Shown here: piece after piece, positions 1-64,000 of the stretch
How positions within the stretch are numbered: the stretch's first letter is position 1
Layout of the letters: every line of letters starts with the position of its first letter
Assembly (NCBI GenBank): GCA_965644495.1
Contig: CBFFSA010000002.1
Coordinates: 496,001 to 560,000, forward strand
DNA length: 64,000 nt
From: Perkinsela sp. CCAP 1560/9
Lineage: Eukaryota; Protista; Euglenozoa: Kinetoplastea
Reading direction: 5' to 3'
Notes under the pieces: generated by a model
Seen by the model: only the letters and a program-made list of their open reading frames with translations
Databases searched by the model: none
What the model was told of the DNA's origin: nothing
Translations under genes and position numbers: made by a program

Positions 1-156
1 AGTATAGGCAACAGGAGTGTCTGGATGTGACCGATTTTGGGGAGATTGAGTACGGGCCTTGGTAAACGTAGGAACGGTGTACGCCACAACTTGGCTCTCT
101 TCGCAGACAAGAATCCGTCCCGTGGTGTAGAGACATTGATGGGGCAAAGCTGCCAT
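1..156 (-). CDS. 5' end of an unidentified CDS running off the window
   Basis: Open frame from ATG (154-156, minus) MAALPHQCLYTTGRILVCEESQVV... to the window edge; same strand as the cluster. Confidence 0.4.
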   Translation of the reverse strand, partial: MAALPHQCLYTTGRILVCEESQVVAYTVPTFTKARTQSPQNRSHPDTPVAYT

Positions 157-627
157 CGTATGGTAGACAAATGAGGTAGGGGTAGTAAACAAAAGGAATT
201 TGTAGAAATGGACAGAAGTTTAATGAATCCTCCGTATTATTGGGGTCTGTAATAGTTACTACAGATGACACTGTAGATGAAAATAAAAGTAGTGCGGAAC
301 AACACGCAGTATATTAGAAAGTGTTAGTTTATTTACTATCAACTACTGGAAGCTGTACATGAAAGAATTGAAAGAGTACAAATTTGCTATAAAAGTTACC
401 GAGCAATTACACGCTCCGCAGTTATACCTGCCTAAATCTGGGAATCATTCTTCTACGTAGGTAAATGAAAAGTCACCCGTTCCAAGAAATCCCCCTTTGT
501 AATTCATTTCGTTAGCAATACTAATTTTCATCGGCGATATTAACTATTCTGAAATGGATATCATATTCCCTTTATCGAACCCCGTTGGGCCTATTTTTTA
601 TTTGTTGAATCAGATCGCTTTTTCTGG

Positions 628-1119
628 TTAAAATTTATGAGGTTTGCCTACCGGAAGTGCTATCCAATACCCATCGAGCCCTCTCAGGCCGGCATATTGA
701 TTTCCTTTATTGCAAATAAAGCACACAACAAAAATCATAACACCAAACCATGCGGTATGGAACATTCGTTTTCGGTGGATTAACTCATTGTATTCCGTAG
801 ATGACAGATCCCAAGGCTTTTTCGTAAAGCGCTGATAATACTTTGCGTCCGGCACTCCCATCTTCTGGATGCTTACCTTGTGAGGTTGGAAGTAGGACCA
901 GGGAAGCCAGCTGTCGTAGATAGCCGTGTTGGGTTCCGCTATTAAGCTGGTGTGTTTCAGCCCCCGTTCATTCGTGGGGAACAGATCGCTGTCATTAGTG
1001 TAATGAGGCTTCTGTGCCCCACACGTGAGACCGGTTCCGTAATGTGTAAGTCCTACGCTCGTGACGCTACGTGCTGCAATGTCGTGCGCACAGAGTCGCA
1101 GGGCATATCTGTTGTACAT
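628..1119 (-). CDS. ATPTB11: Kinetoplastid-specific mitochondrial ATP synthase subunit (ATPTB11-like)
   Basis: Motifs EPNTAIYDSWLPWSYFQP, AKYYQRFTKKPWDLSSTE, one TM helix and GLxGxDGxWIxLPxGxPxxF match the T. brucei subunit as I recall it; likely start is Met23 of the track ORF. Confidence 0.75.
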   Translation of the reverse strand: MYNRYALRLCAHDIAARSVTSVGLTHYGTGLTCGAQKPHYTNDSDLFPTNERGLKHTSLIAEPNTAIYDSWLPWSYFQPHKVSIQKMGVPDAKYYQRFTKKPWDLSSTEYNELIHRKRMFHTAWFGVMIFVVCFICNKGNQYAGLRGLDGYWIALPVGKPHKF

Positions 1120-1303
1120 GACTTTATATGAACAGTGAAATGGAAAAGCAATAGTGCTATAGTATAAAAATTTGTTAAACATCAAAATACTAATTCAAGT
1201 ACATGTATAACTACGATTAGTTAAGCTGCAACGACGTAATTCCCCACTCATCCCTCAAACTCCTGTAGACAAAACGGTTGCCCGGAATGGAAAATAGTCC
1301 TTG

Positions 1304-3379
1304 CTATTGCGAGAATATCAAGGAATAATTAAGCTCTATGAAAGTACACAAGTCATGCAGACAAACATGCACGTTCCACAGGTCGTGTATGCTTAAATTT
1401 TCGGAGATAGCCTGCATTTCACATCCTTGCTGGCGATGAAAAGCGCAGAGTGTCTTGTCATATTCCATTTTTAAACGCAAATCAACTTGATCATCCGATG
1501 AAGTCATCAAAAAGTAATGAATTCTGTCTGCAACTTCATTTAAAAGACAAGAAATCGGATAACCAATGGCTTGAAAATTGTATTGAAAAGTAGAATGTCC
1601 ACTGTTTGGTGAAGATGCCTCGGGAAAACAACGTTTAAGAATATCAGAGTATGAGGATTGCTCCTCCTCGGAAACAACTTGCTGAACAAAAACCCTTTGA
1701 ATGAGAAAGAAAGGGTACCGTAGCGTGCAGCGATTGACCACCGCTCGTTGTAATATTGCACTAGGTAACGAACATAAATGTCCACACGTCGCAACAGTGC
1801 ATGTTGAAGCGTAGAGGCAAGACTGCACTTTAAAAAGTGGGTCCGCTCGGCGTTGTAAATTGATAGGCTGAAACGGGACGTCGATTCGTGCTTTTTTCAC
1901 CACTTGAGGCGGTTTATTTTCCGGGTGACCTGAAGTTCCTTTAACTTGAGCTTCTTTTAAGGACCCCTTGGAATTTAACTCCACACCTGCTTTTGATGGA
2001 GACTGTTCTTTTCGCAATGACCTTAATGACGAACTCGGACCCCGCGATTCTTTGGTAGTCGATTTTAAACCCTTGCGTAATTCTATTTCTTGTTGTCTGC
2101 TGTCCCTCCGCAACGTGTGCTGCTGACGGTCATCGGCCTCTGTTTTGCCTTCTCTAACAAAGAAGTATTCCCCAGTCGCTATTTTCGAAGTTTCGACGCC
2201 CTCCTTTTCCACTACAACTTGTAGGAAAATTTTCCGGCCGAATACTCCTTTGAGAGGTATTTTCCCGTCCGGAGTTAGCGCAAGAATCTTACCTTTTGTT
2301 GGGGGAATTTTTCTGTCTGTGGAGTACCTGGCGCGGTACGAGCCTCCTCCACATGCCCACGGAGGTATCCATACGGTGATCAAGACCGAACATGTGCGAA
2401 ACGACGCATTAGGGGGAAACAAGAACGGACGTCGACACTGCGACATGTCACAATCATAAAACTGTGCCATCTCATAAAGCCCCACCGGCGTTTGAAGAAC
2501 CGCCCCCTTCTTGGTCTTCATAAACTCCTCAATCACCCCTTCCGCCCGGTTCTCAAACCCCCGCGCCGCCGTCGCATACTCACTCCCCTCACCATTATAC
2601 CGCACACAGTTCTCCGTCATCCTCCTCACCTCCCCCCTCACCTCCTCCACCGACCCATACCCCCCCTGCTCCGCCTTCACCCTCACCATCCCCCAATCCA
2701 CCGGATCCCGCACCACACTATGATAATCCTCCAACCCCCCAAACCCCACCGTCGGGACCTCCTCAAACCACCCCTCCCCATCCCCTTTCCCCACCTCCCC
2801 CACCACCCCCCGCACCGCCGCCACGAACCGCCCCACCCTCGCGTTCACCTCCCCGGGACTCTCCACGGGTCCCCCCCCCTCCCCCCCCCCTCCCCCCATC
2901 ACACACCCCGCGCACCTCCACTCCCCCCTCGGGGCCTTCGTCAGCGCCACACACCCCAGGTGGGCGCTGTTCATGCAGCCGTCGCACAGGACCAGGGTCC
3001 CGGTGTCGCGGTCGCAGAGGAAGCAGTGGGGCCAGTGGGCGTCGTAGGCCCCGGAGGCGATGAGGGCCGCGAGGTGCCGGGCCTCGCGGAGCTGGTAGGG
3101 GAGGACGCGACGGAGGGGGAGGGGGGTGGTGGGGGGGGTGGTGAGAAGGGGGGAGGGGGGGAGGGGGGAGAGGGCGGAGAGGGGGAGCGTGAGACGGACA
3201 CGGTGGAGGGTGGTGGGGGTGGGACCGAGGAGGGCGAGGGTGGCGCGGGGAGGGGGGGAGGGGAGAAGACGCTCAATAAGGGCAAGGGCTTCGAGGGAGG
3301 GGAGGTAGACGAGATCACCGGGGGAGTGGGTGGGGGGGGATGGGGGGGTGGTGGGGGGAGGGTTACGGGGACGGGTCAT
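1304..3379 (-). CDS. PHD finger + bromodomain chromatin protein
   Basis: PHD: CFLC...LVLCDGCMNSAHLGC...W.CAGC. Bromodomain: DYHSVVRDPVDWGMV...Y...NCVRYN. N-terminus is Pro-rich then Gly-rich. Confidence 0.85.
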   Translation of the reverse strand: MTRPRNPPPTTPPSPPTHSPGDLVYLPSLEALALIERLLPSPPPRATLALLGPTPTTLHRVRLTLPLSALSPLPPSPLLTTPPTTPLPLRRVLPYQLREARHLAALIASGAYDAHWPHCFLCDRDTGTLVLCDGCMNSAHLGCVALTKAPRGEWRCAGCVMGGGGGEGGGPVESPGEVNARVGRFVAAVRGVVGEVGKGDGEGWFEEVPTVGFGGLEDYHSVVRDPVDWGMVRVKAEQGGYGSVEEVRGEVRRMTENCVRYNGEGSEYATAARGFENRAEGVIEEFMKTKKGAVLQTPVGLYEMAQFYDCDMSQCRRPFLFPPNASFRTCSVLITVWIPPWACGGGSYRARYSTDRKIPPTKGKILALTPDGKIPLKGVFGRKIFLQVVVEKEGVETSKIATGEYFFVREGKTEADDRQQHTLRRDSRQQEIELRKGLKSTTKESRGPSSSLRSLRKEQSPSKAGVELNSKGSLKEAQVKGTSGHPENKPPQVVKKARIDVPFQPINLQRRADPLFKVQSCLYASTCTVATCGHLCSLPSAILQRAVVNRCTLRYPFFLIQRVFVQQVVSEEEQSSYSDILKRCFPEASSPNSGHSTFQYNFQAIGYPISCLLNEVADRIHYFLMTSSDDQVDLRLKMEYDKTLCAFHRQQGCEMQAISENLSIHDLWNVHVCLHDLCTFIELNYSLIFSQ

Positions 3380-3501
3380 GGGGTGTGGGGGGGAGGGGTG
3401 GAGAGGGGGATAGAGGATGGGGGGAGAGGGTGAACTATAAACCTGATTTTTTGTAAATGTTAGTTCCTTTAGCGGTTTTCTGAATGAATGGTTTGCTATA
3501 A

Positions 3502-4011
3502 TTTAGGCTCTTCGTTACACGCAGTGGTTGTTTTCAACTTCGAAGTCACTCATGCTGCGCGCTTCGCGTTGAAAACTATCTCCGCGTTTAACGAAGAGAC
3601 TAAAAAAGAAACATCGCCAAAAGATCATGAATAATCTATTTTTTGGGGTGAAAAATCTCCCTTTTTCGACTAAAATTGAGAAATTTTAACCCGAATTTGG
3701 GCCGTTTTCGAAACCTTACCAGGGGTACGAGGCGAATCTGTCGTAAAAAACGTCGTAGAATGGTAGCTGAGGTGGAAAATTATAGTCGCGACATACTCTT
3801 CCACTTACCTACGCTCGATTTTGAAAAGCAAAAAGTTTGAAAAAAATAGGCCCTAGACCCCCCATTTTTTTCAATTTTGGACCACCGGAGCCCTCTTTTA
3901 TATTTTTTTCTTCTATTATATTACTGTGTTCCTCTTTATATTTTCATTGTTTCTGTTCACTTTTTTTTCGAATAATCGAGGGTAGAGCGGTACTTATACA
4001 ACCACCGCAAT
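3502..4011. mobile_element. Hairpin-ended non-autonomous repeat (family A), short copy
   Basis: ~35-bp-arm hairpin at 3502-3603; homologous, in reverse orientation, to 41642-42418 and 50216-51625. Confidence 0.7.
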
Positions 4012-4143
4012 CTGTAGCTAAATTTTGTTTTTGGGCAATTTCAAAAGAAAGATTATTTTAGCGCACGCTTCCCTTTCTCTACTAGTTGTTTCTGTATTTT
4101 TGTACATAGATGATTCTAATAACTAAACACATGATTTTCTTAA

Positions 4144-4716
4144 TTAGAACCCAAGACCAAGTAACCAGTAACGTACGAGCAGTGCGGCGTCAAGGCCTAC
4201 ACCCCAAATCACAACTTCGGCAGGCTTAACGTACGTCCGCTTTGTGGGAAAAATCTTTACGAGTTCCTCCTCCATGCGGAACACGTCTCCATCAAACCTT
4301 CGAATCATCGTGCGCAGGAGGCGCCACTCTGTTGTGGTGAGTGGAATGCATTTCACTGGAAGCCGTCCTGTGCAGGTCCGATGAACGTGAAACGGGCAGG
4401 GGTCTTCCTTATCTACGGGTCCTAGTGGGATAGTATAGCCGCAGTCAGACTTCGCATGTTGTTCACGAAGTTTCTCAAATGGGTGTAGCGAATAACGTAG
4501 TGGAATCTTGAGCAGCTCATCGTAAAGGTCCTGGCGGAGGATGAGGTCAAATTTTCCACCTCTCCGCCACACGCGTGGGATAGTTTTCGCAATGTCTTGT
4601 GATGTCGCACCAGAGGTCACGAAACTTTGTACATTGAGCACTTGCGATTCGCGAGGTCCCACTCCAAGGAAGTTACCTCCCATCCAGATGGGATTCCAGC
4701 CTCGTCGTGTGAACAT
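4144..4716 (-). CDS. MRPL49: Mitochondrial ribosomal protein mL49 (Img2 domain)
   Basis: PFHVHRT..GRLPV, T.IRRFDGD...EEL, C-terminal WLxxLGF; ATG at 4714-4716. Confidence 0.75.
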   Translation of the reverse strand: MFTRRGWNPIWMGGNFLGVGPRESQVLNVQSFVTSGATSQDIAKTIPRVWRRGGKFDLILRQDLYDELLKIPLRYSLHPFEKLREQHAKSDCGYTIPLGPVDKEDPCPFHVHRTCTGRLPVKCIPLTTTEWRLLRTMIRRFDGDVFRMEEELVKIFPTKRTYVKPAEVVIWGVGLDAALLVRYWLLGLGF

Positions 4717-4935
4717 TAAATAATTAAACAATAATATGTTTTTCGCAATAGATGTTCATTTAAAATGTGCGTTTCCTGAATAGGCATTGCTTTACGTCTG
4801 GAGTAATGTCTACTGGTTTTTTTGTAGTCAATCAAAGCTTATACAGCGAATATATAGAGGCATAAGGAGTAAAGAACGTTTTTGATCTGTCATACAAATT
4901 CTATGTGCAACCTCCCTTGAACCTTGCCAAGACTA

Positions 4936-7900
4936 TTATGAATCGTTTTCTAGTTTTAGCTGAAATTCTGCGCCTTTTTCTTTATTAGGATCTCTGCATA
5001 GGATAAGAATTTGCTGGGAACGTTTCAGCACGGATAGTAGAGGGGTAGGACCGTTTACACCGTGGTACGTGTAATTTCTCAACTGTTTATCAACGTTCAT
5101 GAGGCGTACATCCTGAATATGTATTCCTTTGTTGCTCTTGAAAGGTTCGAACAGAGTGCGAATTTCTTCAATGAGCTCCTTTTTCGTGGTTTCTTCTGAC
5201 AAACGCAGAAACCCACCTTGGAAAAGAAAATTGAGTGTTGGGCTGGGGTGCTCCACATAGGCGGAACACATGCGTACGATTTCTGTCTTCTCCGCTGTGT
5301 TACTTTCAGAAAGTTTTTTGTACAAACGATATGAAAAGTTTTCATCTGGTATTGTGGGCAATGCCATGTCTTGGTCAAAGGTCTCATAGATTAAACAATC
5401 ATCCGTGAGATACTTCACCATAACCCAATCAGCAGGGTTTAGTTGAAGAGTGCGCAGGAGATCAGAAACCTTAAAACCAAGCTTTACGCTACACATTTTG
5501 GACATAGGGACACCATTTTGCTTTATCTCCTCCCCGCTACTATGATGGAAACTGATGGTAATGTTGCCATGCGCTTCTACTTCTTTCCTAGATGATTTCA
5601 AAATGCTGTACCAGAGTTCATAGCCGTACGGTGAGCGAGAACCATTTTTCGATGAGCTTAAATGTTCTTCCAACGCAAAAGGATTGTAGGAAGGAAGTGG
5701 ACATCGTTGAGGGCCATCATGCGTCAAACTGGGGGCTGTCAATTGGATATTACTCTCGTGGCATTCAACGCCTAATTGAGACTCTAGACTCTTGCGAACT
5801 TCTTTACACAATCGCTCATACGAAGCATCGGATTTTACTCTCAATCTGAACTGAATCACGGTTGGCGCAGCAAGTGAGTAACATTTTACAAATCTTACGC
5901 TATGGAGCTTTTCCAGCCTTTGAGTAAAGTCTTGCAATGTAGAATCCGGGCATGAATCCGTTTCGTCTTTCATCGTGGAAGAAATTAGAAGAGTAAAACC
6001 GTCACGAATGCCATTGAGCGAGTGTAGCGGCACGTAATGCAAGGGTGTTGAGAGTGGTACAGTTTCATCCTCGCAAGGATCTGAAGACTCAATCGCAAAA
6101 TTCAAAATAGCGCTGTCTTCTACGCCAAGCAAGGTACGAAAATATGATGTATATGCGATCACTGGAAGACAGGACTTTATGTATACGCATCCCATAAAAC
6201 GCAGCATACCGTGATGTGTGATGCTCTTAAGAAAGACGAGGAACGAGTCATTAGGTCCTACCTCTGTATCTTTTACAGCTACCTCAGTCGGATAGCCAAC
6301 CACCATAACGGTACTTAGCGCGAATAAGGATAAGGAGTCTCTTTTCTTTACTTGAACATATCGTGCCCGAGTATCGAGCCCTTTCGTTGCATGACCAATG
6401 ACGGTGTATCCTGGTCGGTGCCCACGAGTTGGAGCGGCTAGCGAAAGCGGATACTTGTAAATTTCCGTACCATCTTCACCCAGTAGGGTTAGAACCAATG
6501 AAGATTGAGAGGGGAGCTGCCATGCAGTTGTGAAGACAAGGTAATTGATATGGGCCGTGGTGCCTAGGTCTAATTTCCAATAGGGATGCCTGTCACTCTC
6601 GGCTGCGGCAAAAAACCCCTTGCCGTTTTGAACAAGGGCACAACTCTCTGGTGGCATGTCGTCGCGGTGCGAAGAGGAGGAAGCGATTCCGTTTGATACA
6701 ATGTCCAAGAGGGGAATACAGCGAGGCATAGAGGGTTCAAGTAGAAGGACAAAGCTCCACGCACCTTCGCAACCGCGGAGCTCCGATTGAAACAGTTCAC
6801 CGATAGACAAGTGCAACGACTCGTCGGTTATGACTCGTGGGGAGAAGACATAGTGCTTCCGCCGCTCACGCACTGAGACCAAGCCCAAATGGTAGCGCTG
6901 ATGCGAAGAAGGTACACCAATCGACGAAGCAACCTCAAGTGCTAGACCGTGAAGGTTGTCCTGCTTTGTGGTATCATATTGTAATGTGAATGTTTGTGCG
7001 CGATCGGGATCAAGGTGGTCGGTCCACAGCCCCCATGTATATTGATCAATAAAATGTGCAAGGTCTCGATGAGTAAGAACCTTGATGTGAACTAGAGCAT
7101 TTTTACGCTCTTGTTCCCGTTCTTCGTTTAGACGCTTCCGACGTTGGGCCTCAAACTCTGCTCTCACTGCATGTGGTATATCAGTAATATCCATTGAAGA
7201 AATGAGCTCCACAGCCTTGCTCTTATCTACGTAGAGAAGCAAATAGGCATTTCCGGTACGAGGAATGGAATGGCCAAACGCGTTTCTTGTAAATCCCCCG
7301 TAGAGCTCCGTCATCGCACTCTCCCTCGTGCTTGGCTTTACAGTTTCGTCATCAAATTCAAACCACGAACCCCATTCAGCTGCAGAAGTTTGATTTTCAT
7401 CTCCGGAATCTGATTCTTTCTTTACTCCGTTTTGTCTTTGTTCGTTTGCTTCATTTTCCTTTTTGGTAGGCTCCATGGTACGAATATACGCTTTGTAATG
7501 CCCATTGTGAGACGTTCCGCAGTGGACCACTACAGCCCACAATTCGTAAGGAATGTTAATATGGCATTTCTCATTTTCAGAAACAAATTCCGCAAAATCT
7601 ATGCTTTCTGGGTACATGTATTTGTCATTAATTTTGATAAGTTGCAGATCATTCTCAAAATCCATCTCGAAACGTTTCAGGTGAAGCATTAGAATTGGTG
7701 GAAGCTTCCTAAATACGATTCGTTTTATTGCATCTTTGTATTGCGCAGGACTCCCGTCATCGTACTCTACACGATATTTATTGGGACCGGTGAGCTTCTC
7801 TGGTTCAGTGATCTGCCGAAGTGAACTGCAGACGTCATTGTGATTGCGCACTTCCAGTTGTAGTTCGTAAAAAGGTATGGCTCTCCGAGACGTGTATGTT

Positions 7901-8346
7901 CCATCACAGCATTCAATGCATTGCTCTTGTTTTCCTTCGAACAAATCTCTGTGTAGGTACTCGTGCTTCGACCCTTTCATTTTCGATGTAAGGACGTCAA
8001 ATAACTTGGTCGCTAGCTCCTGTATATCGTGTTGTACTACCAAGTCTTCTCCTTTCCAACCGAAGGCATTAGTTAGGCGTTCCGTGCTCACGACCTTAGT
8101 TTGCGTCTGCATATGATAAAAAATCTCTCTCAGGGCAGAAGGAATATCATTCAAGTTTCCTTTGTCTTCAAGACTGTAGACAGCTTCACGAAAAGGGCGA
8201 AGAGAAAAGAGAACTTGCAAAAGTGAGTTGAGGTAACATGTTGCGCCAAGATTCACTAATCCTGCAGTCTTTGTTTGTGACTTCATCAGATTGATGACGG
8301 GAGTTTCATCGTCACTGCTTTGCTCCACTATGGATTCTTCCGACAT
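4936..8346 (-). CDS. Ubiquitin-specific protease (USP7/UBP15-like) with an internal F5/8-type-C-like domain
   Basis: Cys box GLVNLGATCYLNSLLQ, QHD, LHLKRF, His box VVVHCG...GHY, WFEFDD, AYLLLY; later PYWKLDLG...ARYVQV. Confidence 0.9.
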   Translation of the reverse strand: MSEESIVEQSSDDETPVINLMKSQTKTAGLVNLGATCYLNSLLQVLFSLRPFREAVYSLEDKGNLNDIPSALREIFYHMQTQTKVVSTERLTNAFGWKGEDLVVQHDIQELATKLFDVLTSKMKGSKHEYLHRDLFEGKQEQCIECCDGTYTSRRAIPFYELQLEVRNHNDVCSSLRQITEPEKLTGPNKYRVEYDDGSPAQYKDAIKRIVFRKLPPILMLHLKRFEMDFENDLQLIKINDKYMYPESIDFAEFVSENEKCHINIPYELWAVVVHCGTSHNGHYKAYIRTMEPTKKENEANEQRQNGVKKESDSGDENQTSAAEWGSWFEFDDETVKPSTRESAMTELYGGFTRNAFGHSIPRTGNAYLLLYVDKSKAVELISSMDITDIPHAVRAEFEAQRRKRLNEEREQERKNALVHIKVLTHRDLAHFIDQYTWGLWTDHLDPDRAQTFTLQYDTTKQDNLHGLALEVASSIGVPSSHQRYHLGLVSVRERRKHYVFSPRVITDESLHLSIGELFQSELRGCEGAWSFVLLLEPSMPRCIPLLDIVSNGIASSSSHRDDMPPESCALVQNGKGFFAAAESDRHPYWKLDLGTTAHINYLVFTTAWQLPSQSSLVLTLLGEDGTEIYKYPLSLAAPTRGHRPGYTVIGHATKGLDTRARYVQVKKRDSLSLFALSTVMVVGYPTEVAVKDTEVGPNDSFLVFLKSITHHGMLRFMGCVYIKSCLPVIAYTSYFRTLLGVEDSAILNFAIESSDPCEDETVPLSTPLHYVPLHSLNGIRDGFTLLISSTMKDETDSCPDSTLQDFTQRLEKLHSVRFVKCYSLAAPTVIQFRLRVKSDASYERLCKEVRKSLESQLGVECHESNIQLTAPSLTHDGPQRCPLPSYNPFALEEHLSSSKNGSRSPYGYELWYSILKSSRKEVEAHGNITISFHHSSGEEIKQNGVPMSKMCSVKLGFKVSDLLRTLQLNPADWVMVKYLTDDCLIYETFDQDMALPTIPDENFSYRLYKKLSESNTAEKTEIVRMCSAYVEHPSPTLNFLFQGGFLRLSEETTKKELIEEIRTLFEPFKSNKGIHIQDVRLMNVDKQLRNYTYHGVNGPTPLLSVLKRSQQILILCRDPNKEKGAEFQLKLENDS

Positions 8347-8593
8347 AATTCCGTTACTGTTGTAGAATAATGTACAAAAATATCTTAACGAAGAATTCTC
8401 AGATATAATTCATTTAAATTTTATACTACATTCCAGAGAGTTGAAAACAGCAACACTACATCATGTTTAAAACTACAATATATTTAAAAGTGTAGTACAT
8501 TTCTAGAACCTCGCTTTCCTAAAATGATACATCTATATAATACATTGTAATATCTACATGGTGTTGCAATTATGCCAGACGGATCCACCCTCA

Positions 8594-9934
8594 CTATGAA
8601 TCCTCATGAAAAGAAAGAATCACCCCGGCTGCCAAAACCGTGTTGTTATCCACAAGCGTAATCCGGGAGAGACAGCTCTTGTGTTCGGTAAACACTTCCC
8701 CACACACAGGGCGGGTGGCACGCAGCAGAACCACACCACACTGCTCCGCACGTAGACATTTCGGAAACGGTTTTATGACTCGTCCCGTCTTCTTGTCCAG
8801 TTGACTGAGACAACGCAGAACGGTCACCTCACTGCTCCAGTGATGCATCAACAGAAGCGCCTGGGATCCCATTAACAGCGCTTTGTTTGCCAGTGGGGAG
8901 AGAATCATCCGGGCCTCGATCGTGGAAGAAATACGAAGCGCACGCTCCGGCGTATGGACTACCATACCGGACGTGACTTGTTCTTCCTCGCAGTGTACGA
9001 TAATCTCTGTCATCTCCCCTGCTGTGGCCTGGATCTCTTCCCCATTCGCTCGCACGGATCGACAAGTGAGTCGTAGCTGATCAGGAGCGATGAGGATTTC
9101 ATCTCCCGCGCGGACCTGTCCGGAGACAAGAATACCGCGTAGAATGACCCCTTTCTGGTTCGGCACGCGATAGGCATCCAGAACCGGCATACGAAATGGA
9201 AAGCCAACCGGCCGTTGTTTTGGAACAATGGAGGACAGCGTGTCCACCAAGGAACGATCGTGGTACCATGCGTAATTCTTTTGATTGGACAACAAATTAT
9301 GACCCTGCAGCGCACTAACAGGAACCATAGCCACCTCCGAGGGCCCATACCCTACCCGAGATAAACACTGCTCTACCCCCTCACGCGCTATACGATACTT
9401 TTCCTCACTCTCCCCTAAACCCACACTATCCATTTTATTCACCCCCACCACGACGTGCCCAATCCCCGACATACGGAGCAGAAACACAAGCTCGCGAAGC
9501 TGTGAACCTGTGGCCTTGCCTTCGGGGGTCTCGCCCCCCCCTCTCTCCCCCGTCTCGCCCCATGGCTCCCCGACGTCCAGCACGAGCAGCGCGATGTCGG
9601 CCTGTGCGCAGGCCGCCGCGACGCGGGGGATTAAGTTCCGGTGGCCCGGGGAGTCCACTAGGGTTAGATTCCGACCCGTCGCCCTGGATAGCGTGTGGTA
9701 GGCGAGATCCAACGTAATCCCACGCTGCCGCTCCGCGGCGGTGGTGTCCATCAGGTAGGCATAGTGCTGGGAGGGCCTGCCGCGCTTCTGGGCCTCCCGG
9801 GAGGCCTTGTGGAGCGTCTTGGGGTCCAGGTGCCCCGCGTCGGAGAGCAGACGACCGAGGAGGGTGGATTTGCCGGAGTCGACGAGTCCGACGACGCAGA
9901 GGGTGGAGGAGGGGGTTAGGGGGGGAGGGGACAT
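8594..9934 (-). CDS. HBS1: HBS1-like (EF1A/eRF3 family) translational GTPase
   Basis: G1 GLVDSGKST, ERQRGITLD, DSPGH, NKMD, PVSALQG, then EF-Tu domains II/III. Start may be 9934 or 10039. Confidence 0.7.
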   Translation of the reverse strand: MSPPPLTPSSTLCVVGLVDSGKSTLLGRLLSDAGHLDPKTLHKASREAQKRGRPSQHYAYLMDTTAAERQRGITLDLAYHTLSRATGRNLTLVDSPGHRNLIPRVAAACAQADIALLVLDVGEPWGETGERGGGETPEGKATGSQLRELVFLLRMSGIGHVVVGVNKMDSVGLGESEEKYRIAREGVEQCLSRVGYGPSEVAMVPVSALQGHNLLSNQKNYAWYHDRSLVDTLSSIVPKQRPVGFPFRMPVLDAYRVPNQKGVILRGILVSGQVRAGDEILIAPDQLRLTCRSVRANGEEIQATAGEMTEIIVHCEEEQVTSGMVVHTPERALRISSTIEARMILSPLANKALLMGSQALLLMHHWSSEVTVLRCLSQLDKKTGRVIKPFPKCLRAEQCGVVLLRATRPVCGEVFTEHKSCLSRITLVDNNTVLAAGVILSFHEDS

Positions 9935-10266
9935 GGGGGGGTGGGTGACATGGGGGGAAGGAGGGAGGAGGTGTAGAGCGGAAGGTGTTGGGGATAAAAA
10001 GGTGGGTGGGTTCTTTTGGGGGGAGTGGGAGAATAACATAAGATTTATTTTTGTAGCTTGGTGTGATGAAACATTTAGGAGATATGCATTTCTTTTATAC
10101 TTCTTCTTAACTTCTGTCGGTATTATGCAAAAATAAGAAAACTAAGTGTGAGTGAACCAACCGCCAACGCCAAGGTTGCCCATAACTGCAAGCCAATGCC
10201 CATAAATTTAGCCCAGAACAATTTAAAGGTATATTTGCAAAAGTCTTAAATTCCCTCTACCGGAAT

Positions 10267-12282
10267 CTACGGGCGAAACAGAGGACCACGGTCCTCCAAA
10301 TAGTCGATAAAGCATTTACGAAAGTCATCCTGCGTTTTCCACACCAACTCGACAGATGGATTCGTCGCGGCATTAAAAAACGATAAATTGATTTCTTGCC
10401 CAGAAACGAGATACTGACTAGTCGCCAGTGTGTACATCTTATTCTTGCGAATGGGAGACCCGTTCAGGGTGCATTCCTGTCTCTTATCCCACTTTCGATC
10501 CTCAGAGAGCACTTCCATACATCCTGCGCTAAAGTGATGTGACAACTGAATAAAACCACCCAACCATACATTGTACGTACGTGATTTGTCAAACACTTTA
10601 AGTAAAATATCCCCGCGGACACGTACAACACACAGCATATCCAGAAAAGGCAACACACGTAGCACATCGTAGGTTGAGATCTCCCCCGAGTCCATAATGT
10701 CATCCACACGAAGCATGCCCACATTGTAGATGGCACCATCCAGCGCGTATTGATACTTCTTGGCTGCACAGTATTGCATACTTTCCCCCACAACGAAGGT
10801 GAGGTCATTGGTTCCTTGACGAATCACATGGTTACGTGCATCCCAGGTAATGCCCTCCGGCAGCGTAGTGACGATGGAGTCCAAATCAAACCCTTGTCGC
10901 AGGAAGGAGGTGTGGGCCTGGGACCACCAATACTGGATCAGTCGGTCTGCCTCCGCGTTCGTTGGCAAATCCTTTGTGACGGGTTTGAGCTCACTGCGAA
11001 TCACAAACGGGGGTTCGGTCGAGGATGAACCCCGTTTGGAGTATTTCGGATTCGAGTAAATTTCATGGACATAGAAACTGCGAGTGTTGGAGTCCGCCTT
11101 GGCTAAAGGTACCAAGTCATTGGACACGCGGTAAAGCATGTTCTCATGATCGTGACCGCCAAGCACGAGATCGATGCCGATCTCTTCCTGAATGAGACGA
11201 ATGTCATCCACCCACGCTAGATGTGTTAAAGCAACGACGAACTCTACCCCGAGCTGCTCACGAAGATGAGGAATTAACTCTTTTTTGAGTCGATCCACAG
11301 TTTCGCGAATGCCCAGAATTTGAACGTACGGGGGAGTAATGGTGTCAATCACTGCGCTGATGAACCCTATCTTAATTCCTCCTAGCATTTTCACCACGAA
11401 AGGGGGAGTTTTCGAGGGAGGAAAGAAATCTGACATCACGTTAGATGCAATCCAAGGGTAGTTGGATTCCTGAAGCCGTTGCCGTAACACGAGCGGTTTC
11501 AGATCAAACTCATGGTTGCCGAATGTTGCAATGTCGAACAAGAGATTCGTAACATTTACCATTTGAATTCCGTTAAGGCTGCTCCCTTTTTCGTCAAGCA
11601 GTGCAGTGGACATTGCAGAAGGACTTAATAGGTCACCAGAAAAAACAGCAATCGTGTTTCCCGGGTTGGCGTTTTCGTACAATTCCTTTTGATAGATCGC
11701 ACGAGAGAGCCCCCCACGGTCTCCGAGCTGCCCTAGCTCATAGATATCATTAAAATGCAGTATCGTTACCCGTTTCTTTACCAACGGAAGCGCGCTCAGA
11801 TCCCGCACCCCATCCTGGTTGACCCGTCCCGCAAACACGTCCATGCGGAGCGTTTTGTGATACAGCGCATAGCCCAGAAACCCGCTGCTCACGGCGGCCC
11901 ACACGAACAGCAAAACAAACAGAATCCCACCATAGCGACCTTGCATCCAGGCAGGGCTGCTGAGACCAAAGAAGCTATACGAGGCCTTCGAGGGGGGTTG
12001 AGGGCTTGTGTAGGAACGTGAGCGCTCCTCTGGACTCCATGCCGAGTCAGGGAGCTGCCAGGAGTTACTCTGCCCACTCCGGTAGTCCGCTGAGCCCTGA
12101 CGATGCGAACCGTTCCCCGGTGAGGGACTTCCATCCTCAGAGGTCGTCGTATGAGCGTTGGCCGATTGTGAACCATAGTGGGAAGAACGGAGGGGACCGA
12201 GTAACGGGGCGGTGGTGGTGCTTTTGGGCACCTTACTGGTCCACTTCCCGGAATGGGTGCTCGGACGCTGATCGCTCGGCAT
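10267..12282 (-). CDS. Membrane-anchored (type II) 5'-nucleotidase
   Basis: N-terminal TM helix; metallophosphoesterase motifs HFNDIY, SGD, GNHEFD, ALTH, GGHDH; C-terminal 5'-nucleotidase domain (N.GMLR...DVLRVLPF). Confidence 0.85.
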   Translation of the reverse strand: MPSDQRPSTHSGKWTSKVPKSTTTAPLLGPLRSSHYGSQSANAHTTTSEDGSPSPGNGSHRQGSADYRSGQSNSWQLPDSAWSPEERSRSYTSPQPPSKASYSFFGLSSPAWMQGRYGGILFVLLFVWAAVSSGFLGYALYHKTLRMDVFAGRVNQDGVRDLSALPLVKKRVTILHFNDIYELGQLGDRGGLSRAIYQKELYENANPGNTIAVFSGDLLSPSAMSTALLDEKGSSLNGIQMVNVTNLLFDIATFGNHEFDLKPLVLRQRLQESNYPWIASNVMSDFFPPSKTPPFVVKMLGGIKIGFISAVIDTITPPYVQILGIRETVDRLKKELIPHLREQLGVEFVVALTHLAWVDDIRLIQEEIGIDLVLGGHDHENMLYRVSNDLVPLAKADSNTRSFYVHEIYSNPKYSKRGSSSTEPPFVIRSELKPVTKDLPTNAEADRLIQYWWSQAHTSFLRQGFDLDSIVTTLPEGITWDARNHVIRQGTNDLTFVVGESMQYCAAKKYQYALDGAIYNVGMLRVDDIMDSGEISTYDVLRVLPFLDMLCVVRVRGDILLKVFDKSRTYNVWLGGFIQLSHHFSAGCMEVLSEDRKWDKRQECTLNGSPIRKNKMYTLATSQYLVSGQEINLSFFNAATNPSVELVWKTQDDFRKCFIDYLEDRGPLFRP

Positions 12283-12492
12283 GTGAAATTTAGTTTAGCA
12301 TGGAATAGGGTGGAGTTTTCAAGAAATATGAAAGATCCTAGAGAAGATATTCACATTGCACGCGTACATCTATTTTTCTCGCTATCAAAAAACGTCTAAA
12401 CAAGATTCTGAAAAAGTCCAAAAGCGTGTGATACCTCGAAATAACGTACTCTTTCTACATCACTAAAACAATACATCTAACCCCTCTACTCT

Positions 12493-15400
12493 TTAAATAT
12501 CAAGTAAAAATCTGTGCCGAAGAAGAACTTTTGCGTCGCATACCCTCTCCTGTCCAAAAAATATTTTTTTCAGGAAGGATCCGGCACTTGCCGTCAGCCC
12601 GGTTGCGAGTGTAGGACACATCTGCCCACTCCCAAGAGCATGAATAAAGACTTCCGGAGTACTGCGTAGATCCTCGTCTAACGCATACGGCAGGGATCCT
12701 GTAAGCACCTCATGCGTGAGTACCCCCAGGGACCATAGATCGCTGTGTTCGGAGCACACTCCCCGGCATTGCTCCGGGGACATGTACCATGGAGTTCCTA
12801 TCGGGACTGCAGACTTTGGCTCGATGCTTTCTCGCGCACGAACGGATGCGATCGCCGTGCCAAAGTCCCCAATTTTACATCTCCCTCCATAGGAGGAAAT
12901 TAAAATATTGCCGGGTTTAATATCCCGATGGAGAATCCCACGGTTATGGAGGTAGTGAATCCCGTGTAGGATATCCCGGAGATAGCGAATCGCGATTTGT
13001 GGGCGTAGAGGTCCGAAGCGAGTGAGGAGCGCAGCTAGGGAGCCTCCGCCCATGTACTCCAGCACAAGGATGAGGTTCTCGCTGGAGAGTAGACTGCACT
13101 CGTAGCGCAGGACATTGCGGTGGTTTAGGCGACACAGAAAGGAGATTTCCCGCGTGAGGTGTCGCAAAGGGAGGGGATGGGTTGTGGGGGTGTTGATGGA
13201 AGCAAGGGGGATCTTTTTCATTGCGACTTGTTTTCCATGGGTATCAATCCCAAGGTAAACTTTACTAAAACCTCCCTCCCCGAGGAGTTTCCGCGAAAGG
13301 TACCACACTCTGCCAGAGGCTTCGCGTAGGATATCGTAGTTGAGTAGTGACTCGATTTCACAGGATCGTACTGTGCCATACGGGTAGTTTTCGCTAAGAG
13401 CTTCGGCTGAAGAAGACATCTCCCGGGAGACGCTACTGCAGGAATTTGATTCTGTGATTTTTCGGCGGTTAAAGAGAAATTCAGCAGATTGAATTTTGTA
13501 TACGAGTTTGTCCCCATCACTCAATGTTCCTAGTGAGTCATATGTAGAGTACAACATACGCTTAGGCGTATTCCGGCGTGTTGACGAAATGGTTGAATTT
13601 ATAACTTGTGAACCGGGCGCCCTATTCTCCAGAGTAGCGTACCAATAAACTGGTAGCCGAGATGAGCCATCTAACTTTCTTTTTAGTAAACTTACTGAAG
13701 AGAGAACATTCTGCCTTTTTTTGTCTCCTTCCCATCGAACGGTAAGGAAATCAGCGCTGTACGAGTATACAGTGCCACTATACATGCTAGATATTTTCTC
13801 AATGACAGAACACAACGTTTTCAACCACAATCGAATGTCGCATTCGTCTGGAGAAGATTTTATGAATTTCCAAAATATCTGCAAGAAAATGCAAGTCTTC
13901 GTGCTTTCGGAGTTGAATGTAAGTCCAGCAGGACTCACTTGAGACTGTGGGCTAGTCTCATAAGCACGGAATGTACGTAAGATAGCAATGAATGCGCTTT
14001 GTATTCGAGTAGGGTGCGCTATACGCTCCAAGTAGGACACTCGTTCAAAGTTTCTTGAGGCAATGCCATCCGCAAGCTCACCAGCAATCCGTTCATTGTC
14101 CTTGAGGTCGTGCGTAAGTTGAGAGCTTTTTGCCCATTGCCATAAAAGAGGAAACGTTAAGGCTAAAATAATACAAGCAATGGCGCTGAGAACCCCCGCT
14201 GCCAGAGCTTCTCTCGAGACCGCTGGATCAAGTAGAAGCGGTAGACAGTGATCTTGTGCGCTGTAGGGCTGGTAATACCCTATGGGACACGACACACAGT
14301 CATGTGCTTCGGAGACCCAAAAAGTACCAGGATGACAGTCCAGTTGGCACTTTGGGGGCAGCATAAAAGTGCCCAGGTCCGTTCTGTTTCCTCCTGTGTG
14401 ACGCACAATGCGTTTGTCTAAGACCGGATTCACGCATCCTGTAGTCCGAATGAAGACTTCGCCTGCATGTTGAATGGTGCCATTTAAAATATCGTAGGAT
14501 ACGGGTCGAAAGACCGACTTGTCGTACCCCATTCGACCGGAACATAAGTCTTCTGTGGTGACGAAAGTGTACTGACGCCCTCTTACGAGTTCTTTCCAGC
14601 CCCCCGTGCGTGCATCATAAACTTCGACAAGAACCAACCTCGAGGATTCCTCTGAAACCGTACGACTGGAGACGTACTCATAGCGCAAGTGACTGACCTG
14701 GAGAAACCGCTCTGTGCCTTTATACCCCGTACTATCCAATGTAGTCTCCATCGCCGCAGAAACACTAAAATTAAGCATTCGCCACACATCCGCACCCCAC
14801 ATGTGCACCGCACAAAGCCGAGCGGTCTGCGGAAAACTACTGTAGAGCTGACTTGCACGAAACGGACCCGGACTCCATCCCTTTCGCAGTGCCCCTCCTT
14901 CCACTACCGCAAAATCGACGCCGTTGTGGTCATAAACCGCTTCATACGCCGCGTCCGCAAACAAACGCCCCAGCGCACACTCTCCCACGCGACAGTAACT
15001 TGTGTGAATTCGAGTACTCCTCACCTCCGACAGCGCTGTCCCTATCCTCTCGCTCCCTTTCAATGCCGCAAGATCAATCTGTTGTTGCAGGAACGCACAG
15101 TCCTGTTGATACCGCTCCCCGCTCAGGTCTCCCGGGAGCGGCACCAACACACTCTCTGCGGTGTGGCTCAGTACTGTCCGATGAGTCGGGTCCCAATCCA
15201 ACGCAAACACGTGGGAGCGTTTACTGTGGAGATCCACGACGGTGGTGTAGCGGTGGGCCGTGATGGCACTGCGACGCGTGTGGAACCGTTTACGAATGAA
15301 GAGATCCACCAGGGGGGAGTCTAAAATAAGGTCGTTGGAGTCCCGTTGGAGGCGTGTCATGAGGAGTACCACCACATCGGGGTTGAGGCACTTTTTAAGC

Positions 15401-16053
15401 GGTTTGATAAGGTTGAGTAGGGTGGTGTTGAGGGAGAGCAGGGGGTGGGCGTCGTGGGAGGGGTCGACGACGGAGAAGAGAAGGACGGTGTAGCGCCCGA
15501 CCCGTTTGAAGGTGTAGCGCTGGTGGACGAGATGGAAGGCGGGGGGAGTGAGGCGGAGGTTGCTGAGCGTGATGAGGGGGGTTTGGAGGACACGGCTTTG
15601 TTTGGCAAAATCCCACACACGAGGTTCGTACGGGCGGAGCATTGTCCAGTGCTCCAGGACGAATGCATCTCCGCGACTGCGGTGCATCACTTCGTGGTTG
15701 AGTCCAAAGGTGAGGGGGTGTTCGCTGACAAGCGAGGAGGCGTCGTCCACAAAGAATATGGAAAACACACTTTCTGGGTCCGTCGCGGTTTGACGCGCGT
15801 GACGAACTCGCGCGTTTAGTCGGGCCCATCCTCCCATGCAAGGTTCCGATTCCGTAGCATTACAGGGCTCATGGGTCAGCTCGTTATGTGGCTGTATGGA
15901 GTAGAATGGGGTGAGAATGAGACGGAGAGGTGTGGGACGACCCCATGAGCGGTAGACAAAGGTGTTTTCACCGGATACCAGACCGATTTGTGATACGACA
16001 AGGTGAAGGAGAATTCGACACAGCGAAAGAGGAAGAACGTATGGGGTCATCAC
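12493..16053 (-). CDS. Transmembrane STE11/MAP3K-like kinase with a degenerate 5'-nucleotidase ectodomain
   Basis: Signal peptide; GGWARL, CRVGECALGRLFADA, GGALR, FLQVS (5'-NT fold); Cys-rich CP.GYYQ module; TM helix; kinase LGEGGF, VAMK, HRDIKPGN, DFG, GTPWYMSPE. Confidence 0.8.
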   Translation of the reverse strand: MMTPYVLPLSLCRILLHLVVSQIGLVSGENTFVYRSWGRPTPLRLILTPFYSIQPHNELTHEPCNATESEPCMGGWARLNARVRHARQTATDPESVFSIFFVDDASSLVSEHPLTFGLNHEVMHRSRGDAFVLEHWTMLRPYEPRVWDFAKQSRVLQTPLITLSNLRLTPPAFHLVHQRYTFKRVGRYTVLLFSVVDPSHDAHPLLSLNTTLLNLIKPLKKCLNPDVVVLLMTRLQRDSNDLILDSPLVDLFIRKRFHTRRSAITAHRYTTVVDLHSKRSHVFALDWDPTHRTVLSHTAESVLVPLPGDLSGERYQQDCAFLQQQIDLAALKGSERIGTALSEVRSTRIHTSYCRVGECALGRLFADAAYEAVYDHNGVDFAVVEGGALRKGWSPGPFRASQLYSSFPQTARLCAVHMWGADVWRMLNFSVSAAMETTLDSTGYKGTERFLQVSHLRYEYVSSRTVSEESSRLVLVEVYDARTGGWKELVRGRQYTFVTTEDLCSGRMGYDKSVFRPVSYDILNGTIQHAGEVFIRTTGCVNPVLDKRIVRHTGGNRTDLGTFMLPPKCQLDCHPGTFWVSEAHDCVSCPIGYYQPYSAQDHCLPLLLDPAVSREALAAGVLSAIACIILALTFPLLWQWAKSSQLTHDLKDNERIAGELADGIASRNFERVSYLERIAHPTRIQSAFIAILRTFRAYETSPQSQVSPAGLTFNSESTKTCIFLQIFWKFIKSSPDECDIRLWLKTLCSVIEKISSMYSGTVYSYSADFLTVRWEGDKKRQNVLSSVSLLKRKLDGSSRLPVYWYATLENRAPGSQVINSTISSTRRNTPKRMLYSTYDSLGTLSDGDKLVYKIQSAEFLFNRRKITESNSCSSVSREMSSSAEALSENYPYGTVRSCEIESLLNYDILREASGRVWYLSRKLLGEGGFSKVYLGIDTHGKQVAMKKIPLASINTPTTHPLPLRHLTREISFLCRLNHRNVLRYECSLLSSENLILVLEYMGGGSLAALLTRFGPLRPQIAIRYLRDILHGIHYLHNRGILHRDIKPGNILISSYGGRCKIGDFGTAIASVRARESIEPKSAVPIGTPWYMSPEQCRGVCSEHSDLWSLGVLTHEVLTGSLPYALDEDLRSTPEVFIHALGSGQMCPTLATGLTASAGSFLKKIFFGQERVCDAKVLLRHRFLLDI

Positions 16054-16355
16054 AGCGATGACTCATTCCTTATCGTGCCTTTCTTATCACTTCAATGACG
16101 CAGTTTTCCGGTGGACTGAAAGCTGCCGAAGGCTGCATGGCAAAACGACACGCAAACATGCGTATTCCAACGCTAAAGGGTGAGCCGTGCATGCGGACAC
16201 CAGTTTCATTCATGAATAATAGCAAAATAGCAACATGAAACGACGGCTTCTAAAACAGACACATGGAAGAACACAAGGAAGAAATATGAGAATGTAAACC
16301 CTGGGCAAAGCATTACTAATGACCGCCTGACAATACACTAGGTACGAATCCCTGT

Positions 16356-16985
16356 CTATGATAAAATTCTATTCAAACATTGAATAACAGAAGCTTCATT
16401 GAGCGAAGATCCTCCCCACGGAGATAGACCACACAGCTGAGTCACGATTTCACCTCTACGATAGAGAAGAGTTAGAGGAAGCCCCGATAGAGGAAACTTT
16501 GCACACACCTTCGATGCTACGGCTTCTACGAATTTTACACGCGAGTACCGTCCACAAACTTCCTGCATAGTGGTGCGAAGAGTCTTGCATCCCTGGTGCT
16601 CGGGGTCCATCAATATAACAAACACGTCTGCATTATGGCTTGTCACGGTTACCTCATCGATGTATGCACTTTCTGCAATGTGCCGAATATGACCATATCC
16701 CTCATGCTCCCTCTGCATCTGTGCTAGTCTTTTTTGTCGCAGCATATCTAGTTCACTATCGGGGCAATCTTTGCAATCATCATCGTCGTCGGAAAAACGG
16801 GTTCTTTCCTTCTCCTCGGATGGGTTGTAAATTGCAAAATCACTTCCTTCTTGGAGATCACGACGTTGTTGGTCAATAATTGCTGTTTCATGATGTCGAT
16901 ACTTCCCTACGAGGTTACCATAGCGATATTGAATATCTTCCCAGTCTGTGGTACGAATACGATTTTCAGCTGTGCGCTCCGCCAT
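16356..16985 (-). CDS. Phosducin-like protein (PhLP2/PDCL3 type)
   Basis: TTDWEDIQYRYGN, LRQKRLAQM, YG.IRHI....YIDEVT, thioredoxin-like C-terminus LPLTLLYRRG. Confidence 0.85.
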   Translation of the reverse strand: MAERTAENRIRTTDWEDIQYRYGNLVGKYRHHETAIIDQQRRDLQEGSDFAIYNPSEEKERTRFSDDDDDCKDCPDSELDMLRQKRLAQMQREHEGYGHIRHIAESAYIDEVTVTSHNADVFVILMDPEHQGCKTLRTTMQEVCGRYSRVKFVEAVASKVCAKFPLSGLPLTLLYRRGEIVTQLCGLSPWGGSSLNEASVIQCLNRILS

Positions 16986-17338
16986 TGTACTTATCGAATC
17001 AATTGGACAACGTCATGGCATACCCGTACATACAACGCAAGTGAAATATATTGTGAAATATGGCAAGAACAGAAAGATTAATCAAACAAGCCGACAAGTC
17101 TCTCTCTACGTATCGCATAACCGAGGCTATCATACAAGAAAAGGGCAAACTATCTATTTTTCCTGACCAAAATGCATGAAAACACTGATAACTAGCAAAA
17201 ACAATTTAACGCACTTTTCTTTGCCTAACCAAAGTGAACCCGGCAAGCCGCAACCTTATGTGACATACAAATGATATACCCACTCCCCTTTTTATACCCC
17301 ATCCCATCTATACACATTCTACCCCACCCCTCTCTTCC

Positions 17339-18052
17339 CTACCCCAACCCATTCGGTACCACCCCATGACCCATCCCCCCTACCCCTACCCCACCCGATC
17401 CATACATCACCCCCGTTGGGACGTCATGACCATACCCCACACCTCTTGATACCTGCGGTACCATTCCCCCTATCCCCATCCCTCCTCCCCCTACCTCTCC
17501 TCCCCCTCCGACCTCCATCCCTCCTGTCCCCACTCCCATTCCCCCTGTCCCTACTCCCATCCCCCCTGTCCCTATCCCCATCCCCCCTGTCCCTACCCCC
17601 ATCCCCCCTGTCCCTCCCCCTCCCCCCCAGGCCCCCCCGACGGGTAGGGTCAGCGGGACCTCCACCCGCACCCCCGGCACCGCCACCGGCACCGGGTTGT
17701 GCCCGTCCCGCTGCGTGAGCCCCACCGCGTGGGCCCGGCCCCAGGCGGAGATGTTCGGGGAGCTGCGCGCGTAGGAGACCTGCAGCGGCTTGTCCGGCAG
17801 CATGTGGTACCGGTCGTGGAGGGCCGCGATGGCACAGTCCGCGTCGTGGGTGGCGTCGTAGGAGACGAACGCCGCCCCCTTGCTCAGGCCCTCCGGGGTG
17901 CGCAGCACGAACACCTTGGTGAGGCGTCCGTAGGCGGAGAAGAGGGAGGAGAGGTGGTGCTCGGTGGCGCTGTAGGCGATTTGGCCGACAAAGAGACGGG
18001 CTTCGGCGGCGGGGGTGGGGGGGAGGGTGTCGGCGACGGGGATGTTGAACAT
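17339..18052 (-). CDS. RRM RNA-binding protein (CELF/Bruno-like RRM) with Gly-Met-rich tail
   Basis: RNP2 LFVGQI, RNP1 KGAAFVSY, AIAALH, PLQVSYA; tail of GTGGMG repeats. Confidence 0.8.
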   Translation of the reverse strand: MFNIPVADTLPPTPAAEARLFVGQIAYSATEHHLSSLFSAYGRLTKVFVLRTPEGLSKGAAFVSYDATHDADCAIAALHDRYHMLPDKPLQVSYARSSPNISAWGRAHAVGLTQRDGHNPVPVAVPGVRVEVPLTLPVGGAWGGGGGTGGMGVGTGGMGIGTGGMGVGTGGMGVGTGGMEVGGGGEVGGGGMGIGGMVPQVSRGVGYGHDVPTGVMYGSGGVGVGGMGHGVVPNGLG

Positions 18053-19043
18053 GGGGGGAGGGTGTGTGTGGAAGGGGGTTAAAAAGGAAATTGGGGTGCT
18101 GAAGAGAGAGGAAGGGTTGACATGAGTAAGAGAGTTAAAAGATCATTTTCCTCTAACTTATTTTATGAGAAACGAATAGGAAATTTTTCTTTTCCTCTCG
18201 CATAGCATCTCTCATAGCACGGATCATCGGAACGCATTAGACAGCCCTTTAATGGGAGATTTGTATCAAACAAGAACTGAGAGGCTGTGGGTATGATCTC
18301 GCGTGATCTCACGTGAACTCGTTTTGAGATCGCCCAACTACCCTCCCGAGCTGAATCCGCTCCCGAGCGATCTCGCGTGATCTCACGTGATTTCGTTTTG
18401 GGCCTCACCCGCAGCCCCTCAACTGTTATCCTTTCTAATAGTTGTTCTACATTCATTATACTTCAAGGGAAGCATCCTTGCAGCAACTTGTATATCGCAG
18501 CCGATCACCCATGGAGATCATGACAAGTGATCAGTACAACTTCTAATGCTCTTCTTAAGAAGAGTGTAACCTGCCAATGCAAACACGGAAAAATAAGCGT
18601 TATTCTATCCGCACTATTTCGTTGGCGCGTTGAAACAAAACCTTGGGATGTTGAGGTATGAACGTCTCATTCATAGCACCCCTACGATGAGTAAAAGGTA
18701 CAAATTTCCATTTCTGTTTGATGTTCATGCGCTCGTTGGCGCAGAGATACAGCCCTTGATGCGACAGCCGATATCATTGGCACAATCCGTAATGACGGAT
18801 GTCGCACCAAGAGGATTAGCACGGACTCTGTCGGTAGACGGGGTCCAGGCAACTCACCCTCTCTTTATTACTGCAGCCGGAGGGGCGTACTGCAACCGAC
18901 TCGGTCCCAGTCGGTAGGGACGTGAGTCGGTAGGGACGAGTATCAGCAGGGGGCTCTTGCAGGAATAAATGTCACCCTCAAAACACCACCGCATTCACTA
19001 CCTCAGAGGCTGCACTCCCCACAGCGGCGCCTTCCCCGCTCTC

Positions 19044-20055
19044 TTACAAAAAATACGCCGGACGTTCGGCGACTGCCTCCTCATGAAATTGTGGCCTCAC
19101 CTCCTTAATCGTGCGAAACGTACGACGGAGATTCCCATCCAAACAAAGCACACTAGCGAGATTCCCACAACGGTAGCAATAATTCGGCGCACTCCACACC
19201 GTCACCACCTCCTCTCCCTCAAAATGGTACTGATACTAAAAAAAACTGATACCCATCCGCCACCAACTGATGCGCACGACACAGCAACGACAACCCATTC
19301 ACCCGCATAAACGCCCTACCCGGTCGTTCCCCAACCAACCACCCCGCCCCTCTCGGACTCACCCCCCCACCTCCCCATCCGGATCCGACCCCACCACATC
19401 ACACAGCACCCCCTCACACGGCACCTCCTGCCGTCTCCCCACCGTCTGCACCTCCCCCAGCCCCCTCCACGGGGGGCTTATCCCCCCATGCACGCCCAGC
19501 ACCGTCTCCCCCACCACCGCGGCCACGGGGAGCCGATCAAACAGCTCCGTGCACCGCCGCCACCCCCCCCCCCGCCGTACGTACGCTGGCACTCGTCCCA
19601 GAGTCAACCCGTAGACGGCACTCACGGCGCGCGTCTCGTGGTTCCCCCGGAGTAGCGTGACACGGGCGGGGGCGCGGCGCTTCCGCACGGGCAGCAGGGA
19701 GAGGGTCTCCACGGCGTGGTACCCGCGGTCCACGAGGTCACCCAGGAAGGGGTAACGCTGCTGGGGGGCTCCCTCTTGTGCTGCTCCCTCCGTAAGCGAG
19801 AGGAGGTGGAGCAGGTCAAGGTTCCAAATCTGTCTGTGAAGGGTCTGGCTTGCCAGTGACCATCCGGAGCCATCCGGAATGATCCGGATAGGTCAAGGTA
19901 CTGACCGTGGAGGTTGCCGCAGATGGTGACGGGGGGGGGATGAGGTTGGGTTCCTCGATGAGGAGATCCATGGCGGCACGGAGGAGGGCGTGCATGGAGG
20001 GGGCGGGGAGGGGGGTGCCGGTGCGAAGGGTGTGTTCCCAGTGGTCGAGGTTCAT
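19044..20055 (-). pseudogene. PP4/PP6/PP2A-family Ser/Thr phosphatase catalytic subunit, disrupted
   Basis: EEPN, GNLHGQ, FLGDLVDRG, LLRGNHE, VHGGISP, SDP, SAPNYCYRCGN and terminal YFL* are spread over several frames, with a 67-bp insertion at 19823-19889. Confidence 0.8.
19823..19889. mobile_element. ~67-bp short insertion flanked by a 10-bp direct repeat (AGGTCAAGGT)
   Basis: Duplication at 19813-19822 and 19890-19899; removing it restores HGQYLDLLHL; an inverted homolog lies at ~20219-20278. Confidence 0.65.
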
Positions 20056-20442
20056 GGAGGGGGGGAGGGAGGGAGAAGGGAAGAGAGGGTGGAGATAGAC
20101 GTCAAAAGGGGATCAGGTTGGATATGGTAAGAGTCACGATTCTGAGAATGGTCCGTTGCACATTGGAAATTAAGAAAGCGATTCTTTGCTCGTTTTTTCA
20201 CTCAGAGGTGACCAAAAAAATCCGAATCATTCCGGATTACTCCGGATCTAGCAAGCCAGACCCTTCCAGATTGGGAAGTTCCGGGACCGACGTCCTTTAC
20301 CAGTTTTCGCTTGTCCAAGGCGGCACCAACGTGGTTGCGTTCTTGGCACTCCGCTCCCTCCACTCAGGAGTGACCTGTTGTACGTATCTGATCGTAGGGA
20401 TAAACAACTAAGCAAGAGTAGCAGACAGCGCAGCTCAACGGA

Positions 20443-21330
20443 TCATTTTTCTGATTCCGTGATTTCAGCCCAATTCGGACTCGGTCCGCTTCGGTGCCAC
20501 GAAAAATCCATCACTTTCCCATTGCTCAATGATTCATTGTGCGGCAAGCCCACAACAGTAGGGTCAAGGAGTTCTGAGACAGTTGCGTTACTCCCAGGTG
20601 GCAAAATTTGACTCTTTATCCAGTTGTCTGCGATTCTCTCAATTGGTTCGTAATTTACTTCCCAATCTCCGAGAGAAAGGGTATGGTCAGATTTTCCTTT
20701 TTTTGGACAGTAGGAACCAAAGAGCAGCAGAGTGCATCGTTCAATAACGGGGGAAGTAGCTGTGTTGGTGTGAAAAATACAGGAAGCACATGAGTGTATC
20801 CGAAGCTGGTGGGAGGAAAGGTAAAATACGCATTTCTTACAATTTCTAATCAATAAAGAACCTGCCACAGGAGCCAAATATACCCGACATTCTGTTAAAT
20901 TTTCGAGAAGCTGAGTAACTCTGTTAGGAGTTTGGATTTCAAATTTTTCTATTCTTTCACCTGTGCGGTCCCGTATACATTTTTCAGGCAGATCAGTTTC
21001 GTTTACATTTGTTTCTTTGGAACCATTCCTTGCTTCAAATGCAGTGTGGGAAACAACAACAGGAGTTCCGCTACCTGGGTTGTACGACACGGGTATGTCA
21101 GTACTTTTTGTTTCTGTCAACAAATTATCCCTTCTTTCCGTCTGCCACTTGAACTGAACTTTCTCCCAATCAATAGTGCAAACTTTTTGAGACCCTGAAT
21201 GACGCGAATTGCTCCCAGCCGCATTGTCTTCTGGTTCTTTGGCTTCTTTGTTTTCTTTTAAACGTGCTTCGCGTGCCTGAATACGCTGCAATAATTTTTT
21301 GGGTATTTGAAATTTAGTGGAATCCGACAT
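20443..21330 (-). CDS. TBCC: Tubulin-binding cofactor C domain protein
   Basis: GSLLIRNCKKC, SHQLRIHSC, SPVIERC, VMDFSW...PSPNW. Confidence 0.85.
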   Translation of the reverse strand: MSDSTKFQIPKKLLQRIQAREARLKENKEAKEPEDNAAGSNSRHSGSQKVCTIDWEKVQFKWQTERRDNLLTETKSTDIPVSYNPGSGTPVVVSHTAFEARNGSKETNVNETDLPEKCIRDRTGERIEKFEIQTPNRVTQLLENLTECRVYLAPVAGSLLIRNCKKCVFYLSSHQLRIHSCASCIFHTNTATSPVIERCTLLLFGSYCPKKGKSDHTLSLGDWEVNYEPIERIADNWIKSQILPPGSNATVSELLDPTVVGLPHNESLSNGKVMDFSWHRSGPSPNWAEITESEK

Positions 21331-21822
21331 GTACTAAACTGGGCGTATGATAAATTGTTCGCATATGTAAATCTCTAGTGGCGAATGTATAATATTTCTT
21401 CTTAGTGTAAGATTCACCGGATAATTCGAAAATTTGGTCAATGTACATGTATACTTTAGAAAGTTCAGAAAGGTGAAGAGCATAATCTGAATCATCAGAT
21501 TGTGAATGTGTAAAAACAAATTGACAATATGTATAAAACAGTACTTGCCACATGGGAGTGCGCAGGTCAGCCGAATTAATAAAACATCTTCAATCTCACG
21601 GTGAATGCTCCACCTATACAACGAGAACCTTACACTACAAAAGGTGAGCTTCCTCTAAATGTTTTGCCTGGCATTGCCAACCCAATTCCAGCTCTACTTC
21701 CTCTCCCTTCGGACTTGGGAAATAAAAAGGTTCTGCAATAGGTCAGGGCACGCTCTGTGCTATGGATCTCTCTAGCATTGTTCGTTCTTCTTGGAAGCCT
21801 TCCTTACAGGGTTTAAATGAAG

Positions 21823-22767
21823 TTACCATTGTGAGCATGTGAGATCAAACATGTCTTTTTTAGATGAACTGTTTCCTATTGGTAAACTATTTGCTTCAAT
21901 AGTTGCCAAATCGGTTCCAGCATCTCCTTGTCTGACTCTTTTTCGCGATACAACTGCTCTCTTGTTTGTTTCATGAACCCTGGAGCTTGTAGGAGAACTT
22001 GTCTTATGAGAATCTAAATTAGGTGCTGCAAAGATGTTGCTATCAAACCGAGGAGCCTCAAGCCAATCATCAGTCACCAGATCTACGAACGGAACATTCT
22101 TCGTGGCCACCTTTAATTCGTAATACGATCTTTGGTCTGTCTGGCAAAGTCCAACTTTATCGTGACTTGTATTCGTAGATACTTTCCTCAAAGGCTGGCA
22201 GTCTTGTCGCAAGGACTGCTTTACGAACGACTTCTTCCGTGTGGTGGAGAGTACGAGTGGTGCTTTCTCATGTTTTAGAGCCACGGAAACGACACGAGTC
22301 TCGGGACCAAAAATACGCACTTCATGAGTTGTCGGTGCTGAGATGGGCTTTGAGATAGAACCCCCTTTTGGTGCATTGTTGGCCGGTGTTACCTGAATAT
22401 TAGTGTCCCTCTGTGATGAAAGTTTCGACTGTGAATCATTCACTTCTTCGTTTGCAACCTTATCCGGTTCCCAGATCAACTGCAATTGTGTGGAGGCACC
22501 AAGTAAAAGTTTCTGATGTGCCTTTAAGAGTAACGGCTCACGTGACCCAGGACGAATTTTTTGATCCCCTAAGCTACTTCCGAAGCGAGAGTGATCACGA
22601 AACATGACTCCGCTCCTTGTTACCTCAAGTGTAGCGTGCATGCGACTTAGACTCATGTCCTCTGAAAATGTGAGATCGGTGTCCTTCCTTCCAAGCGTAT
22701 ACATACGATTGCATTCCAAAGGGTGACGATTGTTAAACACACCGCCATGGAGTAAAATCCAACCCAT
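21823..22767 (-). CDS. FHA-domain protein, NBS1-like (short)
   Basis: MGW start; FHA motifs LGRK, D.SLSRMHA, D.SRFGS; RKKSFVKQ resembles the Nbs1 Mre11-binding motif. Confidence 0.6.
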   Translation of the reverse strand: MGWILLHGGVFNNRHPLECNRMYTLGRKDTDLTFSEDMSLSRMHATLEVTRSGVMFRDHSRFGSSLGDQKIRPGSREPLLLKAHQKLLLGASTQLQLIWEPDKVANEEVNDSQSKLSSQRDTNIQVTPANNAPKGGSISKPISAPTTHEVRIFGPETRVVSVALKHEKAPLVLSTTRKKSFVKQSLRQDCQPLRKVSTNTSHDKVGLCQTDQRSYYELKVATKNVPFVDLVTDDWLEAPRFDSNIFAAPNLDSHKTSSPTSSRVHETNKRAVVSRKRVRQGDAGTDLATIEANSLPIGNSSSKKDMFDLTCSQW

Positions 22768-23039
22768 CAATTTTAATTCTTCGGTCAATAAAACTCAAAC
22801 GTGTGGCAAGCACTTTGCATTATGTCATAACATGATGAATTTAAAAAATACAAACTGTCATTGAAAAGTGAGTCAAGCGTTGTGAAAGCTAAAAGGTGCG
22901 GAAAGCTAAAAGGGGTCAAGCAAACGAGTGATTCTTTTCTCTATCAAAGAGTCTCCCTATCAACACATATCCTTCGAATATCACTAATCGACGAATTCCA
23001 CCTTCTAAGCTCAGCCCCATCGACTCACACCTTTCACTC

Positions 23040-24986
23040 CTACGAACCCTTCCTCTTTCTTTTTCTCCCCCCTCCTCCCGGACACTCCCTCGTAAACGTA
23101 GCCACAAAAAATGGCCTCTCCACACACCTTACACATTTTTTCGCCACCTCCGCCACCCTCTCCTCCGCCCCCTCTCCCCACCCCTCCACCTTCCACCCCC
23201 TCTCCCTCCACCCCGGCAACGTCTCCCTCACCCCCCACCCCCTCCCGCTCACCTCCCCCTGCTCCAACCCCCACAACACCACCTCCTCATTCTCCTCTAC
23301 CCGTGCACTACACGTGCTGTATACCACAGTCGTTGCGTTCGGGAACGCGGTTAACGCGTGGTACACCACTTTACGTTGAAACCCACGTAGTTTGCGTATC
23401 CGGGCCTCGGATACGCCATCCGTCTCCCCCTCCCCCTTTTCATGTCCCCCTGAGCAGCTGGGGTCACACAGAATCGCCTGGGCGTCCTCCCAGAAGAAAT
23501 TGGTAAAATCTCCGAGACGGCACTCAATGTAGGGGTCGCCCCCGTACTGGGTCACACGACGTTGTAGGGTGTTGAACCGTGTGGGGTCGCGTTCTATGGC
23601 GACAATGTGGAGAGAGGGTTCCGAGTTTTCGGTTTGATCTCGAGATTGGAGATGGTCTTGGAGTGCGGGAAGAGGCTCCTTTCCCGAGTCCCCCTCCTTA
23701 CCCACCCCTGCTTGATTTTGAATAAACGAACGCACACACTCCCCCGTATTCATCTCGTCACCTACCCCCCCTTGATTTTGAAGACTTAAACCCGCCCTCT
23801 GTCCTGTCTCCCTCTCTTCACCCCCATCTCCCTGTTTTCGTACTAAACCACCCACCCTCTCCTCTTTCCTCCCCGTTTCTCCCTCCTCCCCCTTGTTTGC
23901 TTGGGGAACACAATCCCTCTTCGCCTTAGGCTTCTCCCTCTTCCTTTTCCTCTCCCCCTTCCTCTTTCTACCCCCCTCTTCCCTCTCCTCCCTCCCCTCT
24001 TCCTCTACCTTTCCATCCCCCTCCCCCTCCTCCCTCTTTCCACCCCCCTCTTCCTCTTCCCTCTCCCCCTCCTCCCTCCCCTCTTCCTCTTCCCTCTCCT
24101 CCACCTTCCCCTCCTCCCTCCCCTCTTCCTCTACCTTTCCATCCCCCTCCCCCTCCCCCCTCTTCCTACCCCCCTCCCCCTCCTCCCTCCCCTCTTCCTC
24201 TACCTTTCCACCCCCCTCCCCCTCCTCCCTCTTTCTACCCCCCTCCCCCTCCTCCCCCCCCTTTCCCCCCCCCTTCTCCCTCCCCCCCTCCCTCCTCCCC
24301 TTCCACCACAGCGACGCCAGCTGCAGCGTCTTGTTCCCCGGGGCCGCGCACGCGTCCACCACCCGCGTCACCCCCCCCGCCGCCCCCCACAGCGCGTGCG
24401 CGGGCAGGCACGACCCCAGGCGCTGCTGCAGCACCCACCCCCGGCCCGCGGCCCCCCGCACCCACCCCGGGGGGGACCCCGGGGGGAGCGCGAGCACGTC
24501 CGGGGCACACGCCGCCCCGACCCACGGGGAGGGGAGCCACCAGCAGGGGGCGAGCAGGTAGTTGAGACGGATGTAGGAGGGGAGGGGGGGAGGGGGGAGG
24601 GGGGGGGTTGGGGGGGGAGTCTCCGGGGGGGAGATGCGGGTGGAGGTTTGGGTGATGGCATCGTGGTGGAGACGGATCACGGTGGCGATGTATTTGGAGG
24701 TACGGATACCTCCGGCGAAGAGGTGGTCGTGTAGCATGGTGCGGAGGATGCCGAGGGTTTCGGCGGTTTGTATGGTGGGATGGTGACGTAAGGTGGCTTG
24801 GGCGGGAATAAGGAGATTTAACTCGTGGATAATCTCATCTAACAAGGGCAGGCGCTTGAGGGTCTCGCTGGCGACGGCAAAGGTTTGACGTTTCTTCTCC
24901 ATGGCTTTCCCCAGGCATAAGTTCAGAGAGCCTCTGTGTTCCGCGCATTCGGTAACCACAAACCCTGCCTGCCGATAAACATCCAT
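23040..24986 (-). CDS. NSUN5: rRNA m5C methyltransferase (NSUN5/Rcm1-like) with a ~230-aa low-complexity insert
   Basis: YIRLN, SCLPA, VDACAAPGNKT, DPSCSG, YSTCS..EENE.VV, FFVA; EEG/REE-rich insert between motif I and AIERD. Confidence 0.8.
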   Translation of the reverse strand: MDVYRQAGFVVTECAEHRGSLNLCLGKAMEKKRQTFAVASETLKRLPLLDEIIHELNLLIPAQATLRHHPTIQTAETLGILRTMLHDHLFAGGIRTSKYIATVIRLHHDAITQTSTRISPPETPPPTPPLPPPPLPSYIRLNYLLAPCWWLPSPWVGAACAPDVLALPPGSPPGWVRGAAGRGWVLQQRLGSCLPAHALWGAAGGVTRVVDACAAPGNKTLQLASLWWKGRREGGREKGGGKGGEEGEGGRKREEGEGGGKVEEEGREEGEGGRKRGEGEGDGKVEEEGREEGKVEEREEEEGREEGEREEEEGGGKREEGEGDGKVEEEGREEREEGGRKRKGERKRKREKPKAKRDCVPQANKGEEGETGRKEERVGGLVRKQGDGGEERETGQRAGLSLQNQGGVGDEMNTGECVRSFIQNQAGVGKEGDSGKEPLPALQDHLQSRDQTENSEPSLHIVAIERDPTRFNTLQRRVTQYGGDPYIECRLGDFTNFFWEDAQAILCDPSCSGGHEKGEGETDGVSEARIRKLRGFQRKVVYHALTAFPNATTVVYSTCSARVEENEEVVLWGLEQGEVSGRGWGVRETLPGWRERGWKVEGWGEGAEERVAEVAKKCVRCVERPFFVATFTRECPGGGGRKRKRKGS

Positions 24987-25395
24987 CTTAAAAGTCTTGC
25001 AATGAAATGAGTCAAGTCACCCGTTACTTTTTGACTACACAGACAACGTTTTCAGGACGGGGGAATTACACATAACATAGTCCTTTTATTGAAGTACTGC
25101 TCCCACCTACAAAGATTAATGAAGCCTAGGTAAAATTCCCAGAATGAAATGCTGCGGTTGACTTCTCTGCCCTAAAATACAATATTGTTTGAACAGTACG
25201 TACGAAAGGTAACATGTATGTACAAACTCAATACAAAACATGCAGTGACCTCTCATCACCTCAACTACAGACAAACCCTTTTCGGTTCACCAGTAGTCCC
25301 TACCTCCTCCCGTTTCACAACGCTTTCACAGAAAGCGCGTTCCCGAGAGTACTACCCTCTCCCTCCGTCCCCTCCCTTGAACTTCCCGTGGTCCC

Positions 25396-26037
25396 TCAAT
25401 CCACCCCTTCCCCCACCTCCGTGGGCATGGGGGTCTCTCCCCCGTTCCGCTGGCTTCCCCACCACGGGGAGAGGTCCTGTAGCGGGGGAAGCACAGGCAG
25501 GCTATCCAGGATATCCCCCAGGGACGCACTCCTGGCCCCCCCGTCCCCCTCCCCTTGCCACTCCACCATCTCATGCTGGAGTACGGGTCGACGGAGCGCG
25601 TTGTGAAACGTAACCCGACGACGCGATGGCACCGGGAGTGACGTGACACGAGAGGGGTGGGAGGAGGGGGAGGGGGTCGTATCCCCACCATGGGGTTCGA
25701 CGATTCCCCCCAAGGTGGCTTGGTTCGGTGGGGGGGTCGTAGTAGTAGTAACTCCCCTCCCCTCCCCCTCCCCGTGCTGCTGCTGCTCCTCCTCCTCCAC
25801 CAGACTGACACTCTCGTAGGCTAAGTAACACCCCCCGGCCTCGAGTGTGGTGTGGGGGGAGGAGAGGAGGAGCGCACGGCTAAGGGGGGCACCCGAGGGG
25901 CTGCACTGGATTACCCCGGAGAGGGTGGGGACCTTGGCGCGGAGCTCCTCGACGGTGTGAAAAGGTCCAGCGCAAATCATCTCGAGCGCGTCCCCTCGTC
26001 GTGCGTAGATGGAGCGGGGTGCGTCCGAGGCGTCCAT
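25396..26037 (-). CDS. Hypothetical protein
   Basis: 213-aa ORF on the cluster strand; no motif recognised. Confidence 0.45.
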   Translation of the reverse strand: MDASDAPRSIYARRGDALEMICAGPFHTVEELRAKVPTLSGVIQCSPSGAPLSRALLLSSPHTTLEAGGCYLAYESVSLVEEEEQQQHGEGEGRGVTTTTTPPPNQATLGGIVEPHGGDTTPSPSSHPSRVTSLPVPSRRRVTFHNALRRPVLQHEMVEWQGEGDGGARSASLGDILDSLPVLPPLQDLSPWWGSQRNGGETPMPTEVGEGVD

Positions 26038-26358
26038 AGAGGTGAAGGGATAGAAGAAAGTGAGGAATAAAAGAAGAGGGGGGGGGATAAATAAATGTGT
26101 GGGAATGTTAACTTAGATAGCCTGAATGTGTGTGTTTTATTTTGAAATTTCGAGTTTAAATTTTCGTTATGGCCACTTTGAGTTTTCGAAAGCAGATATG
26201 TAATGAGAAAGGACCACGCACTTTTGCAGCACGTATCTCATTTCACTGAGTACTAAGTGAATGTTTTCTATGGTGTAGTGCTTACGATTGCGACCGCAGT
26301 CTACCGTTTCTTTCCTAGTGAAGTAAGGAAGAAACTAAAAAAATGAATACATATTCCG

Positions 26359-26655
26359 TTAGCCTGTGTAAGAGAGAATAATACGATCCGAAAAAGCCCA
26401 TGACGTGGGCCGTGGGGATGTATTTGGAGTTCTGTCAACAACCGTGTACCCGATACTTTGAAGCTGTTTTAAGGCATCGTCAACCATAAGCGCCTCCTCG
26501 GGCTCGTAGAAAAGCTTTGCATTTCGCTCCACGCATTCAATTTCGGCGCTTTTCTTGAGTTCCATTCTGGTTAAAGCAATGTCAGCCGTGACACATAGCG
26601 GCAAATGCTGAAAAGTGGATTTACCTATAAATTCGGCGAAAACGGCAAGTCGCAT
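26359..26655 (-). CDS. Small hypothetical protein
   Basis: 98-aa ORF on the cluster strand with AT-rich flanks. Confidence 0.4.
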   Translation of the reverse strand: MRLAVFAEFIGKSTFQHLPLCVTADIALTRMELKKSAEIECVERNAKLFYEPEEALMVDDALKQLQSIGYTVVDRTPNTSPRPTSWAFSDRIILSYTG

Positions 26656-27063
26656 CTTTTCATAAAAAATAGATAGGCCGCGTTTGGTGTAAAATTGAAG
26701 CTACTTAATATAAAGAATTCTATAAATTTATTCTGATTACAGTGCACACAATTATTAATGTAACATTAATTCGTAAATCAAAAATTAATAAATTGTTAAT
26801 TGGTACCGCATACCCCCCAGTAAGATAATGGGTTTTGGGTCAAAATGGATAAATCTCTCTTCCTGGGGGGGATATGCTTTTTTGGTCGGTTTTCTCTTTT
26901 CTCCCAACTTTTTTGACATATTTGTTAAAATGCAGTGCTTGATTTTCCCAAGGGGATGGCAAGCACTGGTCGTCTGTTCCAGAGCTCTCGAATACACTAC
27001 TATTGTCCAAAATTAGTCACCCCTGTATGTATAACATAGAATGTGTATGTATGTATGTATGTA

Positions 27064-28552
27064 CAGGGGTGTAAATTTGGATGTGGGGTGGTCTAAAATT
27101 CGTAAAATTTGGCCATTTTTGGAAAATAATAGCGCATTCGAGAGATCTCGAACAGGGCTCATGAACGTGCATATACCGTATCCGTGTTAATTAGATTTTC
27201 GAATGCATATAAAAAAACTTAGTGTTTTGGAAGACGAAATCCTGCAATTTTCACAATTTTTCTGTTTTTTGCTCCTATTCATGCCACAACGACGGGATTG
27301 TGGACGATCTCCGGAACATAATAGCACTCCGAAAGGGCTTATTCCTCGCCTGGGCACATAAAAGCAAGCTGGTATGTATGTATGTATGTATGTATGTATG
27401 TATGTATGTATGTATGTATGTATGTATGTATGTATGTATGTATGTATGTATGTATGTATGTATGTATGTATGTATGTATGTATGTATGTATGTATGTATG
27501 TATGTATGTATGTATGTATGTATGTATGTATGTATGTATGTATGTATGTATGTATGTATGTATGTATGTATGTATGTATGTATGTATGTATGTATGTATG
27601 TATGTATGTATGTATGTATGTATGTATGTATGTATGTATGTATGTATGTATGTATGTATGTATGTATGTATGTATGTATGTATGTATGTATGTATGTATG
27701 TATGTATGATTTTTTTTAAATTATAGAAACACATGCGTCTGTGACCCCTATTATGGTAAGTCAAGACGTTCTCACTCGAGCATACCGCGGAGAAAGACAC
27801 CTACGCATTAGACGCACGACAAGTACCACCTGGAGCACGTTCACGAGCATAAAAGCTGCAGCGTCAAGCGATATTGCTAAGGAATGCTACCCGAACGCCG
27901 ATACAGCGCGCATCGCGATTACCAAAGCTATCGATCTTGGGAAACTGGCCAATGGACTTATCGTGGAAGCAATCGAAGTCTCTCGATTCCGCATACGAAA
28001 AACTGGGAAGCCGACTCTTGGGAGTACTTTCGCAATGTGACCGAATTGCATGATAAAATCTTCACCACGTACGCCAAACCAGAAACACTTTCCCGTGCCA
28101 TCAAAAGCTATCTCGAAGGGAAATCTCCACCAGCACTACGAGACTACGAAATTCAGACAGTTTCACAAGTCATCGAACCGAAACAAGCCACGGAAGAACT
28201 TCAAGATACCTCTGTACCCCAACCCACGGAATGTAAGCACATACAGGGGTGTAAATTTGGATGTGGGGGGTGTCTAAAATTTGTAAAACTTGGCCAATTT
28301 TGGAAAATTATAGCGCATTCGAGAGCTCTCGAACAGGGCTCATGAACGTGCATGTACGGCATCTGCGTTAATAAGATTTTCAAGTGCACATAAGAAAACT
28401 CATTTTTTTGGGAGACAAAATCTTTCATTTTTCACAGGTTTTCTGATTTCTCCCCTGATTCATGCAACAAAGACGGGGTTGTGGGCGATCGCCCGAACAC
28501 AAAGACTACGAAAGGGCTTACTCTTCGCCTGGGCACGTAAAAGCAAGCTGGT
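27064..28552 (+). repeat. Two ~310-bp direct copies of a Tc1-type left end (27064-27373 and 28244-28552)
   Basis: Both begin TA|CAGGGGTGTAAATTTGGATGTGGGG and end AAGCAAGCTGGT; a related inverted end lies at ~26960-27025. Confidence 0.75.
27373..27708. repeat. (TATG)n microsatellite, ~84 units
   Basis: Perfect tetranucleotide array. Confidence 0.98.
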
Positions 28553-28860
28553 GCACGGTTCTTGTTGCCGATTACGAAACAACACAATCTTTTTCGCTCT
28601 AAAAATTTATTTTCCATAGTGGGCGACTTCAAAAATGGTTGAGCCCCTCGGAATCGCGCAGATTTGATCATTGCGATCGAAGCAGCGTTTCAAGGCTCCT
28701 GAAAATGCCATGAAGAGCTTTCGAAAGCGATGCCGTATTGTAATTGAGATAAAACGACGATAATGGCAATTATTAAATTTTTTCTTTCGATATTTGCTGT
28801 TGCTTTAGAAAGTTGCAAATAGCATTTGGGGGTTCTTTGTCTAGGGGGTAATACCCCCTT

Positions 28861-31800
28861 GTGCCTAGTTCGGCCGAACCTACATTGCGACGAACACAAG
28901 ATCCAGCAACGACGTCCAATGTAGTTGCCCCCGAATGCAAACACTCATGCAAAGAAAAGAAAACGTGTGCGCATCCCTGCTGCAAAAGACATTTACTAAC
29001 AGGAAACGAAAGAGACGCCGCATCTGACCCTTCGTCACAAAGTTCCGACACGACGCCCAAGCAAGAGCAGTTAACAGAATGTAAGCACCCATGTACAGAC
29101 AAAAGGGTATGTGGACATCCATGTTGCAAACGCCACATTCCAAACACGAATACAGTTCAAAGCATTGACACGGAGAGCCATTCAAACCTCAATACCAGCA
29201 CCTCATCAGCAAGCGCTCTCCCACCACCCCTGACACCGCCAACCCCTACCCCAGGAGACGGAACACCTGGAACGATTGCGAGTGCAGTCTATCGAAATCT
29301 TGTCAACCTTGGCCTCAACCTACTTGGGGTACCTACCCACATCGAGGAACCTAGTGAGGTAGTGCACCACGCAAGTAACGTAAGATCCACACTACAGATC
29401 GATGACACTCGTAACGCTGAGGAACCCGCCACAGACACGACTAAACAGGAATGCAAACACCATTGCAAGAACAAGCGGGACTGTGCCCACGCATGTTGCA
29501 AGCGCCACCTCCCTGACCTACCCACTTCGACCCCGGAACTAAGCACCTCGAACACACAGGAAGCGAGTGCTAATACATCGGGAATCACCAGAGAACAGAC
29601 CAACCGAACCGGGTGTAATGACGGCCGTATTTGCAAGCACACGTGCACCAACCGTTTCTCATGCAGGCACTACTGCTGTAAGAGAAATCTCCCGGAGCCA
29701 GATTCGCGGGAAAGCCTCCTCTCTGCAGTTAAGAGTCTCAACGGCTCGCGGACAAACCTGAAACTGAGGTCTGCGACGTGGGAACTTATTAATAATCACG
29801 CTTACGAACTTTTTCTGCGCTACAAACTAACCGAGGTTCAAAATGCGTGTGACGCCGAAGCCAGTATTGATATCCTATCCGCATGTATTGTTGTGAGCTG
29901 CACCCTGGCAGCAACCAAAGACCATGGCGACAGGGGAGTCACCCTACGGGGCTACAAGCCTCCACAAAGACTTCACCGTCGTCCAACATCGATGGAAAAA
30001 GTCAGTCAACTGCTCCTTCACGAAGCGAAAATGCTAAGAGGTAAGGCCCGCCGATCGCCGCATGATACCCGAACCCACCTCCTGCGGCAAGCTAAGAACG
30101 CGGAAAAGGCTGCAGCAATTTACACAAGAGAAGCGTGCCTGCAACGAGAATGGCGGGAAACTAGGGAAGCGCAATACAGATTCAATCAAAATGCATGGGG
30201 TGCGACAACAGAAACATTTGAACAACCCACTGACACTACCTGTTCGCCGTCACATCCCACCTGCCCGAACTCTACCATCACTGAACACTTCAAGAAAATA
30301 CTCTCGCCACCTATTCGGCAAACAAGTCTCCCTGATCCCTCACAATTGCCGAGTAATGAGGGTACATTTCACACTTGGACCAAAATCAGCCACCTGGAAG
30401 TCACGCGTGCAGCCATGAGGAAAAAGTGTAATTCTGCTCCTGGCCGCGATACGGTACAAAATACTGCGCTTAAGAAGCTGAAACTCTTACACAAGCCACT
30501 AGCGCAGTGCTTCAATGCCTTGCTTCACTGGAATGTCTGTCCCAAGGAATGGAAATATGCCATCGTCAAGCTCCTCCACAAAGGAGACGACCCGAAAGTT
30601 CCTACCAACTGGCGTCCAATTGCCTTGACCTCATGCATCGGTAAACTTCTACACTCCATCATTTCGACCCGTATCACTGAATATGCAGTCTCAGAAGGCA
30701 TTCTGGATGCGTCCGTACAAAAGGGATTTCTTCCAAAGCTGACAGGGTGCAGTGAACACACAGCAACGATTAGTCACTGCATCCGCTACGCAAAGCACCA
30801 CAACAAATCACTCTGTATGGTACAATACGATCTGAGTAATGCTTTTGGGTCTGTACCTCATGAGGTAATTTTCGCTGCATTACAATGGGCCCATATTGAC
30901 CCGATTATTGTACGCTATGTTCGAAAGCTTTACGAGAACACATCCATCGCGCTAAAGCTGGCAGACGGACTCAGTGAAAGCATCGACATCAATGTCGGAG
31001 TCCTCCAAGGAGACACACTATCGCCTATCCTCTTCAACCTTGTTATGGAAACCGTCATACGCTAACAGCAAGACCAACCCTAGGGTTTAACACCGGAGAG
31101 AGTCAACATTTCTGCAAAGCCTTCGCGGATGATCTCACTTTCCTCACCGATACCCCCAGGCAGGCCCAAGACACTGCAGAAATTCTTGAAGCAGCGCTTT
31201 CGTCTCTCAACATGAAACTCAACCTAGCAAAATGCCGCGTGTACTGCATAGGACGAAAGGACAATGGGAGTTTCACCACTCTCTCCCCTAACTTCAAAAT
31301 CGGGCAAGGAACGATACCCCACGTAGCTGATAAAGGGACAAAGTTTCTCGGTACGACAATCGCAAAAGGACGAGAGACCCCCCAAGTGCTCTTCAGAGCA
31401 ATGCGAAACAAGATCAGGGAAATGCTGAGTAAAATTGACAAAAGCAGTCACGCTGCGTATGCTAAACTCTGGCTGTACGAAAACGCGATCCTAAGCCGCT
31501 TACGTTACGTCATGTCAGTTCACGACTGCCTCACTCTTAATCTGGTGAAGAGACTCCAAAAAACGTGCAGCAGATACTTGCGCAAATGGACAAATTTGAT
31601 GTCGTTCGCACATCCAGATCAACTTTACATTCGAAATGGAGGATGGAGCCTCACCTCCCTAATCCAACTCTGGCGCGAAAGCACAGTCTCGTGCCTCAGC
31701 ACATTAAAGAAATCCACAGACCCGTCCGTCACCCACGCACTCGAGGAACGTATGACATGGGAACGAAATCTTCAGGTTTCAAATCACCACAGAATACGCC

Positions 31801-33539
31801 AGAGTACTACGCCAAAGTACTACATAACCTCCGCGGGAAGGAGATGTCACGGTTCGCTTCAATGATCATGGTTGGATACTCACCTCCGAGTCTCGTTAAC
31901 ACCCGCTCCTGGGGAAAGTCTGATGGACACGAGACGTGCTGCATATGTCGGGAAAGAAAACAAACACTCAGACACATCTTAGCATCGTGCACTGCATCAC
32001 TCCTTCAGGGAAGATACACATATAGACACAACGCAGTCCTGAAAGTATTGCGTGACCACATAAACGAATGTAGTCACGTCCGAGAGAAATGCTTTGATCT
32101 ACCAGATTCTCCAAACGAATATTACCCACCACAATGGCTTGCAAACTGTACCATTATCACCACCTACGTAAACACGCTAGATCCGCATGTAGCGTTGAAT
32201 CAGTCACGTTGATTTGATAGAGAGTATGGCGTTTGATACAGAATATGACCGCTCGCATCAAGGGTACTGCCTCTCGTGGAATTGCCATGGCAGTTGGATA
32301 CAGAGTCGGTCTGGATGACTACAGTTCCACGTGTGGACTCTGACTCGCTTTTATTATTACGTTTTGTAAGTGTGGTATCCCTGCATCTTAGATGATGATG
32401 CGTAAATTAGTGGAACCCTAAATGACCAGTGCCATTGAGTCGTAGTTACTCGTTTAGTGGAGGGTTTCTAGGTTTTAATGGAGCGGTCTTTCCTAGAGTA
32501 GTTCCACTAGTAAGAGTAGTAAGAATGCTAATTCAGTATAGATTCCTAGTAATACAAGTAGAGACTAGTTGAAGTAGTACAGTTCTGTATAGTTCTGGTG
32601 GTTTAAACGTGTGTATATGTAGGGTTGCCGTCCGAATAATAGACGTGATAAAGATTCCGAGAATGATGGTGTGCTCGGCTTCATTCATTGGACCAACGAC
32701 TCACTGTATCTCAATTTATTTGTGTTAAGTTAAATTATTGCGAGCGAGGCTTCATACACATCTTGTCGTGTATGTATCCTTCCTTTCAAAGGATGTCTGT
32801 ATCAAACTTGAATCATGTATCACGGTGTCTGCATAAATTATACGTTTGCAGTTGCAATATTTCGTTTCGTATTTACTATTACTAACTTTATTTATTTACT
32901 ATAGTAACAGTATTTATTTTGGTTTTCCTAATTTTTCTCTAAATGAATTTCCCGACAGCGTATTGAAGCCTTTTCGACATTCGACTTGTTCGGATGCTGG
33001 AGAGACCACTTCTTGCGTGTCGTCGGCCCCTTCAGTGGGATGTGCCTGAGTATCCATGAATGTGCCTTTTTTTTCTGGCCTTCATGGTGCCAGGCCTGCC
33101 ATAGCGCGTCTACTGCGCCGTGATAATGACGGGTTGGTGGACTCTCTCTGGGTAATCCCAGAATAGGACTACCAACCCTCACAATATGCGGCCAGACGGT
33201 TGGGTTCGCCTCGAGGATGGATCGGAGTATATCTTGGAGCTCACCTGTCCTTGGGAGGAGAATTTCGGCCTTGCCCGAGAACGCAAGCGTTCCAAATATC
33301 AAGAAATTCTTCGCCACCGCCAAGCCACAAATCAACGCACCACTCTAACAACTCTCGAAGTCGGCGCACGGGGAAAACTCAGCGACAGCACTCTCGACTT
33401 ATCTTGGCTGTTTAAGGGTGAACATACCAAATTGATTAGACAAATGCGGCAAGAAATGATTAACGCCGCGATGAGTGCCCCTTTTAAAATATATAACATG
33501 CGTAATACACCCGTATGGAATACCGCTAGTACTGCTTGA
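28861..33539 (+). mobile_element. Decayed RLE non-LTR retrotransposon (HERO-like) coding region; 3' UTR probably continues to ~36985
   Basis: RT: SAPGRD, NWRPIAL, QKGF, DLSNAFGSVPH, GVLQGDTLSPILF, AFADD. CCHC CxxC..TLRHILASC, RHN; RLE RPD...LELTCPWE...KRSKY...LEVGARG. Stop at 31063-31065, frameshifts, and a 1-kb insert. Confidence 0.85.
32153..33185. mobile_element. 1033-bp non-coding insert with DIRS-like internal complementary region and 3' hairpin
   Basis: Precise removal rejoins TGT ACC|ATG CGG CCA GAC (CTMRPD). Termini ATT...AAT; 33102-33140 is complementary to both termini. Confidence 0.7.
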
Positions 33540-34350
33540 GTGAGAAAATTATCCCGAGCTGTCACTCTGGTCCTTACCAGAGTATGCACGAGTATAATCT
33601 CTGGTGACTTATCAGTTCACTATGATAAAATGATATCAGGCGGTTACCCTAGTTCAAGGATGTCGCCTCCCCTGAGAAAGCAGGGGAACTTGGGGGAGGG
33701 TGTCTGGTCGCTGAACCATCGATACTCTTTCGAGTATCGATATGGCATGCAAATCGCTGTGAGGGCGACTACATACGTTGCTCCGCAGATCCTAGGACAA
33801 CCTTCCCCGGGCACGTGGGGAGCTGAGCTCCCGCTATTCGGGGAACTGGGGTGAGCCCAAATTCTGCCCGAACTCACCACGTCTCCAATAGGAGATGGCC
33901 AGTTTTTCGGGAAAAACCCTTAATAAAAAAGCAGGCATCAGTACTGCATCACCGCCTGCTTGCAGTCTCAGCTTCAACGGTTTAGACTCCTCAGCTTTAA
34001 CGGACCAAGTCTTCTAGGGTGTTATACCCTCGAGCGGACTTGGCTCCTCAGCTTCAATGGGCTAAGCCTCAGCTTCAACGATCTTTTATCTCTCCGAAAT
34101 ATTGCCCTAGCCCCGTTTTCATGGGCTAGCTGCAAGCCGCAGATGAGCAATACTCGACCCGAAAATGCGGTATGAAGTTCCCCTTAGGGGCTCATCTTCA
34201 GAGTGCACTCCGGGTCCATCCGAGAAGTGTCTCCGCCGAAACAATAGCCCGAATGGCACCCACCCTAGTTGCTTAGTACCTTGCTATATTCGGTACCGGG
34301 CGGTGCCACCCATTCTGGGTTGCCAGTGTGACAGCTACCCTACATATTTA

Positions 34351-36452
34351 GAGGGTTGAAACATCCCCAGCCGCACCCACCCGCACCCAGTGCATCTTCA
34401 ACGGCAAAGACTTAGCGAAATTTGGGAGATCCAGAAGGAACGCGTTCGGGGTACTACTCCCCGAGAGGGATGACTTTTTTTTCAGTCAATTTGTACGTGT
34501 GCTTCACCATACGCGTTTTTTTTGCAGAATGCAACCCAAAAGAAAGTGCGAACTGTGCAGACTAAAAACCTTTCACAAAATGAATATATCCCTTATATCC
34601 TTACATTGACATATAAAATTTAAGAAAATAATTTGGCGTTGTCCTTTTTTTCCCGCGCAAGATCCTTCTTTCTCTGCTTTGACTTTATTTGCTTCAAAGC
34701 GCTCTCCTCAGCTCGCTTCTGACGCATCTCTGCCTGCGTCAACTTCGTGTACGTCTTACTTCTTTTGCGTCCGTGAGCAGGGCTTTTCCCAATTTTTGTG
34801 ACACCAGTGCGCTGAAAATCTTGTTTTACCTCTTCTCGGTACTCTCGTATAGCATCTTTATCTGTTTTGTCACCTTTCTGAAAATGACAAGAGCAAAAGT
34901 CTCGAGAAGCCCATTCTCTAACGACGGAATGCGTGGAATCCAAAGATTCTACGGAGTCGTCGTACAGTGTTACCTGGTGAACTTTCCACTGCGTACACTC
35001 TGCATTCCAGAGCAACCCGAAAGCAGATCTTGTAAAATCTTTCCGATGCTGATTATAGTGCAGCAACTTGTGCTGATCCATATGGGCAAAAAACCTTTCT
35101 ACACGGTTTCTTCTCCGGCGAAACTCCATATCAAATGTTTCGTCAATTGCAGGACCAACTTCTTGGCAAAAGCAATGACGGTTATCGATATATGCCTTGT
35201 CTGCCATTATCATTTCATTACGGCGATGCATGAAACTAGGTATGTCAGATTGGGCTAAGCATTCGCTGTCATGAATCCGACCCTCGAAAGGTCCACTCCA
35301 GGCCCAAGGGCAACCGTCCATCATGAGAAGAACTTGAAATGTCCAATACTTCGCGGCCTTTTTCGCGTTATAAACCCCCGCTCACGAATAAGTGACCCCC
35401 CCTTATTTTTAGCACAGGGGGGCGTCGGTGGGTTATCATATCACTTTTTCGTTCAAATTTTCGAGATCTGTACGTTCCCGCTGTTTTTAGCTCATTTTAA
35501 ACTTTTAAAATTTAGTCAAAAAACATAATTGGTTTTTCAACTTTTTTTTCCAAAAATGACCAAATCACCATATCGGCTCCCAAAATGGTAGTGACATGAC
35601 AAAATGGTAATTCTTCTCTAAATTGTGCGTATTCGTTTCTTTTTGTCTCATTTCTGCACGCGCAAAGTCCTTGTGTTGAGATCTGCAAAATGCAACAAAA
35701 ATCAGCTCAAACGGACATTTGTACGAAAAAAAAAGAGGGGACTCACTTTTCGTGAGCGGGGGTTTATAATTCACTGGGCCCACGGCTGTACATGGGGACG
35801 CCGTCGAGTATACTTAACACCATGCAAAATGTTTTTTCTCGGATAGAAAAATCGAAATTTCTGCTTGTTTCAGTAATGCGATCTAGGCTCTCATGTCGTC
35901 TGTCTCGTGACGATGAGAAAGTTGAGCCTCAGTTAATCTTTCAACCTTGGCTTCAAGACGGCTAATCACCGCTTGCAACTTTTCTACCTCAGCGAGCGCC
36001 TTTGCTGCCTCGGTCTGACTTACAGAAACCGCGCCGCGTAGAAGTCGATTTCGTTCTCGATGTCTTTTCGACGCCGCAACGGTCTCTCCACGAAACCCTC
36101 GCCAAAGAGTTCGGAACCATTCTGCAATGGGCTCTTGGCCTTTGCGGGATGGCTCATACAACCCTGGGTAGGCTTTCGCCAGGAAGGCACCTAGGTTTTG
36201 TGAGAGTACATCTGTGGGGAGCTCGATGGAGGGGAGTGACCATTGACCCCCGTGTTTCCACCACCAATAACTTGGCATCTCTTCCTCTCGGACACCATTT
36301 AGCACGTTGCATTTGGCGTCGGAAAAGAACAACAAGCCTACATGGCGATGTTTTGCAATGAGGATGATACCCTCGAGAAGGATTTCTTCGTCCAGTGTAA
36401 CACCACACAAAGTGTTGTGAATACTGAGACGCACCCACCTGTTTCAACCCTC
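34351..36452 (-). mobile_element. PIF/Harbinger DNA transposon (defective)
   Basis: 13-bp TIR GAGGGTTGAAACA; TTA TSD at 34348-34350 and 36453-36455. Transposase pieces ILDGVP (~35791-35815) and G.IHD...ADKAY...R..VERFF (34620-35324); second ORF 35883-36434. Confidence 0.85.
35349..35788. mobile_element. TA-flanked MITE nested in the Harbinger transposase
   Basis: Subterminal inverted repeats TTATAAACCCCCGCTCACGAA; TA on both sides; it separates transposase motifs. Confidence 0.6.
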
Positions 36453-37110
36453 TTAGTGCCTCGTTATGTTGGCACCGGGTAGTGTCGTGGAAGGGGGCGC
36501 AAGGAGTGTTGCAAAAGAGGGGGGCGAAAAGGGCAGCGCAGTCGATGATGGGGGCGGCGAAGGGGGGCGTAGAGCGGCGGGGGGAGCGGTGGGGAGAGCG
36601 GCGGCGGGGGGGGGCGGCGAGGAAAACGGCGGGGGGAGCGGTGGAGGTGGGGGACGACGGGGAGGGCGGCAATGAGGGACCCGGAGGTAATGAGGGGCGT
36701 CAGAGAGGGTGGCGAACGGGGACGTAGGGGGCGGCGGAGGAGGGTGAAGGGGGGGTCGAAAGGGGGTGAAGGTTGTGGCGACAGGGGGTGAAGCGGGGGG
36801 CGGGGCAAATCGGCCGGCGAAGGGGGCGGCGAAAGGGGGGTGGCGGGGGTGACGCAAGGAGGTGAAGGAGGCTCACCCTAGGTATGTAGTGTCTTGTTAT
36901 ACGACGCTGGGTGAGTTAGCTAGGGAAGCTGGGGTCGCTACGCCCCATCATCGATTCGACGAAAGTCGAATGCCCTGACACTACATAAACCCCCTGTACA
37001 GCTATTATTCCCCTTTGTTTTGTGGAATAATAAAAAACATAGAATATGTACGTTCAAAATGTAAATGTGCTAAAGAGCGGTCAGTCCCCTTAAAAAAGTG
37101 AAAAGGAAAA

Positions 37111-37317
37111 ATCCAGGTATAAAGGGGCGAGGGAGATACGAAGCAACAGATGTAGCCGCTTCCCACTGAAAAGAAATCGTATCTCCCTGCACGAGAAATG
37201 CCTATCTATGCTCTTTCTAGCTTGGAGTCAACTTCGTTCAGGGAGATACGATTTCTTTTCAGTGGGAAGCTGCTACATCTGTTGCTTCGTGTCTCTCTCG
37301 CCCCTTTATGCCTGGAT
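37111..37317. repeat. Fold-back inverted repeat (~85-bp arms, ~35-bp spacer)
   Basis: ATCCAGGTATAAAGGGGCGAG...TCCCTG pairs with CAGGGA...CGCCCCTTTATGCCTGGAT. Confidence 0.85.
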
Positions 37318-37427
37318 AGTACAAAAACAGTTTCGTCGTATCATTCAGCAAAATTCGTGGGCGTCATGGCGGTAACAATTGACAAAACGATGCAAATCTT
37401 CTTCTAAAAAGTGGCTTCTGAAGGCTT

Positions 37428-37553
37428 CTGAAAAAGTGGCCATCTGGCCATCCCCTGGAAAAGTGGCCAGCTGACCGCCCGCTGAAAAAGTGGCCAGCTG
37501 GCCACCCGCTGAAAAAGTGGCCAGCTGGCCACCCTCAGAAGGAGTGACCAGCT
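37428..37553. repeat. ~27-30-bp tandem repeat (GAAAAAGTGGCCAGCTGGCCACCC), 4-5 copies
   Basis: Directly visible; each unit contains the palindrome TGGCCAGCTGGCCA or a variant. Confidence 0.8.
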
Positions 37554-37855
37554 TTCCTTTCATGTAGGAGGTCGTCAGCTGGAATTTACCCAAAAAAAGT
37601 AAAACTATTATTTATCCACTCCTAAAATGTATTTTGAGAGTTTGGGACCTCAGCCACCATTCTACGACGTTTTCTTCGTCAGATTCGCCTTCTATCAAAA
37701 ATGGCCCAAATTCGGGGTAAAAATTATGATTTTTCGCCGAAAAATCGAGCTTTCTCATCCAAAGAAATAGATTATTCATGATCTTTTGGCGATTTTTCTT
37801 TTTTAGGCTCTTCGTTAAACGCGGAGGTAGTTTTCAACGCGAAGCGCGCAGCATG

Positions 37856-38542
37856 AATGACGGTTACGTCCACCAGACATACCTTCCCTCCCAGCATAAA
37901 GCAGACGTCGGGGCCCCGACCATCGGAGAATCGGGGTTCATGGTTGTCTGGAGTGAATCCGTACTGTCGTAGCAAGTGCGCGAAGGTATTCTTTGTGGCG
38001 AACAAGTTTGTGGCGAATAGCCACGGTGTCACCTTTGACCTTACTACAGTCAAGGGCGTGTACGACAAAATCTTTGTTTGAGAGGATGTCTCCGCACTCA
38101 AATTGTGCGAAAGGGTCCGAAATAGGAGCTATCAAGTACCGCATACGCATGGCTGTTTGCCATTCTGCGTCGCGCATGAAGTACTCACCCCGATTCCTAC
38201 GCGCCTCTGTCCAATTGCGCGTTCTCTTGTCCATCAATTGAAGTGAATGAACGTCATGTAGTTCGTTGGTTTCTTTACGCACTGCTGACTTCGACCCTTC
38301 ATATCTTGTCAATTCTTGTCTTTCCATACACCCTAATACCTCAGCTTCTGTGCGAGAATACAGAGTTGCCGCTTGCTGCCCAAAGGTTTCGCCCCCAAAT
38401 GGTCGCCCGTCATGAGAGTACTGTGAAACGGATTCTTTTCCAGATCTTCAAAGCCTCCTAACAGCTCTGACGCACACTTTTGTATGGATTTGTCCGCTAA
38501 CACGTTGGCTTTTGCCGTTACCTCCAGCTCGTGACACCGCAT
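37856..38542 (-). pseudogene. Remnant of a CRE-like retrotransposon C-terminus (Zn knuckle + RLE)
   Basis: AMRMRYL, CG...HALDC...RH, EP...GRGPD...VDVTV across frames. Confidence 0.7.
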
Positions 38543-38767
38543 TAAAGTTAGTAATGTTTTAATTAGTAAACTTTTCTATTATTTTACAATAAAAGTTTTC
38601 CTAATTTTTGCGAGTACCGTAAAACTCTTCATACGGAGCCATAACTTCTAGCGCACTGCAAGCTGTTTTACTGAATCACGTATGCGCGTTAAAAGCGAAA
38701 TGATTTATGCAACAATGTTGGCAAACATAATAAAGAAATACATTGTGATTGAGCTGCACTCTATAGC

Positions 38768-41236
38768 TTACATGAGACCGAAACCTTGACAATTATTAAT
38801 GGCCTGCATAAGTTTTTCGCGGAGTTTATTTTTTGTTCTGTAGGAAGGAAGTAACAAATGATTAAAGCAAGTGTGACTTGTGGGAAGTAACTCAGAGTCT
38901 CCTCCGTTTTTCCCAATGACAAACAATATACTACCGAGCCCTCCAATAGGTACTCGATCAGAGCCAGTGCAAAACTTCAACAATTTGCGCTGATCCTCAT
39001 TCGTCATATCGTGCAGAACAATTTCCCAAAAGGAAACAATAGTCGGGTCACTCTTTTTGTATCCATCGTATTTGCAATTCCGTTGTAAAACAGCAAAATC
39101 AAGATCAGGCGAACCTATGATAAGGACCTCGAGTTCTTCAGGGCGGATCTGTGGTAGCATAGGATTCTGACAGACACTAAGAAATCCTTTGCAAAAAAGT
39201 TTAAAGTGTGGTTGGTGCTCCAAAGAGAGTCGATACTTCAAGTACGCGTCAACATACTCAGCGCGATTTTCTTTAGTTAGTGAAGTTTTGTTTCCCTCAT
39301 TCACAAGCTCCACCTCAACCATTTCTCCGGAACTTGTGGTGTAGGACTCCGAGAATGTTCGACAAAAAGTGTTCTGAACAGTGTCCCCACACGCCTCATT
39401 TTCCTCGAAATCTAACAAGGTTTGCAACCCAGCAGAGAGTTCTGGATCGACTCTTTTCAGGGTGTCAAGACTGGTATCCGGTTTATGCCCTAATAGCATT
39501 TGATATATGATAAGCGGAAACTGTACGTCCAGGATAATGGAGTTATAAATCGCCAATCCGAAAAGAAGTCCCACAAATTCAAACTCTTCGTCCCGCTCTC
39601 CGCAGAGAATGTGTGGACGAAACCATTGATAGTGATTAGAAGTCTCTTCAAACATACCAAATTCGGGATCAAAAATTTGTTTAATAAGAAGTTGAAAAAA
39701 CTCTTTCCTTACTCCTCCCTCGTCAATACCTTCTTCGCCCTTAAAATGTACTCGAAGCGGTTTTTTGTACTTATCGGACTTTGAGGATAGTTCCTGTAAT
39801 GTCGTTTTTAAGAGCTCCTCTCTGTCCACAACAATCTTAAGCGCAAAGTCGTCTTGGGTAATGGTATCTACAGTTCCCCCAAGCATATGGATAGCCATTA
39901 AGGAATGAATCGTATTCTGTACCTCGTGCTGCTGTTCAATACGGGAGTGATAATGAAGTAGTAGAGATTTATAAGACAGATCTAGCAAAAAAGGGTGTTC
40001 GGCAAAAGTGAAAATTTTCCCACGTAGTGTCATTTCCCCTGTACTTCGTTGTCGACTGTTCGCATACGCTAGAAAGTCTTTTCTTACATCTATAACGTCA
40101 TTGACGGCTCCGTTATAAAAAGCTTCATAAGAAATTTTGCCATGAGTCGAATGCGAAGGTAGCAAATAATTCGCCTTATATAACAGCGCCAGAACGAACG
40201 TCGCGCTCGCTATTACTTCGCTTATTAACACAATGTTATTATAGAGAGATACGCTAATGTACTGCTGCAAATTCATAACCAGTGAATAAAAATTTTCCTG
40301 GGGCAGCAAAGCGAATTGTACTTTCAGCATGTAGTGAATCGCCTCCGTATCTTCAATTGCGCTGCATAGGCTATGCAGGCAAGAATTATACTCATGAGTA
40401 GGGTCAAAAAGCGCAGGAATGTGAAAAAGAACAAGTATTGCACGCACAGCCAGACTTACCCCCGTAAGGTAAAGTCCGGCGTGAAATTGTACGGGCTCCA
40501 TTGTGTACATTGGATTCAACATGAAGGATGTCAGCTGTGATATAGTTTCCTTTAAGTTCGGAAGCCATTTTGAAGACGAAACGCTGCGCGTGAGTTTCAG
40601 CGCATCCCCCATACTAGAAAACTCAATTCCCAATTGATCTTCTTCAGGAACACCGAAGGCGCGCATTCGCTCACTTTCTCGCACATAAGTAGACTTTGTG
40701 CAAAGCGGAAAGGAGAATAGCAAGTGCTCCAGACTTGAAATTCCCCTTCTCAAGACTTCGCTTAACGCCTCAGTCCCTTCTTGTGCACTTTGATACAATT
40801 TTTCGGAGCTCCATACATCGATACGAAAACAATGAAGCGGATGTGCCACATTGTCACAGAAGAAAAAAGAGTCTATATTGCTTGATTGAAAAGTGCGTTT
40901 GGCAAGTTGTACACTCTTGCTAAACAATTCCTCGGCGGAAAGTGTACGCAAAGCTGCTTCGTACAGCGGGCTGCTTCGACACAAATGATTCACACATTCT
41001 ACTTTTCCACACCCACGCTGCAGTTGAAAATAATATGCTAGAATAATCTCGTGAATCTGGACTTTTTTCGATGAAGAACAACACATAGCATATTCTCCTG
41101 CTGCAGATAGCTCAAGTGATTGGGGAATTAGTCCTTCAACCTGAAGAGAGGATTCCCCCTCTGATCCGGTAGCGTGTGTGTTTGAGAAACCCACGTATTC
41201 GGTAGCACAAGTGTCCTCTTTTTCTTTGGTTTTCAT
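38768..41236 (-). CDS. HECT E3 ubiquitin ligase, UBE3A/E6AP-like with N-terminal AZUL-type Zn domain
   Basis: YYFQLQRGCG..EC.N.LC; F.GEEGIDEGG..KEFF; GLAIYN; FCTGSDRVP; LPTSHTCFN; terminal GFGLM. Confidence 0.92.
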   Translation of the reverse strand: MKTKEKEDTCATEYVGFSNTHATGSEGESSLQVEGLIPQSLELSAAGEYAMCCSSSKKVQIHEIILAYYFQLQRGCGKVECVNHLCRSSPLYEAALRTLSAEELFSKSVQLAKRTFQSSNIDSFFFCDNVAHPLHCFRIDVWSSEKLYQSAQEGTEALSEVLRRGISSLEHLLFSFPLCTKSTYVRESERMRAFGVPEEDQLGIEFSSMGDALKLTRSVSSSKWLPNLKETISQLTSFMLNPMYTMEPVQFHAGLYLTGVSLAVRAILVLFHIPALFDPTHEYNSCLHSLCSAIEDTEAIHYMLKVQFALLPQENFYSLVMNLQQYISVSLYNNIVLISEVIASATFVLALLYKANYLLPSHSTHGKISYEAFYNGAVNDVIDVRKDFLAYANSRQRSTGEMTLRGKIFTFAEHPFLLDLSYKSLLLHYHSRIEQQHEVQNTIHSLMAIHMLGGTVDTITQDDFALKIVVDREELLKTTLQELSSKSDKYKKPLRVHFKGEEGIDEGGVRKEFFQLLIKQIFDPEFGMFEETSNHYQWFRPHILCGERDEEFEFVGLLFGLAIYNSIILDVQFPLIIYQMLLGHKPDTSLDTLKRVDPELSAGLQTLLDFEENEACGDTVQNTFCRTFSESYTTSSGEMVEVELVNEGNKTSLTKENRAEYVDAYLKYRLSLEHQPHFKLFCKGFLSVCQNPMLPQIRPEELEVLIIGSPDLDFAVLQRNCKYDGYKKSDPTIVSFWEIVLHDMTNEDQRKLLKFCTGSDRVPIGGLGSILFVIGKNGGDSELLPTSHTCFNHLLLPSYRTKNKLREKLMQAINNCQGFGLM

Positions 41237-41641
41237 AAAGAAATCTATTAGAGCAAAAACCTATTAGACAACTAAAAATCTGTTTTGCTAGAAAATGAAT
41301 GATAAACACTGAAAATATTTCTAAAGGTTTCTGAGAGAAAAACATGAAAAGTAGCTCACCATATTTACAGTGCCCCCCCTACATAGTGCTGCGGATTTTG
41401 ACCAAACGACATTATACAGTGTCGCTATACAGGGGTGGGCACGAAAATATGGAGGTCAAAATTCGTAAACCGGGGGGCACATTACCATGACTCCCTCTTA
41501 GTTACATGTATCTCTCATTTTTGGTCCAAAATCGTGTTTTTTTGGATAAGTGGCGTACTTATCGAAAAAACTGCTCAAAGGGCTGACTTATCCAAAAAAT
41601 TCTGAGCTCGAAATTTAGTACACCCCCTTTCATTAATAATG

Positions 41642-42418
41642 ATTCCGGTCGTTGTATAACTACTGCTCTACCCTCGATTATTGAAAAAAAGTGAACAAAA
41701 ACAGTGAAAATACAAATAGAAACACAGTAATATAATAGAAGAAAAAAATATAAAAGGAGGCTCCGGTGGTCCAAAATTAAAATAAAATTGAAAAAAATGG
41801 GGGGTCCAGGGGGTGGTCCAGGGGGGGTCCAGGGGGGGGTCCAGGGGGGGTCCAGGGGGGGGTCCATGAGGGGGGGCATACGTCGCGAATTTTTTTTTCG
41901 AATTTTTTGCTTTTCAAAATCGAGCGCAGGGAAGTGGTAGAGTAGGCCGCGGCGATGACTTTCCACCCCCCCCCCATCTGGGGGTACCCCCCTGGTACGC
42001 GCAGGAGGGGTCCGACAAGGTCAAAATTTCCGAAATTTTTGGGGTGACCAAACAACGAATTTGACGCAAAAAAAAAGTAAAAATATTATTTTTCCAAATC
42101 GACTCCTAAAACGTATTTTAAGTTTTGGACCTCAGCTACCATTCTGCAACGTTTTTTTCGACAGATTCGCCTCCTGCCCCTACTGGTAAGGCATCAAAAA
42201 CGGCCCAAATTCGAGTTGAAATTTCGCAATTTTCGCTGAAAAATCCAGCTTTTTCACCCAAAAAAATAGATTATTCATCTAATCCCCATCTATCTTTTGC
42301 CGATTTTTCATTTTTAGGCCTTTCGTTAAACGCGGCGGTAGTTTTCAACGCGAAGCGCGCAGCATGAGTGACTTCGAAGTTGAAAACAACCACCGCGTTT
42401 AACGAAGAGCCTAAAAAA
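41642..42418. mobile_element. Hairpin-ended repeat family A copy
   Basis: Same two termini as 50216-51625; contains a (GGGGGGGTCCA)n array at ~41800-41866. Confidence 0.7.
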
Positions 42419-42608
42419 GAAATCCGTGTTCCCTTAATTGGCATTCCTTTATTTAATGTGTCTCTTAATTAATGTTTCGTAATTTGAACGTACCTAATGT
42501 ACATTATGTGAAATATGCTTCACAGTGCGTTTCATGTAGGCAAGTGATAACATTCCTCATGGTGAAAGATTGTATAAGCCCACTTGACATGTTGCTAAGC
42601 CCACCGAT

Positions 42609-43286
42609 TCACTTGACTTCGCTAAGAAATGTTTTCATGGGGAGGATCTTTCTGACATCCGAAGCACTTAAAATGTCGTTCTTTAGCGTCTCAAACAACC
42701 CGTCAAAATCATGGTTGGGAATCTGTTCGATGTTTTCCTCTTGCACGACGTGAGGCATGCCGACGTCCTTCTCACATGAAGTGGAATACGTAGCGGATTC
42801 GCACATGACTTCAAAAAGACTGTAGGAAGGCACCAATAGCACGTTCTCACTTTGTCCTCGACCCTTAAAAATGGTGTCGTCTACCACTACGGTATGGGCA
42901 GCGCTGCGGCCCGGAAATTCGTGGTATACACGCCCCAGGTCTTTTATTACACTATGCGCATCGACTCTCTCATCCGATGCACCGCGTAGTTGTCTTCGAA
43001 TCTTATCTGCCTCTGTGTGATCGCGATGCCACACAAACTGAAAATTAGTGTCTGGAAATGCCTCCTTCACGACGGGCACCGTGTTTCGTGCTGCAGCGGC
43101 AGACCATATGGCCACATCTGCTAGTTCTTGTAATTTATTGAGCATTTCACGCGCTCCTGGACGCAGCCATACATTGTATCGTGCAAATGTGAACGATGGA
43201 AGTCGGCTTAGTGAGGTAGGTGTTTCACTCACGGGAAGTCTTTCCAGAAGTGTACCGCGCAATCCAAAGATCAACAGCGTGCGCAT
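42609..43286 (-). CDS. NIF/FCP1-family HAD-fold protein lacking the catalytic DxD
   Basis: LLIFGLRGTLL in place of DLDxTL; LRPG..EML, VAIWSAA, IKDL, VVVDD. Confidence 0.75.
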   Translation of the reverse strand: MRTLLIFGLRGTLLERLPVSETPTSLSRLPSFTFARYNVWLRPGAREMLNKLQELADVAIWSAAAARNTVPVVKEAFPDTNFQFVWHRDHTEADKIRRQLRGASDERVDAHSVIKDLGRVYHEFPGRSAAHTVVVDDTIFKGRGQSENVLLVPSYSLFEVMCESATYSTSCEKDVGMPHVVQEENIEQIPNHDFDGLFETLKNDILSASDVRKILPMKTFLSEVK

Positions 43287-43761
43287 TCTGAATACAAGAT
43301 AAAAAATATATATATTTTTCTGCAAAATGTACTGAGGTTGTATGTGAAGTTAGTTTTAGACCACAGTCCGGTTTAACATTCCTGTAGTCTGATTCCGGGG
43401 GGAATGTTACGATGTCTCACGCGCTTTTGAACATCCCCGCTTTAAAAATTTCTTACATCGTAAAATATGGTTAAACATACATTCGCGAGTACGGTACTCA
43501 GGTACTCAAATGAGCACCTAGGGCCTTGAGTACCCGAGTACCGTACTCGCGTACCGTACGCATGGTACTCGGTGTTACCCGCAGCACAAAATACGGGAGC
43601 TAGAAAAATATCATTGCCATATCGGAAGAATTTGAATAGTACTGTCACCCCCTTTTATTTCAGAGGGTGATCCCTCCCTTTATACCTATATACATTTTCA
43701 TTCCTCCCTTTATACCTTTATACATTTTCATTCCAGACAATGAATCAGGACTCCCCTTATA

Positions 43762-44877
43762 CAGGGGGGTAAATCAGATGCTGCGGGGGGTCTAAAAATT
43801 GCAAAACCCTTCAAATTTTGGAAAATGATAGCGCATTCGAGAGCTCTCGCAGAGTTCTATGTTTTTGCGCTATTTTCACCCCAAAAGAAAGCAATTTTGT
43901 TTATGGCATTTTTTTTAAAGTTTTTTTGCCCCTCTAAAATTTGCAGTTTTTCCCAAATTTGCTCATTTTTTCGCTTTTTCTCCATTTCGTCTCAGTTTTA
44001 TGCCGCGAAAGCGATCCCGTTCTATGCAGAACAAAGGATCTCTCTCCGATAGGGCGTACTCCTCCCCTGGGCACACCAAATATTCACATAGGAAAAAAAT
44101 TCACTTGCCAGCTTGGACAGGAAAGCAGCTCGTACATTTGCAGAGCAAGTGACCCCCCGAAACCACCTCTAAAAGCTTCGCAAAAGTGGTTTGGGGGGGA
44201 TGGAGTGAACGTTTGGATGGGTATAAGCTTTATTTATGGAATTTTTTATCATGTTTTTCCAAACAGGGACAGTAATGGGAAAATTACGATCACTTCAGAT
44301 GTTTTTAAATGCGCGATGACAAAAAGAGGGTTTTTTTTAAGTTTCTTAAAGCGTCATAGCGGGGCCCGGGTTGCTATGGATAATGCTCCTTGCCACAATG
44401 GCAGTTTTAGAACCTTTAAAGAAAACGAAGTCGTCGTTTTGGACTTTCCCCCAAAATCCCCAGATCTTAACCCCATTGAAAACATTTGGGAAATTATGGA
44501 TGCCTTTATTAAAAATGGTACAAATCCAGAAAATAGGACTGAACTCTTGTTTTCTATTGAAAGAGCGGTTGATTACATTAAAACAGATGGTCATGACATG
44601 CTCATTAACACTTTAAACAGCATGCCGCGGCGTTTCGACATAGTAGTAGAAAAAAAAGGAGAAAGTTGTAATTATTAGTCGTCTAAAACCTTTCTCACAA
44701 TTTTTGCATTTTGACGTTTTTGGGCTTCTTGTCAGTTGAACACCCCCCTATACCCCGGGAAACTGCCTTTTCTAAAACATAGAACTCTTCGAGAGCTCTC
44801 GAATACGCTATCATTTTCCAAAATTGGAAAGGTTTTGCAATTTTTAGACCCCCCGCAGCATCTGATTTACCCCCTTG
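43762..44877 (+). mobile_element. Tc1/mariner element, internally deleted
   Basis: ~104-bp TIRs; TA TSD at 43760-43761 and 44878-44879; ORF 43941-44678 has MDNAPCH...PPKSPDLNPIENIW but no HTH or first Asp. Confidence 0.9.
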
Positions 44878-45618
44878 TACTTCCATCCAAGAAACTTACA
44901 CTTCCCTCAACCGTCATTTTTTACCAAGGAGGAGAACTTACTATTTCTAAGACTTTCTATTTCATCAACCAAGGAGGAGAACTCAGGTACTTTAAAGGCC
45001 CTCAAGAGCATTGGAAGCCATTTGGGACCCGGTTGGATGCAAGAGGATATTTTCTCTAAAATTATGTCGATCTACATAGCACTCATCTGAAATTTAATTT
45101 AAAGTTCGTAGAAATCTAAAGCGGAAGTCAGGAAAGTGGTATAGTGATAAAGAGGGTACGACGATGTATAGTATTGTGCAGAAAGAAAAATATTTGCACA
45201 AGGTGTGCCAATTTGTTGAATATTTTGAATGGTTGGAGGTAGGAATCATAACGATAAAACATTCGTACATTCGTATAATAAAATAAACTATCCATAATGA
45301 CGTAAGAACCATACCGTATTGTCTCATATACATGTATTTCTCGTAAACTAATGCTCAGAGCAGAAACCATATGTAAACAAAATTAGATAAATTACGCTAA
45401 CGAAGGGGAAAAACAAGGCCTACGATATGTAACGATGGAAAAAAAACCCAAGGTAAAAGCTGAACTGGAAATATGCTTTTGAAAAACATTGTTTTTGAAA
45501 AAAAGATTATAGTCGGGGAAAAACATAACCTCGATGATTGGTAAATTTTATTCGATATACGTGTAGATGTAGAATAGATGTAGAATTTGCAATTCATATG
45601 TTACACACAGCGTTATGC

Positions 45619-46020
45619 TCAACCTTCGTTGTCTGTAATGTCAACTGACTCATCCGTATCACTTTCTTCATCACCTCCCGGTATCAAATATTCAAGCTTC
45701 TCCTGGTTGCCGCGAATGAATATCCGGTTGGCCACCACTTGGGGCGACGTGCGAGTTTGCCTAGAATTATACAACTACGATAGAATCGAAAGCCAACTGT
45801 CACACTTGGTAACCAGAGGTGGCGTCCAAATGTAATGCATAGCAGCTCGAACTATAGCAGGAAACATCTCGCTGCCCATTTCTAGCCACCAAACATTTTC
45901 GTCTTCGTGCATCTCTGGATTCCAGCGAAAGTCAACGCAAGATCCCCATTCCTCCCACTCTTGTTCTGAGATATTGAATAATGGTCGAAGCGCCTTAGGC
46001 GTACCAGCATTTTCATCAAA
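45619..46020 (-). pseudogene. hAT transposase C-terminal dimerization domain remnant
   Basis: Manual translation WWLEMGSEMFPAIVRAAMHYIWTPP...WLS..*...R.R.SP......IFIRGN with an in-frame TAG at 45775-45777; absent from the ORF track. Confidence 0.6.
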
Positions 46021-47535
46021 TATGCCCCTTTAACTTAAAGGGGCATATTTTTGTACTAAATATTTTTTTCAATGAAATTTCTCCCCGACGAGTATAAAAA
46101 AATTCTTAAACTTACAAAAACATTTTATCGTTCCTCATTAGTAGTCCAGAAATATTACGAATGCTTGTATTGCGGGATTGCACCTTTCACCTTCGCACAG
46201 CGCTGAAGAGTTTTTATACATTCTAGGAAGGAATGTTCATCCCATACGTCGATGATAAGATTTAATTCACTCAATGTATCATACCCTTCGCAGTCAAAGC
46301 TCATATTGTTGCACGAAATGTGATTTTAAAGGTGTTGCTAACATTCTTTGCAACGGTTCCTTCGTAATGAAAGATTCTAATAAATTAGAATTCGTTCAAA
46401 GATTCTAAAAATCGTTTTCAGTCAGTCGGAAGAGTTGATCGCCACCCCTACCCCCCCCTAGCTATGCTGGCCTATAAGATTTTTTTAGTAGTTACCCAAA
46501 ATTGGTGGTAAATACTAAAACAACTTTACTATCTGGGCGCACTGTAAGTTTCTGACTAATCCAACTTTTTTGTGTTCACGTAAAAAGAGTTCGAAAATAT
46601 CGAAGAAAAAACGGACTTGTTTTCTTCTTTATACTCTCTTCTTTCGCTTCTCCACATGCCGGTATTAAATCAATTCCCGCAGACCCCCCAAGTAATAGAC
46701 CCCCCTGAAAATCAACGCACTCATGAACAAAAAATGTCTTTTCTCACCCAAAAAGCACCCCCCCCAGTAACGAGGATTTGGTCACGAAGCAGATGATGTT
46801 TCATTTTTTTGGAACAATCGATCACTTCAATCAGCTTACAAAAAAAGGTAAGGAGAAATTCTGGCAGCGTTCTGTCGGTTTGCTAATGTAATCGTGTGAA
46901 CGGTTGCACGCAACTCATTCCGATGGACGCAGAAGAACGAATCTGATACTTTTTCGAGTTGATGACTCTGATGAGTGCCTCTCACAACGGTTGTCTAGTG
47001 TTATCCTATGTTTCGTTGCCCTATGTTTTAAAAAAATTGGGGGAAAAAAAGGGGAGATTCCACCAAACATTGTTTACCTTATTCCAGTGTACTCATCACA
47101 ACACATGCGGTGTATAGCATAGTATACTTTACTTTTCGAAGGGTTTCGCATATTCATGCTCACTGATGCTGCAGCGTGTGGTGTTAAAAAAACTTGAGGC
47201 CCCAGCAGATTACTAGAATAGTACTAAATTTCGAGCTCAGAGATTTTTGTATAAGTCAGCCCTTTGAGCAGTTTTTTCGATAAGTACGCTACTTATCCAA
47301 AAAAAACCCGATTTTGGACCAAAAATGACAGATAACTAAGGGGGGGGGTCACGGTATACGTGCTTACACAGCTCATCACGTACGTACTTACACAGACCTA
47401 CTGCATACTCTCCTTTTGCATTACTGTGCTTCTCTTATTTTTTCACTGTTTTTGTTCACTTTGTCAATACTTCAGGGTAGAGCGGAGGCTATACGGCCAT
47501 GACAATGATACGTACAGTGTATAATGAGCATATTG

Positions 47536-49266
47536 TCATGACGTTTTTCTAATTTTTTTGTGTCTTGCTGAAAAATGGTGTGCACTTTCCGTTGCAGGTG
47601 GCAGTCCTATCGTTGGAACGGGAAACACATTGAGTGGGTTTGGAATTAACTTTTTTATCTGACCATACAAAATTAGAAGACGCTTTTCTTCTTCAAACTC
47701 ATGTACTAAATTCTTTAGAATCATATCAGCATGTTCTAACATCAACGACAACGTGCCTTCTTCAATGTTACACCGCTCAACAATTGCTGTGCCATAGAAT
47801 TCCCACTCAGTGCTACTTTGGCTCACCTTTTCACATCGGATAATGGATTTCTCCGTGAATGGTTTTCTCTGTGATGGTTTTACTGTGGTCGCTGGTGTCT
47901 CAGCTTCATTTACTACATCAAATCTATCAATAGAAGCAACGCCTACTACTTGTCCAACTAGCTCATCTGGATTTTGAAGAAATAAAGGACTTTGTGTGCA
48001 CGAAAATGTTGAGGTCGTATCAAGAAATCTTGTTGAAACGCAGGATATATCTGTACGTACATGATTTAAGTTTATGTCATAGCGACATGCGCACTCATGA
48101 GATGGGGTGCTCGTACTTTGCACGAAATCAATCACTTTATTTTGCGCAGAGCTATTCAAGTCTTTTCCGTTGATCATACTAAAGTTTGATGATTTTAATG
48201 TATGGCACTTAATCCTCGGTACCAAATTCTGAGCTCCGTGACGAAACTGCTCGGAGCAGCAAAACAAATTGTCAACTCCGAGATCAATGAGAGTCATGCG
48301 CAGAAGACAAAAGCCATTTTCGTCACTTGAGTCTTTTGCCCGTATTACAACAGAAGAATGATTTATGTTCTCTTCCAACCATAGTTTCAATTCTTTGACG
48401 ATTTGTTTGTATCTAAGGGGTATTTTTTCTAATCTTTCTCCGCCCAAATAAAACGACTTTACAAAGGTTCCAGATGCATTTCCGTGCAAGGGATGGACTA
48501 CTTCCCAGACCGCTATATAAGGGTAGTTCAAGGAATACCGCGAACGGCAAATTTCTATGTACAACACGGAAGGTCGACTAAGGTGACGAAGTTTCTGCAA
48601 ACTTATGGCACGATTAATAAAGTAACTGACTACCGAGGAAATATCCCAATCCTGATCTTCAATTATGACCACTCTACCAAAACTATTTATATGTTTTCGT
48701 TCTGAAAACAAAGGAAAACTATTTATGCACATCAGTGGGCGTATGCGTCTTTGTTGAGATAGCAAGCCTTCGTCTTCTGATATTCGATCAAGTAGGATAA
48801 GTGCATAGGCGGTCGTCCATGATCTAACTTTCTTATTTGAAAATATCTGAGCAAGTAGATTACCAAGCCAACTTCTATTAATGCTTTTGAGTCTACATGA
48901 CCCTTTACATTGTGCGCACTCTTTTTTGTGCAGATCACTGAAAGTATCTGGCCGCCATGACATGCAAGCATTACCTGTTCTGCTCGTTCTTGTGCGTTTT
49001 ATCGCTTTTGTAGAACTCTTGTATCCACATAGCACTTCTGCACCGGCGTGCGGATCTCGGGGGAAACAGCAGGTGCTTCCAACAGGAAACCTATCACCGT
49101 GATAGTCTAACGTACCGTATAATGCCACCAGAGTCATACGTTCAGGGGAAAGAAGTACTCCAGAAGACGACAATTTTACGACAACGTGAAGAACATCATC
49201 CCAAACTGTACTAGAAATGTGAATGGGATCGTCGATGGAGTTTGCAAATGTAGATGTGGAAAGCAT
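47536..49266 (-). CDS. Hypothetical protein, possibly a highly diverged NOL9/Grc3-like protein
   Basis: 576-aa ORF on the cluster strand; weak resemblance at LVALYG (N-term) and VGQVVGV...GTAIVE..NIEEG.L.L (C-term); no intact Walker A. Confidence 0.6.
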   Translation of the reverse strand: MLSTSTFANSIDDPIHISSTVWDDVLHVVVKLSSSGVLLSPERMTLVALYGTLDYHGDRFPVGSTCCFPRDPHAGAEVLCGYKSSTKAIKRTRTSRTGNACMSWRPDTFSDLHKKECAQCKGSCRLKSINRSWLGNLLAQIFSNKKVRSWTTAYALILLDRISEDEGLLSQQRRIRPLMCINSFPLFSERKHINSFGRVVIIEDQDWDISSVVSYFINRAISLQKLRHLSRPSVLYIEICRSRYSLNYPYIAVWEVVHPLHGNASGTFVKSFYLGGERLEKIPLRYKQIVKELKLWLEENINHSSVVIRAKDSSDENGFCLLRMTLIDLGVDNLFCCSEQFRHGAQNLVPRIKCHTLKSSNFSMINGKDLNSSAQNKVIDFVQSTSTPSHECACRYDINLNHVRTDISCVSTRFLDTTSTFSCTQSPLFLQNPDELVGQVVGVASIDRFDVVNEAETPATTVKPSQRKPFTEKSIIRCEKVSQSSTEWEFYGTAIVERCNIEEGTLSLMLEHADMILKNLVHEFEEEKRLLILYGQIKKLIPNPLNVFPVPTIGLPPATESAHHFSARHKKIRKTS

Positions 49267-49379
49267 AGTTAGATAGTGGAAAACCTTGTGACATGTTTTT
49301 TAACTAAATAAAATATCTGTATCTTTTCCATACGAAAAAATATAATGTTTCTATATTACTACTACTACTAATAATAATA

Positions 49380-49708
49380 CTGTGACCCTCCCTTTATACT
49401 TCGCTGGTCAGACCCCCCCTTTATACTTCGTTTTTCGTGTGCCCCCCCGAAAGGGGGGGGGCGATTTTTTCAATTTTTTGTAATTTTTCTAAAAACATTG
49501 GAAAAAAAACAAGAACTTTCCAAGTCTTTCCTTCTAGAAATGGAAGGTGATATAGAAGGAAAGACAGGAAAACTGGATGAGCCGCGCCGCGAAGCGGCAC
49601 GGCCTTTTTCTTACACTTGTTTTTACAGCGGGGAAAAAATTCAGACCCCCCCCTTTATACTTCGTTACTGCTCGAAATGGGCGAGGCATAAGGGGGGGGG
49701 GGTCATAG
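49380..49708. mobile_element. TA-flanked MITE
   Basis: TA|CTGTGACCC...GGGTCATAG|TA; internal repeats of CCCCTTTATACTTCG. Confidence 0.7.
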
Positions 49709-49725
49709 TAATAATAATAGTAATA

Positions 49726-50204
49726 CCGTGGAAACATTAATTAAGAGACACATTAAATAAGGGAACGCCAATTAAGGGAACACTAATTAAGGGAATAATT
49801 ATTTTTCGTCAATTTTTTGCATTTTCAGGCAATTAATATTTATTTTTTCCACCCATGGCCCAGGCACCCCCAAACCCTGCTGAGCACGCATAGCAATATT
49901 TCAGAGTTTAGGTTAAAAAATCGAAATATGCAACCAAAATGTGATAATACGTGAATTATCCACTGATTAACACGCTTTCTCTAAATTTCACTTGTTATCA
50001 CACAATTCACTTATTATCACACCGAAAAAAGTGTGATAATGGGTGCTTCCCCTCTACTTATCTGATGATCTTGGGCTATTTTCAACTTGATTCCCGCAAA
50101 ACAATTAAGGGAACATAAAATAAGGGAACACTAATGAAGGGAATATTTTTTTTTGAAAATCATTTTCACTTAATTAGCGTAATTCTCAATTAATGTTTCC
50201 ACGG
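49726..50204. mobile_element. TA-flanked MITE
   Basis: TIR CCGTGGAAACATTAATT(A/G)AGA; internal TAAGGGAA repeats; related fragment at ~42420-42480. Confidence 0.75.
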
Positions 50205-50215
50205 TAATAATAATA

Positions 50216-51623
50216 ATTGCGGTAGTTGTATAACTACCGCTCTACCCTCGATTATTGAAAAAAAAGTGAACAAAAACAGTGAAAATATAAGGAAGAACAC
50301 AGTAATATACAGTCCGCGTCATATTGATCCCCCCTCAGGAAATTTTAGTTTTTTTATCCGATTCTGCTCATCTTTGCAGCATTCGAGAGATCTCGTTCCG
50401 GTAGGAAAGTATTTTGCCGGAATAAAACGTAAGGAGGGGGGGTGCCTCCTGGAGAGAATCTCAAAGTTAGGAAAAGACAGAAAAAGTTAAGAAAATGACA
50501 AAAATCATGCGTGATCGCCGCTTAGCTACGAAGCTTTTTTTCGAGGAATTCGTATTTTTCATGTAACTAAAGGTATTTTTAAGGGATTCAGACGAGGATA
50601 CGTGCCGTTTCGGCCTCTTCGGGGTGCTGGAAGAAGAAAAAGTCATGCAAAAATAAGCAATTTTTAAATCTATTCAAGATTTTAGTAAAAAACGTGTAAT
50701 TTTCCACTATTTCGAAGCGTCTGGCTAAAAGGTAAAAACAGTGGCAACTATGGGAACGAGATCTCTCGAGCGCTGCATAAATGAGCAAAATCGGATAAAA
50801 AAACTAAAATTTCCTGGGGGGCCGATCAATATGACGAAGACTGTAATAGAAGAAAAATTTCTAAAAGGGGCTCCGGTGGTCCAAAAAATTTCAAAAAAAA
50901 TCGGACCCTTGGGGGGTCCATGGGAGGGGTCCAGGTGGGGCATACCGCACGAATTTTTTTTGAAAAATTATTTTTCGAAAACAAATAGCAGAAGGGGTAG
51001 TCGGTGTCTTGGCGCGCATTTTCCACCCCCCTACCCGGGGGTGACCCTCCCTCGTATGCGCAGGACAGGTCCGTCAAGTTCGGATTTTTTTATTTGAAAA
51101 ACATTTCAACTTGACGAAAAAAATGGTAAAAAAAATATTTTTCCAAAATTATTTCGCCTATTGTGTTTTGATAGTTTGGGACCTATATTAGCTTTCTACG
51201 CCATTGTATTCGCGAGATGTCGCTTCTTGAAGCCGTGGTACGCTTCCCCAAATGACCCATTTTTGACGAAAAAGTGCGAAAAAGTAATTTTCGGACCCAA
51301 AGGGGTCTTTTTGGGTCGGAAGAAAGGTGTGGTTGGAGTCGCATCCTCCACCCAATACGTTTGGTAACCTCGAATACATGCGTACGAGTGATTTCCCACA
51401 CGCAGAAGTCGAATTTAGTGCTCCGAGAGTAAAAATACCTAAAAATCACCCCATTTTTACCTAAAAATAGGATATTTTTGACTCAAATCCTTCCGTTATC
51501 TTCAGCGTCCCTGGCCAATTTTTCTTTTTTAGGCTCTTCGTTAAACGCGGTGGTAGTTTTCAACGCGGAGCGCGCAGCACGAGTGACTAAGTTGAAAACA
51601 ACCACCGCGTTTAACGAAGAGCC

Positions 51624-51625
<2 letters not shown>
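50216..51625. mobile_element. Hairpin-ended repeat family A, longest copy
   Basis: Left palindrome GCGGTAGTT-GTAT-AACTACCGC; right hairpin at 51527-51625; (AAT)n on both sides; partial copies at ~37605-37855 and ~52690-52984. Confidence 0.7.
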
Positions 51626-51667
<42 letters not shown>

Positions 51668-51790
51668 GTAATAATAATAATAATGGTGGAGGAAAGCTCG
51701 GATGGTGGGGTGTGCTAGGCCCCGGCATTGTCGTCGCACAGGCAATGCCTCCTGACCAAGAGTAGCTATCGAACGCCGTTCACTCGCCAA

Positions 51791-53869
51791 TCATGGACGG
51801 CGGATTGTGTTCCCTCGTTGGATCGCGATCCCTATGCACATAAGCGCGTGCTTGACGAAGCCGCCCTGGTCCTTCGTAAAGCTTCCGCACTTGCGCAGGA
51901 AGGATAAGGTCCTATTTCCAGGGACCCCAAAACATATAAATGCCAGGGGAAAGAATCTCATACTACGTGCCGATGCCATGCTTCGTGCTATGTTTAATTC
52001 GTGCTATGTTTTCTTACTATGTTTAATATTGTTGATGAATAATTCCCTAAGGTGCAGGGGCATGGCACACCCCACCTCCCTAGCTAACATTCGCGCGAGC
52101 TTACGCAGGTCTTTTTCGTATTGCCCACAACATGTTATGATCCATTTGCAAGTTTCCCGATTGCGCCTGGGGAAACGTGCGCGAGTGTGGGGGGAAGTTT
52201 ATTTTCTTGGGCTTTCAGAGGTAAAAGAACATGAAATGCCATGAATACATATATACATATACATGTATACATATATTTATTTTCGTGGTTACTATACCCC
52301 AACTGGTCAAAACTCTTGACAATGTCAATCTGATTTCTTGGTAAGTTTTCCTCATCAAACGCAACATTGAAACTTACGCGCAGTGAGGGGAAAAGATGGT
52401 GTTGCTTCGTAGTCGACAACAAAGAGCATGCATCAGCATGCTTTTACGTGTCCAGGCGAAGAATTAACCCTTTCGGAGTGTTAGGGTTTAATTAACCCTT
52501 TCGTGGTGTTCATGTAGGGCGATCGTCCGTAATCCCGTCTTTGTGGCATAAATCAGGGGAAAATCAGAAAAATTGTGAAAAATGATGCGGTAGGGGGGGG
52601 GGGGAAGTATAATAAGGACCCTAGGGACACTTATTATACCTAGGAGGTACAATAGGTGTCCCCAGGTATAATAACCCGGACGGTGGTTTATTATTTTTCC
52701 AAAATCGACTCCTAAAACATATTTTAAGAGTTTGGGCTACCATTCTACGACGTGTTTTTCGTCAGGTGCGCCTGCTACCCCTACTGGTAAGGCATCAAAA
52801 GCACCCCAAATTTTGGTCAAAATTTCGCTTTTTTCGCCCCAAAAACGGGCATTTTCACCCAAAAAATTGTATTATTCGTGATCTTTTTTTTCTTTTTGAG
52901 TCGCTTCATTAAACGCGGAGGTAGTTTTCAACTCGAAGCACGCAGCATGAGTGATTTCTACGTTGAAAACAACCACCGCGTTTAATGTCACGTTTAATGT
53001 CCAGTAGGTGTTTGGGCGGGTGGGGGTGTTTGGGCGGGGTGAGGGCGGTTGCAAGGGAGCGAATGTGGAGCGTGGTTGCGGGGTTGGATGGAGTGAAAAT
53101 CAACGCACTCATGAACAAAAAAGCACCTTTCGCTCCCAAAAAGTATACCCCCTCAGTAACAAGGATTTGATCCATTTTGATACAAAATCGATTCTAAATT
53201 ATTTGGAGGATTCTATTAATATTATATAATTATTCTATTAATATTATATAATTATTTCTGGAGGGGTATATAACCACCAAATCAAAAAAAGCCTTTCGCA
53301 CAAAAAAAGGGCGCCGCTTCGCGGCGCGGGGCAGGTTCCGAAAATAAAATACGTCTCAAAAGGACGAAACCCCTGCGATCGGCAGAATGTGGCAGAATAG
53401 TTCCGCATTGACGGTGCCCCCCCTCTAAATAACTAGGGTAACGCTTGTGAACGCATATCCTTTCGAGGACAAAAGGGTTTAAATGAACATGAACATGCTT
53501 CGTGCTGGCACATTTTTTGAGCTTTTGCCTTCTCCAGGGTGCTCCCTGGGAACTTCGCTTCTTTCTCCACGTACGTCCTGTAAGAAGGAAAGATTCTCCA
53601 CATTTGCATTGCACCTCTGTCCATGAGGTTGGGGCAATGAGGTACAGCATCCTCATGGCCACTTCCCATTCCGCTGGGCGCATGAGGTATTCCGCTCGGT
53701 TGGGCAGAGCTTCCACCCATGAGCGAGACATTTTGTTGTGCAACTGATTCGTCAATACGGATTCCATGGAAGAAGTAATCTTTCCCTTATCGTCCGAGAG
53801 TCTATGACACGGATTCGGTGTTTCGTTGAAGTTGCTTCCGAAAACACGGCCCATTACTTTCTGGTGCAC
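51791..53869 (-). pseudogene. Fragmented CRE-like retrotransposon remnants split by later insertions
   Basis: F.PLA...G..G...IAIQRGN (51791-51979); MHALCC (~52410-52440); YLMRPAEWEVAMRM.YLIAP..CKCG (~53590-53740), similar to 37856-38542. Confidence 0.55.
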
Positions 53870-54593
53870 AAAGTGTGCTTTTATCTATATAAAACGAAGT
53901 ATAAAGGTATCATTAAAATTCAAAAATTAGCCAACGCCAGCCTTCCACCACTCTTTTACCGCCGAGGATAGTACACATGTAAAAGTAAAAACAGCAAATT
54001 CGATAGCGACAGCGCTGTTGCAATGTAACAATCCGTAGCTGCAAGAGCATTACTATCTCCCCCCTATTTACTCTGCTCCTTTTTTCGGAGGTATTTCATC
54101 CCCAAGGCATGGAATCATACAGGGGGGATCAGCTACATCTGGGGGGGGTCCCGGATGTTCAACTCCAGTGCACCACCCCATTGTCAACTCCAGCGCACCA
54201 CTTTTTTCACCATAGTCGATGGTCGTTCCCGTTTTCTGCGCCTCACCATAGTCGAACATCGTTCCTTTTTCCTTTCACCATAAAAATTTACCCAGAGTAT
54301 TTAAATAAAGCGTAGTACACGTGTAAGATTTGAGTAAGAAACTTTATTAGACAAGAATTTATTCACCTTTACAAAATGCGCAGCATGGCGCCAAAAACGC
54401 ATGAAAGCTTCCACTTCCCTCGAAGCAAGCGCTGAAAGCAACCAAGTGGAAAGTGACCAAGTGGAATGCCCTGCAAAGGGCCTATCGGGCAGTGTCATTC
54501 GATTTCCCGAGCTCGAGTAAAACGCTATCGGGCGAAAAAAAGAATACAAAGTGCGAAAGTGTAAAGTGGAGAAGATCAGCACCAAGTACAGTA

Positions 54594-54680
54594 CTGTAAC
54601 CCCCCTTTAATATACCCCCCCCCCCAAACCCCCCTATCATAGAGACAAAACGCATTATTCTACGTTAAAGGGGGTTACAG
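54594..54680. mobile_element. Tiny TA-flanked MITE
   Basis: TA|CTGTAACCCCC...GGGGGTTACAG|TA. Confidence 0.6.
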
Positions 54681-55167
54681 TATTTGAAATGTGTTCAACT
54701 TTTTTATTATTTGCGAATGAGTGTGAAGCTCAGTTTTGAAATGTATAGTACATTAATATTTTAATCTTTTTTACGCATGGAGATCACCGCGGCATACTCC
54801 CGAATTTTGCCCCCCTCGAGTGCCTACTCTGCTTTCATTCATTGGTTATTTCAAATAAAAAATAGCTACTTTTATAAGTAACTTATTTCCTTTTTGACTT
54901 ACCTAGTGTTGAAACACCGCGAAACAGCGCGAAACAACGCTTTACGTCATTCGCAGCCCCTCAGGTGTCCCTAGGTATAATAACCCGGACGGTGGTTTAG
55001 TACTTCTCTGAATATTTGATGGTGCATTGGAAATGATAATATAGTTTTTAGGAAAACGTGGTGTACTGGAAATGACAAAAAAAATTCTCATTTGAAAAAA
55101 AAGTGGTGCGTTGGTGTTGACAATCCGCCGGTCTAAAATTCGTATAACTCGGCGATTTTAGAAAATA

Positions 55168-55576
55168 CTGCCCCCCCTACTTAAGAGTCCGCCGATTTTA
55201 GGCATTTGGTTAGGTGAGGAGATAGATGAAGGGGGTTGGTCGGCAGATTTTCCGTTCTCTTGTGAGGTGGGTGATCGGAGGCGAGAAGAACTTCGATCAG
55301 TTCGCGAGAGAGTTGAAGGGGGTTGAGGAGGATGGTTGTGTACCATGCCTGCCCATAGTCTGCTCCTTCCTCAGAGTACCATCAAGTATAAATAGCTTGG
55401 AAATTTTAAAAACACAACTAAACACAATGGGCAGACAACAAAAAAAATCAAAGAAAATAGAAAAAAAGCAAAAAAGAAATCTGGCGGCGCTTCGCGCCGC
55501 AGGTAGCCCGAGGCTCTCTCAAAAAGAACTCTTAACAAGGGGGGTATCCCGCGGACTCTTAAGTAGGGGGGGACAG
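55168..55576. mobile_element. TA-flanked MITE
   Basis: TIR CTG(C/T)CCCCCCTACTTAAGAGTCCGC at both ends. Confidence 0.8.
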
Positions 55577-55622
55577 TAATAGCGCATTCGAGAGCTCTCG
55601 CATAGCTCTCTGGTGGAATATA

Positions 55623-57186
55623 CACTATCGTTCAGCTATAAGTCCCCCCCCCCTTTATTTTTGGGTCGCGCGTCCGTTTGACCTAATTCCAGCGGCAAAC
55701 GAGAGATCTCGATCCCCAGCCTATCTTTCCCGGTCTTCTTTTTTTGTAAGAACTTAATATACGTTCATGGCACTCAAAATACTGGTCAAAAATGAGATTT
55801 TCCAATGTACAGTCAAATTTTCCCTTTTATTCTCATTGACACTACCCTTTTTATACCCATGGTGAGGAACCACAGGCCGAGTTACCTCAACTCGGAGCGT
55901 ACGACGCTCGCAATGCGCATTTCGTTTGTTATTGAACGAAAATGCGGTGCTTCCATCATTTCTATCTCTAAAAAATATAAAGTTGATAAAAAAACGGTAA
56001 GAAAATGGGTAAAAAGATGTGAAAGAAATGACTTGACCACCCCAGAGCGAGTTCCCCGAAAAAAAACTACCTTAACGAACCGATACCGTAGGGCGTGCAA
56101 AAGTGCTTGTTTGGAGCTTGCACGGGAAGACCCAGATGGGTGTCCTTCCTTCGCCGCCATCCATGAAAGAATCAAAGATTCGCATGGAGGATCAATTTCC
56201 TCGGTGAAGAGGGCATTGGATTGCGACGACTACGGGCGCATCCGTAAGAGCAAAGACTTGGGACTTACAACTGAGCAGCGCATGAAGCGCGTTGCACTGG
56301 CCCGTGAACTTCTCACTTGGAGCCCAGCCCAAATAAACAATATCATCTGGACGGATGAAAAATCGTTCAATTGCAGTCGCAATGGGCGGCGCCTTTACTA
56401 AATTGGCCGACGCGACGCCCCACGCATGCGGATGACCGCAGCGCACCAGAAGTGGTTTGGTGGTCTGGGGGTTATGGTATGGATGGGGTACAGTGTTACT
56501 CATGGTTGGTGGTTTCATGTCTTTGAGGGGGGGTTATCCATCAAGGCCACCACGGTGTGGGATGGGTTGAATGATACCGGTTTTGTACGATACATTCGCG
56601 ATCACAGACACGCGGTGCTTCAGCTGGATAACGCCCCGACACACACCATCACAAAGGCTCAGATGATCAACAGGCGCTTAGACTGGCCTCCTAAGTCTCC
56701 TGACCTGAACCCAGTGGAAAACATTTGGGCCATGATGGCGCGCTACATAAAAGAAACGCTTCGCCCCAAAAATAGAACTGAATTACGGGAAGTGTGACGT
56801 TTGAGTGGGTACAGAGGGAAATGGGGGAGGTGGTCAAAAAAATGTGTTCAGAGTACTTAAAACGTATGAACAAGGTGTTGGAGAGCGGGGGGTGGAATAT
56901 TGGATATTAAGTTTGTCATTATGTAATCTTCTTTTCCTGCGTTGAGTGTATTTATGGGGTTTTACCCGGCAAATATATCAAAAAATGGATCATTTTTGTA
57001 AAAAAAATCATTTGCTCGGCTCATTTTTCTCAAAAAATAATTCGATCCTAATGAGTCGAGAAAAACCAATTTAAACGGCGGGAAACGCACCTACGTAAAA
57101 TTCTCTACACGTTTAAAAAAAAGATGATAAAAAACAGACCAGTTTTTCAAAATTCGAGGGGGGGGACTTATAGCTGAACGACAGTG
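55623..57186 (+). mobile_element. Near full-length Tc1/mariner element with inactivated transposase
   Basis: ~28-bp TIR CACT(A/G)TCGTTCAGCTATAAGTCCCCC; TA TSD; HTH (TVRKWVKR), WTDEK, LDNAPTH, WPPKSPDLNPVENIW; in-frame TAA at 56399-56401 and a frameshift near 56790. Confidence 0.92.
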
Positions 57187-57894
57187 TATATCGCTTCCCG
57201 CATTTTTACTTAAAACGCATTTTGTCGAAAAAATAATCTTTTGTGTTGCAAATTTTGCATTTTCTATTTTCGTTTTTGGATTTTTCCTGTTTTTTCCCCC
57301 TTTATTGATCACTCATGCCCCAACGAAGTACATTGTATATTAATATTTTATTTGTTTATTTGAATGTGTATAAGCTTAAATAGACCTCTAATTTCTTTAT
57401 GCTCAAGCAATATTTCTGTAGAAACATCAATAGCTGCTTAATAGAAATTTTCAAACCTCAACAACACGCAATCAAGACCGACTAACCCTAAAAGTGGTGA
57501 ATATGTAGAAGGGTGGAAAGCTAATAGGCAAAAATACCCCCTAATATCGCACAGAAAAAAAAAAGTGTTAAACTCCATTGATTCGGTTCCCAATAGGCTT
57601 CGAAACGTACTGCAAAACAATGGAGGACCTGGATATTGATTCGTTGTGGTTTTCTTCTAGGACAAACATTTTTTTTGTTGAAGTCATTTTTTCTGAATAT
57701 GATTAAAAATCCAAAATTTCCGATTTTTGTAAACTTTCGAGTCCCGACAGGGCATCAGGGGGTCTCTATGAAAAAAAGGCGGCAAAGCGCTTCGCCAGGG
57801 GAACGAGATCTCTTCAATGCTGCAAAGATGAGCAAAAACGGATAGAAAAATTTAAAATTCCCAGGAGGGGGCAAGATCAACAACCGCCCCTGTA

Positions 57895-58120
57895 TAATAT
57901 TCTATAATACATTGTATATTACATTGTATATTACACACATGTGCATAGTAATACATTGTATGTGCTATAATACATTGTATGTGCTATAATACATTGTATA
58001 CATTGTATATTACACACATGTGCATAGTACGGTACGATGTACTAAATCTAGTACGGACCCCTATTTTATTATTATTATTAATATATATATTATTAATATT
58101 ATTATTAATATTATTATTAA
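57895..58120. repeat. AT-rich simple repeats (ATACATTGTAT units, (ATT)n)
   Basis: Directly visible. Confidence 0.8.
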
Positions 58121-58299
58121 TCATGCAGCTGAGCTGCAGAGATAATCACTGAGAAAGAAGACACGCACAAAATGTGCTGCTTGCTCAGAAGTCGTCACTG
58201 CTGAAAGTTGAGCACGTCGCGTTCTTCTCGAGGGAAATTCTCTGAGACCCATTTCTCACCCCCAGGAAAAACAAAGCTGACACACAGAATGCTGTGTGA

Positions 58300-58482
58300 A
58301 TGATGGATGTCATAAAGTGCAGAAAAAATCCATTGAACCGTGATTTATTGAAAGAATCCATCACAGCTTCGTACAATGAGCTGCTTAGTGAAGTTGGTTT
58401 CGTTGAACGCACATTAAAAAGTGCGCCAAACAGAATGAGGACTGTTATAGAGAAGGAGCGGGGGGGGCACTGTGGGTACTAG
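58300..58482 (+). pseudogene. Tc1 transposase C-terminal fragment
   Basis: P.NR..L..SI...S.P.RM..VIEK.GG.CGY parallels the C-termini of the two Tc1 ORFs in this window. Confidence 0.65.
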
Positions 58483-58734
58483 GTTCGTCTGCTCTATTTT
58501 ATGCCAAAAAGGTGAAATTTCTTAAAAATCTTGCAATTGACGTTTTTGGCCCTCTTACCATTTCACGATACTGCTAATTATGCAGGAAACAATATATACA
58601 ATATTATTTCATTATAACCATCTCCGTAAACACGCTAGATACCGGTTCCAAGCCCGGCGTCGCTTCTGTCGCATTTGCTAGCTAATAGAAACGTGCTAGC
58701 TAGCTCTGAAGCGAAGTGTGAGGACGGGAAAAAA

Positions 58735-58773
58735 AATCTTTAACGATAAAGATACAGTTTCTGTACCTTGTTG
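58735..58773 (+). other. Spliced-leader exon-like 39-mer (left TSD copy), no GT donor
   Basis: AATCTTTAACGATAAAGATACAGTTTCTGTACCTTGTTG contains the conserved kinetoplastid SL core and ends TTG, but is followed by AATT. Confidence 0.75.
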
Positions 58774-58777
58774 AATT

Positions 58778-61700
58778 CCATTTCATCTCTTTCCGAGGTA
58801 CGGGTTAATTTTTATGTCTGGTATCATCCCCCCCGCAGACACACTTCCTCCCATAGACGACAACAGCGGAAATCCGGACCACGAAGCCGAAGCCATGGAG
58901 ACGGACGACAAATGCTTAGAAATTAATGGCAGAACTCACCGACCGGGGTCTTGGGACCAATTTAAAGGAAACGAACATTTAATCACGGGGACGAGCACCT
59001 ACCATGAAGACGTTTACACGGGGACGAGCACCTACCATGAAGACGTTTACACGACCCCCATCCCTCAGAATATTTCTGAAGATTGGATCCGCCGAACGAA
59101 CGCGATCGTAGGTGGGATTAATGCAACACCGGACACAGGTCACACGGAGGTCGAAAATGAAGAGATGCAACACTCCGCTGTTATCAGGCAAGTAACGCCA
59201 GCGAAGAAGACGAAAGAGGCTTTGAATGCTACACAGCATCTAAGTACACCACTCAAAACTGCTCTATCCGCCCAAGCACGTAGCAATGAGGACATTAAAG
59301 GTCACTCCAAGAAAACCCCTACTCCACGGAGAAATAAGCTCATCCGATACCGGGTAGACCCAGAGACACCTTCACTCTTGCATCCTTATGAACTTATTCC
59401 GGGTCCATCTCAAGAGCAACCAGGAAGAAGACACGAAACCCAGAATATTGAAAACGCTGGCGTTAGCCTCGCTGAGCCCAACTCATTGTCCCAAGGAAAG
59501 TCTGCCGCGCTCCGAGAGTGCCCGGCCCAGGGATGTTCATGGCGCAGTCCGTCGCATGGCGGATCCTGGCAAGCCTTCTATAACCATGTCGCATGCCGGC
59601 ACGGTAACAGCATCCCTAATGAATGGTGGTACAGAGAAGGCCGTTTTCTATGCACCTCATGCGGACGCCACTACGACAACCACAAACGATCATCGCACAC
59701 ACACAGCTGCAAAGGAACGAAAACCGTCGCGCTCCTTTCTCCCGAACTTCTTACTCCACCCAACGAAGTGAGCACCGCACCAACACCAGAGAACACCAAC
59801 TTTGAGCTCCCACCTCTTCCTTCTGTCTGCTCTCTTCAGCTGAGTACGTGCAAAGACGTGCCTTATCGTTGCCGCCAGATCTGGGAAGAAATCCTCTCCT
59901 CCGCCATTCGGAACGCGGTCTCTGAAAACTCCTTACAGGCATGGACGCTTCTGGCCATGCTTCCCAAATGCGTTTTACCAGCTCCGCATCGAGGGGGCCG
60001 CAAAGGCCACATGGCATATGCCTCACATGCGTATAAATGCATGCAGCGTTGGGCGGAACAAGAGTACTCGGACCTATGGAGCGAAGCAATTGTAGCCTGT
60101 CGAAAAAAGCAAAAGTCCCCAACGGAATTCCCTGACGAAGACGAGAAGGCAGCGATTCGAGCAGAACTCCTCGTCCGCCACGGCGAGCTCTCTAGAGGGT
60201 TGGCCTCCCTAACGTCAGATCCAATGGCGCCTGACGATGACGAGACATTTGAAAAATTGCTAGAAAAACACCCCCGCCGTCTTCAAATTGACTCGTGCGA
60301 AAACTGCCCGCCTCCGAACTGCGCTCCACTGGAACTTGACGAACGCGAAGTTGCAAAGACGCTGAAGAGCTTCAACAGGGGTTCCTCTGCCGGCACTATG
60401 GGATTACGCCCAGAGCACCTACAGGCAGCACTGCTCGTACACGGAAATGACTTTCTCCGATCCCTCACAAAGCTAACAAATCACCTCCTAGCTGGGAAGG
60501 CACCCTCTGAAGTACAGGCGCACTTTGCAGGGGCGCGCTTATGCGCCCTATCAAAGGGCGAAAATGATGTTCATCCGATCGCTGCCGGTGAAACCCTTCG
60601 GCGATTAGCGAGCAAAGCCGTATGCAACGCAATCCGACCCAAAGCGAGCGAGCTCTTTGAAGGCAAACAGTACGGAGTGGCAGCGCCAGCCGGGGCCGAA
60701 AGAGTCATTCACATGTGTCGCCTGGCCATGTCGTCCAATATGGAAAACCCGAACTTCGTCATGTGCAAAGTGGACCTACGTAACGCTTTCAATAACGTAA
60801 GCAGGGCTGCCTTCCTTCCACTAGTACAGGAATATTTCCCGGAACTCTTCCCTTGGATCAATTGGTGCTATTCCGACCCCAGCTCTCTTACCTACGGGGC
60901 CCGATTCATCTCCTCCGAGGAAGGAGTACAACAGGGCGATCCCCTAGGACCATTGCTCTTCTCGTTAGTGGCCCTGGAGCTCTCAGAAGCCATTAACCTT
61001 CAAACTGATATTCCCGCCCAACTCTGGTATCTCGACGATGGCGTCCTCGTTGGCCAGGCGCAGGAAGTTAGAGACGCCCTAGACACGATCGCCCGAGTAG
61101 GACCTCAATGGGGCTTGCATCTCAATACGTCGAAATGCGAAATTATTACTTCCCCCAGCTCGGCCCACCAGGCTGATTACTTCCCAGACATACCCGACGA
61201 GAAGATCAATTCGCAGGGGAACTTTGACATACTAGGGAGTCCTGTAGGATCCGCCGACCACTGCTCTGCTTATCTTCTTTCTCACGCCCTAGAACCAGCC
61301 GAGGATACCCTCGATGCCATCACCAACATTCAGGACCCCCAGGTCGCACTTGCCCTAATTCGTCAATGTGCGGGGTTCTGTCAAATGGTGTATGCCATGA
61401 GAAGTACGCCCCCACAGTCCCTGATTCACCTTTGCTCCCGTTTAGACGACTTTCTCATGACCGCTATAGAGGCAATCATCTGTCCTCTGGACAGGTCAGC
61501 ACAATCTCAAGCACAGCGACTGAAGCGCCATGGGGGATTAGGTCTGAGATCCGCAGCTCTCCACGCCTCCGCGGCTTACGTTGCATCCGTCGCCTTTGCC
61601 TCTGCCAAAGATTCCTGGGATCCCACAGACGCTGAAGGTTTCTCGGAGGCCATCCTCGATATCAATCAGAAGGCCGGCACTGCTCTCCTCGATCCCCGAG

Positions 61701-63318
61701 GTCGTGTTCTCACAACTCCCAACGCCCCATGCGAGAAGGCCCTGAGCGCGCCGTACTCCTACCGGAAGAGAAGGCGCCCTCCGCCAGGGATTGATCCTCA
61801 CCCCCCGGACGAGCCTCCGGGACATATTCTTCGTACGACTTCCCGCACGGCCAACACACCCACGGATGCCTACCCACTCTCGACTCCCCTCTATGGTTCT
61901 GAAGAATGCCAGGACATGTTAACCCCACAGTGGCCCAAAGGGAAGATTCCGCGCCAGCGGGTAATCAGTTATGCTATTGCAGCCCATGCGTTTTCCCAGG
62001 AATATGAGACAACTGACGCACGAACCCGTGCAAGGTGGATCTCCCAGTGTGGCACGGGAGCGAGCAGCTGGGCCTTTGTGACTCCTTCGAAAGACCTTGG
62101 GCACGCCTTTACCCCCACACAATTCCGAACTTTGGCCCGTTGGTGGTTAGGCGTGGACATCTACCATGAAGATAGCACGTGCCCCATGCCGAAATGCTCG
62201 CTCCCCCTTGACAGCAAAGGGGACCATGCACTGTCTTGCAAACATGGCCATGGTATTGTGACCAGGCACAACGCTGTTACGGACCAGTTCACGGACGTGT
62301 GCAGTCGATCCCGCCTCGCCCCTCAACGAGAAAAGAGTCTCGGGAACAGGGGCCCAGGTGGGGCCCTCACTAGACCTGGCGACATATACTTGCCCAGCCT
62401 TTTTCTTGGAAATCCCATTGTGCTTGACTTCGCGGTCACCCATGCTCAGCAATTAAAATATACGGACAAAGTCCGAAACGCTAGCTGGGTTGCCGCGGGG
62501 TCATTTGCCGAACATTATTCCTCAATGGAGAAGGGCAAGCAGCGTCGAGAAGCCGTAGAAGCAGGATGCGACTTTACGGCCATGGTGGTCGAAAGTTATG
62601 GCGCCTGGAGCCCCAGCGCTTCAGCCGTGCTCCGAAAAGTCGGTGAGAGGTGTTCGCACGCCTCGGGGGGTCTACTTTCGGAAGGTGAGGCAACGAGCCG
62701 AATCTTCGCTGAACTAAACATAACCCTTATGCGCTTTCAAGCGCGCATGATGGTTGCTCGTTCACCTTCCGAAGACCCCATCGCAACTCTGGAGGAATAG
62801 CCTCCAGAGCGGCCCGAGGCCGATCGAGCCGACAGTGCCTATCCTCACGCCTCGCTTTCACGAGCAAGGTACCCCAATGTGAGACAGGTATGGATTCGGA
62901 ATGTTCATCCGAATCCGGCGATCAAAACCCAACTTCGTGACCGTGCCGCTGTCGGCACATGCCCGCGCCTGCGCCTTCCCGTATAACAAGGGAAGGGTTC
63001 CCAAGCCAGGCCGTGGAGAGGTCGAGAGACCCGGTCCGAAGCGCGCACTGCTGGAAGAAGGAGTGGAGCACGCGCGGATTGATTTCTGGGGGGAAGTGAG
63101 GGAAAGCGGAGGGCAAAGTTTGGAAGGCGCGGATGGATGCTCGGGGGGGGGGAAGTGAGGGAAAGAAGCGGGTGAAGTCGGGAAGTCGCGGATGGTTTCT
63201 TTGGGGGGGGGGGGGAGAAGGGAGAGAAGCGGGCGAAGTTGATAAGGGCGAAGTAAAGTAAGTAGGAAAGTAAGTAAGAAAGTGATACCGTACATTTATA
63301 GAAAGTTAAAAAAAAAAA
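58778..63318 (+). mobile_element. Full-length CRE-clade RLE non-LTR retrotransposon
   Basis: Identical TSD at 58737-58777 and 63319-63359 (41 bp, up to 49 with flanking As); poly(A) at 63308-63318; single intact ORF. Confidence 0.92.
58814..62800 (+). CDS. CRE ORF: LsmAD-like domain, Zn fingers, reverse transcriptase, Zn knuckle, RLE endonuclease
   Basis: C2H2 CPAQGC..HVACRH; RT PIAAGE, DLRNAFN, QQGDPLGP, YLDD; C..C..HALSC..RHN; RPGD..LDFAVTH; VVESYGAW. Confidence 0.93.
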   Translation: MSGIIPPADTLPPIDDNSGNPDHEAEAMETDDKCLEINGRTHRPGSWDQFKGNEHLITGTSTYHEDVYTGTSTYHEDVYTTPIPQNISEDWIRRTNAIVGGINATPDTGHTEVENEEMQHSAVIRQVTPAKKTKEALNATQHLSTPLKTALSAQARSNEDIKGHSKKTPTPRRNKLIRYRVDPETPSLLHPYELIPGPSQEQPGRRHETQNIENAGVSLAEPNSLSQGKSAALRECPAQGCSWRSPSHGGSWQAFYNHVACRHGNSIPNEWWYREGRFLCTSCGRHYDNHKRSSHTHSCKGTKTVALLSPELLTPPNEVSTAPTPENTNFELPPLPSVCSLQLSTCKDVPYRCRQIWEEILSSAIRNAVSENSLQAWTLLAMLPKCVLPAPHRGGRKGHMAYASHAYKCMQRWAEQEYSDLWSEAIVACRKKQKSPTEFPDEDEKAAIRAELLVRHGELSRGLASLTSDPMAPDDDETFEKLLEKHPRRLQIDSCENCPPPNCAPLELDEREVAKTLKSFNRGSSAGTMGLRPEHLQAALLVHGNDFLRSLTKLTNHLLAGKAPSEVQAHFAGARLCALSKGENDVHPIAAGETLRRLASKAVCNAIRPKASELFEGKQYGVAAPAGAERVIHMCRLAMSSNMENPNFVMCKVDLRNAFNNVSRAAFLPLVQEYFPELFPWINWCYSDPSSLTYGARFISSEEGVQQGDPLGPLLFSLVALELSEAINLQTDIPAQLWYLDDGVLVGQAQEVRDALDTIARVGPQWGLHLNTSKCEIITSPSSAHQADYFPDIPDEKINSQGNFDILGSPVGSADHCSAYLLSHALEPAEDTLDAITNIQDPQVALALIRQCAGFCQMVYAMRSTPPQSLIHLCSRLDDFLMTAIEAIICPLDRSAQSQAQRLKRHGGLGLRSAALHASAAYVASVAFASAKDSWDPTDAEGFSEAILDINQKAGTALLDPRGRVLTTPNAPCEKALSAPYSYRKRRRPPPGIDPHPPDEPPGHILRTTSRTANTPTDAYPLSTPLYGSEECQDMLTPQWPKGKIPRQRVISYAIAAHAFSQEYETTDARTRARWISQCGTGASSWAFVTPSKDLGHAFTPTQFRTLARWWLGVDIYHEDSTCPMPKCSLPLDSKGDHALSCKHGHGIVTRHNAVTDQFTDVCSRSRLAPQREKSLGNRGPGGALTRPGDIYLPSLFLGNPIVLDFAVTHAQQLKYTDKVRNASWVAAGSFAEHYSSMEKGKQRREAVEAGCDFTAMVVESYGAWSPSASAVLRKVGERCSHASGGLLSEGEATSRIFAELNITLMRFQARMMVARSPSEDPIATLEE

Positions 63319-63355
63319 TCTTTAACGATAAAGATACAGTTTCTGTACCTTGTTG
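63317..63355 (+). other. Spliced-leader exon-like 39-mer (right TSD copy)
   Basis: Identical to 58735-58773; followed by a pyrimidine-rich ~40-nt spacer and an ATG at ~63396. Confidence 0.75.
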
Positions 63356-63708
63356 AATTATTTCTCCTTTTCTTTCCTACAACATCTTCTGGACCATGGG
63401 AGGGCACCCCCCTCAAATTCTCACTCTGTTGCCGGCAACCCTCCTCCCTCTCTCATCCCATCATCCCCTCGCGTCATGTCTCCCCACCTCTTCCTCCCGC
63501 CTCTGCGCGCTCGTTGTTCTTCTGTCTTTCTCTCTTGCGTCCCCCACCCCCGTGCCAGCAGCCCAAAGTATTGTATACTTGCTCACGGGGTGGGGGCAGA
63601 GTTCCAGACGGATGGGCTGCGGCGTCGTTTTCCCTCGTCTCCGCGTCCGTCCCGCCATGTCCCTCTTCCCGCTTTTTGCCCTTGGCGCGACGGCGTCTTT
63701 GCGCTTCG

Positions 63709-63852
63709 TTACCTCCACGTCTCCCACCCTCGTACAGCAACTCAAAGTATCTGATACTGCTAACGGGGTGGGAGCGGAGGTCACCTCCACATCTCCCACC
63801 CTCGTACAGCAACACAAAGTATCTTATACTGCTAACGGGGTGGGAGCGGAGG
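63709..63852 (+). repeat. ~70-bp tandem duplication
   Basis: ACCTCCAC.TCTCCCACCCTCGTACAGCAAC.CAAAGTATCT.ATACTGCTAACGGGGTGGGAGCGGAGG occurs twice, with a diverged partial copy at ~63545-63600. Confidence 0.8.
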
Positions 63853-64000
63853 CTCTGGACCACATGGGCGCTCGCGCGGACGAGTCGGTATAGGGTAGGG
63901 GGTAAGGACGGGGATGGATGAGAGGGTTAAGGGAAAGTGTGGAAAGTGGGGAGTAAGTACGGTGAAGTGGGGAGAGTAAGTACGGTGAAGTGTGAAAAGT

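What the first reader, a model, noticed from the sequence alone, without database searches (positions are those of the whole stretch)
58610..63420. Cis-encoded spliced-leader exon inside a putative mobile element, hit by an SL-targeting CRE
Seen: the CRE's TSD contains a 39-nt SL-like exon (GATACAGTTTCTGTAC core, ending TTG) followed by AATT instead of the GT donor. The reconstructed pre-insertion allele reads SL, ~40-nt pyrimidine-rich UTR, ATG. About 125 bp upstream (58610-58640) is a 31-nt sequence matching the start of the 1-kb insert at 32152-32182 at 28/31 positions. That insert has a weak GATACAG-led match at a similar offset (+145 vs +141), which may be chance. Known: kinetoplastid mRNAs acquire SL by trans-splicing, and CRE/SLACS/CZAR elements target SL RNA genes with long TSDs. 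Inference: a mobile family carries a promoter plus a pre-made SL exon, giving SL-led mRNA without trans-splicing. The SL-specific CRE parasitises that mimic and thereby gains an SL 40 nt upstream of its own ATG.
Basis: partly seen in the sequence, partly recalled or inferred. Interest (0 to 1): 0.9.

Follow-up and report, generated by a model that had tools for sequence, protein, structure and literature searches.

The report
Retrotransposon headed by a spliced-leader relic
The 4.6-kb element is an intact R2-like jumping gene whose DNA copies begin with the cell's own spliced leader, most likely a fossil of the SL-bearing RNA it was copied from; it is not a hit on a promoter-driven "pre-made leader" gene.

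Summary
An exact 49-nt direct repeat (A8 + 37 nt of spliced leader + AATT) flanks a 4.58-kb poly(A)-tailed element with one 1328-aa ORF. The 28/31 match to 32152-32182 is real.

The interpretation mostly fails.
- Real SL RNA genes with a GT donor exist elsewhere, beside a 5S gene.
- The SL 23-mer occurs 557 times genome-wide, almost always without GT.
- Every near-identical copy of this element starts with SL + AATT(T/A)TTT in unrelated flanks.
- Copies of single families carry SLs cut back to different lengths.
- At least 10 loci show a full SL joined to an SL relic exactly after an internal AG.

So the SL belongs to the retrotranscribed RNA. The "49-nt TSD" is what any two abutting SL-headed, poly(A)-tailed units show.

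The 58610 "terminus" is the 5' hallmark of another dispersed family. None of its about 20 other copies has an SL within 600 bp.

The ORF has an RT domain and an R2-type CCHC/restriction-like endonuclease. The superfamily stacks at SL/poly(A) junctions and inside SL copies.

How a single exact SL is regenerated without any AG-acceptor master copy remains open.

The scan noted the same phenomenon on other pieces of this genome (s1-673020, s1-682828, s1-682843).

The parts
58610..58736 (+). Unit 0: 5' hallmark (about 115 nt, structured) of an unrelated dispersed retroposon family, followed by CGGG and an A8 run.
   Evidence: About 20 other copies genome-wide, none with an SL within 600 bp. Conserved fold with 4 covarying pairs. 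No Rfam match. 28/31 identity to 32152-32182.
58737..58773 (+). Genomic copy of the spliced leader (SL nt 2-38; nt 2 reads T where the gene has A) heading the RT element.
   Evidence: Identical to the SL exon of the GT-bearing SL RNA genes apart from nt 2. The same A-T-C start is seen in the probable RNA contigs of X5.
58774..58813 (+). 40-nt pyrimidine-rich 5' leader (AATT-CC-ATTTCATC...). Sister copies read AATTTTTTCT-ATTTCATC.
   Evidence: In the DNA runs most contigs carry the TTTT insertion and C>T at 58775-58779.
58814..62800 (+). Single intact ORF of 1328 aa: N-terminal Cys/His motifs, RT, then a C-terminal CCHC + restriction-like endonuclease.
   Evidence: ORF. RVT_1 at residues 583-790, E 3.9e-16. 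Best solved relatives are R2 proteins.
60560..61183 (+). Reverse transcriptase domain (residues 583-790).
   Evidence: Pfam PF00078, 59.8 bits against a cut-off of 29.6. Aligns to Bombyx R2 8gh6.
62180..62602 (+). CCHC knuckle plus PD-(D/E)XK-type nuclease core (C1123, C1128, H1138, C1142, R-H 1151-1152, E1173, R-P-x-D 1187-1190, D1205, E1260).
   Evidence: These residues are invariant or nearly so in 40 homologues. AF2 model has pLDDT 92.6. The top 7 Foldseek PDB hits are all R2 retrotransposon proteins, followed by cap-snatching and restriction endonucleases.
62801..63307 (+). 3' UTR: a structured module (about 62817-63060) shared with other units of the superfamily, then G/A-rich 59-nt repeats (63084-63246).
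   Evidence: The module is 70-78% identical to the 3' regions of the units whose poly(A) tails precede other SL copies. Repeats.
63308..63318 (+). Poly(A) tail (A11) of the RT element.
63319..63355 (+). SL copy heading the next unit (unit 2).
63356..64000 (+). Unit 2: RT-less SL-headed unit (leader AATTATTTCTCC..., ATG at 63396). It runs about 57 nt past the window end to its own A9 tail and is followed by further SL-headed units.
   Evidence: L071 6311-8476. About 20 copies of this leader genome-wide, all preceded by the SL 3' end and none by AG.

Best explanation
Window 58737-63318 is a full-length, apparently intact copy of an R2-like non-LTR retrotransposon (RT plus a restriction-like endonuclease). 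Its RNA template carried the host spliced leader at its 5' end, so the DNA copy begins with the SL and ends in poly(A).

It lies in a head-to-tail stack of units built the same way: hallmark mini-unit-A8, then SL-RT element-A11, then SL-unit 2-A9, then SL-unit 3-A18, and so on. The 49-nt 'target-site duplication' is therefore just the A-run + SL + shared AATT leader start that any two neighbouring units of this superfamily display.

Shown: the SL is part of the retrotranscribed RNA, real SL genes are elsewhere, and the 58610 terminus is unrelated.

Inferred: stacking arises because the element's endonuclease and target-primed reverse transcription act on SL DNA or the A-run in front of it. One demonstrable event has a bottom-strand nick at SL nt 8|9 and a top-strand nick at nt 21|22. 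RT-less units ride on the RT element through shared 5' and 3' modules.
For: (1) Real SL RNA genes: two 297-bp tandem units with the SL followed by GTATGAG, next to a 5S rRNA gene. Only 2 copies carry that promoter flank, against 557 copies of the SL 23-mer, 271 with the 5' part and 183 with SL+AATT.

(2) All 14 close copies of this element (98-100% identity) start with SL+AATTTTTTCT, or with poly(A)+TGTTG+AATTTTTTCT in tandem arrays, in unrelated flanks. A sister subfamily and a 63%-identity family do the same. The C22 copy has a non-SL 5' flank and no SL directly after its poly(A).

(3) Same family, different 5' truncation of the SL in different flanks: C1:1773746 starts at nt 11 and C1:2019986 at nt 15. 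The 'GTACATTTT' family starts anywhere from nt 8 to 15.

(4) Untemplated or odd 5' junctions typical of TPRT (poly(A)+GGGGAG+SL from nt 7; SL 9-24 + SL from nt 5/7).

(5) Tandem SL plus relic joined exactly after the SL's internal AGs: 8 loci at nt 22|23 and 2 at nt 16|17, in at least 7 different contexts, with zero in reversed controls. This means encoded SLs were re-transcribed, trans-spliced and retroposed again.

(6) Of 24 full-length copies in hand (22 of them retrocopies), 21 start at nt 3 and read T (20) or G (1) at SL nt 2, and 1 keeps the gene's A. The two promoter-bearing genes read A, and the probable RNA contig reads T as well.

(7) A poly(A)-only insertion inside an SL with a 13-nt duplication of nt 9-21. 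Poly(A)|nt 9 junctions occur at 4 loci. SL 1-21 remnants lie in front of full SLs.

(8) The units whose poly(A) precede other SLs share this element's 3' UTR module.
Against: For this particular copy a true long duplication cannot be excluded. Its leader (AATT-CC-) differs from all sisters (AATT-TTTTCT-) in exactly the 6 nt behind AATT, while the next 181 nt are 100% identical. That looks like a junction event.

No SL-less 'master' copy with an AG acceptor in front of AATT exists in the assembly for either family checked, so ordinary trans-splicing of assembled copies cannot by itself regenerate SL|AATT.

No RNA run was available. X5 is only guessed to be RNA and consists of contigs. My sample of SL copies with flanks is 43, some of them segmental duplicates.
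Confidence: 0.7

Rival explanations
1. First reader's model. A mobile family carries an upstream promoter (the 58610 terminus) plus a pre-made SL exon, giving SL-led mRNA without trans-splicing. An SL-specific CRE then hit that mimic, duplicating 49 nt and thereby acquiring an SL.
For: The exact 49-nt repeat. A GT-less SL followed by a leader and an ATG. The terminus is a real repeated 5' end.
Against: None of about 20 other hallmark copies has an SL within 600 bp. Other copies of the RT element already carry the SL in unrelated flanks. The hallmark unit is separated from the SL by its own A-run.
Confidence: 0.04
2. This copy's 5' SL is target-derived. The element inserted into the SL that heads unit 2, with staggered nicks upstream of the SL and 4 nt behind it. 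This gives a true 41-49-nt duplication and a slightly 5'-truncated cDNA joined through two extra C's.
For: The leader is unique to this copy exactly at the presumed junction (AATT|CC|ATTTCATC), next to 100% identity downstream. Known SL-specific elements insert within the mini-exon (PMC5814959). The superfamily does cut SL DNA.
Against: The demonstrable cleavage pattern here gives 13-nt duplications, and the SL remnants end at nt 18-24, not at nt 38+4. Many poly(A)|full-SL junctions exist without any need for a long duplication. The neighbouring units 2 and 3 show the same 'repeat' with a different first base (T versus G), so it is not a duplication there.
Confidence: 0.2
3. The encoded SL is reused in cis. 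SL-headed copies are themselves the source genes. Transcription starts at, or RNA is processed to, SL nt 1, directed by the SL and the conserved AATTATTT leader. Alternatively, source copies sit behind an SL RNA gene promoter in unassembled arrays. Either way the element RNA has an SL without trans-splicing.
For: No AG-acceptor master copy for two families (14 and about 20 copies). Tandem SL-relic forms are rare: 10 loci joined exactly after an internal AG, 23 pattern matches in all, against 557 SL copies. The same argument has been made for DinoSL acting as a promoter (PMC6050394). The AATT(A/T)TTT start is conserved across families whose bodies differ. Trypanosomatid retroposons are known to have an internal 5' Pol II promoter (PMC1874656, PMC8190864).
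Against: No transcription-start data. Relic forms prove that at least some encoded SLs are read through and trans-spliced. No interrupted promoter-bearing SL gene is present in the assembly. The base at SL nt 2 varies between copies, which fits fresh reverse transcription of a modified cap-proximal base better than inheritance.
Confidence: 0.15

Closest known systems
CRE clade of trypanosomatid non-LTR retrotransposons (SLACS, CZAR, CRE1, CRE2)
   Same: Single ORF with an RT and a C-terminal restriction-like endonuclease, Cys/His motifs and a poly(A) tail. Integration is tied to the spliced-leader sequence (PMC12278014, PMC5814959).
   Different: Known members sit in SL RNA gene arrays between mini-exon nt 11 and 12. 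Here the copies lie outside the SL RNA genes and carry a complete SL at their own 5' end. Junctions are at nt 8|9, nt 33|34 or the SL 5' edge, in SL copies that head other retroelements. The nearest named protein relatives were sponge and dinoflagellate RTs, not SLACS or CZAR.
Dinoflagellate SL-tagged retrogenes ('mRNA recycling', relict DinoSL)
   Same: A DNA-encoded SL at the 5' end of retroposed units, and tandem relic SLs created by re-trans-splicing at an AG inside the encoded SL. There is also the same puzzle of why single SLs predominate (PMC6050394, PMC5585692).
   Different: The host is a kinetoplastid-type organism with a 38-nt SL. The tagged units are mainly autonomous and non-autonomous retrotransposons that also target SL DNA and stack head-to-tail, rather than cellular retrogenes.
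R2 elements (28S-specific RLE retrotransposons)
   Same: Best solved-structure match for both the RT and the C-terminal nuclease. In R2, target-derived sequence at the RNA 5' end is thought to help 5' joining; this point is from my own knowledge, not tested here.
   Different: A different target (SL, not 28S rDNA). No 5' ribozyme was detected. The SL is a mature RNA 5' end rather than a co-transcript remnant.
Pr77-hallmark retroposons of trypanosomatids (L1Tc, ingi, SIDER)
   Same: The 58610 hallmark family shares the idea of a conserved, structured leader of about 80-100 nt at the 5' end of many dispersed elements (PMC1874656).
   Different: Sequence relatedness to Pr77 was not tested. This family is not part of the SL-headed system.

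Membership tests
CRE clade (SLACS/CZAR/CRE1/CRE2) | Reverse transcriptase domain in a single long ORF, with a 3' poly(A) | tested here: met
   1328-aa ORF; RVT_1 E 3.9e-16; A11 tail.
CRE clade (SLACS/CZAR/CRE1/CRE2) | C-terminal CCHC + restriction-enzyme-like endonuclease | tested here: met
   CCHC, RH, E, RPxD and D are invariant or nearly so in 40 homologues. The model (pLDDT 92.6) matches R2 proteins best, then PD-(D/E)XK nucleases.
CRE clade (SLACS/CZAR/CRE1/CRE2) | Insertion at one fixed position (nt 11/12) of the mini-exon inside SL RNA gene repeats | tested here: not met
   None of the 14 copies lies in a GT-bearing SL gene. No poly(A)|SL9-38|GTATG junction in the assembly. The junctions seen are nt 8|9, nt 33|34 or the SL 5' edge of retroelement-borne SLs.
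CRE clade (SLACS/CZAR/CRE1/CRE2) | RT phylogeny groups with the CRE clade rather than NeSL, R2, R4, HERO or Utopia | not tested
   No reference sequences were on hand. No hit was named SLACS, CZAR or CRE among the 120 listed.
SL-relic retrocopy (dinoflagellate-type recycling) | Mature SL without a splice donor encoded at the 5' end of a poly(A)-tailed unit | tested here: met
SL-relic retrocopy (dinoflagellate-type recycling) | Variable 5' truncation of the SL among copies of one family in different flanks | tested here: met
   starts at nt 2, 3, 5, 7, 8, 10-12 and 14-16. C1:1773746 versus C1:2019986.
SL-relic retrocopy (dinoflagellate-type recycling) | Tandem SL + truncated relic joined at an AG within the SL | tested here: met
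   8 loci at nt 22|23 and 2 at nt 16|17.
SL-relic retrocopy (dinoflagellate-type recycling) | Element RNA shown to be trans-spliced | tested here: inconclusive
   Only one run guessed to be RNA, held as contigs. It shows the SL joined to three sequences, one starting AATT.
Bona fide SL RNA gene | SL exon followed by a GT donor and intron, with an upstream promoter, in tandem repeats | tested here: not met
   AATT follows both window copies. True genes are at C1:661319 and C1:661616.

The most novel reading that the evidence does not exclude
The genome-encoded SL is not just a fossil but is functional. SL-headed copies (or copies parked behind SL gene promoters) produce RNAs that begin exactly at SL nt 1. 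A whole retroelement superfamily would then obtain an SL 5' end without trans-splicing, in an organism where every mRNA is thought to need it. The conserved SL + AATTATTT leader would act as an internal initiator or promoter and also as the homing site for new insertions.
Probability: 0.15. Interest if true: 0.9.

Novelty: new variant of a known kind. Interest (0 to 1): 0.6.

Why it matters
Kinetoplastid SL-associated retrotransposons have been known only as residents of SL RNA gene arrays. SL-tagged retrocopies have been documented mainly in dinoflagellates. In this genome one 21-Mb kinetoplastid-type assembly holds about 550 GT-less SL copies. They head autonomous R2-like elements and their RT-less passengers, and these units home to each other's SL/poly(A) junctions.

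This gives three things:
- A built-in marker for RNA-mediated duplication in a euglenozoan.
- Natural evidence on how reverse transcriptase reads the hyper-modified cap-proximal bases (nt 2 reads T or G instead of A).
- A sharp, testable question: how is a single exact SL regenerated each generation when no AG-acceptor master exists? The answer could reveal SL-independent 5'-end formation or a cryptic promoter in an organism with polycistronic transcription.

Tried and rejected
1. Rfam (E up to 1) on the SL gene locus and two hallmark loci found only the 5S rRNA. There was no ribozyme and no SL RNA family hit.

2. Sequencing runs: no run is on record as RNA. X5 is a guess and holds contigs only. 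No joint skipping 58778-63359 (an empty site) appeared in three DNA runs, which proves nothing.

3. Literature: the SL 19-mer is in no held paper. Four keyword searches found no report of SL-headed retroelements in kinetoplastids. The library is incomplete, so this is weak evidence for novelty.

4. The protein search gave no named CRE, SLACS or CZAR relative. The protein atlas gave only 'RVT_1' clusters.

5. I first took the 'SL+GTACATTTT' class for a second kind of SL gene with a GT donor. I rejected this because the upstream flanks all differ and the SL is cut back to different lengths. It is another SL-headed family whose leader happens to start with GTAC.

6. I searched for copies trans-spliced at the strong polypyrimidine-AG site 20 nt before the ATG (which would give SL|GTACGGG). 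None was found.

7. I searched for element-interrupted real SL genes (poly(A)|SL9-38|GTATG). None was found.

8. A 38%-identical RT on a metagenome contig (L078) has no SL within the 243 nt available upstream.

9. ORFs of another SL-headed pair (L011) gave nothing recognisable by eye and were not followed up.

Full report
**What is in the sequence**

The stretch 58729-58777 is repeated exactly at 63311-63359 (49 nt). Each copy is A8, then 37 nt (TCTTTAACG...CCTTGTTG), then AATT. Between the copies lies one ORF of 1328 aa (58814-62800), a 0.5-kb 3' UTR and an A11 tail (63308-63318). After the second copy come a 40-nt pyrimidine-rich leader and an ATG at 63396. So is the 28/31 match of 58610-58640 to 32152-32182.

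**Is it the organism's spliced leader?**

Yes. Two tandem 297-bp units at G000:C1:661 kb read ...gttAACTTTAACG...CCTTGTTG|GTATGAGAAGC..., with stem-forming intron sequence, and lie next to a 5S rRNA gene (99 bits).

Contigs of run X5 are guessed to be RNA, so this is weak evidence. They carry window 58736-58773 followed by three different sequences, which places the SL 3' end at ...TTG.

The real gene continues with GT, not AATT. Only two copies carry the gene's upstream flank. Seven exact and two near matches have SL+GTATG. By contrast the SL 23-mer occurs 557 times (reversed control 0). Of those, 271 have the 5' part and 183 have SL+AATT.

**The SL belongs to the element, not to a target**

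The 5' 183 nt of the element have 13 close relatives at 98-100% identity. Five start with a full SL + AATTTTTTCT + ATTTCATC in unrelated flanks. Nine units of two tandem arrays (C32 and C83, period about 3.99 kb) start with poly(A) + TGTTG + AATTTTTTCT. A sister subfamily starts with SL + AATTATTTTCT. A 63%-identity family from a second assembly is also SL-headed.

The C22 copy has an A/T-rich non-SL 5' flank, and its poly(A) is followed by non-SL sequence.

Within single families the SL is cut back to different positions in different flanks. Examples are nt 11 versus nt 15 for the 'AATTATTTTCAATTTTG' family, and nt 8-15 for the 'GTACATTTT' family. Some junctions carry untemplated bases, such as poly(A)-GGGGAG-SL from nt 7. 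These are the marks of 5' ends made by target-primed reverse transcription of an RNA that began with the SL.

**Independent support: relic SLs**

If an SL-headed copy is read through and trans-spliced again, the only AGs near its 5' end lie inside the encoded SL, after nt 16 and after nt 22. I searched for those products. A full SL 3' end joined to SL nt 23-38 occurs at 8 loci, and one joined to nt 17-38 occurs at 2 loci. They sit in at least 7 different downstream contexts, including the unit-2-like and GTAC families, with no hits in the controls. An unbiased scan for two SL 3' ends within 22 nt gave 23 matches, and those two junctions are the dominant classes. This is the kinetoplastid counterpart of the relict DinoSLs of dinoflagellates (PMC6050394).

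**A cDNA signature at the cap-proximal base**

In hand are 24 copies that keep the SL from nt 3 or earlier. Of these, 21 start at nt 3 and read T (20) or G (1) at SL nt 2. One keeps the gene's A, and the two promoter-bearing genes read A. The larger listing shows T most often, with some A, G and C, preceded by variable bases. The probable RNA contig also reads A-T-C. Two intron-bearing copies elsewhere read A-G-C; they look like retroposed unspliced SL RNA.

I read this as reverse transcriptase mis-copying a modified cap-4 nucleotide. That is an inference from general knowledge of kinetoplastid cap 4. An unassembled SL gene variant is the alternative.

**The '58610 terminus'**

Only 58610-58666 recurs, at about 20 loci. 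It is the 5' hallmark of a different dispersed family (CATTATCAC...TAAACACGCTAGATACCGG...), with a conserved fold and four covarying pairs and no Rfam match. None of the other copies has an SL within 600 bp. In the window the hallmark is followed by CGGG and A8, and then by the SL. The adjacency is therefore one more junction in a stack, not a promoter-exon unit. The 'GATACAG' in the 32152 insert is a chance 7-mer.

**What the element is**

- Pfam finds RVT_1.
- The best solved relatives by sequence are R2 proteins.
- The C-terminal 279 aa conserve a CCHC knuckle, R-H, E, R-P-x-D, D and E in 40 homologues.
- That region folds confidently (pLDDT 92.6).
- It matches only R2 retrotransposon proteins at E below 0.003, followed by PD-(D/E)XK nucleases.

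So it is an R2-type (RLE) non-LTR retrotransposon. 'CRE' is right as a functional analogy, because it is an SL-associated RLE element. Clade membership is not shown, and the defining insertion site in SL RNA genes (PMC5814959, PMC12278014) is not met.

**How the stack forms (inferred)**

Downstream of the window the series continues: unit 2 (A9), SL-headed unit 3 with an ORF and a 3' module like this element's (A18), and a small SL-less unit (A11). Next comes SL nt 1-21, A9, and SL nt 9-38 heading a further element. That last structure is a poly(A)-only insertion with a 13-nt duplication. It maps one pair of nicks, at nt 8|9 and nt 21|22.

Poly(A)|nt 9 junctions occur at four loci, and SL 1-21 or 9-18/24 remnants precede full SLs at others. 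More often a poly(A) abuts a complete SL. That fits priming in the A/T run just upstream of a recognised SL. The units lying upstream of other SLs share this element's 3' UTR module at 70-78% identity. The superfamily therefore stacks on itself.

**This copy**

Its leader (AATT-CC-ATTTCATC) is unique. The sisters have AATT-TTTTCT-, and most contigs in the DNA runs carry that form too. Two changes within 6 nt beside 181 identical bases suggest a junction event. A target-derived or chimeric 5' SL therefore remains possible for this insertion; I put it at about 0.2. It does not rescue the promoter model. It also fits the mapped nick pattern less well than simple insertion into the A-run.

**The open problem**

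Neither this family (14 copies) nor the unit-2 family (about 20 copies) has an SL-less copy with an AG in front of AATT. No copy is trans-spliced at the good polypyrimidine-AG site 20 nt before the ATG. No element-interrupted promoter-bearing SL gene is assembled. Relic forms are a few per cent at most.

So either master copies are hidden, for example in collapsed SL arrays, where they could be driven from the SL promoter. I recall this being reported for SLACS, from my own knowledge and not checked here. Or SL-headed copies yield RNAs that start at SL nt 1. The same argument has been raised for DinoSL as a promoter (PMC6050394).

**Limits**

- No true RNA reads were available.
- 43 SL copies with flanks were examined, some of them duplicates.
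- The organism's name is coded.

Earlier notes of this scan on other pieces of the same genome reached the same general reading. I reached it from my own and added the relic-SL test, the nt-2 signature, the hallmark unlinking and the nuclease fold.

Noticed in passing
window 58610-58725 and 32152-32190; L050-L070: A dispersed retroposon family shares a structured 5' hallmark of about 95 nt (CATTATCAC...TAAACACGCTAGATACCGGTYCCAAGCCCGGCG, a variable hairpin, then AAGTGTGAGG). The hairpin has 4 covarying pairs. There is no Rfam hit. It could be a Pr77-like promoter or a 5' ribozyme.
   Followed up: partly
L071 8404-8476 (G000:C2:561404-561476, about 1.4 kb past the window end): A poly(A)-only insertion inside an SL copy, duplicating SL nt 9-21 (13 nt). 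It maps one pair of nicks of the SL-directed machinery.
   Followed up: partly
G000:C2:801570-801620 and C25:23932-23982: Two copies of the SL plus intron start (GTATGAGAAG) lack the gene's promoter flank and read G at SL nt 2. They are probably retroposed unspliced SL RNA.
   Followed up: no
G000:C32:53-70 kb and C83:8-21 kb (L036-L044, L076): Tandem arrays of the same RT element with a period of about 3.99 kb. Each unit is preceded by poly(A) + TGTTG (the last 5 nt of the SL). The array units lack about 0.5 kb of the ORF (element nt 1353-1862).
   Followed up: partly
window 58984-59049: An exact 33-bp tandem duplication in the ORF (11 aa, in frame). Contigs of three DNA runs skip one copy, so it is specific to this copy or polymorphic.
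   Followed up: no
L077 7043-7161 (G000:C1:662043-662161): A 5S rRNA gene lies about 400 bp from the two tandem SL RNA genes, on the opposite strand. tRNA-like sequence lies between the SL units.
   Followed up: no
G000: many loci with flank ...ACGTACAATAA|SL|ATTATTTAC (for example C1:1468280, C1:1543510, C16 x7): An SL copy embedded in a larger repeat whose upstream flank is also repeated more than 20 times. A probable RNA contig (X5 record 24) reads through a similarly flanked SL copy. This may be an amplified SL-tagged retrogene or gene family.
   Followed up: no
window 62855-62870 and 62990-63005: Short stretches in the 3' UTR are complementary to the SL 3' part (CAAGGTAC, AACAAGG). The first is not conserved in unit 3. 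Another reader proposed a role in target pairing; this was not tested.
   Followed up: no
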